Positions 1-64,000 are shown, counted from the first letter of the stretch. The stretch is DNA of 64,000 bases from Mobula hypostoma (GCF_963921235.1 NC_086097.1:32614001-32678000); one strand, 5' to 3'. Notes: a model not told the origin generated them from the sequence alone. Numbers and translations: made by a program.

Positions 1-2011
1 GGGGAGGCTCTGAACTGTGTCCACAATTCTCCTGTGGTCACGTGCAGAGCAGATGCCATACCATGCTGTTATTTATCCAAACAGTATGCATCAATTCAAA
101 TTGGTAAGGGTCAATGGAGACTTGCCAAATTTCTTTGGATCCTAAGGAAGTCGAGGAGATGGTGAACTTTCTTAGCCATGACATAGGGAGGCAATCATCA
201 CAAAACTGCAGGAGGCAGGTAGCTAGGTGACAGCCAGGAGAGGGAAAGGGAATAGCCAACCAGTGCAGTGCAGAGTATCCCTGTGGCCGTTCCTCTCAAT
301 AAGTATACCAATTTGGGTACTGTTGAGGGGGCGGGGTGGGGTAGGAAAGGAATGACCTACCAGGGGGAGCTGCAGCGACCAGGTGTCTGGCACAGAGACT
401 GGATCTGTGGCTCAGAAAGGAATTGGAGAGAAGAGCAGTGCAGTAGGGATATGGGATTGCACAGTCAGAGGAGCAGATTAAGACACTATGGATGTGAAAG
501 AGACACACAGGTGGTACATTGACACCCAGGTGTCAGACTCAGGGACGTCTCAGATCAGGTCCACCGCATTCTAAAGGGAGAGAGGATGAACAGCTGGAAG
601 TTGTGGTACATATCGGTACCAACGACATCAGTGGGGAAAAAAGACATTCTGAAGAGAGAATATACTGCAGGGAGTTAGGTAGAAAGCTTAAAAGCAGGAT
701 CTCAAGGGTAGTAATTTCTGGATTGCAGCCTGTGCCATGTGCCAGTGAGGGTAAGAATGGGTTGATTTAGCAGATGGATGTACGGCTGAGGAGTTGGCGC
801 AGGGGACAGGGCTTCAGATTTATGGATCATTGGGATCTCTTCTGTTTTTTGTATGACCTGTACAAAAAGGACGAGTCTCACCTGAACTTGAGAAGGAACA
901 ATGTACTTGCACGCAAGTTTGTTAGAGCTGTTGGAAAGGGTTTAAAGTAATTTAACAGAGGGTTGAGAACTGGAGTAATATAGCTGAAGATGGGGCAGTT
1001 GGTATATAAGTAGATGCAATGTGTAGTGAGGAAAGACAGGCAGATAATAGGGCAAAATTGCAGTCAGAGAGATGAGTTAAAGTGTAACAAGAGGCCAAAA
1101 TCAAAAAAGGTAATGAATACAGGACTGAAGGTGTTATATTTGAATGCACATAGAATAAGAGATAAAGTGAATGAACTTGTATCACAGTTAGAGATTGGCA
1201 GGCATCACATTGTGGGCATCACTTAAGTTGCAGCTGGAAGAAAATCATAGTTGGAACCTTAACATCCAAGGTTACACATTGTATTGAAAGGAGTGGGGGT
1301 GGGGTGGCTCTGTTGGTAAAAAATGAAATCAAATTTTTTACCATTAGAAAGAGGTAACATAGGACTGGAAGATCCTTGCGAGTGGAGTTAAGAAACTGCA
1401 ACAGTTAATAGATCTGAATGGGAGTTATACACAGGCCAGTAGCCAGGATGTGGACTACAAATTACAACAGGAGATAGAAAAGGCACATAAAGAGGGCAAT
1501 GTTACAATAGTCTTGGGGATTTCAATATGCAGGTAGATTGGGAAAATTAGATTCCCAAGAGAGGGAATAGAATACCTATAATATGGCTCTTTAAAGCAGC
1601 TTGTGATTGACCCACTAGAGAAAAGGCAATTCTGGATTGGGTATCAAGTAATGAACCAGATTTGACTACAGAGATCGAGGTAAAGGAACCCTTAGGAAGC
1701 AATGATCATAATATGAAAAAATTCACCCTGCAGTTGAGAGGGAGAAGCTAAAATCAAGATATATCACTAATGCAGTGGGGTAATGGGAAATACAAAGACA
1801 TGAGAGCGGTGCTGGCCTGAGTTGATTGGAAAGGGACAATAGCAAGGATGGCAGCAGAACAGCAATGGCTGGGGTTTCTGGGAGCAATTCGGAAGGCACA
1901 TCCCAAAGAAGAAGTATTCTAAAGTGAGGATGAGGCAACCGAGGCTGAGAAAGGAAGTCAAAGACAACATAAAAGCAAAAGACAGGGCATATAATAGTGC
2001 AAAAATGAGTG

Positions 2012-2423
2012 GGAAGCAGTGTCTCAGAAAGGCAGTGTCCATTATTAAAGACCTCCAGCACCCAGGGCATGCACTTTTCTCACTGTTACCATCAGGTAGG
2101 AGATACAGAAGCCTGAAGGCACAAACTCAGCGATTCAGGAACAGCTTCTTCCCCTCTGCCATCCGATTCAAATGGACTTTGAAGCCTTGGACACCACATC
2201 ACTTTTTTAAATATACAGTATTTCAGTTTTTGCACATTTTTTAATAATCTATTCAATATACGTAATTGATTTACTTGTTTATTTGTTATTGTTTGTTTAT
2301 TTATTTATTTATTCTCTCTCTCTCTCTCTCTCTGCTAGATTATGTATTGCATTGAACTGCTGCTGCTAAGTTAACAAATTTCACGTTACATGCTGGTGAT
2401 AATAAAACTGATTCTAATTCTGA
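2012..2423 (+). mobile_element. Rex1/Babar LINE 3' fragment nested in CR1
   Basis: IIKDLQHPGHALFSLLPSGRRYRSL...RFRNSFFPSAIR; ends aataaaactgattctaattctga. The CR1 frame resumes after it. Confidence 0.85.
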
Positions 2424-3236
2424 AGTTTTTAAAAACCAACAGAAGGCAACTAAAAAAGAATTAATGAGGGAAATGATGAAACATGAAGGCTGATAATATA
2501 ATAGAGGATAACAAAAGATTTTTCAAATATATAAAGAGTAAAACAAAGGTGAGACTGAATACTGGACTGCTGGAAAATTACGCTGGAGAGATAGTAATGG
2601 GGGACAAAGAAACGGCAAACGAACTAAATAAGTATTTTGCATCAGTCTTCACTGTCTAAGCCAACAGTAGTGTGCCAGAATTTTGAGAGTGCCAGAGGGC
2701 AGAAGTGAGTGTAGTTGCTATTAGTAAGGAAAAGGTGCTTGAGAAGCTGAAAGGTCCAAAGGTAGATAAGTCACTTGGACCAGATGGACTACATGGCAGA
2801 ATTCTGAAAGAGGTACCTGAAGAGATCGTACAGACACTAGTAGTGATTTTTCAAAAATCACAGGATTCTGAAATGGTTCCAGAGGACTGGAAATTTGCAA
2901 ATTATTAAGGATGAGGTTTAAGGTACTTGGAGGCACATGGTAAAATAGGTCACAGTCAGCATGGTTTCCTTAAGGGGAAATCTTACCTGACAAATCTGTT
3001 GGAATTCTACGAGGCAATAGTAAATAATATAAGCAAAGTAGAGTCAGTGAATGTTGTGTACTTGGATTTCAGATTGACAAGGTGCTGCTAAACAAGCTAA
3101 GAGCCATGATATTACAGGAAAAATACTAGCATGGATAGAAGATTGGCTGACTGGCAGGAGGCAAAGAGTGGGAATAAAGGGGGCCTTTTTTTTGTTAGTT
3201 GCTGGTGACCCGCAGCATTCCACAGGGCTCGGTGTT

Positions 3237-4090
3237 GAATCAGAAGCAGAATCAGATTTATTATCACTGGCATGTGTTGTGAAATTTGTTAACTTAGCAC
3301 CAGCAGTACAATGCAACACATGATAATACAAGATGGGGAAAAAAAAGTAAATCAATTACGGTGAGTATATATACATATATTAAATAGATCAAAATAGCGC
3401 AAAAACATAAGTAATATATATTTTAAAAAGTGAGATAGTGTTCATGAGTTCAAAGACCATTTAGGGATTGTATGGCATAGGGGAAGAAGCTGTTCCTGAA
3501 TCGCTGAGTGTGTGCCTTCAGGCTTCTGTGCTTTCTTCCTGATGGTAACAATGAGAAGAGGGCATGCCCTGGGTGATGGGAGTCCTTAATAATGGATGTC
3601 ACTTTTCTGAGGCACCGCTACTTGAAGATGTCTTGGATACTATGGAGGCTAATACCCAAGATGGAGGCGACTAATTTTACAACTTTCTGTAGCTTCTTTT
3701 AGTCCTGTGCAGTAGCTCCACTCCATACCAGACAGTGATGCAGCCTGTCAGAATGCTCTTCACAGTACATCTATAAAAGTTTTAGGTGACAAACCAAATC
3801 TCTTCAAACTCCGAAAGGAATATAGCCGCTGTCTTGTCTTCTTGATAGCTGCATCGATATGTTGGGACCAGATTAGATCCTCAGAGATACTGACACCCAG
3901 GAACTTGAAATAGCTCACTCTCTCCACTTCTGATCCCTCTGTAAGGATTGGTTTGTGTTCCCACATCTTACCCTTCCTGAAGTCCAGAATCAACTCTTTC
4001 ATCTTAATGACATTGAGTGCAAAGGTTTTCTGTGACACCACTCAACTAGCTGGCATATCTTGCTTCTGTACGCTTCTTTTACATGCTTTA
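3237..4090 (-). mobile_element. Rex1/Babar LINE 3' fragment nested in CR1
   Basis: KELILDFRKG...FKFLGVSISEDLIWSQHID...RLYSFR; (gattct)n tail near 3237-3260. Confidence 0.85.
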
Positions 4091-5408
4091 TGTCAATGAT
4101 TTGAAGACAGAATTGATAGTTTTGTGGCCAATACAAAGATAGGTGGAGAGGCAGGTAGTACTGAGGAAGCAGAGAGGCTACAGAAGGACGTAGGTAGATG
4201 AGAAGGATGTGCAAAGAAGTGGCACGTGGAATATAATGTAGGAAAGTGTATGGTCATGCACTTTACTTGAAGGAGTAAAGGCTTGGACTGTTTTCCAAAC
4301 TGGGTGAAAATTCTGTAATTAGAGGTGCAGAGGGACTTGGGACTCCTCATGCAGGACTCCCTAAAGGTTAACTTGCAGGTTCAGTCAGTGGTAAGGAAGG
4401 CAAAGCAATGTTAGCATTCATTTCCAGAGGACTAGAATATAAAAGCAAGGATGTAATGCTGAGCCATGTAAGGCACTGGTCAGGCCGCACTCAGAGTAAT
4501 GTGATTAATTTTGGTCTCCTTATCTAAGAAAAGATGTGTAGGCATTGGAGAGGGTCTAAAGGAGATTCATGAGAATAATTCCAGGAATGAAAGTGTTAAT
4601 GCTTGAGGAGCGTTTTGATGGCTCTAGGCCTATACTCACTCAAGATTAAAAGAATGATTGGGGGGGGGGAAGTTCTCATTGAAACCTATCAAATAATTAA
4701 AGGTCTAGATAGAGTTGATGTGGACAATATGTTTCCTATAGTGTGAGGGTCTAGAACTAGAGGGCACAGACTCAGAATAGAGGGATGTTTCTTTAGAACA
4801 GAGGTGAGGGTGGTGAATCTGTGGAATTCATTGCCACAGAAGGCTGTGGAGGACAAGTGACTGGGTATATTTAAAGCAGTGATTGAAACGTCCTTGATTA
4901 GACAGGGTGTCAAAGATTATTGGGAGAAGGCAGGAGAATGAGGTTAATAAATCAGACATGATGGAAAGGTGGAGCAGACTCGAGGGTCAAATGACCTAAT
5001 TCTGTTTCTCTGTCTTATGGACATAGAACATAGGACAGTAGAGCACAGGAACAGGCCCTTTGGCCCACAGTATTGTGCTGAACCAATTAAATTAATCCCT
5101 TCTGCCTAAACATTGTCTATATCCTTCATCATGTGATTAGACCAAGACAGGTTACTGGTAATGCTCACATTGGAAATGGAGCTCTCAATCTCAACACCAC
5201 TGACGTAGACAGGAGCATGTGCACCCCCCCCCCACCTTCCTGAAGTCAATGACCAGCTCTTCTGTTTTGTTGTAGTCATGACATCATGTCACTAGGCTCT
5301 CTATCTCCTTTCTGTATTCCAACTCATCGTTATTTGAGATGCCATCCACTCTGGCACCCACACCCATTGGACACACACGTGAACCAACAGTATTCCTAAT
5401 CAACTCAC

Positions 5409-5581
5409 CTTGGTATCTGTATGTACTGTCACCAACCCATGAGACACATTGAGGAGGATCGATAGGAAACTTTGACAAGTCTTGCTTAACTGTTCAACTT
5501 TCTTTTTGCGTCGTGACCTGTGTGCCGGATCAGTGGTGGATTGGAACTGCAGAGACTCTTCGTCAGATCCACTCTCGTCAT
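5409..5581 (-). CDS. ATG2B: ATG2B internal coding exon (12th; coding frame not in ORF track)
   Basis: tttctacag|ATGACGAG...ACCAAG|gtgagt. Encodes (D)DESGSDEESLQFQSTTDPAHRSRRKKKVEQLSKTCQSFLSILLNVSHGLVTVHTDTK. 173 nt, phase 1 to 0. Confidence 0.94.
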
Positions 5582-5640
5582 CTGTAGAAACACAGGAAAG
5601 GGATCATGGCTGACAGTTGCAAAGGCACTCATCCAAACAC

Positions 5641-5696
5641 CCTGGCTGTCCGCAGGATGGGTAGAAAGCCTGGCTGTCCGCAGGATGGGTAGAAAG
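5641..5696. repeat. Perfect 28-bp tandem duplication
   Basis: cctggctgtccgcaggatgggtagaaag x2, about 60 nt into the intron upstream of the exon 5409-5581 acceptor. Confidence 0.95.
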
Positions 5697-6159
5697 CCCA
5701 GGTGCACAGCACTTAAACAGAAGGTGAAAGACAACAAAGAATTATGCACTGGGTAGAGGTAGAGACTAAAACACTGACAGGTTGACAGTTATTCATCATC
5801 GCCACTACTTTATTTCTCATCTCATTACTCACAGTTATTTCATTCTTGTTTGTTTACCACACTGCCAGCTACAAAAAAAATCTTTACAGCATGAAATATG
5901 GCCTGCAGCCCATTTTACCATTAAAAGAACAATTCCAGTTGTTCCCAACCCCCTGCTCTCTTCCTTTAGCCTTACAAATCGGTCCCTGTGGTGTCTATTG
6001 TTATTCAATCTGTTTTCACCAGCTTTCAGAGTACATAAACCCAATGATAACTCACGCACTGTTAAACTTCTCATTCTGGTTACCATTACATCCGGCATTA
6101 GAAACTGTTTCTCCTCTCTGTCAGGATATCTCATAACATGTAATGACTATTATATACTC

Positions 6160-6505
6160 ATAGAGCACTACATATGGAAACAGGCCCTTTGGCCCCTCTA
6201 GTCCATGCCAAACTATTATTCTGCCTAGTCCCATCAACCCACACCTTGGACCATAGCCCTCCATATCCCTCCCATCCATGTACCTATCCAAATTTCCTAA
6301 CATGTTGAAATCAACCCTGCATCCACCATTTTTGCTGGTAGCTTGTTCCACACTCTCACCACCTGCTGAATGAAGTAGACCCCCTGCCCCCAGGTTCCTC
6401 TGAAACAGTTCACCTTTCACCCTTAACCTATGACCTCTAGTTTTAACCTCACCCAATCTCAGTCGAAAAAGTTTGATTTCATTTTCCCGATCTGTACCCC
6501 TCATT
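6160..6505 (-). mobile_element. CR1 3' fragment
   Basis: KTRGHRLRVKGE...LDRYMDGR and a CR1 3' UTR ending in ctctatg. Confidence 0.8.
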
Positions 6506-6569
6506 ATACCTCCACATCAACAGGCTTTTAGATGCACTGCCAGACTAAGGTCTTTGCAGCTCTTTTCAA

Positions 6570-7420
6570 AGGTTCATTTATTATTGAAGTATGTATGCAG
6601 GACACAACTCTGAGATTCTTCTTCTCCAGATAGCCACGAAACAAAAAAAACCATGCAAGTCAGTTTAAAGAGAAACAGCAAATGCCCCCCCACACAAAAA
6701 AAGAACAGCAACATGATCATCAACCCCCACAACCCCTCCTCCCTCCCATGAAACACAACAAGAATACCAGTCCCCAAATCCCCCTCCCCCACATGAAATG
6801 CAACAAGAACACCGGCCCCCAAATGCCCCCTTTTCCACACAACAAGAAAGAACAGGCCACAACACAGAATATAAAAATCATGATTGAAAAAGTCCACAGT
6901 CCAAATCCATAATCACAGAACCTCAGTATCAACTTCCAATATCATCGAAAGAGAGAGGGAGACACTACTTGAACGCAGAAGCCTACCCTCTGGGCACAGT
7001 GCTAGGCCACACAGGCTCCTTCTAACAGGTGCAGAGGGATCCCATCAGTGTTCAAAAGACTGGTAGTCGACGTTGAACCCTCACTCACCCTCCACATTCA
7101 CCTTGATGCTTCAATCTTCCTTGTCGTTTTAATTGGTGAGTAATGGAAACCTTAATTGGTGAAAATGAGTCAACACCGGCTCATGACCCATCTTGCAGTT
7201 TCTTCATCTCAAGGCTTGCACTCGTTTCCCGGAGTCTTCTCAGAGACAGCAAAGCACTGGATCACTCAGTCGGTCTCCAAACTGTAAATCACAGGCTCTA
7301 ACAGTTCCAGAAACACACTTAAGATGAAAAACAGTCCTAAAAGAAGTGAAATAAACAGTTTCCTGGTAGATCCAGAAGATGTTGACCGACGGAGCCATCT
7401 TCACCAAAAGATTCGATGAG
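6570..7420 (-). mobile_element. Non-coding element with Rex-type 3' tail (probable non-autonomous LINE derivative)
   Basis: 5' end near aagatggc (~7400), no RT coding, internal imperfect ~45-bp repeats at 6730-6850. 3' tail aatctcagagttgtg...aataaatgaacct resembles the Rex tails in this window. Confidence 0.55.
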
Positions 7421-8224
7421 CTGGAGAGATTTCTTGGTGTCTTGGGCATTCTTAATGTCCAAAACAGATTGCCTAGTCATTATCACTTTTCAATTTGAGC
7501 ACACTTGCTTTTGCATTTTGACTAATGTATTTCCTACATCACAAAATTAACTAACTCATTGACCACACAGACCGTAAGACCATGAGATAAAGGAGCAGAA
7601 TTAAGTGATACAGCCTATTTGGTCTGCTCTGCCCTTCAATCACGGCTGATTTTCAACACCATTCTCTCATATTCATGTGTTACCCTTAACTCCCTTACCA
7701 ATCAAGAACCTATCAAACTCAGCCTTAAATACACACTCAGAGGGTGGTACAAGTGTGGAATGAGCTGCAAGTGGAAGTGGAAGGTGTGGATTTAATTTCA
7801 ACATTTTAGAGGTTTTGATAAGAACATAGATGAGAGGGGTATAGAGGGCTACGGTCCAGGTGCAGGTTAATGAAACTCAGCAGAATTATAGTTCGGCACA
7901 GACTAGATGGACCAAAGGGCCTGTTTCTGTGCTGTTGCACTCTATGACAATGACTTGACCTCCACAGCTATCTATAGTAAGAAATTACACAGGCTCACCA
8001 TACTGTAATCATGCAGTGGCGCATTTCCTGTGAATTAGGTCACGGCATTCAATGGGATTAAGTTCAGAATTTGCTCCATTGAATGGCGTTGACTGAATTT
8101 CTCTTTGGCCCAACTGAGACATTGCTGCCCCACTTTATGTACCTTCAGGCAGAGAACTGGGTTAGGTTTTGCCTGGAGTATGATGATGTCATAACTTTCC
8201 CCTTTGTTGATCACGGTGGGCTTC

Positions 8225-9757
8225 ACGGCTGACAGGTGAGAAGACAGCTGAAACCCAAGCAAGGCTGCAGGACCGGATGGTGTCAGTACCAGGGTGCTCA
8301 AAGCCTGTGACCCTCAGCTATGTGGAGTACTTCGCCATGTATTCAACCTGAGCCTGAGGCTCCGGAGAGTTCCTGTACTGTGGAAGACGTCCTGCCTTGT
8401 CCCTGTGCCGAAGACGCCGCGCCCCAGCGGCCTCAATGACTACAGACCGGTGGCATTGACCTCCCACATCATGAAGACCCTGGAGAGACTTGTTCTGGAG
8501 CTGCTCTGGCCTATGGTTAGGCCACACTTAGATCCCCTCCAGTTCACCTACCAGCCCCGACTAGGAGTTGAGGATGCCATCGTCTACCTGCTGAACCGTG
8601 TCTACGCCCACCTGGACAAGCCAGCGAGCACTGTGAGGGTTGTGTTTTTTGACATCTCCAGTGCATTCAACACCATCCGCCCTGCTCTGCTGGGGGAGAA
8701 GCTGACAGTGATGCAGGTGGATGCTTCCCTGGTATCATGGATTCTTGATTACCTGACTGGCAGACCACAGTACGTGTGCTTGCAACACTGTGTGTCCGAC
8801 AGAGTGATCAGCAGCACTGGGGCTCCACAGGGGACTGTCTTGTCTCCCTTTCTCTTCACCATTTACACCTCGGACTTCAACTACTGCACAGAGTCTTGTC
8901 ATCTTCAGAAGTTTTCTAATGACTCTGCCATAGTTGGATGCATCAGCAAGGGAGATGAGGTTGAGTACAGGGCTACGGTAGGAAACTTTGTCACATGGTG
9001 TGAAGCAGAATTATCTGCAGCTTAATGTGAAAAAGACTAAGGAGCTGGTGGTAGACCTGAGGAGAGCTAAGGTACCGGTGACCCTTATTTCCATCCAGGG
9101 GCTCAGTGTGGACATGATGGAGGATTACAAATACCTGGGGATATGAATTGACAATAAACTGGACTGGTCAAAGAACACTGAGGCTGTCTACAAGAAGGGT
9201 CAGAGCCGTCTCTATTTCCTGAGGAGACTGAGGTCCTTTAACATCTGCCAGACGATGCTGAGGATGTTCTATGAGTCTGTGGTGGCCAGTGTGATCATGT
9301 TTGCTATTGTGTGCTGGGGCAGCAGGCTGAGGGTAGCAGACACTAACAGAATCAACGAACTCATTCGTAAGGCCAGTGATGTTGTGGGGATGGAACTGGA
9401 CTCTCTCACTGTGGTGTCTGAAAAGAGGATGCTGTCTAAGTTGCATGCCATCTTGGTCAATGTCTCCCATCCACTACATAATGTACATTCAGCCAGAGAC
9501 TCATTCCTCCGAGATGCAGCACAAAGCGTCATAGGAAGTCATTCCTATCTGTGGCCATCAAACTTTACAACTCCTCCCTTGGAGGGTCAGACACCCTGAG
9601 TCGATAGGCTGGTCCTGGACATATTTCATAATTTACTGGCATAATTTACATATTACTATTTAACTATTTATAGTTCTATTACTATTTATTTTTTATGGTG
9701 CAACTGTAACAAAAACCAATTTCCCCCGGGTCAATAAAGTATGACTATGACTTTGAC
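8225..9757 (+). mobile_element. 5'-truncated Rex1/Babar LINE (RT and C-terminus)
   Basis: ORF 8294-9025: NDYRPVALTS...DISSAFNTI...GAPQGTVLSP...FSNDS (catalytic DD mutated to ND). Frameshift near 9004. Tail aataaagtatgactatgactttgac. Confidence 0.93.
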
Positions 9758-9759
9758 AA

Positions 9760-10681
9760 ATGAGAGAATGAAACTGTCTAGGCTCCTTGAACATTCGAAA
9801 AGAATACACTCTGACAAAGCAAACAAGCACTTGGTTTATTTTCTGTCCTTTCAGTTAAACTTTCATAGAAGGAAAACACGCCAAAACATTTTTGGCAGCA
9901 CTTCATAAGAAAACAGTGAAGGCTTGAAAGTTTCATATATTTCATTGCTCGTAACTAAATCTGGAAAGCCCTGTACAACTGGAGAAGAAGTGATTCTGCC
10001 AGCAATAAGGGAGAACCTGAGTATGGGTTTGCATAAGTCACAAGACCAAATAATTAAAGCAATTCTGTTCAGCGGACAATTCTGTTCAAAGACAAATAGA
10101 TGAAATATGTCAGCACGTGGAAGACACATTGTGCAATATAGAAATACAGAATACAGAAAGAAATCACTGAACACTATCCTGAACTGTGGAAAAAGACAAG
10201 ATGTTCTTTATTACCTTACCAACACCATATTTAGTGGAGCGTGGTTTTAGTGCAGTCACCCAATTTTATTCAAAGCAACACAATAGTCTGCAAATTACTG
10301 AACATGGGGATCTGAGACTCCTTCTCAGTGACATTCAGCCTGACACTGAGAAGCTGATATCACTGCACCAAGCTGATCCATTTCATTGAAAGGTGAAAAA
10401 GCAATGAAGTAGTTGGACTACTAATATATGCTCTAAAATTGTTGATGAAATTTGTTTTTACTGTAATTAAATAATTTTATTTGTAGCTTTAAATAGATTT
10501 GAATAAATTTTGCAATTATTTGTTGTTGCTTTGAATTTGTCATTCCTATTATCCTTCACTATGCATAATAAATCAAAATTCTTTATAGTTTTTATGTAAT
10601 GGCTGGAAATGAAGAGGGGGTCCTAGGAATGTTGTCTGGGAACCAAGGGTGTGGTAATCCAAAACTGTTTGGGAACCACTG
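9760..10681 (+). mobile_element. hAT (Charlie/Buster-like) transposon remnant with right TIR
   Basis: Dimerisation-domain-like LPTPYLVERGFSAV...DLRLLLSDIQPD...HQADPFH*; terminus gtttgggaaccactg. Confidence 0.8.
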
Positions 10682-10799
10682 TTCTAAAGGAACTAACCCT
10701 AGAATTCCAGACTGTTTAATGTCATTTCCAGTACACAAATGTAAAGAAGAATGAAATAATTGTTGCTCTAGATCTGATGCAGCCCAAAAAAAAATAGCA

Positions 10800-13283
10800 C
10801 AGGAAACATAAAGTTGTGGTGGTAGGGGATTTTAATTTTCCACATATTGATTAGGACAGCCATACTGTTAGGGGTCTAGATGGGTTAGAGTTTGTAAAAT
10901 GTGTTCAGGAAAGTTTTCTAAATCAAAATATAGAGGTACCAACTAGAGGGGATGCAATATTGGGTATCCTGTTAGGAAACGAGTTAGGACAAGTGACAGA
11001 AGTATGTGTAAGGGAGCACTTTGGTTCCAGTGATCCTAACACCATTAGTTTCAACTTGATCATGGATAAAGATAGATCTGGTCCTAGGGTTGAGATTCTA
11101 AACTGGAAGAAGGCCAAATTTGAAGAAATGAGAAAGGATCTAAAAAGCATGGATTGGGACAGGTTGTTCTCTGTCAAGGATGTGTTGGTAAGTGGGAAGC
11201 CTTCAAAGGAGAAATTTTGAGAGTGCAGAGCTTGTATGTTCCTGTCAGGATTAAAGGCAAAGTGAATAGGAATAAGGAACCTTGGTTCTCAAGGGATATT
11301 GCAACTCTGATCAAGAAGAAGAGAGAGTTGTATGACATGTATAGGAAACAGGGAGTAAATAAGGTGCTTGAGGAGTATATAAAGTGCAAGAAAATACTTA
11401 AGAAGGAAATCAGGAGGGCTAAAAGAAGACATGAGGTTGCCTTAGCAGTCAAAGTGAAGGATAATCCAAAGAGCGTTTACAGGTATATTAAGAGTGAAAG
11501 GATTGTAAGGGATAAAATTGGTCCTCCTGAAGATCAGAGTGGTCGGCTATGTGCGGAACCAAAAGAAATGGGGGAGATCTTAAATGGGTTTTTTGCCTCT
11601 GTATTTACTAAGGAAACTGGCATGAAGTCTATGGAATTAAGGGAAACAAGTGTTGAGATCACGGAAACTGTACAGATTGAAAAGGAGGAGGTGCTTGCTA
11701 TCTTGAGGCAAATTAAAGAGGATAAATCCCCAGGACCTGACAGGGTATTCCCTCGGACCTTGAAGGAGACTAGTGGTGAAATTGCAGGGGCCCTAGCAGA
11801 TATATTTAAAATGTTGGTGTCTACGGGTGAGGCGCCGGAGGATTGGAGAATGGCTCATGTTGTTCCGTTGTTTAAAAAAGGATCGAAAAGTAATCCGGGA
11901 AATTCTAGGCCGGTAAATTTGACGTCGGTAGTGGGTAGAGGGAGTACTAAGAGACAGAATCTACAAGCATTTGGATAGACAGGGACTTATTAGGGAGAGT
12001 CAACTTGGCTTTGTGCGTGGTAGGTCATGTTTGACCAATCTATTGGAGTTTTTCGAGGAGGTTACCAGGAAAGTGGATGAAGGGAAGGCAGTGGATGTTG
12101 TCTACATGGACTTCAGTAAGGCCTTTGACAAGGTCCCGCATGGGAGGTTAGTTAGGAAAATTCAGTCGCTAGGTATACATGGAGGGGTGGTAAATTGGAT
12201 TAGACATTGGCTCAATGGAAGAAGCCAAAGAGTGGTAGTAGAGGATTGCTTCTCAGAGTGGAGGCCTGTGACTAGTGGTGTGCCACAGGGATCAGTGCTG
12301 GGTCCATTGTTATTTGTCATCTATATCATGATCTGGATGATAATGTGGTAAATTGGATCAGCAAATTTGCTGATGATACAAAGATTGGAGGTGTAGTGGA
12401 CAGGGAGGAAGGTTTTCAAAGCTTGCAGAGGGATTTGGACCAGCTGGAAAAATGGGCTGAAAAATGACAGATGGAGTTTAATACAGACAAGTATGAGGTA
12501 TTGCACTTTGGAAGGACAAACCAAAGTAGAACATACAAGGTAAATGGTAAGGCACTGAGGAGTGCAGTAGAACAGAGGGATCTGGGAATACAGATACAAA
12601 ATTCCCTAAAAGTGGTGTCACAGGTAGACAGGGTCGTAAGGAGAGCATTTGGTACATTGGCCTTTATTAATCAAAGTATTGTGTGTAAGAGCTGGAATGT
12701 TATGATGAGGTTGTATAAGGCATTGGTGAGGCCGAATCTGGAGTATTGTGTTCAGTTTCGGTCACCAAATTACAGGAAGGATATTAATAAGGTTGAAAGA
12801 GTGCAGAGAAGGTTTACAAGGATGTTGCTGGGACTTGAGAAACTCAGTTACAGAGAAAGGTTGAATAGGTTAGGACTTTATTCCCTGGATCGTAGAAGAA
12901 TGAGGGGAGATTTGATAGAGGTATATAAAATTATGATGGGTATAGATAGAGTGAATGCAAGCAGGCTTTTTCTACTGAGGCAAGGGGAGAAAAAAAACCA
13001 GAGGACATGGGTTAAGGGTGAAGGAGGAAAAGTTTAAAGGGAACATTAGGGGGGGCTTTTTCACACAGGGAGTGGTGGAAGTGTGGAATGAGCTGCCAGA
13101 CGAGGTGGTAAATGCGGGTTCTTTTTTAACATTTAAGAATAAATTAGAGAATACATGGATGGGAAGTGTATGGAGGGATATGGTCCATGTGCAGGTCAGT
13201 GGGACTAGGCAGAAAATGGTTCGGTACAGCCAAGAAGGGCCAAAAGGCCTGTTTCTGTGCTGTAGTTTTTCTATGGTTTCTAC
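10800..13283 (+). mobile_element. CR1 LINE, ORF2 from EN to 3' end, frameshifted
   Basis: ORFs 10960-13353: [40 protein letters not shown]; tail ttctatggtttcta. Confidence 0.95.
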
Positions 13284-13695
13284 AGAAAAAAAAATAAAAC
13301 ATAAGGAATACAATAATGTTAAAAAACTCCATAAATATAAATACATAAAATAGCTTATATACATAGATTGATTGTATGTCATAAAGTGACGCTAGGCAGA
13401 GGAGTGATAGGAGTAAGGTGACTGACAGGAAAAGATAAAGTAATGGTGGTTGGGGGTGTCGAGGGGTGGATTAGTGGGTGGAAGTGTTGATCAGCTCTAC
13501 TGCTTAGGAAAAGTAATTATTTGTGAGTCTGGTAGTCCTGGCATAGATGCCACATAGCCTCCTTCCTGATGGGAGTGGGACAAACAGTCCATGAGCAGGG
13601 TGGGGTGGGATCCTTCATGATATTACTGGCGGGTAGGCTGGTATTTTATCATGACCAGTGCAGATGGTAATCAGGATATACCAAGGCATTTTGAT

Positions 13696-14887
13696 CAGCT
13701 GGGTCCCCAACCCGTTTTGCACCGCGGACTGGTTTATTATTGACAATATTCTTGCGGACCGGCCGACCCGGGAGTGGGGGGGGTACGGTTGCCAACGGAC
13801 AAGAGTAGCAGTCAAATACGTTGTGTTTACCCCAAGAAAGATTACCATGACCATGAAGTCTTGCGCAGGCACCTGTACGCATGCGCGTATGTGCCAATTT
13901 TTTTCTACAGATCGTTTTTGGCGATTCTGTTGGGGGAGGGGGTGTTAATCATGACCGGAATATAGGTGATAAGTGGCTAATACACTCAATTTTGTTTCTA
14001 AAAGGGTTTGTCAAATGAATTTAATATTAAACACACAGCACATTATTTTCTTCCCATGAATATAGTGATAAGTCAATTATCAGGGGAGGACAGGGGAGCT
14101 TGAAGTAAGTGTTGAACGAACTTCCAGTAGAAGTGGTAGAGGCAGGTTCGATATTGTCATTTAAAGAAAAAAATTGGATAGGTATATGGATAGGAAAGGA
14201 ATGGAGGGTTATGGGCTGAGTGCAGGTCGGTGGGACTAGGTGAGACTAGCGTTCGGCACGGACTAGAAAGGCAGAGATGGTCTGTTTCCGTGCTGTAATT
14301 GTTATATGGTTATATAAGTCACTTATAAGTCAATAGCATCATAACATTTTAAGTAACATTTGGATATTAAACACACAGCACATATTTTCCCTGTATGAAC
14401 ATATAAAATCATTGCAACACACCAATATCGCTGGATCAGTGGGAGTCCCGGGTTTGTTTCCCTGCAACAAAACGGTGCCATTGAAGGGTGATGGGAGACA
14501 GCAATACTTGAAGGGGGTTCCTTGTGTCCAGTCTATTCCACAATTTAGTTTTCGTTGCATTCATTGCAGTGATATGTTGGAAATGGAAGCACCATTTTCA
14601 GTGCTTTCATGGCTGTCTCAGTATATTTAGCCTTGACTTTGATCCGGAATGCCAGCAGAGATGTTATGTCAAACGTACTTTTCAGCCCGCCATCATTTGC
14701 AAGCTCAAGGAGTTGATCTCCTTCCCGCGCTGACATGGATGACGCGCGGGTAATGACCTCGCATGCGTAATGACCTCGTGTGCGTTCAAGCTCAACAGTG
14801 GGCGTGACAGGGAACGAGGAAAGGTGCAGCTGACTCAAATCGCCAAATCATATCGTTTCCTCGCGGCCCGGTGGTTGGGGACTGCTG
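13696..14887 (-). mobile_element. Non-autonomous hAT (Charlie-like) element carrying a CR1 3' fragment
   Basis: Imperfect TIRs cagctgggtccccaacc / ggttggggactgctg. Minus-strand transposase C-terminal remnant DQLLELANDGGLKS...KALKMVLPFPT. CR1 3' piece at ~14100-14315. Confidence 0.8.
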
Positions 14888-14889
14888 GA

Positions 14890-15692
14890 CTAAGGAATGG
14901 CAAATGGGAGTTTAATTCTGTTAAATATTTGGTGTTGCATTTTGGGAAGACAAATGAGAACAAGACTTCACAGTGAATGGTAGGGCCCTGGAATGTCTTG
15001 TAGAACAGATCGACCTAAGAGTAGAAGTACATGATTCACTGGAAGTGATATCGCAGGTAGACTGGCTGGCAAGGAAGGCTTTTTGCGTGCTGTATTCATC
15101 AAGCCTGCCTCCTGAATACAGTAGTTGAGATATAATATCACAGTTATAAAATATGCTGATGAGGCCGCATTTGGAATATTGGGTTCAAGCTTGGTCACCC
15201 TGTTATAGGACAGATGCCATTGTTGGAAAGAGCGCAGAGGAGATTCATGAGGTTATTGGTGGGACTTGAACTAAGTTATTGAGCAACTGAGCAGGTTGGG
15301 GCTTCTATCATTGAAATGTAGGAGAATACGGGATGATCTTAAAGAAGTGCACAAAATCACAAGGGTTATAGATATGGTTAATGTGTACAATCTTACTTCC
15401 TCAGGGTTGGGGAACCAAGAACTAGAGAGTACAGGTTTAAAGAGAAAGCGGAGAGGAACCTGAAGGGCAACTTTTTCATCCAGAGGATGGTGCATATATG
15501 GAATGAGTTGCCAGAGAAAGTGGCTGAGATAAGTACATTAATAACATTTTAAAAGGCACCTGGAAAGGTACATAAATAGGAAAGGTTTGGAGGAACATGG
15601 GTCAAATGGGACTAGCTTAGATGGGAATCTTGGTCAATATGAACAATTTAGTGAAGGGCTTGTTTCTGTGTTGTATGATTTATGACTATGAC
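14890..15692 (+). mobile_element. Degenerate CR1 3' fragment
   Basis: KWQMEFN/VLHFGKTN/RPHLEY remnants; tail ttatgactatga. Confidence 0.8.
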
Positions 15693-15921
15693 CATACAGC
15701 AGTATATTATCCACTTATATTCAATGTGCAGGATTGGGAAGCAGAGACAACAGTCAGCCTCTGCTGCACTTGGTTGGGCGGAGAGGGGATGGTGGTGAGG
15801 TGGTAGGAAACATTCAATATATTAAGCACTCAGCTGTTCAACTCTCAGACTTCAAACCTAGAACAAGCTGGGAGTTAAACAGGTTCACTGACAAAGACAA
15901 AATATCAAAATGATACTATAC

Positions 15922-16082
15922 CATCCTGGAGGAGGGCAGACTTGAATGGAGTGAGATTTTCTTTGCTGAACGCATTGATCATTTGGCTGGCCACAGACAA
16001 CCCGACTCCGTAGGTAATGTTTTCTACTGTCTCAACGGGAGATGGTGCAGTGGGCTCCCACAGCAATAGGTCATTGTTTATT
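15922..16082 (-). CDS. ATG2B: ATG2B internal coding exon (11th)
   Basis: ttactacag|AATAAAC...CAGGATG|gtatag. Encodes INNDLLLWEPTAPSPVETVENITYGVGLSVASQMINAFSKENLTPFKSALLQD. The WEPTAPSPVET...GLSVASQ motif is ATG2B-type rather than ATG2A-type. 161 nt, phase 2 to 1. Confidence 0.95.
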
Positions 16083-16779
16083 CTGTAGTAAGAGTAAAGA
16101 ACCACACGTTAACAATTACTTAATAGGAAAAAGCATACTTGAATTAATAAAATCCCTTACCTTAGCCACCTGACACGTAGGACTTTGTAGCCAAAGAAAG
16201 TGTACTTAGCTAACCTGTAACAGCTTCAATATTTCCGTAAGGTGGAATGGTAGCATAACAGTTAATTAAACAGTATTCTCAAATTCTCAAGATAACAGAC
16301 AAATTCCAAAGATAGTGGCACAGCCAGTCACAGCAGTCAATCTGGCTTCAACTAATGGTGTAATTATTCGTCCTTTATGTCCTTCTTATAATTGCCACAG
16401 GCCAGGTCATTGGGTGTATTTAAGGCAGAGGATGATAGGTTCTTGATTAGTCAGGACTTGAAAGGTTGTGGGGAGATGGCAAGAGAAAGGGGTTGAGAGG
16501 GAAAGTGGACCAGCCATGATTAAATGGCGGAGCAGACTCGGTGGGCCTAATTCTGTTGCTATTTCTTATGGTCCTATGATCACAAGATACTGCTGGATAT
16601 TAAGAACACCAACTACTGCAAGTCTACCTCACTGGCAAGTTGCTGGATAGCAGAGGAGCTGCACAGCATAGGTTTATTGCATACAGTGTCATTGCCTGCT
16701 ACAGCCACTCAGGGAAGAAAGGGTTGGAAGTGGTGCGTGAGGAAACAGAAGCACAGTGAGTGATCTGGCATTTGTGTGA

Positions 16780-19356
16780 GGCTAAAGGTGAAATCCTGCG
16801 GGCTGGCTCTCTCGTTGATTCACCTTTCAAACATTCAATTGCAAGAAAATAAACCATTTATTGGTGATTATATTCACAACTGAATCAGCGTGAGATGAAG
16901 GACTGCTGCGACTCATCATGATGGAAATATGGCTCCAGGATACCACTCCTGAAGCTGTCATCCAGCTAAAGTGCTTTATCTCTTTTTGGGCAGATAAAAA
17001 TCTCGTAGTCTCTGGTGAGGTGTGAACACTTCAGCAGAGACAACTCACTGTTGGGAGTTTTTAAAACAGTGAAGTGCAGGCTCTTCTACTTACTGAAGGA
17101 GTTTACTGCCATTGTGATCGTGGCTGTATACACCACCCACCCCACACCCCACCAAAGCTAATGTTAGGGAAGCACTGCATGAGCTCCAAGCCCCACACAC
17201 TGTGCGTCAACAACAGTGATGCCTCTCTTCTTGATAGGCTAAATGTCTTTTACACATGGTTTGATGCACAGAACAATATGCCTGCAAGAAAGTACCCCCT
17301 TCCCACTGGGGAGCTTGCATTCTGTCCGGACACAGCAAATGTGAGGAAGACCCTAGCCAAAGTCAACTCACATAAAGCTATGGGGCCTGATAATGTAACT
17401 GGTTGGGTGCTAAGGGATTGTGCCGCCCAGTTAACAGAGGTTCTAATAGACGTCTTCAACATCTCTCTGGAGCAGTCCACTGTTCCCACAAATTTCAAGG
17501 CAGCCACCATTATCTCGGTGCCCAAGAGGGCAACAGTAACCTACTTTAACAGCTACTGCCCAGAGGCACTAACCTCAACAGTAATGAAATGTTTTGAGTG
17601 GCTGGTATGGACCGCATTAAATACCATCTTCTTGCTAAATTGGAACCTTTCCAGTTGGTTTACTGCTCAAATCGGACCGCTGACAATGCTATAGCATGTG
17701 CTGTCCTGTCCCACCTGGAAAACGGCACCTCATATGTCAGGATGCAGTTTATTAACTTCAACTCGGCATTTAATATGATCATCCCTCAGAAACTGATGGG
17801 TAAACTGTCATCGTCGAGTCTCGAAACCTCTCTACAACTGGACCTAGGACTTCTTGACGGAAAGATAGTCAGTCCGTGTTGGCAGCAACATCTCTAGCTC
17901 CATCATGCTGAGCATTGGCACCCCCCAGTGCTGGGCTGTTCACTTTGCTGACGCATGACTGGACTGCTGGATCCAGCTCAAACTGAATCAAGTTCACTGA
18001 TGACACAACAGAGGTTAGCCTCATCAACAATGTCAACGAGAGGTAGAGCAGCTTGTAGCATAACAACTCGAGTCTTAATGTGGACAAAACTAAAGAGATG
18101 ATTGTGGACCTTAGGAAAGTGCAGGCTGACCACCTCACTGCACGTAAACAGCTCCTTCATGGAAAGAGATGCACCAGGTTTCTAGGACAGTACATAACAG
18201 ATGACCAACACCACCTCCTTAGTCAAGAAAGTACAGCAGCATCTCCACTTCTTGAGGAGATGGGCACGAGCTTCCTCCTCAACAACCCCCCCCCCCATTC
18301 TAACCAACTTTTACAGGAGCACCGTCAAGAATGTCCTGACTTGCTGCATCACTGTCTAGCATGGGAATTGCAAGGCATCTGACTGCAAAACCCTACAAAG
18401 GATTGTGAAGCCTGCTGAAAGGATCATTGGAGACCTTCTTCCACCGATCCAAGATATTTATCAGAACCGCTGTGTATACGGGGCCCTTAGTATTGTCAAG
18501 GATCCCCCCATCTGTCACACAGTCTCTTTGAACCCCTATCATCAGACAGGAGGTATAATAGCATTAGGACAAGGACTGTTAGGATGGGAAATAGCTTCTT
18601 CCCCCAGGCCGCAAGACAAATGAACTCTCTGACACCACCAAGTCTCATTGCTATGAAGTTCCAGGAACGTTATACTGTTTACTTTTTAACATGTGTCATA
18701 TGCTAAATGTCAATCTTCTGGGATATGTTTTATTATTTGTGAACTTATTTGTGGTAATATTAACTTATGTGTTGTATGTGAGTCATAGGTACTGGGCTGT
18801 GCACCTCGGTCTGGAGGTCTCCTCCTTCACATGTTCTACCAGTCTGTTGGCATCAGTACAATCTTCTACGCAGTGGTGTGCTGGGGCAATTGGCATCAAC
18901 ATAGGTTCATTAAACTGATTAGAAAGGCTGGCTCTGTTATAGGAGTCAAACTGGACACACTGGATGCTGTGGTAGAACAAAGGACCCTACGGAAAATCCT
19001 GGCAATTCTGGACAATGTTTCTCACCCTCGCATGTCACCTTGGCTGAACAGAGGAGCACTTTAAGTAACAGACTGAGACAACTGCGCTGCTCCAAAGAGC
19101 ACTATATAAGGTCATTCTTACCCTTGGCTATTAGACTCTATAATGAGTCAATCTATAGTCGGAGAAGTGACGACCCCACCCCCGTTAGACAGTTTGTAGT
19201 AACTTATCTTTATTCTTTTTTCTTCTCTTCTAATATTTTTATATCTGTGCACTTGAAACGCTACTGTGACACTATAATTTACTTTGGGATCAATAAAGTG
19301 TCTATATATCTATCTTTACATGTATATGGTTGAATGACAACGAACTTGAACTTGAA
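16780..19356 (+). mobile_element. Degenerate Rex1/Babar LINE with a second Rex 3' fragment (~18815-19320) nested in its 3' UTR
   Basis: KAMGPDNVTGWVLRDCAAQL, FNSAFNMIIP, KTKEMIVDLRK. Two 3' tails: aataaagtgtctatatatctatct and acttgaacttgaa. Confidence 0.85.
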
Positions 19357-19799
19357 GAGTAGGATGCAAGAAGAGGCATTGTTAGACTTCATTTTAAAAA
19401 TAAGGAATAAAATATATTAAAGGTAAATATGGCACAGTTGGATTATTGTAAATATCCAACTATACGAATTATTGGAAAAGGAAGCCTCAGGGAATGTTGT
19501 TTGCACATGATTCACAGTGAGACCAGGTGAATGGGAAGGTAGATGGGTGGGGGGGGGGAGATGAATTGAGATGCTAGAAGGTGGAAGAAGCAAAGGGCTG
19601 AAGAAGAAGCAATCTGATAGGAGAGGGAAGTGGACCTGTGGGAGAAAGGGAAGGCAGAGGGGTACCAGGAGGAGGTGACAGGCAGGTAAGGAGAGAAAGG
19701 GAAAGTAGGGAGCCTGAATGGGGAATGGAAAAAAAAGAGGGGAGGGAGAAATAACCAGAAGTTATGCTATGCTTATAGCAGTAATGACTTAAGACTTAC

Positions 19800-19942
19800 C
19801 TGTTATACACTTTCTCATAGAATGCCTTGTTTGGCAATGCAAGGTTGAGATTTGGTAATGTAAGCTCCAGTACATAATGGGAGGTGCTTATGGTTTTATC
19901 CTGGAACTGACCCATTTCCAGCTGATCCCCTGGCATCACCAT
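19800..19942 (-). CDS. ATG2B: ATG2B internal coding exon (10th; not in ORF track)
   Basis: ctctacag|ATGGTGATGCCA...TATAACAG|gtaagt. Encodes MVMPGDQLEMGQFQDKTISTSHYVLELTLPNLNLALPNKAFYEKVYN(R). 143 nt, phase 0 to 2. Confidence 0.95.
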
Positions 19943-20184
19943 CTGTAGAGAGCACAGAGATCAAGTAAGTCACACAGCATCATGGCAACAGGGAACTATA
20001 CCAGTTTTCAAGTTACAGATGATAGCTGCCTTGAGCAAGATGATGGCAAAAGTTTTGCCTATTTTCACATGTTACAAGTTTACAAGTATTGAGTTGATGC
20101 CACAATTTCTGTGCATAACAAATAAATTTGCCACACAATTAAAAATCTTACAGACACCTGTGACCTTATGCACAATCGCAGCTC

Positions 20185-20735
20185 TAAGGGCGGCAAGGTA
20201 GTGTAGAGGTCAACATAATACTTTACCGTGCCAGAGATCACTGATTGGGGTTCAGTTCACCTGGTCTCACTATCACCTTCTGCACCTTCTAACTTGTACT
20301 CCATTCCCTAACTCTGCCTTCTTATTCTGGCTTGTTTCCCCTTCCTTTCCAATCCTAATGAAGGGTCTTAGACCAAAGCGTCAACTCTTTATTCCTTTCC
20401 ATAGATGCTGCCAGAGTTGCTGAGTTCCTCCAGCATTTTGTGTGTATTACTGTGATTCAGTTTCGTTTTTGTCTATTGCCACTGTCTGTAAGAAGTTTGT
20501 ACATTCTCCCGTGACTGGATGAGTTTCCTCTGGATGGTCTGGTTTCCTCCCACATTCCAAACATATACAGGTTAGTGCTAGTGAGCTGTGGGCATGCCAT
20601 GTTGGCGCCAGATGTGTGGCGACACTTGCAGGCTGCCTAGCACAATCCTCACTGATCTGATTTGATGCAAAATACGCATTCCAATGGTATGTTTTGATGT
20701 AGCTGTGAAAAGTAAAGCTAATCTTTTTTCTATAT
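20185..20735 (+). mobile_element. tRNA-derived V-domain SINE split by a Penelope pseudo-LTR fragment (~20270-20460)
   Basis: tRNA-like head ggtagtgtag...ggggttcagttc; V-SINE core gtttcctctggatggtctggtttcctcccac. Insert contains the Penelope-type atagatgctgcc...ctgagttcctccagcattttgtgtg. Confidence 0.7.
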
Positions 20736-21267
20736 CTTTTTCTAATGTACCTACTCCGATGAAAGTCAACACCTAATTCGTTCATGTAGAAAGTATACAT
20801 GCAGGTAAATGTGGGTGTCAAGTCAAACTAGAATCTCTAGAAAGTATTGGGACCCAGAGGCAAAAGAAAATAAAATTTAAAAGTAATAGCGAGAATCCAC
20901 TGATAGACCGGATGGAACCCACTGCCTGTGCGCTGCTTCTGCCTGGAACATCAGGAGGACCCAGCAGCATCAAAGCGGCAGTCCGGGAACAGCGTTGAAA
21001 TCTGTGGTAAGATGCTGCACTTTAAATAACTTGAGAGACTGTTTCATGGAAAAGAGCACTGCTGTCACTGCGTGTTGGGTTAGCACTAGCTTCACGGCAC
21101 GGGTATCATCACGTGCAGGCGCTTCTGGGAAATGGCGCGAGATTTAAGAAGAGCTTGGGAATCTTTGGGAGGGGTCGCTCGGTTTGAAAACAACGTTTCT
21201 ATGAGGGAGCGGAAAGGTGCAGGTCGGAATCCATCTACAAAGTCTGCAGAGGTAGCCAGTTTTTCAC

Positions 21268-21405
21268 CTAATGACTTGTCTAATAACTAATGACTTGTCT
21301 AATGACTAGTGTCTTATGACTAATGACCAGTGTCTTATGACTAGTGTCTAATGACTAAAGACTAGTGACTATTGTCTAATGGCTAATGGTTGATGGAACT
21401 AATGG
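21268..21405. repeat. Imperfect short tandem array (gactagtgtctaat / taatgac units)
   Basis: Seen directly: taatgacttgtctaataactaatgacttgtctaatgactagtgtcttatgac... Confidence 0.8.
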
Positions 21406-22257
21406 AACTATCAAACTGCCGCACTTGCGAAAAATAAAAGGAGGAAAAAGAAAAAGTTGTTTGGTCATTGAGTGGAATCCAGTTAAAAATCCCTCAGGTA
21501 GACGCATTCAATCCCTTTCAAGTGGGGAAGCTGCACATGTTCAAAGAACAAAAGAAATCCGACTTGACAGTGGGAAAACAAAGAACTTCAGAACTACTGA
21601 GCCCTTCTGTACTTTCTTTATATTAAATCTGTCCTGCTATACCTGCCCTGATAAAGTCTGAAGACTGTGCAAATAGAAGGAACAAGGGCCGGTGAGTCGG
21701 CGAGCCTGAAGTTTGGGGTCCCATTATTGGCAAGTCCAGGCATCGATAGCAACAATCAAAGCCTGAAGGTCGAATGGAAACACAGAAATCAAAGCCTGAT
21801 GTCCGAAGCCATGAGACTGGAGACCCAGTAGCCTGTACTGGGGCTGGAGGACTGTCTGCATGGGTGGGAGGGAGGGAGGAAAGTGGGTTGTTTTGCTGTT
21901 GTTGTGACATGCTATGTGGCACCAGAATGGCCTCCAGCACACCCTTAGGTTGTGTTAGTTGTTAGTGCAAATTTCTCATTTCACTCTATGTTTTGATAAA
22001 TAAATAAATAAATAAATCTGAATCTGAGACAGCTTTACCCTGGAAACAATGAATATCAACTTGGATACCTGAAATAAAAAATCTCCTTTGCCTTGATAAA
22101 TAAAGAAATGAGAACCAACAGCGTCATCCATTATGATTTATCATGCAGAATAATAACATGGCAATAATGATATATAAACTGTTTCTTTCCTATGACTCTG
22201 GCAATTCAAAAATGAAATCTTAGCAATTTCTTTAATGTGTAAAAGAATTGATTTTAC

Positions 22258-22450
22258 CTCCTCGTTTTCATACATGACTCGGCGAGAGGAGAAAGGTGAG
22301 GGTTCATGCTTTCCCAAATCACAGACATCTTTTAGTGAATGGCCTCCACCTTCTTCATCCTCCAGTAAGTGACTTCCAGGCTCCTCATCTTCACTCGTTA
22401 CCCGTTCTAAGATGGAATGCACGGCTGTTGGATTCACCTTTAGCACAACC
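22258..22450 (-). CDS. ATG2B: ATG2B internal coding exon (9th)
   Basis: gtcccactag|G...GAGGAG|gtaaaa. Encodes VVLKVNPTAVHSILER...HSLKDVCDLGKHEPSPFSSRRVMYENEE. 193 nt, phase 2 to 0. Confidence 0.95.
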
Positions 22451-23459
22451 CTAGTGGGACAAAACCTCCTTGTAATCAGTACAAAGGGAACATAATCACA
22501 ATACCAGCTAAGCATGTAAGAAAGGATGCGCCAGCATCGGAGAAGGTCCAGAGGAGTTTCACTGGAACGATCTCAGGAATGGAAGGGTTAACGTATGCAG
22601 AGCATTTGATGGCTCTGGACCTTTACTCATGGTGTTGAGAAGAATTAGGTGGAAACTCATTGAAACCTATCAAAATTTGAAAGATCTAGAGTGGACATGG
22701 ACAGGATATTTCCTGGAGCAGACAGAGGTGGGAAGATATCTCTACACTCTGGAGCCTAGTTGGCACAGAGAGCTTGGAGTTCAACAACCTAAACAAATTC
22801 TGGAATTGCCCTCTCTCAATCTCTGTCTTGCCTTCTTCATAAGAAGCATATTAAAACCTACTTCCTTGCTCAGTCATTTGGTTTCTTGTCCTTATACCTT
22901 ACAAGGCTGAGAGTCAAACTTTGCCCAATTATGATCCTGTGAAGAGATGGAGGATGTTTGACTATATTAAAAGATACAAATCAAATGCAAGATACTGCCT
23001 CTGAAACAATAAGCCTTTTCATGATAGAAGATAAAAATCAAAATATAATCTTTCTAGATAGAAAAGTGAGATGAAGTAGCCTTGGGGAAAATAAGTGTGA
23101 AATATAAACAGTAGGATATAACAAGAGGACCGTATGATATGTAAATTTGATAACCAGCATCTCCATAGGTTACTTCACAATATTGTTTGGTTGAACACAG
23201 CTGAACTCTGCAATGTTTGCACACTTCCAAACATTTAATTTCCCCCAGGCTCTAAACACTTACAGCTTGTACACATTCCACAATTGACTGCGATCTAAAA
23301 CCAAATCACAGCTTTTTACTTCCTGGTGTTTTTTGTATCGCTGCAAAAACACAGGTTACACTAAGTTTAAGTTTGTAATTCAAAACTGTACACTTGAACC
23401 TTCCTATGTACTACAATTCAGACTGGGTGTTCAAGATTCGCACACCACATCATCAGGAA

Positions 23460-23752
23460 CTAGGCCGGTATGGTAGTGTAGGGGTTAGTGTATTACTTTA
23501 CAGCACAAGCAATTGGGATTCAATTCCTGGCACTGTCTGCGTGGAGATTGTTCGTTCTCACTGGGTTTCCTCAAGGTACTCCGGTTTCCTCTCTCATTCC
23601 AAAGATGTACGGGTTAGGCTTACTGAGTCGTGGGCATGCAATGCTGGCACCGGGCTGCCTCCAGCACATCTTCAGACCTTTTTGGTCATTAACGCAAGCA
23701 TGCATGTCACTGTATATTTTGATGTACGTGACAAATAAAACTTATCTTTAAT
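23460..23752 (+). mobile_element. V-domain tRNA SINE
   Basis: tggtagtgtaggggttag head, ggattcaattcc B-box, core gggtttcctcaaggtactccggtttcctc, aataaa tail. Confidence 0.75.
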
Positions 23753-23873
23753 CTGTTCTTTAAAATACCACACTGTTCACAAACTCGGTATATTCCAAAA
23801 TACCTTTCATCCCAATGAGAATGCTTGAAAAAAAAAGCATTTTTGTAATATACCCAAATATATTTACACGTAC

Positions 23874-23982
23874 CTTGGCCAATCAAACTTCCCACTGTCA
23901 GAGGTAGACATGTCTCCATCAGCACCATGTGAAACTTTAAGAAAGGTGAATGATGGAGTCCCCAGATCTTCCTGAAATTTAC
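23874..23982 (-). CDS. ATG2B: ATG2B internal coding exon (8th; coding frame not in ORF track)
   Basis: tttacattag|GTAAATTTCAG...TGGCCAAG|gtacgt. Encodes (G)KFQEDLGTPSFTFLKVSHGADGDMSTSDSGKFDWP(R). 109 nt, phase 1 to 2. Confidence 0.92.
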
Positions 23983-24049
23983 CTAATGTAAAGCAAACAC
24001 CAGTGAAAATATGACTCAGCTGGTCCACCACACTGTGGCTCCCTGGAGC

Positions 24050-24437
24050 ACAGGAGAGTGAGGGGAGATTTGATTGACGTATATAAAATTATTATCATGA
24101 GGGGTACAAAATGCAAACCAGCTTTTTCCACTAAAGTTGGATGAGACTAAAGTAAGAGTATTATGTTAAGGGTGAAAAGTGAAATAATTAAGGGGAACAT
24201 GACAGGCAGCCTCTTCACTCAGAGGATGGTTCAACTGTGGAACGAGCTGCCAGTAGAAGTGCTGGGTGCAGGTTCAATTGCGACATTTCAGAGAAGTTTG
24301 GATAAGTACATCAATAGGAAGGGTATGGAGGCTATAGTCCAGGGGCGGGTGGATGGTACTAGACAGGATAACAGCACGGCATAGACTAGATGGGCCGAAG
24401 GGCCTGTTCCTATGCTGTCGTGCTCTATGACTCTATA
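24050..24437 (+). mobile_element. CR1 3' fragment
   Basis: FTQRMVQLWNELP; tail ctctatgactctat. Confidence 0.8.
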
Positions 24438-24599
24438 AGTAGTGGACAGAGTTTACGGAGAAGCTGCAAACACCAGAAAATTTGACAAACTACCAGCTCA
24501 CCACAGTCAGATTTAAACTCACTGGGTGATGAGTCCAATAATCTCAGTACTGTCCCATCATACCCAAAGACAATCATTACTCTACAGTAATACAGATAG

Positions 24600-27500
24600 A
24601 ACTAGAACATAGAGCAGTACAACACAGGAACAGGCCAGTCGTGTCATAACGTTGTGCTGAATCAGCTAAGTAAATCAAAAACACCCAAACACTAATCCCT
24701 CCACCTTCCTCATACCACATGTCTATCTAAATGTCTCTTAAAAGCCTCCATACCAAACAGTGTATTCCAGGCATCCTCAACTCTCTGAGTAAAAAAACTT
24801 ACTCCTCACATTCCCCTTTAACCTACCCCATCCCAATTTCAGTGCATGTCCTCTGGTATTAGACATTTCAAAAAGATGCTCTGTCTACTCTTATCCATGC
24901 TTCTCATAATCTTGTAAACCTCTATCAGATCTCCCCTCAGCCTCCATACTCAAGAAAAAACAACCCAAGTTTATTCTGCCTCTCATAATAGCACATGTCC
25001 TCTAAACCAGGCAGTATCCTGGTCAACCTCTTCTGCAGCCACTCCAAAACCTCAACATCTTTCCTATAGTGGGGCAGCCAGAACTATATACAACACTCCA
25101 GGTGTGGTTTAACCAGTTTTATAAAATTGCAACATAACCTCTTGACTTTTGAACTCAATGCCTCAACTAATAAAAGCAAGCATTCCATAAGCCTCCTTGA
25201 CCACCATATCTACTTGTGTAACCACTTTCAAAGAGCTATGAACTTGGATCCCAAGATCTCTCTGCTCAGCAACACTGTTAGGGAACTTGTCCTTAAAAGT
25301 GTACTGTCTCCTTGCATTTGCCCTTTCGAGGTGTAACACCTCACATTAATCTGGATTAAAATCCACCTGCCATATCTCAGCCCATATCCGCAACTGATCT
25401 ACATCCTGCTGTATTCTTTGCTGGTCTTCTGCACGGTCGACAACTCTAAAAATTTTGGTATCATCCGCAAACTCACCCATCTATATTTTCATCCAGGTCA
25501 TTGATATACAGTTGCAAGAAAAAGTTTGTGAACCCTTTGCAGTTACCTCGCTTTCTGCATTAATTACTCATAAAATGTGGTCTGATAATCACAATAATAT
25601 AATAAGTCACAATAATAGTCACCATAAGAAGTCACAATAATAGACAGACACAATCTGCCTAAACTAATAACATATTTGTATTTCTTCAAGGTTTCAAAGG
25701 TACATTTAATGTCAGAGAAATGTAAAAAATATACATCCTGAAATGCTTTTTCTTGGCAACACTGAGTACACTACTTAAACAATCACAGTCTAGGTTCAAA
25801 AAAAGTATGTGAGCCTCTGAGGTAATGCCTTCTACAACAGCTACTTAAGAGTCAAGTGTTCCATTCGATGAGATGAGATTGGTGCCCTGCCCTGTAAAAA
25901 AGACACACAAAGTCAGGTTTCTGACAGAGCCTGCTCTTCTCAAGAAAGATCTGTTTATGTGCATCATGCCTCGATTAAAACTTTCTGAGCACCTTAGAAG
26001 AAGAATTGTAGAGATGCATGAAGCTGGAAAAGGCTAGAAAAGCATTTCTGAAGACCTGAGTGTTCATCAGTCTACAGTAAGAGAAACTGTCTACACATGG
26101 AGGAAATTCAGTACTGTTGCTACTCTCCCTAGGAGTGAGGTCCTGCGAAGATCACACCAAGAGCACAATGTGCAATGTTGAAGGAGGTGAAAAGAACCCA
26201 GGGATAACAGCAAAAACCTACAGAAATCTCTAGAACTTGCTAAACTCTCTTTTCACTATAAGAAAAACACTGAACAAGAATGGTGTTCATGGAAGGACAC
26301 CTTGGAGGAAAGCACTGCTCTCTAAACAAATATTGCTGCACTTCTCAAGTTTACAAAAGACCACCTGGATATTCCACAAAGCTTCTGGGACAATGTTCTG
26401 TGGACACTTGAGACAAAAGTTGAACTTTTTGGTAGAAATGCGCACTGCTATGTTTGGAGATAAGGGACACTGCACACCAACACCAAAACCTCATCCCAAT
26501 TGTGAAGCATGGTGGAAGGAGCATCATGGTTTGGGGCCGCTTTGCGGCCTCAAGGTATGGACAGCATTCAATCGTTGAGGGAATAATGAATTCAAAATTG
26601 TATCAAGATATTTTACAGAAGAACGTCAGGGTAGCAGTCCGTCACCTGAAGTTTTATGATGGATGATGCAACAAGACAATGATCTGAAACACAAGAGTAA
26701 ATCAACAAATAATGGTTTTAAAAATTCATGTTTTGAGTCCAGATCTTAATCCAATTGAGAGGCTGTGGCATGGCCTGAAGGGGACTGTTCATGCAAGATA
26801 TCCCAGAAATATTGATGAACAGAAACAGCTTTGTATGGAGGAATGGTCTAAAATTCTTCTTCACCGTTATGCAAGTCTGATCAGCAGCTACAGGAAATGT
26901 TTGGTAAAGGTTATTGCTGCTAAAAGAGGTTCTACCAGTTATTAAATACTAAAGTTCACATACTTATTTCCAGCCTGGACTGTGAATGATTAAACAATGC
27001 GTTCAATAAAGACAGGAAAAGTACAATTGTTTATGTTTTATTAGATTAGGCAGATTGTGTTATTCGATTATTGTGACTTAGACGATTAATGCAGAAAACC
27101 AGGTAATTGCAAAGGGTTCACAAACCTTTTCTTGCAACTGTACATTGCAAACAGATGTCCCAGCACAGATCCCTGTGGAACTCCACTAATCACAGACCTC
27201 CAGCTTGAATAAGTCCCTTCAACCACTACCCTCTGTCCTCTATGCACAAGTGAATTCTGAATTCAAACAGCCATTTGCCGCGGAGCCCATGCATCTTAAT
27301 CTTCTGGATTAGCTTTCCATGAGGGATTTCTCTACAACTGATGTGAAACTCACTAGTCTATAGTTCCCAGGAATTTCCCTTGTTCCCTTCTTAAATAGAG
27401 GTACAACATTAGACACTTGCCAGTCATCCGGAACCTTGCCTGTGGCTAGACAGGACAAAGATACTGGTTAAGGGCCCAGCAATCTTGTCTCTTGCCTCCT

Positions 27501-28065
27501 TCAATAACATGGGGTAACTCCCATGAGGTTCTGGAGACCTATCCACCTTAATACTCACTAGGAGGCCCAACACTTCCTCTTCCTTGACCTCTAAACACCC
27601 TAATGTATTTATATAGTCAGCACTGATCTCCTGGTCCTCCATATCCTTTCCCTTGGTAAACATTGAAGCAAAGTACTCATTAAGTACCTCACTCACATTC
27701 TCTGCATCCAAGCAGATGTTTCCCCCCTTTATCCTCCAGTGGTCCTACCCTCTACCTAGTTATTCTTTTACTCTTCATGTATGTATAGAATGCCTTGGGA
27801 TTCACCTTAATCCTATTTGTCAAGGATTTTTCATGACTCCTCCTTTAATTATTTTCTGGCTTCTTTATACTCCATTTGATACTGACTTCCGAAGGTTTAC
27901 ATGATTTTCGTTTTTTTCTTCTTGTCTAAATTCATCATCTCTTTAGACATCCAAGGCTCTCTTATCTTTCTATCCCTGTCCTTCCTTCTAACAGGAACAT
28001 ACCTTCCCTGTACTCTGTAATTGATCATTAAATCCCCTCCACATGTTTGATGTGGACTTGCCAGA
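24600..28065 (-). mobile_element. Degenerate CR1 LINE interrupted by Tc1
   Basis: Minus-strand EVLNEYFASMFTK, IKVDRSPEP and VPVRRK..EPW remnants; agaacatag tail near 24600. Confidence 0.85.
25509..27140 (+). mobile_element. Full-length Tc1 transposon (IR/DR type), transposase pseudogenised
   Basis: TA|cagttgcaagaaaagtttgtgaaccctttgca ... tgcaaagggttcacaaaccttttcttgcaactg|TA. Inner direct repeats near 25790-25815 and 26950-26985. Transposase remnants ~25966-26945 (VKHGGRSIMVWG, SPDLNPIE, VIAAKRGSTSY*). Confidence 0.95.
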
Positions 28066-28096
28066 AAAAAAGTGCAATAAAAGCCACTTAGCTCAC

Positions 28097-28370
28097 CAAG
28101 GAGCTCCTTAAAAGTTAGCTCAAGTTTGAGCTGCTCGTGGGATAAACTCCCGCAGAACTCAGTCTTAAATTCCATCTCGCTGAATTCCAGGTGTAAAATT
28201 TCCTTCTGAAGTGACTTCTTGAACCAGGGCCCTCTTTCCTGGTCAGATCGAAGGTCTGGGATTGGGAAGCGGATGGCCATCTTGAAAATGGGTGTGGTGA
28301 GCTGCACGGATGTTCGGTAGTTGGCAGGTGAGCCAGAATCGTCCCGGAAAACTTCAGTAAAAGCTCTCTG
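28097..28370 (-). CDS. ATG2B: ATG2B internal coding exon (7th)
   Basis: ccctttgcag|CAGAGA...CTCCTTG|gtgagc. Encodes QRAFTEVFRDDSGSPANY...RFPIPDLRSDQERGPWFKKSLQKEIL...LELTFKELL. 274 nt, phase 0 to 1. Confidence 0.95.
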
Positions 28371-28599
28371 CTGCAAAGGGAAGCAAAAACAATGTCATCA
28401 TATGGGGTTAAAAAGCAGTGCTGACAGTATGAACAGTGCTCCTCTAGAGATGGTGCACACAAATCTTTGGTCCCCTCCAATCTGCCCAAGCACTTCTAAC
28501 ATTGTTTTATTTCAAACTTTCAGTGTTTTGCATTTGGACAGCACCTGCTTCCCTGCTTTCAAACTTGCTAAATGATTCTCTGTGAAATGCTTTGCGACA

Positions 28600-29290
28600 T
28601 TTCAACATATTAAATAAGGTGCTGGTAACCCCATTATAGAATGAATCTGAAGGCTTTGGAAAGGGTGCAGAAGTTGTTCACCGAGATACTGCATGGATTG
28701 GAGAGCATGAGCTATGAGGGGAAGTTGAACAATTATGACTAATATGAGGAGGCATAATTGAAGTTGATTGGAAGAAAATATTGGGAATGTCAGAAGTATT
28801 TTTTTTTGCCAGAGGTGATGGTAGAGACGCATATGTTAGGAGCATTTAAGAAACACTTAGGCACATGGATGACAGCTAAGTGGAGGGCTATGTAGGAAAG
28901 AAGGGTTAGATTGATCTTGAAGTAGGTTAAAAGGTTGACACACACCATGGGCCAAAGGGCCTGTACTGTGCTGTAATGTTTTATGTTCCAAATGTTTTCT
29001 CTTAAACGTCAGAGGCTGAGGCATGATCTGACAGAAGTATATAAAATTACGAGTGGCATTGATAGGTCAGATAGTCTTTTCTTTCCCCAGGGTAGAAATC
29101 TCACTAGAATTATCCTGAGAATGAAAGGGTTAATGTATAGGAGTATTTGATGGCTCTGGGCCTGTACTCGCTAGAGTTTAGAAGAATGAGGGGGGGGATG
29201 TCATTGAAATCTATCAAATATCGAAAGGCCTAGGTAGAGTGGATGTCAAATAAATAGGAAATTCCTTTAAAGCGAGGGGGGAAAGTTTTA
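28600..29290 (+). mobile_element. Stacked CR1 3' fragments
   Basis: Repeated LERVQRRFT / LEFRRMRGD-type remnants and a CR1 3' UTR. Confidence 0.7.
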
Positions 29291-29469
29291 GGGAGTTGTG
29301 CATGTCATAGAATCAGTTCACTGTTACGGTGAGTAATGTTATTCATGCTGGTTCAGGAGTCTGATAGCTGTAGGGTAATAACTGTTCCTGAATCTGGTGG
29401 CGTGGCACCCAAGGCTTCTGTACCACCAGGCTCAATGACAACTTCTATTCCACTGTTATCAGATACCTG

Positions 29470-29982
29470 TGAATGCTGAAGCAGCAAGAGCGAAGAATGA
29501 CCCACTGTTTGGCTGATTTCAGCATCAGGCCAGATTGAAAATGTCAAGCACGACTGAATTGAGGCTATGGAGTCCGAGCCCAAGTGCATATTGGAACGGC
29601 AGGGCTTGGGTCCAAGAGCGAAGAATGACCCAAGGTTTGGCCAATATGCGCCAGGGCTGGAGGAGAGGGTCAGACTGGTGCTCAGCTCGCTGCTCTGCGA
29701 CGTTTACTCATCTCTGCACTGAACTGAGGCTGTGGCATGCAACTAACAAACTCCAGGATCAGCTGCAGTGATGACTGGTTTTGTGAACTTCAGTTCTGAA
29801 CGCCATTGCTTACTCTTATGAGTTGCACGATTTTGCTTTTCTTTCTGTGCATTGTGTGTTTGACAGTCTTTTTTAATGGGTTCTTTTGGGTTTGCTTGTT
29901 TTGTGGCTGCCTGTAAGGAGACAAATCTCAAAGTTGTGTATAGTATACATAACTTGATATTAAATGTACTTTGAACTTTGAC
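29470..29982 (+). mobile_element. Non-coding element with Rex-type 3' tail
   Basis: Internal direct repeat caagagcgaagaatgaccca (x2); tail acaaatctcaaagttgtgtatag...actttgaactttga. Confidence 0.55.
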
Positions 29983-30137
29983 TCCTAAATTCACAAATTC
30001 AAATATGAAACCCAGTCTCCCAATGTACCTTGTCTTGACCTTTGCACTTTGTCTCCATGCACTGCACTTGCTCTGTAATTGTTACAGTATATACTACATT
30101 ATGCTTTACCTTTTTACTCCCTTAATCTACTTATGTA

Positions 30138-31850
30138 TTCAAAGTTCAAAGTAAAATTTATTATCAGAGTACATACATGTCACCACATATAACCCTGAGA
30201 TTCTTTTTCTGCGGGTATTCTTAGCCAATCTATAGAACAGCAACTGTACACAGGCTCTGTAAACATCAGGAACTGTAAACTAAACAAACTGCAATGCAGA
30301 TAATAAATAAATAGCAATAAATAATGAGCATTAAATAACAGGATAAAGAAGAATGAATGCAATTATGCCTTTTATTCAAGGGGCTGATGGTTGAGGGGTA
30401 GTAACTGTTCTTGAACCTGGTGGCACTAGTCCTGAGGCATTTGTACTTCCTACCCGATGGAAGCAGCGAGAGAAGAGCATGGCCTAAGTGATGAGGATCT
30501 TTGATGATAGACGCTGATGCTGATTTTCTATGGCTACATTTCATGTAGACGTGCTCAGTGGTTGGGAGAGTTTTACACGTGATATACTGGGCTGAATCCA
30601 CTACTTTTTGTAGGATTTTCCACTCAAAGGCATTGGTGTTCCCATACCACAGTGTAATGCAGCCCGTCAGCACACTTTTCACCACACATCGATAGAAGTT
30701 TGCCAAGGTTTTTGATGACATGCCGAATTTTCACAGATTCCTAAGGAAGTAGAAGCATTGTCCTGTTTTCTTCGCAATTATATTTATATGATGGGTCCAG
30801 GACAGGTCCTTTGAGATACCGACACACAGGAATTTAAAGTTACTGACACTCTCTACTTCTGATCCTCCGAGGATTACTGGCTCATACACCTCTGGTTTCC
30901 CTCTCCTGAAGTCTACTATCAGTTCCTTAGACTTACTGACATTGAGTGAGAGGTTGTTGTTATTACACCACTCAGCCAAATTTTTAACCTCCCATTTGCT
31001 CTTTAATTCATTGCCATCATTGATACAGCCCACAACAGTGGTGTCATCAGCAAACTTGTAAATGGTGTTGGAGTTGTCCTTACCCACACAGTCATAGGTG
31101 TAAAGCAAGTAGAGCAGGGAACTAAGTACACATGCCTGTGGTGCTCCAATGCTGATGGAGATTGCGGAGGAGACATTTTTGCTAATCCGAACTGACTGGA
31201 GTAAACAAGCGAGGAAATCCAGGATCCAATTGCACAAGGGGGTATTGAGGCTCAGGTCTTGGAGTTTACTGATCAGTTTTGAGAGGATGTTGGTGTTAAA
31301 TGCCAAGTTGTAATTGATAATGAGTATCCTGATGCATGCATCTTTGCTGTCCAGATGTTCCAGGGTTGTGTGAAGAGCCAACAACACAGCACCTACTGCA
31401 GACCTGTTGCTTCAGTAGGCAAATTGGAGCGGATCCAAGTCACCACTCAGACAGCAGCTGATATGCTTCAACACCAGATTCTCAAAACATTTCATTACTG
31501 TGGATGCAAGTGCCACTGGGTGATAGTCGTTGAGGCAGGTTACCATGCTCCTCTTGGATACCAGTATGATTGAAGACGGCTTGAAGCAGGTGGCTGACAC
31601 ACACTGTAGAAGCGAGAGGTTGGAGATACCCATGAATACACCAGCCAGTTGGTCAGCACAGGTGTTCAGTACTAGGCCAGGTACTCTGTCTGGACCAGAT
31701 GCTAGGTCTGGACCAGATGCTTTCCTTGGAGTCACTTTCTTGAAGGCAGACCGTATGTCAGCTTCAGATACTGAGACCAAAGGGTCATTGGGAGATATGG
31801 GGGTGCGCAATGGTTCCTCCCTGTTCTGGTGATCAAATCGAGCATAGAAT
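30138..31850 (-). mobile_element. 5'-truncated Rex1/Babar LINE
   Basis: ORFs 31412-31810, 30731-31387 (IYKFADDTTVVG) and 30266-30721; tail actttgaactttgaa. Confidence 0.93.
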
Positions 31851-31987
31851 ATATGGAATGATCTGTGTCTGTGGCAGGCAAATAAAAGCCTTTCACTGTA
31901 TCTCGGTAGAGATAATTATAAACCAACAGCAATATCACCAGGACATTGATCTTATGTGCTGAAATGTAATTGTTCTCACAAACTCAC

Positions 31988-32176
31988 CAGACTGATGTGC
32001 TTGTTAAAAGATGTGTACATGTGTGATGCCATCATTTCTGTTGTTCCGAGCTTCTGCGGCTGCAGCAATGAGTTAAGTCTGTCCACAATACTGATGTCTA
32101 ATTCCGACTGGATGGGGCCAAGCTCAATCTGTAGCTCCGCCTTCTGTGGTACTGATGCTAATCTCCCTTGACTGCC
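31988..32176 (-). CDS. ATG2B: ATG2B internal coding exon (6th; not in ORF track)
   Basis: gttttcag|GGC...AGTCTG|gtgagt. Encodes GSQGRLASVPQKAELQIELGPIQSELDISIVDRLNSLLQPQKLGTTEMMASHMYTSFNKHISL. 189 nt, phase 0 to 0. Confidence 0.95.
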
Positions 32177-32697
32177 CTGAAAACAGACAACACGTTAACC
32201 GTCATTCCAAAATTTATTTAAAAGCCTTTTCAGTGGTTTACTCAGTTAAAATACTTTACTGTGACCTGAACACAATAATGCTCAAAGTTCATAGTAAATT
32301 TATCATCAAAGTACGTACCATATATTACCATATATTACAATGAGATTCATTTTCCTGTAGGCATTTAAGGGTAAATAAAGAAATACAACAGAATTTATGA
32401 AAGTTTGCTCAGTTTTCACATATTTGAGCACATCTGTCCTCTGAGCTGTGGCGTAGCCATCTAACACCAAATCTACCTAGATAACAAAGCTCTGGGGGCC
32501 TCATTCTCCTCTTACCAATAAACTGGAATTTGTGCAGAACAGACAAACCTTTCTTATCCTCATTCCTTGCAATAGCGGTGACCCCAAACTGAGCTTAGGA
32601 AAAATATCCTCCAGTCAAGTCCACCTAATTTTAACATGGCTTGGCTTGTTTGTCTTTCTATTGGCAAAACCCATGTCCTTATTTGCTACCTTCAATA

Positions 32698-33108
32698 GGA
32701 TTCAGAAGAATGAGGGGTGAGCTAATTGAAATCTGTCGAATGGTGAAAGGCCTTGATAGAGTGACTGTGAAGGAGATGTTTCCTATGGTGGGGGAGTCTA
32801 AGACCAGAGGACACAGCCTCAGAATAGAGGGGCTTCCTTTCAAAATGGATATGAGGGGAAATTTCTTTAGCCACAGAGCGGCGAATCTGTGGAATTCCTT
32901 GCCACAGGGAGCTATGGAGACCAAGTCTTTTCATATATTTAAGGGAGAGGTTGACAGATTCTTGATTGGTCAGGGCATGAAGGGATAAGGAGAGAAAGCA
33001 GGAGATTGGGACTGAGAGGAAAATTTGATCAGCCATGATGAAATGGCAAAGAAGGCTTGATGGGCCAAATGGCCTAATTCTACTCCTACATTTTATAGCC
33101 TTATGGTA
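32698..33108 (+). mobile_element. CR1 3' fragment
   Basis: FRRMRGELIE...TRGHSLRIEG...NLWNSLPQ. Confidence 0.85.
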
Positions 33109-33944
33109 ACAGAAATTTCCATACTCTTAGTACATGTTCAATTTGATGTGTAGGTGAAAATCTTGAATTGGAAAACAGCACTCAAAATTTGTCCAATTCT
33201 CATTTTCATTTATTTTCCAATGACAGGTTTACACTTTAGAGACATTGAGGTAGATTTTCAGCTTCCTGCCAGAGGATAGGAGCAAACTTAAGACAGTGGA
33301 ACATTGGCCTCAGAACAAGGGAAAGAACATGGACATTGGTTGGTATCTCACACTAGAGATTCAGGTACAACAATCAAGGGCAACATCAAGTGCACCACTG
33401 ACAGGATGCCACAGTGTTAGACGTCACACTGCACAGAAATAGGTCCTTCAAGCCCAGCAAATCCATGCAGATATTAGCACCCATTTACTCTAATCCTGTT
33501 TTAGTTTCCCTCCTGATTCTGCCACACATTAGGACCAACTTATACTGACCAATCAGAATTAGATTCGGATTTATTTATTTATCACATGTAGGGCGAAAAT
33601 ACATTGAAATGCCTACTTGTGTTAATAACCAACACACCCAAGGGTGTGCTGGGGACAGCCCGCAAGTGTCACCACACATTCCATCACCAATACAGCATGC
33701 TCACAACACCTTTGGGATGTGAGAAGAATCCAGAAGACCTGGAGAAAACAGTCCCAGGGAGAATTTGCAAACTCCACAATGATAGCACACAAGGGGAAGA
33801 CTGAACCTAGGTCACTGAAGCTGTGAGGCAGCTGCTCGACTAACTGAGCCAGTCTGCTGCCATGTTGAACATGTCAGCTTTCAAGTCAGACAATAATATG
33901 AACCTCGTTCACTCTCCCAGAGGGAATCAAAAGACGCCCTGGGT

Positions 33945-34542
33945 GTAGAACATAGAACAGTACAGTACAGACCTTTCAGCCATGATGTTGTGTTGACCTT
34001 TTAACCTACTTTAACCTTTTCCTCCACATTGCCCTCCATTCTTTATTCCATTCACCTATCTAAGAACAGGTTAACTCTTAGCTGCTTAAATGCCCCTAAT
34101 GTATCTGCTTCTACCATCACCCTTGGTAGTCTGTTTCACGTACCCACCACTCTGTCACTTTTAAATTAGGCTCCCTTGTATTAGCCATTTCTGCCCTGGA
34201 TTAAAAAACTTTGTCCATTCCATCATCTACAACATCTCTATCAAGTAACCCCTTATCTTTCTTCACTCCAAGGAGAAAAGCCCCAGCTCACTCAACCTTT
34301 CCTCATAAGATATGCTCTCTAAATCAGACAGCATCCTGGTAACTCTCCTCTGCACACTCCCTGAAGCATCCACAACCTTCCTAACTGAACACAATACTCC
34401 AAACTTAGTCAAACCAGGGTTTAAAAGAGCTGCAACATCACTCACAGCTCTTGAATTCAAACCCATGACTAATGAAGGCCAACACACCTTCTTAACAACA
34501 CTATCAACGTGCACAGCAACTTTGAGGGATCTATGGACGTGC
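33945..34542 (-). mobile_element. CR1 3' fragment
   Basis: VQRRVTRMLSDLESISYEERLSELGLFSLE; agaacatagaac tail. Confidence 0.8.
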
Positions 34543-34765
34543 TAAAAAGAACTAGAGAAGGCTTCCACTGTCTTGGGTCCACTTTGTAATTCCTCAATTA
34601 GCAACAATGAATTAGATTCTGGTAATTATCGGACTGCTGTTCATTTGAGTTTGTTGTAGATAAGTTAGATGAGGCTTTCTTTGCTTTACACTTCACTGGC
34701 TGTAAGGTGTTTCAGCAGCACAAGGCTGTGTCAAGTGCAGTAGAAATCTTTCCTCCTTTTCATAC

Positions 34766-34858
34766 CTGGACTCCTCTTCGGTCAATGTGCTTGTAATGAA
34801 TCTGCACAGAAGGTACAGGATGAGCTTCTGTCTCACACCTAGATTGAAATGTAATCAG
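34766..34858 (-). CDS. ATG2B: ATG2B internal coding exon (5th; not in ORF track)
   Basis: ttgtttttgcag|CTGATTACA...GGAGTCCAG|gtatga. Encodes LITFQSRCETEAHPVPSVQIHYKHIDRRGVQ (cf. LLTFHSKE...LQLHYKHSENRGPQ). 93 nt, phase 0 to 0. Confidence 0.9.
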
Positions 34859-35089
34859 CTGCAAAAACAAAAAGCAGCAAATCAGAATCGGGTTTATTAT
34901 CACTGACACACGGCATCACATTTGTTGTTTTGTGGCAGCAGAAGACATAAAAAACCAAAAATTACAAAAATATATAGTGCTCAGGAAAGGAATAACAAAG
35001 TATTTTTTGTGGGTTCGTGAACTGTTCAGAAATCTGATGGTAGACGGAAAGTAGCCGCCGTGAACTATTGAGAATATCAGATAAAATTT

Positions 35090-35392
35090 GGGTACGGCGA
35101 TAGTGCAGCAGTTAGCGCAAGGCCTTTATAGCTCAGGGCGTTGGAGTTTGGAGATCAATTCCAATACCATCTATAAGAAGTTTGTACATACTTCCTGGGA
35201 GCGTGCGGGTTTCCTCCTGGTGCTCCGATTTCCTCCCACATTCCAAAAGCATACCAGTTAGTAAGTTAAATAGTCACTGTAAATTGTCCTGTGATTAGCC
35301 TAGGGTTAAGCAGGTGGATTGCTGGGTGGTGTGGCTCACTGGACTGGAGGGTCCGTTCCGCACAATATTTCTAAATAAATAAAAATAAATAA
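35090..35392 (+). mobile_element. V-domain tRNA SINE
   Basis: Head gatagtgcagcagttagcg; core gggtttcctcctggtgctccgatttcctcccacattccaaa; (aaat)n tail. Confidence 0.8.
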
Positions 35393-36402
35393 ACGAAACA
35401 TCCCAAAGCGATGTTCTCCTTGGATCACTCCTGCCACAAACATTTCACAAGACATCATCTACTGAAACTAGTTATCCTGAAGGTACTGGACCCCAATTTC
35501 ATGAGCATGATGACATTACATTATATAATTAGTTGTGCCAATCCAAGGACTAACTTTTCCTCCCTTAATGCTGGTAGCATCATCACCATAAAATGAGTTT
35601 TAGAAGATGCATTCTTGTCAAGAGGAAATACAAGTTGAAAGCTAGTCAATACTGATGTATCAAATGTCTCCTGTACACATGAGTTTTTGGTGAGATCACT
35701 GAGTATATAAGTTGAGATGCTACGTTACAGTTGGACAAGACATTGGTGAGACAGCATTTGGCTTCAGTTCTGGACACCCTGCTATAGGAAAGATGTCATT
35801 AAACTGTAAAGAGTGCAGAGGGAATTTATGAGGATGTTGCCAGGAGATGAGAGACTGAGTTATAGAAAGAGGTTGAGCAGGTTACAGGGAGAAGGTAGGA
35901 GAATGGGGTTGAAAGGGACAATATATCAGCCATGATGGAATGGCGGAACAAACTCAATGGGCCAAATGTCTTAATTCTGCTCCTATGTCTGATGGTCTTA
36001 GGTTGGAACCTTTCTCATTGGAGCATAGAAGAATGAGGGTGATCTAACAGACTGGTATAAAATTACGAGAGGCATAGACAGGGTCAAAGCACACAGTCTT
36101 TTCCCAGGGTTAGGGAATTAAACTGGAGCACATTGGTACAAGGTGAGAAGGGAGAAATTTATTAGGGACAACTTCTTCAATCAGAGAGTGGTCATTATAT
36201 GGACAGACCCGTCAGAGGAAGTCGTCCATTAACAACGTTTAAAAAGTAATTGGAGATGTACATGGACAGGAAAGGTTTAGAGGCAAATGGGACTAGCATA
36301 CATGGGAATTTTGATAGGCATGGACTAGTTGGGCCAAAGGGCCTATTTCCATGTTGCAAGACTCTATGACTCAGTAAGTTTAGGCAATTTCTGTGGGATT
36401 CT

Positions 36403-36646
36403 GTGCAGAGGATCAGAGTGGAGCTGGGGGCGGGTGGTGCAGAGGCTCAGAGTGGAGCGGGGGCGGGGGGTGCAGAGGCCCAGAGTGGAGTTGGGGGGGG
36501 GTGCAGAGGCTCAGAGATGGAGTGGAGGGGTGCAGAGGCTCAGAGCTGGAGTGGAGGGGTGCAGAGGCTCAGAGTGGAGCGGGGGGAATGCAGAGACAGA
36601 GCTGGAGCGGGGAGGGGCAGAGCTCAGAGCTGGAGGAGGGGGTAGA
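36403..36646. repeat. G-rich minisatellite, about 8 units of ~30 bp
   Basis: Unit approximately tgcagaggctcagagtggagcgggggg with variable G-runs. Confidence 0.9.
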
Positions 36647-37015
36647 GGGAAACTTCTCTTACACTGCCACTCACATATGATCAAAACCTGTTTACTCATA
36701 ATACCCAAAATGAGCCACTCTGTTCCCCAGCAGAGATCACCAAAACACTACCCTTCAACACTGGCCAAGACATATCTTTAGTCAGCCATACACCTGGAGG
36801 ATGGGGAATCACAACTAACCCCACCCTTCCCTTTAAGTATCACGTGATAGGAGAAAGCATTGAATGAAATGCTTTCTACCCTATGAACCAATTTAAGGGA
36901 CAAAGATGAATACAGAGAGGGAAGTAAATGGTCATGTGTATTAAGCAGTGCCTTGAGAGTGTTAAGACGTTACCTCCTGCCTATGCCAACAACCATGTAT
37001 CTGTGCAACTCATAC

Positions 37016-37166
37016 CTCTGTATACTGGGGTATGACAGTTGGTGAATCCATAGGGAACAGACATTCCAGTAGTTCCATCCAGTTAATGCAGACATCAGTA
37101 TTCAGGCTCCGTGAGCTGGTGCTCCGTCGCTGTTCACAGTTCAGCTTCACATCGGTTGCAAACAGT
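37016..37166 (-). CDS. ATG2B: ATG2B internal coding exon (4th)
   Basis: ctttcctag|A...ACAGAG|gtatga. Encodes LFATDVKLNCEQRRSTSSRSLNTDVCINWMELLECLFPMDSPTVIPQYTE. 151 nt, phase 2 to 0. Confidence 0.93.
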
Positions 37167-37239
37167 CTAGGAAAGAGTAATGGGGCAGTTAACCCGAGGT
37201 TCAAAATCCAGAATGTGGGGAGTAAGTTGTATTTACACT

Positions 37240-38110
37240 GAAAGTTCAAAGAAAATTTATTATCGAAGTACATATATGTTACCATATACATTCCCGAGAT
37301 TAATTTTCTTGCGGAAATACTCAATAAATCTGTAAAATAATAACCATTACAGAATCAATGAAAGACTGCAGCTACTTGGGTGTTCAACCAGGTTATAGAA
37401 GACAAAACACTGTGCAAGTACAAAAAGAAAGAAAGAATAATAACATTTAAGTAAGCAATAAATATTGACAACATGAGATGAAGAGTCCTTGAAGGCCATT
37501 GGTTGTGTGAACATTTCAATGATAGGGCATGAAGTTTTCCCCTTTGGTTCAAGAGCCCGATGGTTGAGGGGTAATAACTGTTCTTGAATCTGGCGGTGTG
37601 AATCCTGAGGCTCGTGTACCTTCATCCTGATGGCAGCAGTGAGAAGAGAGCATGTCTTGGGTGGTGGGGGCCCCTGATGATGGTTGTTGCTTTCCTGTAG
37701 ATGGTGGAGAGGGCTTTAGCCGTGATGGACTGGGCTATATCCACTCCTTTTTGTAGTATTTTCTGTTCAAGGGCCGTGATGTAACCAGTCAATATATTCT
37801 CCACCAGACATATATTGAAGTTTGTCAAGGGTTCAGATGTCATGCTGATGCTTCCTAAGGAAGTAGAGGCACTGTGTGCTTTCTTTGTAATTGCACTACT
37901 GTGCTGGGCCCAGGAACAGGTCCTCTGAAAAATAACACAGAGGAACTTAAATTTGCTGACCTTCTCCATCTCTGATCCTCCAATGAGAACTGGTGCATGA
38001 ACCTCTGGTTTGTTTCTTTTGAAGTTGATAATCACCTCCTTGGTCTTGCTGACATTGAGTAAGCGGCTGCTGTTACTGCACCACTCAGTCAGGTTTGCAA
38101 TCTCCCTCTT
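37240..38110 (-). mobile_element. Rex1/Babar 3' fragment
   Basis: EKVSKFKFLCV...PHHPRHALFSLLPSG; tail aataaattttctttgaacttt. Confidence 0.85.
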
Positions 38111-38184
38111 TTTGCACCTTTATGCAGTAAAAATGTCCCACACCACTTCACAGAAGAGTCATTAGATAAAAATTAACATTAGGG

Positions 38185-40700
38185 AGTTGCTATTAGGGAA
38201 TGAGATAGGGCAGGTGACAGAAGTGTGTGTTGGGGAACACTTTGCATCTAGTGGCCATAATGCCATTAGTTTCAAAGTAAATGTGCAAAAAGTTATACCT
38301 GGTCCGTGGGAGGAAATTCTAAATTGGAGTAAGATCAGCAATGACCTGGCAAATGTGAATTGGGATGGGCTGTTTTCAGGCAAAGGTGTACTTGGCAAGT
38401 GGGAGGTCTTCAAAAGTGAAATTTTGAGAGTACAAAGCTTGTATGTGCCTTTCAGAATAAAAGGTAAAGATAACAAGTTTAGGGAATCTTAGTTTTCAAG
38501 AGATATTAAGGCCCTGGTTAAGAGAAAAAAGGTCCTTTCTCTTTTTAAACTGGTTAAGAGGAGAATTGTTATTTTCTTTTTTTTATTATATATTTTATAC
38601 TAGATTAACAATATCTATGATTTTGACAATGTCTATTTTAATCTTGGTTACTGATATATATATTTGAACTAATTCTCCTCTTGATTATATTTATGTTTTT
38701 TTTAATCAATAAAAAGATTAATAAAGAAAGAAGAGAAAAAAGGAGGTACATAGCAAGTATAGGCAAGTAGGAACAAATGAGGTGCTTCTGGGGTATAAGA
38801 AATGCAAGGGAACACTTAAAAAAGAGATCAGGAGGGCTAAAAGAAGGCATGAAGTTGATGTAGCAGACAACATGAAAGAGAATCTTGAGGGATTCTACAG
38901 AGATGTTAAGAGCAAAAGGATTGCTGTGGACAAAATGGTCCTCTGAAAGACCAGAATGGTAATCCATGTGTGGAGCCAAAACAGATGGGGGGGGGGGGGG
39001 AGTCTTAATTTTTTTTTTGCATCTGTAGTTACTCAGGAGATGTACACAGAGCCTAAAGATGTGATGCAAAGTGCCATTAACTTCATGCACCCTGTACAGA
39101 TTACAGAGGAGGAGGTATTTGCTATCCTGAGGCAAATCAGGTTGGATAAGTCACCAGGGGCCGACAAAGTGTACTCTCAGATCCTATGGGAGACAAGTGC
39201 AGAAAATGCCAGGGCCCTAGCAGAGATATTTAGATTATCCTCAGCGACAGGAGAGATACCAGAGGATTGGAGGATAGCCAATGTGGTTCTGCAATTTAAA
39301 AATGGCTGCAAGCATAAACCAGGAAATTATTGCTGATGAGTCTGACATCAGCTTTTGGAAAGTTATTGGAAGGTATTCTAAGGGAGCGGATATACAACTA
39401 TTTGAATAGACATGCACTGATTAAGGATTGTTAGCACGGCTTCATGCATGGTAGGTCATGTATAACCAATCTTATAGACATTTTTGAGTAAGCTACCAGG
39501 AAAGTGGATGAAGACAAGGCAGTGGATGTCACCTACATGGACTTTAGCAAGGCACTTCACAAAGGCCTGCATGGGAGGTTGGTCAAGAAGGTTCAGTCGC
39601 CCAGCATTCTAGACGAGGTAATAAATTAGATTAGACATTGTCTTTTTGGGAGAAGACACAAAATGATAGTTGATAGTTTCCTCTCGGACTTGAGGTCTGT
39701 GACTAGCGGTGTGCTGCAGGGATCAGTGTTGGGTCCTTTGTCGTTTGTCATCTATATCAATGATCTGGTTGATAAAGTGATCAACTGGATCAGCAAACTT
39801 GCAGATGACACCAAGATCGGGGATGTAGTGGAGAGCGAGGAAGGCTATCATGGCTTGCAAAAGGATCGGCATCAGCTGGAAAAATGGCAGATAGAATTTA
39901 ATGTACCTAAGTGCAAGGTTTTCACTTTGCGAGGACCAACCAGGGTAGGTCTTGTACAGTGAACAGTAGGACACTGAGGAGTGTGACAGAACAAAAGGAG
40001 CTGGGAATATAGGTCCATAATTCATTGAAAGTTGCATCACAGGAAAACAGGGTCGTAAAGAAAGCTTTTGGCACATTGGCCTTGATAAATCAATGTACTG
40101 AGTTCAGGAGATGGGATGTTATGTTGAAGTTGTAGAAGATATTGGTGAGGCCTAATTTGGAGTACTGTGTGCAGTTTTGGTCACCTACCTACAGGAAAGA
40201 TGTAAACAAGGTTGAAAAAAGTACAGAGAAAATTTACAAGCATATTACTGGGTCTGAAGGACCTGAGTCATAAGGAAAGATTGAATAGGTTAGGACTGTA
40301 TTCCTTAGAATGTAGAAGATTGAGAGGAGATTTCATAGAGGTATATAAAATTATGAAAGGTATAGACAGGGTTAATGCAAGCATGTTTTTCCCCACTGAG
40401 ATTAGGTGGAATTACAACCAGAGGTCATGGGTTAAGGGTGAAAGGTGAGAAGTTTAAGGGAAACATGAGGGGAAACTTCTTCACTCAGAGGGTCATGAGT
40501 GTAGAATGAGCTGCCAGCACAAGTAATGCATGTGAGCTCAATTTCAATGTTTAAGAGAAGTTTGGATACGTACATGGATGGTAGGGGTATGGAGGGCTAT
40601 TGTTCTCGTGCTGGTCAATGAGAATGGGCAGTTTAAATGGATTTGGCATGGACTAGATGGGCCAAAGAGGCTGTTTCTCTGGTGTACTTCTCTATGACTG
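38185..40700 (+). mobile_element. CR1 LINE ORF2 remnant to 3' end, with a 198-bp insertion at 38533-38730
   Basis: LLGNEIGQV, DKSPGAD, YINDL...KLADDTK, RPNLEYCVQFWSP; tail ctctatgact. Confidence 0.9.
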
Positions 40701-40968
40701 ATCAAATTGCAAGTAGAGGTGAACTAAATATTGCTCAAAGACTTAGTCTGCATTAAAATCGATTTTGCTTTCTTTGTTCCGATTGCGTCTTCTTGTAAAA
40801 ATTGTTTTTTTTCTTGTAAATGCTGTTTATCAGATGTATGTGCCTGTCATGCTGCTGTAAGTGAATTTTTCCATTGCACCTGTACCTACAATAAACTTAA
40901 CCTTGACTTTAAAGTGAAGCAGTTATCTGAAGAGAGTAATGTAGATTAACATGAAATGCTGTACAAAC

Positions 40969-41230
40969 CGTAGATGGTCATGGGGACAGGCCGTGGCCAA
41001 CTTGGTTCGGAGAATGTGGAAATCTCTCACTGGGAACTGAGAGAGATTGATGGTCTTCAAATGTTCAAAGAAATGGGACGCCATCCTTGTCAGGGGTTCA
41101 AGGTGCAACGGGCTTTCAGGTGGCGGCAGTGGATCGATGTGCAGCACTGATACAGAGAGACTGCCAATTGCCAGCCGTAGAACAACCTCAGGTCGAGATT
41201 CATCAATAGAGTGCGGTTTGGAAGGGAGAC
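40969..41230 (-). CDS. ATG2B: ATG2B internal coding exon (3rd)
   Basis: tgtttttcag|GT...CATCTACG|gtttgt. Encodes LPSKPHSIDESRPEVVLRLAIGSLSVSVLHIDPLPPPE...ACPHDHLR. 262 nt, phase 1 to 2. Confidence 0.93.
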
Positions 41231-41659
41231 CTGAAAAACAAGGAGGGAAAATTTTGCCAGTAATTTCTGAACCTTAATATTGGACAGAGAAAGCAACAAA
41301 ACACCCTAAGGTAATCACACTCTTCCAAATTACCCCAGATTCTTGTTTATCAAAACTACATCCCACTATTAGTCTTTCTTATTATTACTCCCAGACTTAA
41401 TCCTCCCTGGTATCCCCTCTGCTGAAACCAAGGCTCATCACGTTCAGTATACCTGGTGAGCTTCCCAGGATCTCTTAACCATAGCATTCCTCACACCTCA
41501 TTAATCTGACCAAGCGCTATGCCTCTCCTAGTGTGACAGAGTTAATGGGGAGATGCAGATGAGCTCTCTTATGGCCTGTGTTATTTCCAAACTAAAACTT
41601 ATTTTTTGCACTATTTCCTCACTTCTGGCTACGGACTGTTAATTTCTTTGAGAATGTTA

Positions 41660-44260
41660 CTGTAAGAACGGACAAGGGAGAACCTGTGGATGTGGTGCAC
41701 TTGGATTTTCAGAAGGCATTTCATAAAATCCCATGCAAGAACTTTAGCATTCACATCAAGAGGACTAGAATATTAAAAAAACATGTAATGCTGTGGCTTT
41801 GTAAGGGATTGGTCAGACCGCACTTGCAGTATTGTGACCCTTATCTAAGAAGGATATACTGGCATTGGAGAAGGTCAATGAGGATTCATGAGAATGACCC
41901 TTGGAATGAAAGGGTTAACGCATGAGGAATGTTTGATGGTTTTGGGCTGTACTCACTTGAGTTTAAAAGAATGGAAGTGGGTGTTATCTCATTGAAATCT
42001 ATGGCATATTGAAAGACTTACACAGAGTGGACATGGAGAGGATGTTTCCTATCGTGGGGGGATTCTAGAACCAGAGGGCACAGCCTCAGAACAGAAGGAC
42101 ATCCCTTTAGAGTAGAGATGAGGAGGAGTTTATTTTGCCAGAGGGTGTTGAATCTGTGAAATTCATTGCCACAGACAGCTGTGGAGGCCAAGTCATTGAG
42201 TATATTTAAAGTTGATAGTTTCTTGATTAGTAAGGGTGTCAAAGGTTATGGGGAGAAGGCAGGACAATGAGATTGAGAGGAATAATAAATCAGCCACGAT
42301 GGAGTGGGAGAACAGATTCGCTGGGTCAATTGTCTTAATTCTTATCCTGTCTTATGATCTAACTTATTGTACAAAATTTGGCATGAGGTATACAACATTA
42401 TGAGGGGTATATACAAGGTTAATGCAAGCAGGCTTTTTACACTGAGATTTGGCAAGACCTGAATTCAAGGTTAAAGGTGAAAGGTGAAGTAGTTAAGGGA
42501 AACATGAAGGACAACTTTTTCATTCAGAGGGTGGTGTGAGTGTGAAAGGAACTGCCAGCAGATGTGGTGGATGCAGGTGTGATTTCAACATTTAAGAGAA
42601 ATTTGGATAAGTATATGAATGGCAGGGTGATGGAGGGCTATGGTCCAGGTGTTGGTTGAAGAGATTAGGCAGAATATTACAGCATAAGCTAGACGGGCCA
42701 ATTGGCCTGTTTCTGTGGTGTATTGCTTTAGGACCCCATTAAATTAATACAATGGGATGGGGAGGTTGCAATATTCAGGATGAGAATTGGTTAGAGGACA
42801 GGAAACAAATGGAATAAGCGATTCCCTTCTTGAGGTGGGAACAGGTATGGTCTGGGATCAGTGATTGGGCCTAAACTATTTACATTCCATATCAATGATT
42901 TGGAAAAACATTTCTAAGCTTGTTGATAACATTATACTGGGTGGGATAGAGAGCTGTAGGATGCAAACAGGCTTCATGGTGATTTGGATAAACTGTGTGA
43001 GTGCGAAAAGATATGGCAGATGCAGCCTGTCTTAAGTGTCTCTTAAACATAATGATTACATCTGATTCTACTAGCTCCTCTGGCAGTAAGTTCCAGATAT
43101 CAAACACTCGGTGTGTGTAAAAAAAAAAAAAAAAATATTACCCTTCAGTTCCACTTTAAAACTCCTTCCTCTCACCTTAAATCAATGCCCTCTTGTTCCG
43201 GATAATCTTAAAATGAGAAAAAAAATTATCTACTCTATGTTTCCCAAAATCTAAAATACCCCTCTCAGGTCACCCTTCAACCTCCTTCACCCAAGGGAAA
43301 AGCAAACCAAGCCTATCTAATTTCCCCCCATAACCAAAATATTCCAGGTCAGGCAGCATCCCGGTGAATCTTCTCTGCAATCTCTGCAGCACAACCACGC
43401 ACATCCTGGAGTGTCATAGTCTCAGAAAGTACTACAGAACAGAAACAGGTCCATCGCCCCATCTAGACTGTGCTGAACTATTAGTCTACCTAGTCCCATC
43501 AACCCATCCATTCCCATCCTATCCCATCCATGTAGTTATCCAATTTCTCTTAAATTTTGAAATCAAACTGACATCCATCACTTCTGCTGGTAGCTCATTC
43601 CATACTCTTATCACCCTCTGGATGAAGAAAGTCCCTTTCAAGTTCCCCTTAAATAGTTCACTTTTCACCCTCAACCCATGGCATTTTCAAGGAATTATAG
43701 AGCTGTATTCCCAGATCCCTCTGATCTACTGCACTCCTCAGTGCCTCAAGTCCTATTCTGGTTTGTCTTCCCAAAGTGCAACACCTCACTTGTCTGCATT
43801 AAATTCCATCTGCCATTTTTCAGAACATTTCTCCAGCACTTGCAGATCTCATTGCAAACTTTGATAGCCTTCTTCACTGTCCACTGCATCCCCAACCTTG
43901 GTGTCATCCACAAAATTTGCTGATCAAGTTTATTACATTATCATCCAGATGGTTGATATAGATGGCAAACAACAACAGATGCAGCACCAATCCCTGCATC
44001 ATACCACTAGTCACAGGCCTCTAGTCAAAGAGGCAACCATCTACTACCACTCTATGGCTTCTCCTGCAATGCCAATGTCCAATCCAATTTATACCTCATC
44101 CTGAATGCCAAGCGATTGAACCTTCTTGACTAACCTCCCATGTGGGGTGTTAACTGCCTTGCTAAAGTCCATGTAGAAAAAATCCACTGCCTTGCCTTTA
44201 TCAACTTTCCTATTAACTTCCATGAAAAATTGTAAGGCTGATTAGACAGCACTGTATGAA
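41660..44260. mobile_element. Cluster of CR1 fragments in both orientations
   Basis: DVVHLDFQKAF and VRPHLQYC on plus; minus-strand CR1 RT and 3' remnants at 43030-44260. Confidence 0.75.
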
Positions 44261-44609
44261 ATATTCCAAGTATGGCCTATCCATTAAGTATTTATCATTG
44301 ATGGTGGCACTCACAATTATTTTGTTCTCAGAAGATCTATCCTGGACCCAACATATTGATGCCATTATGAAGAAGGCATGCCAATGGCTATATTTCATTA
44401 GGCATTTGAGATTTAGTATGTCACTACAGATTCTTGCAAATTTCTACAGGTGTAGCATGGAGAGCAATCTGACTGGTTACATCAGTGTTTGGTATGAATG
44501 GGTCACTGCAAAGCATTGTAAAAAAAACTGCAAAGAGTTGTAAGCTCAGCCAGCTCCACCATGGGCACTGGCCTCCCCACTTTCGAGGATACCTTCAAAA
44601 GGTGATACG

Positions 44610-45330
44610 TCAAGAACACAAAAGATCCTGCATGTGCTGGAAATCCAGAGCAACACACACAAAATGCTGGAGGAGCACATCAGTTCAGTCACCATCTATG
44701 GAAATGAATAAACAGTTGATGTTTTGGATCAAGACCCTTATCAGAACTAGTTAGGAAGGGAGAAGATGCCAGAATAAGAAGGTGGGGTCCACTTTGTCGA
44801 GCACTTCAGCTCAGTCTGCAAAAAGCTGAATTTCATGGTGGCCAACCATTTCAATTCCTATTCCTCTGACATGTTGGTCCACGGCCTCCTCTTCTGTCAT
44901 GATGAGGCCACTCTCAGGTTCAAGGAACAACACCTCATATTTCTTCTGGTAGCCTCCAACTTCAGTAATATTTTCCCCTCCCCTCCCCGCTTCATTTCCC
45001 TACTCTGGCTTCATACTTTTTCTCTTCTCTTGCCTATCGCCTCTCCCTGGTGCCCCTCCTCTTTCCCTTTCTCCTCTCATATTAGATTCCTTTTTCTTCA
45101 CCCCTTGTCTTTTCTGCTTATCACCTCTCAGCTTCTTACTTCACCCCCCCTCCTCCACCCACCTGGCTTCACCTATCATCTTCTAGCCTGTCCTCTGCCT
45201 CCTCCCCAAACCTCCTTATTCTGGCAACTTTTCCCTGCATTTTCAATCTCAACCCAAAATGTCGACTGTTTATTCATTTCCATAGATGCTGTCTGACCTG
45301 CTGAGTTCCTTCACCATTTTATGTGTGATG
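44610..45330 (+). mobile_element. Penelope-like element remnant (inverted pseudo-LTR, GIY-YIG-region C-terminal remnant, pseudo-LTR) nested in a Rex fragment (~44310-45650)
   Basis: 44610-44790 is the reverse complement of the pseudo-LTR at 45190-45330. Between them lie VEH/VANHFNS/EQHLIF remnants. Confidence 0.75.
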
Positions 45331-45755
45331 CTTCAAGAAGACAGCATCTGTAGTCAGGGACCCCCACCACCTTGGACACGTCCACTTCTCATTACTACCA
45401 TCAGGAGGGAGGTACAGGAGCCTAACAACACACACTAAATGTTTAGGAACAGCTTCTTCCCCTCCACTATCAGATTTCTGAACAGTCCATGAACCCATGA
45501 AAATTATCTCACTACTCTGCTCTCTTTTTGCACTACATCTTATATGTTCCATCATAACTTATGGAATTTATTATTTATTTAACTGTACTGCACCGCAAAA
45601 CAACAAATTTCACAATATTTGTCTGACAATAAATCTGATTCTGATTGCTGTCTGCAAAAGTCTGTTAAAATTTTCGCAATAGTTTAAGTGTGACTCAATT
45701 TCCATTAAAATGAATGCAGGCACAGTCCGATTTGACAGTTCACTGTTCAACCTAC

Positions 45756-45873
45756 TGCTTGGTCGGAGTGGCCTCTGCATTATTGGTAACTCTTTGGAGT
45801 TAAGTGGTGACCCCCGTGTTGTTTGGCCTCCTGGTCCAGAACGATCCACGTAATCATCCCATGGCGTTGAAAA
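45756..45873 (-). CDS. ATG2B: ATG2B internal coding exon (2nd, divergent linker)
   Basis: atatttcag|TTTTCAACGCCATGG...CCAAGCA|gtaggt. Encodes FSTPWDDYVDRSGPGGQTTRGSPLNSKELPIMQRPLRPS. 118 nt, phase 0 to 1, fits both neighbours. Protein similarity is weak and the donor position is less certain. Confidence 0.75.
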
Positions 45874-46654
45874 CTGAAATATAGAAAGATTAATTTTATA
45901 TATTTTTTCTGTATCATGCTCAAAGTTAAAAGGGCCTTTTGCTTGATATCAGAACACAAGGGACATTGACAAGGTTACACGTAATTACATCAAGAAACAA
46001 CCAACACTAGGGTTGGCTTCTTGAGAGCTACAAATGAAAGGTGACAAGGTTTTGTAAAACCTGCAAAAAATCTTGGAAAGAGTGAACAGTTGTGGCTCTA
46101 AGTTATAAAAAGCATAAGCAATGGAGAAGTAGAAAAAAAAAGACTGATGCTACCAATGAGATATTATACCTATCTGGAAAGACTGAACAAGACAGCACTG
46201 CATTCTCCAAAACAACAAAGCATGATAGAGAACTTGAACATTGTGGACTTCATTAATCAACTTGTGAAGAAGTTGCTTCACTTCCGGAATCATCTCTGGT
46301 CTGAAGTCAAATAGAGTTGTGCAGCACAGAAACAGGTCCTTCAGCCTACCACATCCATATTGACCCTTTTGTCCATCATAAGACCATAAAACATAGGAGC
46401 AGACTTAGGCCATCTGGCCCATTGAGTCTGCTCCACCAGTCAATCATGGCTGATTTATTATCCCTCTCAACCCCATTCTCCAGTCTTCTCCCACAAATGA
46501 ATTCCACAGATTCACTACCTTCTTGCTAAAGAAATTCCTCCTCAGCTCTGTTCTTAAGGGACATCCTTGCATTTGGAAGCTGTGCCCTCTGGTCCTGACT
46601 TACTCACCATTAGAAATATCCACTTCACATCCACGCTATCTAGGTCTTTAATAA

Positions 46655-46877
46655 ACACACATCAAAGTTGCTGGTGAACGCAGCAGGCCACGCAGCATCT
46701 CTAGGAAGAGGGACAGTCGACGTTTCAGGCCAAGACCCTTAGTTAGTCCTGATGAAGGGTCTCGGCCTGAAACGTCGACTGTACCTCTTCCTAGAGATGC
46801 TGCCTGGCCTGCTGCGTTCACCAGCAACTTTGATGTGTGTTGCTTGGATTTCCAGCACCTGCAGAATTCCTGTTGTT
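46655..46877. mobile_element. Fold-back (hairpin) Penelope-derived non-autonomous insertion
   Basis: 14-bp TSD taggtctttaataa (46641-46654 and 46878-46891). 86-bp inverted arms 46655-46740 and 46755-46840 with 3 mismatches. Confidence 0.9.
46745..46780 (+). ncRNA. Minimal type I hammerhead ribozyme motif (Penelope pseudo-LTR type)
   Basis: agtc-CTGATGA-agg(gtctcgg)cct-GAAA-C-GTC-gact: stem I, catalytic core, stem II and a GUC cleavage triplet. Stem III is vestigial. Confidence 0.8.
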
Positions 46878-47104
46878 TAGGTCTTTAATAATTTGGTAGG
46901 TTTCAATGAGACCTCATTCTTGTAAACTCCAGTGAGTACAAACCCGGAGCAATCAAATGCTCCTCATATTTTAACCTTTTAATTCCCGGGTTCATTCTTG
47001 TAATATTCCTCTGGGTCCTCTTTAATTTAAGCACATCCTTTCTTAGATATGGGACAAAATGCGGCTCACAATACTCCAAATGCAATATGATAAATGCCTT
47101 ATAG

Positions 47105-48560
47105 AACATAGAACATAGAACAGTACAGCACAGTACAGGCCCTTCAGCTCACAATGTTGTGTCGACCCTCAAACCCTGCCTCCCATATAACCCCCCACCT
47201 TAAATTCCTCCATATACCTGTCTAGTAGTCTCTTAAATTTCACTAGTGTATCTGCCTCCACCACTGACTCAGGCAGTGCATTCCACGCACCAACCACTCT
47301 CTGCGTAAAAAACCTTCCTCTAATATCCCCCTTGAACTTCCCACCCCTTACCTTAAAGCCATGTCCTCTTGTATTGAGCAGTGGTGCCCTGGGGAAGAGG
47401 CGCTGGCTATCCACTCTATCTATTCCTCTTATTATCTTGTACACCTCTATCATGTCTCCTCTCATCCTCCTTCTCTCCAAAGAGTAAAGCCCTAGCTCCC
47501 TTAACCTCTGATCATAATGCATACACTCTAAACCAGGCAGCATCCTAGTAAATCTCTTCTGTACCCATTCCAATGCTTCCACATCCTTCCTATAGTGAGG
47601 TGACCAGAACTGGACACAGTACTCCAAGTGTGGCCTAACCAGAGTTTTGTAGAGCTGCATCATTACATCGCAACTCTTAAACTCTATCCCTCGACTTATG
47701 AAAGCTAACACCCCATAAGCTTTCTTAACTACCCTATCCACCTGTGAGGCAACTTTCAGGGATCTGTGGACATGTACCCCCTGATCCCTCTGCTCCTCCA
47801 CACTACCAAGTATCCTGCCATTTACTTGGTACTCTGCCTTGGGGTTTGTCCTTCCAAAGTGTACCACCTCACACTTCTCCGGGTTGAGCTCCATCTGCCA
47901 CTTCTCAGCCCACTTCTGAATCCTGTCAATGTCTCTCTGAAATTTTCGACAATCCTCTACACTATCTACAACACCACCAACCCTTGTGTCATCTGCAAAC
48001 TTGCCAACCCACCTTTCTACCCCCACATCCAGGTTGTTAATAAAAATCACGAAAAGTAGAGGTCCCAGAACAGATCCTTGTGGGACACCACTAGTCACAA
48101 ACCTCCAATCTGAATGTACTCCCTCCACCACGACCCTCTGCCTTCTGCAGGCAAGCCAATTTTGAATCCACCTGGCCAAACTTCCCTGGATCCCATGCCT
48201 TCTGACTTTCTGAATAAGCCTACTGTGTGGAACCTTGTCAAATGCCTTACTAAAATCCATATAGATCACATCCACTGCACTACCCTCATCTATATGCCTG
48301 GTCACCTCCTCAAAGAACTCTATCAGGCTTGTTAGACACGATCTGCCCTTCACAAAGCCATGCTGACTGTCCCTATCAGACCATGATTCTCTAAATGTCC
48401 AGAAATTCTATCTCTAAGAATCTTTTCCAACAGCTTTCCCACCACAGACGTAAGGCTCACTGGCCTATAATTACCTGGACTATCCCTACTACCTTTTTTG
48501 AACAAGGCGACAACTTTCGCCTCCCTCCAATCCTCCGGTACCATTCCCGTAGACAACGAG
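47105..48560 (-). mobile_element. Young 5'-truncated CR1 copy with open RT-to-C-terminus frame (47169-48353)
   Basis: 394-aa ORF with [29 protein letters not shown]; (ttctatg)n tail. Confidence 0.95.
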
Positions 48561-49324
48561 CTCAGCATTACATCCTTGCATTTATATTCTAGTCCTTTGA
48601 AAATGAATGCTAACATTGTATTTGCCTTCTTTACAATCGACTCAACCTGCAAGGTAACCTTGAGGGAATCACGAGGACTCCGAAGTCCCTCTGCACCTTC
48701 GATTTCTGTATTTTCTTTGGGTTAGGAAAATAATCTATACCTTTACTCCTTCTACCAAAGTTCATGACCGAGCACTTCCCAATACTGTATTCCAACTTCC
48801 ACTTCTTTCCCCATTCTCCTAATCTGCCCTAGTCCTTCTGCAGACTCCTTGCTTCCTTCACCCTACCTGCCTCTCCACCTATTATTTCATCTGCAAACTT
48901 GGCCAAAAAGCCATCAATTCCATTGTCCAGATCATTAGCATATCACCTGAACTGCACAGAACACCACTAGTCACTGGCAGCTAACCAGAAAAGGCCTCCT
49001 TTATTACTGTTCTTTTCCCACTCCAAAACTCACCTGTCTGTAGTCAATAGAAAAAATCTTTAAGTGTGAGACTTGAATGACTTATCGCTCAGAGGAGAAC
49101 AGGATGCACATTAATAACAAGGTGGAAGTACATGACAGACCATCAATCTTTCTGATACCAGCAATGAGTAGGCAAATTTACTGGTTCATTTTATAGCTTT
49201 GCCATTGTGGAGTTGAACTTCTGACATTAGAGTTCTAGTTCTTAACATTACATTACAACACATACAACACTATTCCGAGCCTGGGGTTATGAACAAAGTG
49301 CTGCTGACTTATAACGGTATAATT

Positions 49325-49700
49325 ATAAACACAAGGGAGTCTGCAGATGCTGGAAATCCAGAGCAACACATATAAAATGCTGGGGGAGCTCAGACCATCA
49401 GGCAGCATCTGTAAAAGGGAATAAGCAGTCAACATCTCAGGCCAAGACCCTTCAGCAGGACTGAATGGGAAGGGGGCAAAAATCAGAAGGAGAAGATGGG
49501 GGGAGGAGAAGGAGTACAAACTACCAAGCGAAAAGTGAAACCAGGTACGGGGGAAAAGTAGGTGTTTGGGAGAGGGGATATGATGCATGGTGCTAAGAGG
49601 TGATATATGGAAGAAGTAAAAGGCTGAAGAAGGTATCTGATAGGAGGGGACAGTGAACCATGGAAGAAAGGAGGAAGGGTATCAGAAGCAGGTGAGGATA
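49325..49700 (-). mobile_element. Penelope pseudo-LTR fragment
   Basis: Reverse complement reads cagtcctgctgaagggtcttggcctgagatgttgactg...ccagcattttatatgtgttgctctggatttccagcatctgcag. Confidence 0.75.
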
Positions 49701-49829
49701 AAAGAAAATAAGTAATTACACTATTTTGTCAGCATGATTAGGAATGTGACATGTAATATACTGCATTATAACCTTGTACTACATATTTTTCAACATAGCT
49801 GTGGATGAAATGATGGCCAAAAGCATAAA

Positions 49830-50290
49830 AGCATAAGACATAGAAGCAGAATTAGGCCATTCAGCCCATCAATTCTCCTCTGCCATTGCATCATGGTTGA
49901 TTATCTTTCTCAACTTAATTCTCCTGCTTTCTCCCCATACCCCTGATGCCCTTACTGATTAAGAACCTATCAATCTCAGTTTTAAATACACCCTACGACT
50001 TGGCCTCCACAGACATCTGCGGCAATGAATTCCACAAATTCATCACCCTCCTGCTTAAGAAATTCCTCCTCACCTCTGCTCTAAAACGACATCCTTCTGT
50101 TCTGTGACTGTGACTCTAGTTTTAGACTCTCCACGTTCACTCTATCTAGGTCTTTCAATATTCAATAGTTTCCAATTAGATCCTCCCTGTCATTCTTCTA
50201 AACTCCAGCAAGTACAGGTCTAGAACCATCAAATGCTCCATATACATTAACCCTTTCATTCCCAGTATGAACATTCCTGGATTATCATAC
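49830..50290 (-). mobile_element. CR1 3' fragment ending ~15 nt from an ATG2B donor site
   Basis: CR1 3' coding remnant and UTR with cataagacatag tail. Confidence 0.75.
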
Positions 50291-50303
50291 GCACTCTGCT
50301 TAC

Positions 50304-50455
50304 CCCTGTGGCGCTCTGCGGTGAGCTGTCTGTTGAGTTGATATGTGTACTGCTCAGTGATAATTCCATATCTACAGTTGGTTCTCCCAGAGGTGGAAGG
50401 GATGCCACACTGTTTGACATTTCCATGTCTGCCATTGAGAAAAAGACGTCATCTT
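50304..50455 (-). CDS. ATG2B: ATG2B internal coding exon (1st of 12 in window)
   Basis: tttctctcagcag|AAGATGAC...GCCACAGGG|gtaagc. Encodes (E)DDVFFSMADMEMSNSVASLPPLGEPTVDMELSLSSTHINSTDSSPQSATG, matching recalled vertebrate ATG2B EEEVFFSMADMDMSHSLSSLPPLGDPP. Phase 1 to 0. Alternative NAGNAG start at 50458. Confidence 0.92.
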
Positions 50456-51147
50456 CTGCTGAGAGAAATGAAAAGCTAAATAACAAACTATGCACAGTAC
50501 CTAGCACATTGCTGAAATTGTCAAGGGATATTTAGATGAGGATGAACAGTAACACCCACCCCCACACTCTCAGTCTGGGTGAAAAAAGCAATTGGGGTGA
50601 GTGCTGCCACACTGGGATGGACAATATCCAGCAAGTATTGCTGCTAAATATAGTACAGTTCAGTTTGGGTTCAGTTATGCTGAAGCTATCTTGTTACATA
50701 TGGTCAGTTCTCACAGTCTAAAGGCCATGGATGAACAGCAGCAGCATTAATTCAATCTCAGTTGGAATATGAAGGGTAGAATGAGAACTTGTGAAGGTTG
50801 GAATGTGGTGGTGAAGAGGTACAAGGGATGGGAATAAAGTATTACCCATATATTAATTGTTTTCCTCATTGTCCATTTAATCACTACACATTTTGGTCTT
50901 ACCAAGAACAGGACTACACATCCTATTTTAAAGGGTCTGATCCTTAAAATGCAAATAAAAATTAGGCTATTAGGTTCCACAAGCTTACCCCACTATTCAA
51001 CATGATAATGGATGATCTAACCTGGCTACATCTAATGTTCCAGTTCCCCATAACTTTCAATTCCTCGATCTCTAAAATAATTATCTATCTTCAGCTAAAA
51101 TATAATGACCTGTCCTCCACCACCCCTTAGGAGTGGAGAATTTCATG

Positions 51148-54100
51148 CTGTCGGAGCAGGCAGCGGAGTGAGTGGGAGCAGAGTATAGGGCTTTGGCTTC
51201 AACGGGCTTCGGCGGTAAACGAGAAGAGGCGAGAGCAAAGCGCCAACTCTTTTTTTTTTCTCCCCACTCTTTCGCGAATCGGCCCGGACAGACAGGAACA
51301 GCAGGGCTCTCACAGCTAACGGTACAAGCTAACGGTTTAAAAAGTTCGTCTGTTTGGCGAGGTAAGTGGGTGAGTAGACTTATTTTTCCTGTTTCATTCC
51401 TGCAGGATTAGTGCTTTGTTCAGGGTGTCAGATGTGAGAATCCTGGGAGACCTTCAGCCTCCCTGATGGCTACATCTGCGCCAGGTGCATGAGATGCAGC
51501 TCCTCAGAGACCGTGTTAGGGATCTGGAGCTGCAGCTTGATGACCTACTGCTTATTAGGGTAAGTGAAGAGGTGATAGACAGGAGCTACAGGGAGGTAGT
51601 CATCCCTAGGCTACAGGGGTCGGAAAACTGGGTCACTGTCAAGAGAGGGAAGGGAAATGCCCAGATAGTGGAGAGCACACCTGTGGCTGTCCCCCTCAGC
51701 AACAAATATCTTGTTCTGGATGCTGGTGAGAGGGATGACCTGACAGGGGACGCCCACAGTGACCAGGTCTCTGGCACTGAGCCTGGCGCTGTTGTGCAGG
51801 GGAGAAGGAGGGAGAAGAGAAATGCGGTAGTCGTAGGGGATTCCATAGTCAGGGGAACGGAAAGGAGATTCTGTGAGCCTGATAGAGATACCCGCATGGT
51901 GTGTTGCCTCCCAGGTGCCAGGGTACGGGATGTCTCGGATCGGGTCCTGAATATTCTAAAGGGGGAGGGTGATCAGCCAGTTGTCTTGGTACATGTTGGT
52001 ACCAATGACATAGATAGGACAAAGGAGGAGGTCCTGAAGAGAGATTTCCAGGAGTTAGGAAGGGAGCTGAGAAGCAGGACCTCCAGGGTAGTAATCTCGG
52101 GATTGCTACCTGTGCCACGTGCTAGCGAGGGCAAGAATAGTCAGATCAGGCAGATGAATGCGTGGCTGAGAGACTGGTGTAGGGGGCAGGGCTTCAGATT
52201 CTTGGATAATTGGGATCTCCTCTGGGGGAAGTATGGCCTGTTCAAAAAGGACAGGTTACACCTGAACCCGAAGGGGACCAATATCCTGGCGGGAAAGTTT
52301 AATAGAGCTGTTAGGGAGGGTTTAAACTAATTTGGCAGGGGGATGGGAACCGGAATGACAGAGCGGAGGAAGGGGAAAACAGAAATATATCTAAGATAGT
52401 GAGTAGTAAAGATGTCAGGAAAGACAGGCAGGTGATGGGGCAAATTTGTAGCCATTGGGATGAGTTGCAGTGCAATAAAGTTGCAGTGAAATCAAAGTGA
52501 AAAGTATCAAATACTGGTCTTAAGGTGTTGTACTTAAATGCATGCAGCATAAGGAATAAGGTGGATGATCTTGTCGTACAGCTATAGATTGGCAGGTATG
52601 ATATTGTGGCTATCACTGAGACCTGGCTAAAGGATGCATGTCTCTGGGAGCAGAACGCCCAAGGATACATGGTGTATCGGAAGGATAGGAAGGTAGGTGG
52701 GGGGGGGGCGCGTGGCTTTATTGGTAAGGAATGATATTAAATCATTAGAAAGAGGTGATATAGGATTGAAAAGTGCAGAATCTTTATGGGTTGAGCTAAG
52801 AAATAGCGGGGTAAAAGGACCCTGATGGCAGTTATTTATAGGCCTCCAAACAGCTGCAGGGATGTGGACTACAAATTACAACTGGAAATAGAAAAGGTTT
52901 GACAGAAGGGCAGTGTTATGATAATTGTGGGGGATTTTAACATGCGAGTGGATTGGGAAAATCAGGTCGGCACTGGATCTCAAGAGAGAGAATTTGTAGA
53001 ATGTCTGCGAGATGGCTTTTTAGAACAGCTTGTTGTTGAGCCCACTAGGGGATCGGCTGTACTGGATTGGGTATTGTGTAATGAACCGTAGGTGATTAGA
53101 GAGACTGAGGTGAAGGAACCCTTAGGAGACAGTGATCATAATATGATTGAGTTCACTGTGAAATTTGAAAAAGAGAAGCCGAAATCTGATGTGTCAGTAT
53201 TTCAGTGGAAAAAAGGAAATTACAGTGGCGTGAGAGAGGAACTGGCCAAAGTTGACTGGAAAGGGACACTGGCGGGAAAGACAGCAGAGCAGCAGTGGCT
53301 GGAGTTTATGCGAGAAATGAGGAAGGTGCAAGACAGGTATATTCCAAAAAAGAAGAAATTTTTGAGTGGAAAAAGGATGCAACCATGGTTGACAAGAGAA
53401 GTCAAAGCCAAAGTTAAAGCAAAGGAGAGGGCATACAAGGAAGCAAAAACTAGTGGGAAGACAGAGGATTGGGAAGTTTTTAAAACCTTACAAAAGGAAA
53501 CCAAGAAGGTCATTAAGAGGGAAAAGATTAACTATGAAAGGAAGCTAGCAAATAATATCAAAGAGGATACTAAAAGCTTTTTCAAGTATATAAAGAGTAA
53601 AAGACAGGTGAGAGTAGATATAGGACCGATAGAAAATGATGTTGGAGAAATTATAATGGGAGATAAGGAGATGGCAGAGGAACTGAACGGGTATTTTGCA
53701 TCAGTCTTCACTGAGGAAGACATCAGCAGTATACCGGACACTCAAGGGTGGCAGGGAAGAGAAGTCACAATTACGACAGAGAAAGTACTCAGGAAGCTGA
53801 ATAGTCTAAAGGTAGATAAATCACCCGGACCAGATGGAATGCACCCACGTGTTCTGAAGGAAGTAGCTGTGGAGATTGCGGAGGCATTGGCGATCATCTT
53901 TCAAAAGTCGATAGATTCTGGCGTGGTTCCGGAGGACTGGAAGATTGCAAATGTCACTCCGCTATTTAAGAAGGGAGCAAGGAAGCTAAAAGGAAATCAT
54001 AGACCTGTTAGTTTGACATCGGTGGTTGGGAAGTTGTTGGAATCGATTGTCAAGGATGAGGTTACAGAGTACCTGGAGGCATATGACCAGATAGGCAGAA

Positions 54101-55403
54101 CTCAGCATGGATTCCTTAAAGGAAAATCCTGCCTGACAAACCTATTACAATTTTTTGAGGAAATTACCAGTAGGCTAGACAAGGGAGATGCAGCGGATGT
54201 TGTATATTTGGATTTTCAGAAGGCCTTTGACAAGGTGCCACACATGAGGCTACTTAACAAGATAAAAGCCCATGGAATTACGGGAAAGTTACATACGTGG
54301 ATAGAGCGTTGGCTGATTGGCAGGAAACAGAGAGTGGGAATAAAGGGATCCTGTTCTGATTGGCTGCCGGTTACCAGTGGTGTTCCACAGGGGTCCGTGT
54401 TGGGGCCGCTTCTTTTTACATTGTACATCAACAATTTGGATTATGGAATAGATGGCTTTGTGGCTAAGTTTGCTGACGGTACGAAGATAGGTGGAGGGGC
54501 CGGTAGTGCTGAGGAAACAGAGAGTCTGCAGAGAGACTTGGATAGATTGGAAGAATGGGCAGAGAAGTGGCAAATGAAGTACAATGTTGGAAAGTGTATG
54601 GTTATGCACTTTGGCAGAAAAAATAAACGGGTAGACTATTATTTAAATGGAGAAAGAATTCAAAGTTCTGAGATGCAATGGGACTTGGGAGTCCTCGTAC
54701 AGGATATCCTTAAAGTTAACCTCCAGGTTGAGTCAGTAGTGAAGAAGGCGAATGCCATGTTGGCATTCATCTCTACAGGAATAGAGTATAGAGCAGGGAT
54801 GTGATGTTGAGGCTCTATAAGGCACTGGTGAGACCTCACTTGGAGTACTGTGGGCAGTTTTGGTCTCCTTATTTAAGAAAGGATGTGCTGACGTTGGAGA
54901 GGGTACAGAGAAGATTCACTAGAATGATTCCGGGAATGAGAGGGTTAACATATGAGGAACGTTTGTCTACTCTTGGACTGTATTGTTTGGAGTTTAGAAG
55001 AATGAGGGGAGACCTCATAGAAACATTACGAATGTTGAAAGGCATGGACAGAGTGGATGTGGCAAAATTGTTTCCCATGATGGGGGAGTCTAGTACGAGA
55101 GGGCATGACTTTAAGGATTGAAGGGCGCCCATTCAGAACAGAAATGCGAAGAAATTTTTTTAGTCAGAGGGTGGTGAATCTATGGAATTTGTTGCCACGG
55201 GCAGCAGTGGGGGCCAAGTCATTGGGTGTATCTAAGGCAGAGATTGATAGGTATCTGAGTAGCCAGGGCATCAAAGGTTATGGTGAGAAGGCGGGGGAGT
55301 GGGACTAAATGGGAGAATGGATCAGCTCATGATAAAATGGCGGAGCAAACTTGATGGGCTGAATGGCCGACCTGCTCCTTTGTCTAATGGTCTTATGGTC
55401 TTA
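51148..55403 (+). mobile_element. Near full-length CR1 LINE (5' UTR, ORF1 Zn-finger/coiled-coil/SGNH esterase, ORF2 EN-RT), inactivated
   Basis: ORF1 51485-52330: GDSIVR, VHVGTND, DRLHLN. ORF2 has stops in EN, is open over 53092-54804 with FADD mutated to FADG, and frameshifts near 54790. Tail ggtcttatggtctta. It is inserted in an older minus-strand CR1 remnant. Confidence 0.95.
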
Positions 55404-56684
55404 AAAAAATTACACAACAAGTTTTAAATGTATATGTCCCCTTATCCTGTTCATGTCTCTTTCACCAGTGGAAATATCACAACATCTCTCCCTTTTAAGC
55501 TCCTTTTGGATCTTGGACAAGGTCATCATCCATTCCTTGGAACTACAAGGAATACAAAATCAAAGTGGTCATCCCCTCTTGGAATGACAACCCACATATT
55601 CCAGGAATTAACCTGGTGAATCTCTATTGAACTGTCTCCAATGTCATTATCTTCTTTATGAAGAAGGAGACCAAAACTGTTCACATATTCAGGTGCGGCC
55701 TCACCAACACCCTGTACAATTGTAACAAAACTTCCCTATTCTTAAACTCCAACCCCTTCACAATAAAGGCCAACATGTTGTTTGCCTTAGTAACAACCTG
55801 TTAGACCTGCCAGCTAACTTCTTGTGATTCATCAACAGCAGCACAAAGATCCTGATCTTCACTCACTTGCAGTGTCTCTCCTTTTAGATAATAATCTGAC
55901 TTTTGATTCCTCTCTCTAAAGTGCATGACCTTACACACCCTTACATTACAACACATTTTGCCAAGACTTCAACCAATCACTCAATCTATTGTTTGCCCAA
56001 TATGTCTGTCTTAATTTGCCTATCAATCAATCTCTCATTTGCCAAGTTTTCAGGCAATCATTCAACCTATCCAGTAGAGGTGAAATGCTTCAACCCAAAG
56101 GTTAACTGTTCATTTCCTCCACAGATGCTGCCCAACCCACTGAGTTCCTCTAACAGTTTTGCTTTATCTCCCCCAATTCATTCTCTTCATATACCATTGC
56201 AAAACCACAATCACAGAAATGTGACTTTTCACTGACTGTCATATCAAACTTGGAAATTTTACTGTTATATCAAATTTGGAAATCCAGCAATGTCCAAACA
56301 CCACATCAGGAGGTAACCTGCCATCAAGGCAAGAAATTGGAAGCGTCACCCACATACTTCTACTCTTCTGTCTTTCCCTATATATTTGACAAATATATTG
56401 TAAATATATTTGTCAAATATTTACTTCCCCCACTTCCCAATGTGTCTCTGACACTGTTTAGGGCATAAAACTGGCCGTGTAGCCAGAAAGTAAACTTTCG
56501 GTGAGGTGGAGTTTCCCTAAGCTTTTCAGATTCAAATCATCAGACCTACTTGCTCAACTAATCAAGAGAGCAGAATGTGTTAGGCATCAGAGTGAGATGC
56601 TAATGTCAGCTATCCATCAGCCATTCTCCAATCACATCCTGAGGGACTTGCCTCAATATGTGAGTTCAGTGATAACAATGGAAC

Positions 56685-56840
56685 ACTCACAAATTGGTGA
56701 AGGAACTCAGCAGGTCAAGCAGCATCTATGGAGAGGAATAAACAGTTGATTAAGTCCTGATGAAGGGCCTTGACCAGAAACATCAGCTGTTTATTTCCCT
56801 CCCTAGATTCTGCCTGACCTGCTGAATTCCTCCAGTATTG
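56685..56840. mobile_element. Second, older fold-back Penelope pseudo-LTR with hammerhead-like core
   Basis: Inverted arms (ggaactcagcaggtcaagcagcatcta / tagattctgcctgacctgctgaattcc) around agtcCTGATGAagggccttgaccaGAAAcatc. Confidence 0.75.
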
Positions 56841-57184
56841 CCTTCGAGGTTCTGAGGTTCCGCGGCCCTGCAGGGTCTCTCTCCCTTCCCCTCTCCTGCT
56901 CTCCATGCTCTCTCGTTTCTTGCTGATTCTCCGGTCGGAGAATATGAGGGAAAAAAGTGGCATGACAGACTTTATCATCGTAAATCAGTGAGTTATTTTG
57001 TTATGTCTCCCCTCTCACTGTGGAAGGGGACACTTCTTTTTTCCTTTATTGGGAGCAAGAGAGCCTCTGGTATGTGAACAATTAGTTTTTGTTGTTCTGC
57101 AGATTGTGGTCTTTATTGGGGGCTTTGCCTTTACATGCTTGGTGGGTGGAGGTGCTGATGCTTTTTTTTTGCTGAAGTAACTGC

Positions 57185-58755
57185 CGGTCATTTTCTTCGG
57201 CAGTTGAACGGGGCACGACTGCGCAAACGCTTGTAAGTCCGACCGTGTGGCAGCGGGAGTATTAAAAAGAGAGCAGATTAACGGAGTGGGCGACGGAGTA
57301 GATGGGGACAGAGTAGGAAGGCTTTGGCTCCTGAGGCTTTGGCGACCAGAGGCTGAGGAAGAGCTTCACTCCAAGTGAGGTAAAGTTGGGTAAGTTCCTT
57401 TAATAAATCTAAGTACCTTAGGAGCAGGTAATGGAGGCAGTGAGGGCAGTTGAGTGCTCCGTTTGCAGGATGTGGGAAGTTAGGGCGAGCACAATTGTCC
57501 CTGATGACTACACCTGCGAAAGGTGCATCCAGCTGCAGCTCCTCACAAACCAAGTTAGGGAACTGGAGCTGGAGCTGGATGAACTTTGGATCATTCGGGA
57601 GGCAGAGGCAGAAATAAACAGGAGTTACAGGGAGATAGTCACCCCTAAGAGTCAGGAGACGGGTAGCTGGGTGACTGTCAGGAGAGGGAAGGGGAAGAGA
57701 CAGAATGAGCAGAGCACCCCTGTGGCGTTCCCACCAATAATAAATACATCATTTTGGATACTGTTGATGGGGACGACCTACCAGGGACAAGTTGCAGTGG
57801 TTGCATCTCTGGCACCGAGTCGGGACCCTCAGCTCAGAAGGGAAGAAGGGAAAAGAGGAGAGCAGTAGTGATAGAGGATTCGATAGTTAGGGGGACAGAT
57901 AAGAGGTTCTGTGGAAGAGATGGAGAATCTCGGATAGTCTGTTGCCTCCCTAGTGCCAAGGTCCGCGATATCTCGGATTGAGTTCTCAGTATTCTCAAGA
58001 GGGAGGGTGAGCAGCCAGATGTCGTGGTCCATGTAGGGACCAATGACGTGGGTAGGAAGAGTGAGGAGGTCCTGAAAGGTGCGTTTAGGGAGTTAGGCAC
58101 CAAGTTAAAGGACAGGACCTCCAGGATAGCAATCTTAGGATTGCTACCAGTGCCACGTGCAGGCGGGTTTAAAAATAGTAAGATAGTGCAGATCAACACA
58201 TGGCTGAAGGCATGGGGCAGGAGGGAGCGCTTCAGATTTATAGATAACTTGGCAATTTTCCAGGGAAGGTGGGACCTGTTCCGACAGGACGGTCTACATC
58301 TGAACTGGAGGGGGACAAATATTCTTGTGGGTAGGTTTGCTGGAGAGGCTCCCGTGGATTTAAACTAGATATGAGGGGGGAGGGGAACCAGAGTGTAGGA
58401 ACAGAAGTAGGGAAGAAGGAAGAAAAAGAAAATAGTAAAATTATTTGCACAGTTAGTGATAAACAGAGAGTAAGGTGGAAAATTTCTTAAATGCATTTAT
58501 TTTAATGCTAGGAGCATTGTAAGAAAGGTGGATGAGCTTAAAGCATGGATTGATACTTGGAAGTATGATGTGGTAGCTATTAGTGAAACATGGTTACAGG
58601 AGGGGTGTGATTGGCAACTAAATATTCCTGGATTTAATTGCTTCAGGTGTGATAGAATCGGAGGGACAAGAGGGGGAGGTGTTGCATTGCTTGTCAGAGA
58701 AAATATTACAGCGGTGCTCTGGCAGGATAGATTAGAGGGCTCGTCGAGGGAGGCT
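57185..58755 (+). mobile_element. CR1 5' portion (5' UTR, ORF1, start of EN), second family
   Basis: MEAVRAVECSVCRMW...YTCERC, VHVGTND, DGLHLN, YDVVAISETWL, RGGGVAL. Confidence 0.9.
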
Positions 58756-61700
58756 ACCACCCAGCCTGTGGAAGGCAGCCAGTGAGTGAGTGGGCCAGTG
58801 AAGGTGTGGAGCTTTGAGGCTTTGACTCGAGAGATTCTGGCAGTTTTCGCAGTTGGTCCGTGCAATCAAGTCAATCAAGATTTGAATAGATCAGCAGAAA
58901 CCCGTTGATTAGACAATCAAGATTTGAGTAGCTCAGACTCAGCAGAAAGCAGCTGATTGGGCAATCGAGGTCAGGTGACCAAGCATTTTGAAAAGCTCAA
59001 ACAGATAAATAGAGGGTTGGCTCAAGTGGAGCGGCCTGTGAGTGAGTGGGCCAGTGAAGGAGTGGAGCTTTGAGGCTCTCTCTGAAGGATCTCTTCTGGG
59101 GAAGGTGGGACCTGTACAGACTGGATGGGTTGCACCTGAACTCGAGGGGGAGCAATAGCCTTGCAGGTAGGTTTGCTAGCATGGTTTGGGAGGGTTTAAA
59201 CTAATTTGCAAGGGGGATGGGACCCGGAGCGATAGACCAGTGAAAGGAGTGCATAGAGTAAAGCCAGATCTGACATATAGGGAGGCCTTGAGGAAAGAGA
59301 AGCAGAATAAAGGGTGTAAAGATAGTAAGGTAGAAGGGCTGAAGTATGTGTACCTCAATGCAAGAAGCATCAGGAACAAAGGTGATGAACTGAGAGCTTA
59401 CATACATGGAATTACGATGTAGTGGCCATTACAGAGACTTGGCTGGCACCAGGGCAGGAATGGATTCTCAATATTCCTGGATTTCAGTGCTTTAAAAGGG
59501 ATAGAGAGGGCGGAAAAAGGGGAGGAGGGGTGGCATTACTGGTCAGGGATACTATTACAGCTACAGAAAGGGTGGGTAATGTAGCAGGATCCTCTTTTGA
59601 GTCAGTATGGGTGGAAGTCAGGAACAGGAAGGGAGCAGTTACTCTACTGGGGGTATTCTATAGGCCCCCTGGTAGCAGCAGAGATACAGAGGAGCAGATT
59701 GGGAAGCAAATTTTGGAAAGGTGCAAAAATAACAGGGTTGTTATCATGGGTGACTTTAACTTCCCTAATATTGATTGGCACCTGATTAGTTCCAAGGGTT
59801 TAGATGGGGCAGAGTTTGTTAAGTGTGTCCAGGACGGATTCCTGTCACAGTATGTGCACAGGCCGACTAGGGGGAATGCCATACTAGATCTAGTATTAGG
59901 TAACGAACCAGGTCAGGTCACAGATCTCTCAGTGGGTGAGCATCTGGGGGACAGTGACCACCGCTCCCTGGCCTTTACCATTATCATGGAAAAGGATAGA
60001 ATCAGAGAGGACAGGAAAATTTTTAATTGGGGAAGGGCACATTATGAGGCTATAAGGCTAGAACTTGCAGGTGTGAATTGGGATGATGTTTTTGCAGGGA
60101 AATGTACTATGGACATGTGGTCGATGTTTAGAGATCTCTTGCAGGATGTTAGGGATAAATTTGTCCCAGTGAGGAAGATAAAGAATGGTAGGGTGAAGGA
60201 ACCATGGATGACAAGTGAGGTGGAAAATCAAGTGAGGTGGAAAATCTAGTCAGGTGGAAGAAGGCAGCATACATGAGGTTTAAGAAGCAAGGATCAGATG
60301 GGTCTATTGAGGAATATAGGGAAGCAAGAAAGGAGCTTAAGAAAGGGCTGAGAAGAGCAAGAAGGGGGCATGAGAAGGCCTTGGCAAGTAGGGTAAAGGA
60401 AAACCCCACGGCATTCTTCAATTATGTGAAGAACAAAAGGATGATGGGAGTGAAGGTAGGATCAATTAGAGATAAAGGTGGGAAGATGTGCCTGGAGGCT
60501 GTGGAAGTGAGTGAGGTCCTCAATGAATACTTCTCTTTGGTATTCACCAATGAGAGGGAACTTGATAATGGTGAGGACAATATGAGTGAGGTTGATGTTC
60601 TGGAGCATGTTGATATTAAGGGAGAGGAGGTGTTGGAGTTGTTAAAATACATTAGGACGGCCAAGTCCCCGGGGCATGATGGAATATTCCCCAGGCTGCT
60701 CCACGAGGTGAGGGAAGAGATTGCTGAGCCTCCAGCTAGGATCTTTATGTCCTTGTTGTCCATGGGAATGGTACCGGAGGATTAGAGGGAGGCGAATGTT
60801 GTCCCCTTGTTCAAAAAAAGGTAGTAGGGATAGTCTGGGTAAAATTATAGACCAGTGAGCCTTACGTCTGTGGTGGGAAAGCTGTTGGAAAAGATTCTTA
60901 GAGATAGAATTTCTGGACATTTAGAGAATCATGGTCTGATAGGGACAGTCAGCATGGCTTTGTGAAGGGCAGATCGTGTCTAACAAGCCTGATAGAGTTC
61001 TTTGAGGAGGTGACCAGGCATATAGATGAGGGTAGTGCAGTGGATGTGATCTATATGGATTTTAGTAAGGCATTTGACAAGGTTCCACACAGTAGGCTTA
61101 TTCAGAAAGTCAGAAGGCATGGGATCCAGGGAAGTTTGGCCAGGTGGATTCAAAATTGGCTTGCCTGCAGAAGGCAGAGGGTCGTGGTGGAGGGAGTACA
61201 TTCAGATTGGAGGTTTGTGACTAGTGGTGTCCCACAAGGATCTGTTCTGGGACCTCTACTTTTCGTGATATTTATTAACAACCTGGATGTGGGGGTAGAA
61301 GGGTGGGTTGGCAAGTTTGCAGATGACACAAAGGTTGGTGGTGTTGTAGATAGTGTAGAGGATTGTTGAAGGTTGCAGAGAGACATTGATAGGTTGCAGA
61401 AGTGGGCTGAGAAGTGGCAGATGGAGTTTAACCTGGAGAAGTGCGAGGTGGTACACTTTGGCAGGACAAACTCCAAGGCAGAGTACAAAGTAAATGGCAG
61501 GATACTTGGTAGTTTGGAGGATCAGAGGGAACTGGGGGTACATGTCCACGGATTCCTGAAAGTTGCCTCACAAGTAGATAAGAGTAGCTAAGAAAGCTTA
61601 TGAGCTGTTGGCTTTCATAAGTCGAGGGACAGAGTTGAAGAGTCGCGATGTAATGATGCAGCTCTATAAAACTCTGGTTAGGCCACACTTGGAGTACTGT

Positions 61701-62203
61701 GTCCAGTTCTGGTCGCCTCACTACAGGAAGGATGTGGAAGCATTGGAAAGGGTAAAGAGGAGAGTACCAGGATGCTGCCTGGTTTAGAGTGTATGCATTA
61801 TGATCAGAGATTAAGGGAGCTAGGGCTTTACTCTTTGGAGAGAAGGAGGATGAGAGGAGACATGATAGAGGTGTACAAGATATTAAGAGGAATAGACAGA
61901 GAGGATAGCCAGCGCCTCTTCCCCAGGGCACCACTGCTCAATAGAAGAGGACATGGGTTTAAGGTAAGGGGTGGGAAGTTCAAGGGGGATATTAGAGGAA
62001 GGTTTTTTACTCAGAGAGTGGTTGGTGCATGGTATGCACTGCCTGAGTCAGTGGTGGAGGCAGATACACTAGTGAAGTTTAAGAGACTACTAGACAGGTA
62101 TATGGAGAAATTTAATGTGGGGGATTATATGGGAGGCAGGGTTTAAGGGTCAGCACAACATTGTGGGCTGAAGGGCCTGTAACGTGCTGTACTATTCTAT
62201 GTT
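58756..62203 (+). mobile_element. CR1 LINE with most of ORF1 missing and near-complete, frameshifted ORF2
   Basis: UTR-like segment joined to the ORF1 C-terminus (DLFWGRWDLYRLDGLHLN). EN 59422-60249, RT 60962-61369. A 17-bp tandem duplication at 60212-60245 shifts the frame. Confidence 0.92.
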
Positions 62204-62204
62204 A

Positions 62205-62542
62205 ACACACTTTTCGTCCATCTTCCCTCTGGGAGAAGGCTCAGGAGCTTGAAGACTCGTAGGGCCAGATTTGGGAACAGCTTCTTTCCAACTGTGATAA
62301 GACTGCTGAACGGATCCTGACCTGGATCTGGGCCGTACCTTCCAAATATCCAGACCTGCCTCTCAGTTTTTTTGCACTAGCTTACTTTCTATTTTTCTAT
62401 TTTCTATTTATGGTTTATAATATAAAATTTTAATATTTACTATTGATCTGTAATCCAGGAGGTGGGAAGTGCAGAATCAAACATCGCTGTGATGATTGCA
62501 CGTTCTAGTATCAATTGTTTGGCGACAATAAAGTATAAAGTA
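62205..62542 (+). mobile_element. Rex1/Babar 3' fragment
   Basis: LPSGRRLRSLKTR...NSFFPTVIRLLN; tail aataaagtataaagta. Confidence 0.8.
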
Positions 62543-64000
62543 TTTGGGTGGAATTGAGGAATGGGAAAGGTGCAGTAACTCTTATGGGGGTGTATTATAG
62601 ACCACCAAATGGGCAGCGAGAATTGGAGGAGCAAATTTGTAAGGAGATAGCAGATATTAGTAGTAGGCACAAGGTTGTGATTGTGGGAGATTTTAATTTT
62701 CCACACATAGACTGGGAAGCCCATACTGTAAAAGGGCTGGATGGTTTGGAGTTTGTAAAATGTATGCAAGATAGTTTTTTGCAGCAATACATAGAGCCAC
62801 CAACTAGAGAAGGGGCAGTGTTGGATCTCCTGTTAGGGAATGAGATAGGTCAGGTGAAGGAGGTTTGTGTTGGGGAGCACTTGGGGTCCAGTGATCACAA
62901 TGCTATTAGTTTCAATATAAATATGGAGAAGGATAGGACTGGACCCAGGGTTGAGATTTTTGATTGGAGAAAGGCAAATTTTGAGGAGATGTAAAAGGAT
63001 TTAGAAGGAGTAGATTGGGACAACTTGTTTTATGGGAAGGATGTAATAGAGAAATGGAGGTCATTCAAAGGTGAAATTTTGAGAGTACAGAATCTTTATG
63101 GTCCTGTTAGGTTAAAAGGAAAGGTTAAAAGTTTGAGAGAGCCATGGTTTTCAAGGGATATTGGAAACTTAGTTCGGAAAAAAAAGAGAGATCTACAATA
63201 AATATAGACAGCATGGAGTAAATGAGGTGCTCAAGGAATATAAAGAATGTAAAGGCATCCGTTAGTCTTGCAAGACCATGGATCTGCGCCTGGAAAGTCT
63301 TCACTCTCCAGGGCGCAGGCCTGGGCAAGGTTGTATGGAAGACCAGCAGTTGCCCATGCTGCAAGTCTCCCCTCTCCACAACACCAATGTTGTCCAAGGG
63401 AAGGGCATTAGGACCCATACAGCTTGGCACCAGTGTCATCGCAGAGCAATGTGTGATTAAGTGCCTTGCTCAAGGACACAACACGTTTCCTCGACTGGGG
63501 CTCGAACTCATGACCTTCAGGTCGCTAGTCCAATGCCTTAACCACTTAGCCACGTGCCCACATTAAAGAATGTAAAAAGAATCTTTAAGAAAGAAATTAG
63601 AAAAGCTGAAAGAAGATATGAGGTTGCTTTGGCAAGTAAGGTGAAAATAAATCCAAAGGGTTTCTACCGTTATATAAATAGCAAAAGGATAGTGAGGGAT
63701 AAAATCAGTCCCTTAGAGAATCAGAGTGGATGGCTATGTGTGAAGCCAAAAGAGATGGGGAGATTCTTTACAATTTCTTTTCTTCGGTATTCACTAAGGA
63801 GAAGGATATTGAATTGTGTAAGATAAGGGAAATGGGTAGGGAAGTTATGGAAACTATGATGATTAAAGAAGTAGTAGTACTGGAGCTTTTAAGGAATATA
63901 AAAGTGGATAAGTCTCCGGGTCCTTACAGGATATTCCCTAGGACATTGAGGGAAGTTAGTGTTTGAAATGACAGAAATATTTCAAATGTCATTAGAAACG
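62543..64000 (+). mobile_element. CR1 ORF2 (EN onward), runs off the window, interrupted by a SINE
   Basis: GVYYRPP, VGDFNFP, SDHNAISF, VDKSPGP. Confidence 0.9.
63254..63563 (-). mobile_element. tRNA-CORE-type SINE with RTE-like 3' part
   Basis: 13-bp TSD taaagaatgtaaa (63241-63253 and 63564-63576). A-box TGGCTAAGTGG, B-box GAGTTCGAGCC, CORE-like gtgtccttgagcaaggcacttaa, end gcgcagatccatggtcttgcaagactaacggatgcc. Confidence 0.85.

Follow-up and report, generated by a model that had tools for sequence, protein, structure and literature searches.

We find that a 418-bp tract in one CR1-type retroelement copy is repeated exactly, in inverted orientation, in a second copy that is otherwise clearly diverged from it, and this tract very probably records a recent non-allelic gene conversion between two inverted CR1 copies in introns of ATG2B. 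An earlier note on this DNA had claimed such an exact inverted identity. When we recomputed it by direct sequence comparison, the reverse complement of 48046-48463 matched 60852-61269 at 418/418 positions with 0 differences. This is the longest exact repeat within the 64,000-nucleotide window (the whole stretch of DNA analysed here), and the runner-up, at 72 bp, again lies between the same two elements, hereafter copies A and B. The tract is bounded by mismatches at 48464/60851 and 48045/61270. Beyond them the divergence described in the earlier note is there: its 11 mismatches in 61321-61440 were reproduced exactly, and 60760-60851, where mismatches and indels had been noted, holds 8 substitutions and 3 inserted bases.

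The inverted alignment of the two copies runs over 47112-48560 and 60752-62203 and has 1,453 columns, 75 of which differ. All 75 fall outside the tract, 12/100 to its left and 63/935 to its right (75/1,035, or 7.2%, against 0/418 inside), so that diverged homologous flanks enclose a local identity beyond chance. In 200,000 permutations with random placement of the 75 differences, 0 gave a clean run of 418; the longest clean run had a mean of 91 and a maximum of 276, and an analytic bound for a run of 418 gives p <= 3e-10. The tract measures 418 bp at most, and at least 246 bp if measured between the shared minority substitutions that lie furthest apart (48162 and 48407). Copies A and B are separated by 12,191 bp, in agreement with the distance of about 12 kb proposed earlier, and the tracts themselves by 12,388 bp.

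Table 1. Positions of the tract, the CR1 copies and neighbouring features in the window
Feature	Position	Strand	Basis
Identical tract, copy A	48046..48463	-	Exact comparison and bounding mismatches; maximum extent 418 bp
Identical tract, copy B	60852..61269	+	Exact comparison and bounding mismatches
CR1 copy A	47112..48558	-	5'-truncated ORF2 (reverse transcriptase part) and 3' end; RVT_1 E=4e-28
CR1 copy B	59078..62203	+	ORF1 C-terminal remnant, whole ORF2, 3' tail; Exo_endo_phos E=5e-17, RVT_1 E=7e-21
Shared 1-nt deletion (frameshift), copy A	48374..48375	-	Family contigs one base longer; frame change at 48374
Shared 1-nt deletion (frameshift), copy B	60940..60941	+	Alignment and translation
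Older CR1 fragment, 3' side of A insertion site	46906..47106	-	P0013 aa 532-598
Older CR1 fragment, 5' side of A insertion site	48563..49016	-	P0013 aa 370-530
ATG2B exon enclosed by A and B	~50304-50458	-	63 matches from 110 ATG2B queries, best E=6e-15

Family states and the shared deletion

To polarise the differences, we aligned contigs from public data (four runs, from two samples and two organisms) to copy A with a likeness threshold of 90%. Each run contributed 55,892 to 133,983 contigs, and the majority letter was taken as the family state. The pile-up covers copy A only, and the counts come from 40 of 114 rows, 31 of the 40 falling in copy A; the best share was lowest at 0.77 among the rows checked, and we infer lower shares in the remaining rows. 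Differences between the two copies account for 24 of the 31 sites, and at 24/24 of those listed the family majority is B's letter. Two further listed sites, 48035 (CpG) and 47525, are common to A and B outside the tract. The other five (48162, 48224, 48398, 48404 and 48407) lie inside it and have minority letters in both copies, letters that are absent from 83-99% of depth in the X1 pile-up; four of the sites stand in a non-CpG context.

Outside the tract, 24 listed sites are A-only, up to 51 columns fall on B's side and 2 sites are shared. At the protein level, an alignment over 212 conserved sites to the right of the tract has 8 A-only and 14 B-only departures, and 8/8 of the A-only amino-acid departures coincide with listed pile-up sites. 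These separate mutation sets indicate that copies A and B decayed separately. The flanks, as far as the 40 of 114 rows list them, have independent histories, and the derived alleles inside the tract are shared. A Fisher test of the shared fraction inside versus outside the tract gives p=3e-5, a value that depends on the identity itself and is not separate support. Proteins on metagenome contigs were also scanned and yielded 30 loci, whose best-segment identity of 28-59% is too distant for polarising; they were left unused.

The 1-nt deletion that the earlier note had placed in both copies is present: at this point both read [10 protein letters not shown], whereas the homologues compared (P0001, P0007, P0013 and P0070) read LIRDSQHGF or LIRESQHGF. 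The extra base at 48374 occurs in the family in 4/4 contig runs; 24-33% of the depth at the site is listed with it and the remaining depth is unclassified. Rare letters 24-33 bp from the deletion make up 0.8-2.9% of depth in run X1, a frequency like that of most A-only sites. For a 22-base motif spanning the deletion, with either state allowed, there were 0 matches in metagenome contigs and 0 matches in viral contigs. Together, the five minority substitutions and the deletion argue that the tract is the sequence of a particular mutated copy and not the family majority sequence. Since rare mutations are shared between copies that decayed separately, independent insertion from a clean source is insufficient to explain them.

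Two shared letters outside the tract deserve comment. Asn-for-Asp at 48035/61280 was considered as a sign of a longer tract and carries little weight given its CpG context; 13% of family depth (run X1) lacks the majority letter there. At 47525/61790 the copies have in common a non-CpG letter that is missing from 98.6% of family depth in run X1; it lies well away from the main tract, where A and B are identical over 41 bp. Chance recurrence and a second small conversion patch are the two candidate explanations.

The CR1 copies and their place in ATG2B

Copies A and B are dead CR1-type LINE copies. Copy A is truncated at its 5' end, roughly 95 bp ahead of the tract; downstream of the frameshift it retains an open frame of 412 residues, and it has 0 stops and 0 indels outside the tract. 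The ORF2 of copy B encodes an endonuclease and a reverse transcriptase and is interrupted by stops and frameshifts. A domain search placed PF03372 and PF14529 at 59389-60246 in copy B and PF00078 in both copies, so the apurinic-type endonuclease and reverse transcriptase that define a CR1 ORF2 are present. The 3' end of a CR1 element is a short tandem repeat; copy A ends in a short TTCTATG-type microsatellite tail, that of copy B is shorter, and poly-A is absent in both. The best 120 relatives listed include reverse transcriptase proteins from shark, ray, turtle and bird, names that come without a clade statement, and the highest identity among them is 85%, to a Hypanus sabinus protein.

The 5' start of copy B is uncertain and may extend back to about 58760. 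Its ORF1 remnant (59087-59247) is a C-terminal piece only, 76% similar to ORF1 ends in other parts of the window, and the Pfam GDSL match falls on a neighbouring element outside the copy. Over 58760-59250 the start of copy B resembles a 5'-UTR-like stretch joined directly to the last ORF1 codons, as if most of ORF1 had been lost by internal deletion, and a 54-bp motif occurs twice nearby, at 58768 and 59026. Between A and B lies a more distant CR1 copy (53092-54804) with a 570-residue open frame. Two CR1-like reverse transcriptases, P0001 and P0024, are 76% and 68% identical to copy A. Their records name Klebsiella pneumoniae and Proteus mirabilis, with contigs of 1.6-1.7 kb, and are probably bacterial entries contaminated by animal DNA.

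Copy A is a nested insertion, because the two halves of an older CR1 on either side of it join in register (P0013 residues 494-530 and 532-598). No target-site duplication was seen around copy A. From its own microsatellite tail and its nesting in the older CR1 it follows that copy A is an ordinary insertion and not a local duplicate of B. Joints that skip copy A were considered as an empty site and set aside: their short side is 20-24 bases and they are present in organism A too, and we take them to be further copies of this older CR1. Just past this older host element, at 46654-46841, is a 188-bp near-palindromic element that is 93% self-complementary with 37-bp perfect arms; the window contains further short elements related to it.

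Both copies sit in ATG2B, a gene on the minus strand, in introns that flank one of its exons, with copy A in the sense direction relative to the transcript. An exon at 28.1-28.4 kb shares 92% identity with a Chiloscyllium protein; together with the 85% identity to the Hypanus sabinus protein, this suggests a cartilaginous fish as host, probably a ray. The enclosed exon, whose edges are approximate as they were taken from AG/GT sites, is on the minus strand like the other exons found in the window, so that the unchanged orientation asserted in the earlier note stands. The search with 110 ATG2B proteins gave no further convincing exon between the copies. At 50455-50460 the enclosed exon has a tandem CAGCAG acceptor that makes two starts 3 bases apart possible. 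A weak ATG2B match (E=0.004) at 45676-45870 on the minus strand is probably the next exon downstream of copy A, poorly conserved. Within one pre-mRNA, copies A and B flank a single exon and are complementary to each other (93-100% over 1.45 kb); as RNA they could pair and might thereby favour editing or back-splicing.

Probable copying between the two elements and its alternatives

The history that best accounts for these observations starts with a CR1 family of very high copy number, two members of which inserted independently, in opposite orientation, on either side of one ATG2B exon and then each decayed alone. Recently, 246-418 bp of one copy would have been overwritten with the other as template, carrying along five point mutations and the 1-nt deletion. 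We infer one-way copying in the germ line. By what is generally understood of the mechanism, a break in the germ line was likely repaired by strand invasion of the other copy, 12 kb distant, and synthesis-dependent annealing without a crossover, or an equivalent template switch took place during replication; the data do not separate the two. The earlier note had proposed intrachromosomal ectopic gene conversion without crossover, and the family pile-up, the shared rare alleles and the intact exon orientation support it. The exon is in gene orientation and B is the more damaged copy on both sides of the tract, as expected of an exchange without crossover. A crossover would invert the ATG2B exon, an outcome that selection would probably remove, and non-crossover is therefore the outcome expected to survive. 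The event is without evident function, and no regulatory or adaptive role is indicated.

Copy A is probably the donor and copy B the acceptor. The derived load is 6/418 (1.4%) in the tract, 26/1,035 (2.5%) in A and up to 53/1,035 in B (5.1%, an upper bound). The load of the tract does not differ significantly from that of A (Fisher p=0.24) and differs from the upper value for B (p=0.0007), a contrast that falls to p=0.009 at 80% of B's upper load and to p=0.10 at 60%. The likelihood ratio for A as donor ranges from 5 to 786 according to the true load of B. The tract is also nearer to the family majority than the flanks of either copy. The 4 indel events and 2 stops in the aligned flanks are all in B, and the deletion therefore resembles B's kind of damage; load favours A while the indel pattern leans to B. 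Our initial reading, taken from B's stops and frameshifts, had B as donor and was reversed by the family pile-up and the load comparison.

The conversion appears to be young. Contigs of organism A have 0 differences from the window over the unique flank (324-325 bp, two runs) and 0 over the 3' junction of copy A (185 bp); one 124-bp piece from X1 in the older CR1 flank has 2 differences. Organism B, a relative that is about 2% different, has 7/325 differences in the unique flank. Compared with that flank, 0/418 in the tract is improbable (Fisher p=0.003), which suggests that the event probably took place after the split from this relative, as dated from one short flank.

Other histories could in principle give rise to the same tract. 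The presence of the tract at both loci rests on the assembly, as no listed contig spans it or ties it to unique flank, and one tract might have been written over the other during assembly or polishing. The huge size of the family invites mis-mapping, and such an error would also be in keeping with zero differences over roughly the length of a short-read insert. However, mis-mapped family reads would have pulled the sequence to majority letters and the tract has rare ones, reads from A should map back to A given 7% flank divergence, and the window agrees without differences with organism A contigs over the 3' junction and unique flank of A; we regard an artefact as improbable. Alternatively, A and B could be young insertions from two recombined source elements, both already carrying the tract with its frameshift. 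In a pile of so many copies, a subfamily making up less than 1-3% would be invisible, and most of the depth at the deletion, beyond the 24-33% with the extra base, is unclassified. On this account, though, every one of the 75 differences in the flanks, the stops and frameshifts of B among them, must have been inherited from two degenerate sources, both of which would have had to land within 12 kb, and the letters close to the deletion are themselves rare in X1. A recombinant source element is unlikely, and this pairing of two of them very improbable.

The template could also have been a third copy, or an RNA or cDNA intermediate, from which both loci or one were converted. The load of the tract lies below the flank load of either copy, and copy A, being sense to the ATG2B transcript, would exist as RNA. 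A third donor, though, requires two events whose borders coincide, and the load deficit relative to A is not significant; copying from A by way of RNA would produce a pattern identical to that of direct copying and is indistinguishable from it here. We consider a third template very improbable as well. Least probable of all is a double inversion, in which two crossovers flipped the 12-kb segment and back and left a conversion patch. Inverted geometry generally permits such exchanges, but the exon is in gene orientation, the heavier damage of B on both sides of the tract (with few sites on the left side) argues that the flanks were not swapped, and two events with a probably harmful intermediate are needed.

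Relation to known conversion between retroelements

The conversion between A and B, taken as a single event, is minor: a neutral repair scar in dead repeats, and one more case of a process already known. Its value is that of a well-bounded, polarisable ectopic conversion between LINE copies outside mammals, which suggests that CR1 copies separated by 12 kb and differing by 7% can still recombine across a conserved autophagy-gene exon. Such conversions can give old copies a young look and, if common genome-wide, would allow an estimate of rate and tract length for elasmobranchs. The available part of one source gives CR1-group elements as 22-34% of elasmobranch genomes (PMC13343379), and close pairs should therefore be plentiful. 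It is a doubtful idea that nearby inverted CR1 copies in elasmobranchs convert often, with tracts of several hundred bases at 7% divergence, that this event is still polymorphic and that enclosed exons filter out inversions. If this were true, the tracts would be a record of ectopic repair that could be counted and dated, in a vertebrate lineage that evolves slowly, and repeat age estimates in elasmobranchs would be biased. Among the literature entries listed, no title or start of abstract describes conversion of CR1 or of elasmobranch repeats, and in the available part of PMC13343379 the word "conversion" appears only in a reference title.

As far as the same text goes, the canonical vertebrate CR1 has an ORF2 with endonuclease and reverse transcriptase, an esterase-type ORF1 and no poly-A tail (PMC13343379); copy B has both ORF2 domains and copy A the reverse transcriptase, and the two copies likewise lack poly-A, but are dead fragments.

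Non-allelic gene conversion has reportedly been described between neighbouring Alu elements by Aleshin and Zhi in 2010. A whole Alu is shorter than 418 bp, so that the tract reported here, at its maximum extent, exceeds one. In the excerpts available, conversion between neighbouring Alus takes place within about 10 kb and is most efficient at 89-100% identity (PMC8230782, PMC6598467), and young elements are more often the donor (PMC8230782). Here too copying would be one-way, with a probable direction, between near and similar copies of one retroelement family; the 93% identity of A and B is inside the quoted optimum and their spacing is of the order of 10 kb, at 12.2 kb slightly beyond the quoted distance. 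Unlike the Alu cases, this one concerns a CR1 LINE in inverted arrangement in a cartilaginous fish, and a single event deduced from one haplotype, where Doronina et al. 2021 (PMC8230782) had an orthologous outgroup. Compared with conversion of transposable elements more generally, as treated in the excerpt of Fawcett and Innan 2019 (PMC6598467), the patch transferred here is dead, frameshifted reverse-transcriptase coding sequence without an indicated role; the transfer of mutations and the local drop in divergence are the same. The less decayed copy is the probable donor here, which is the commoner direction among Alus in the available text of PMC8230782.
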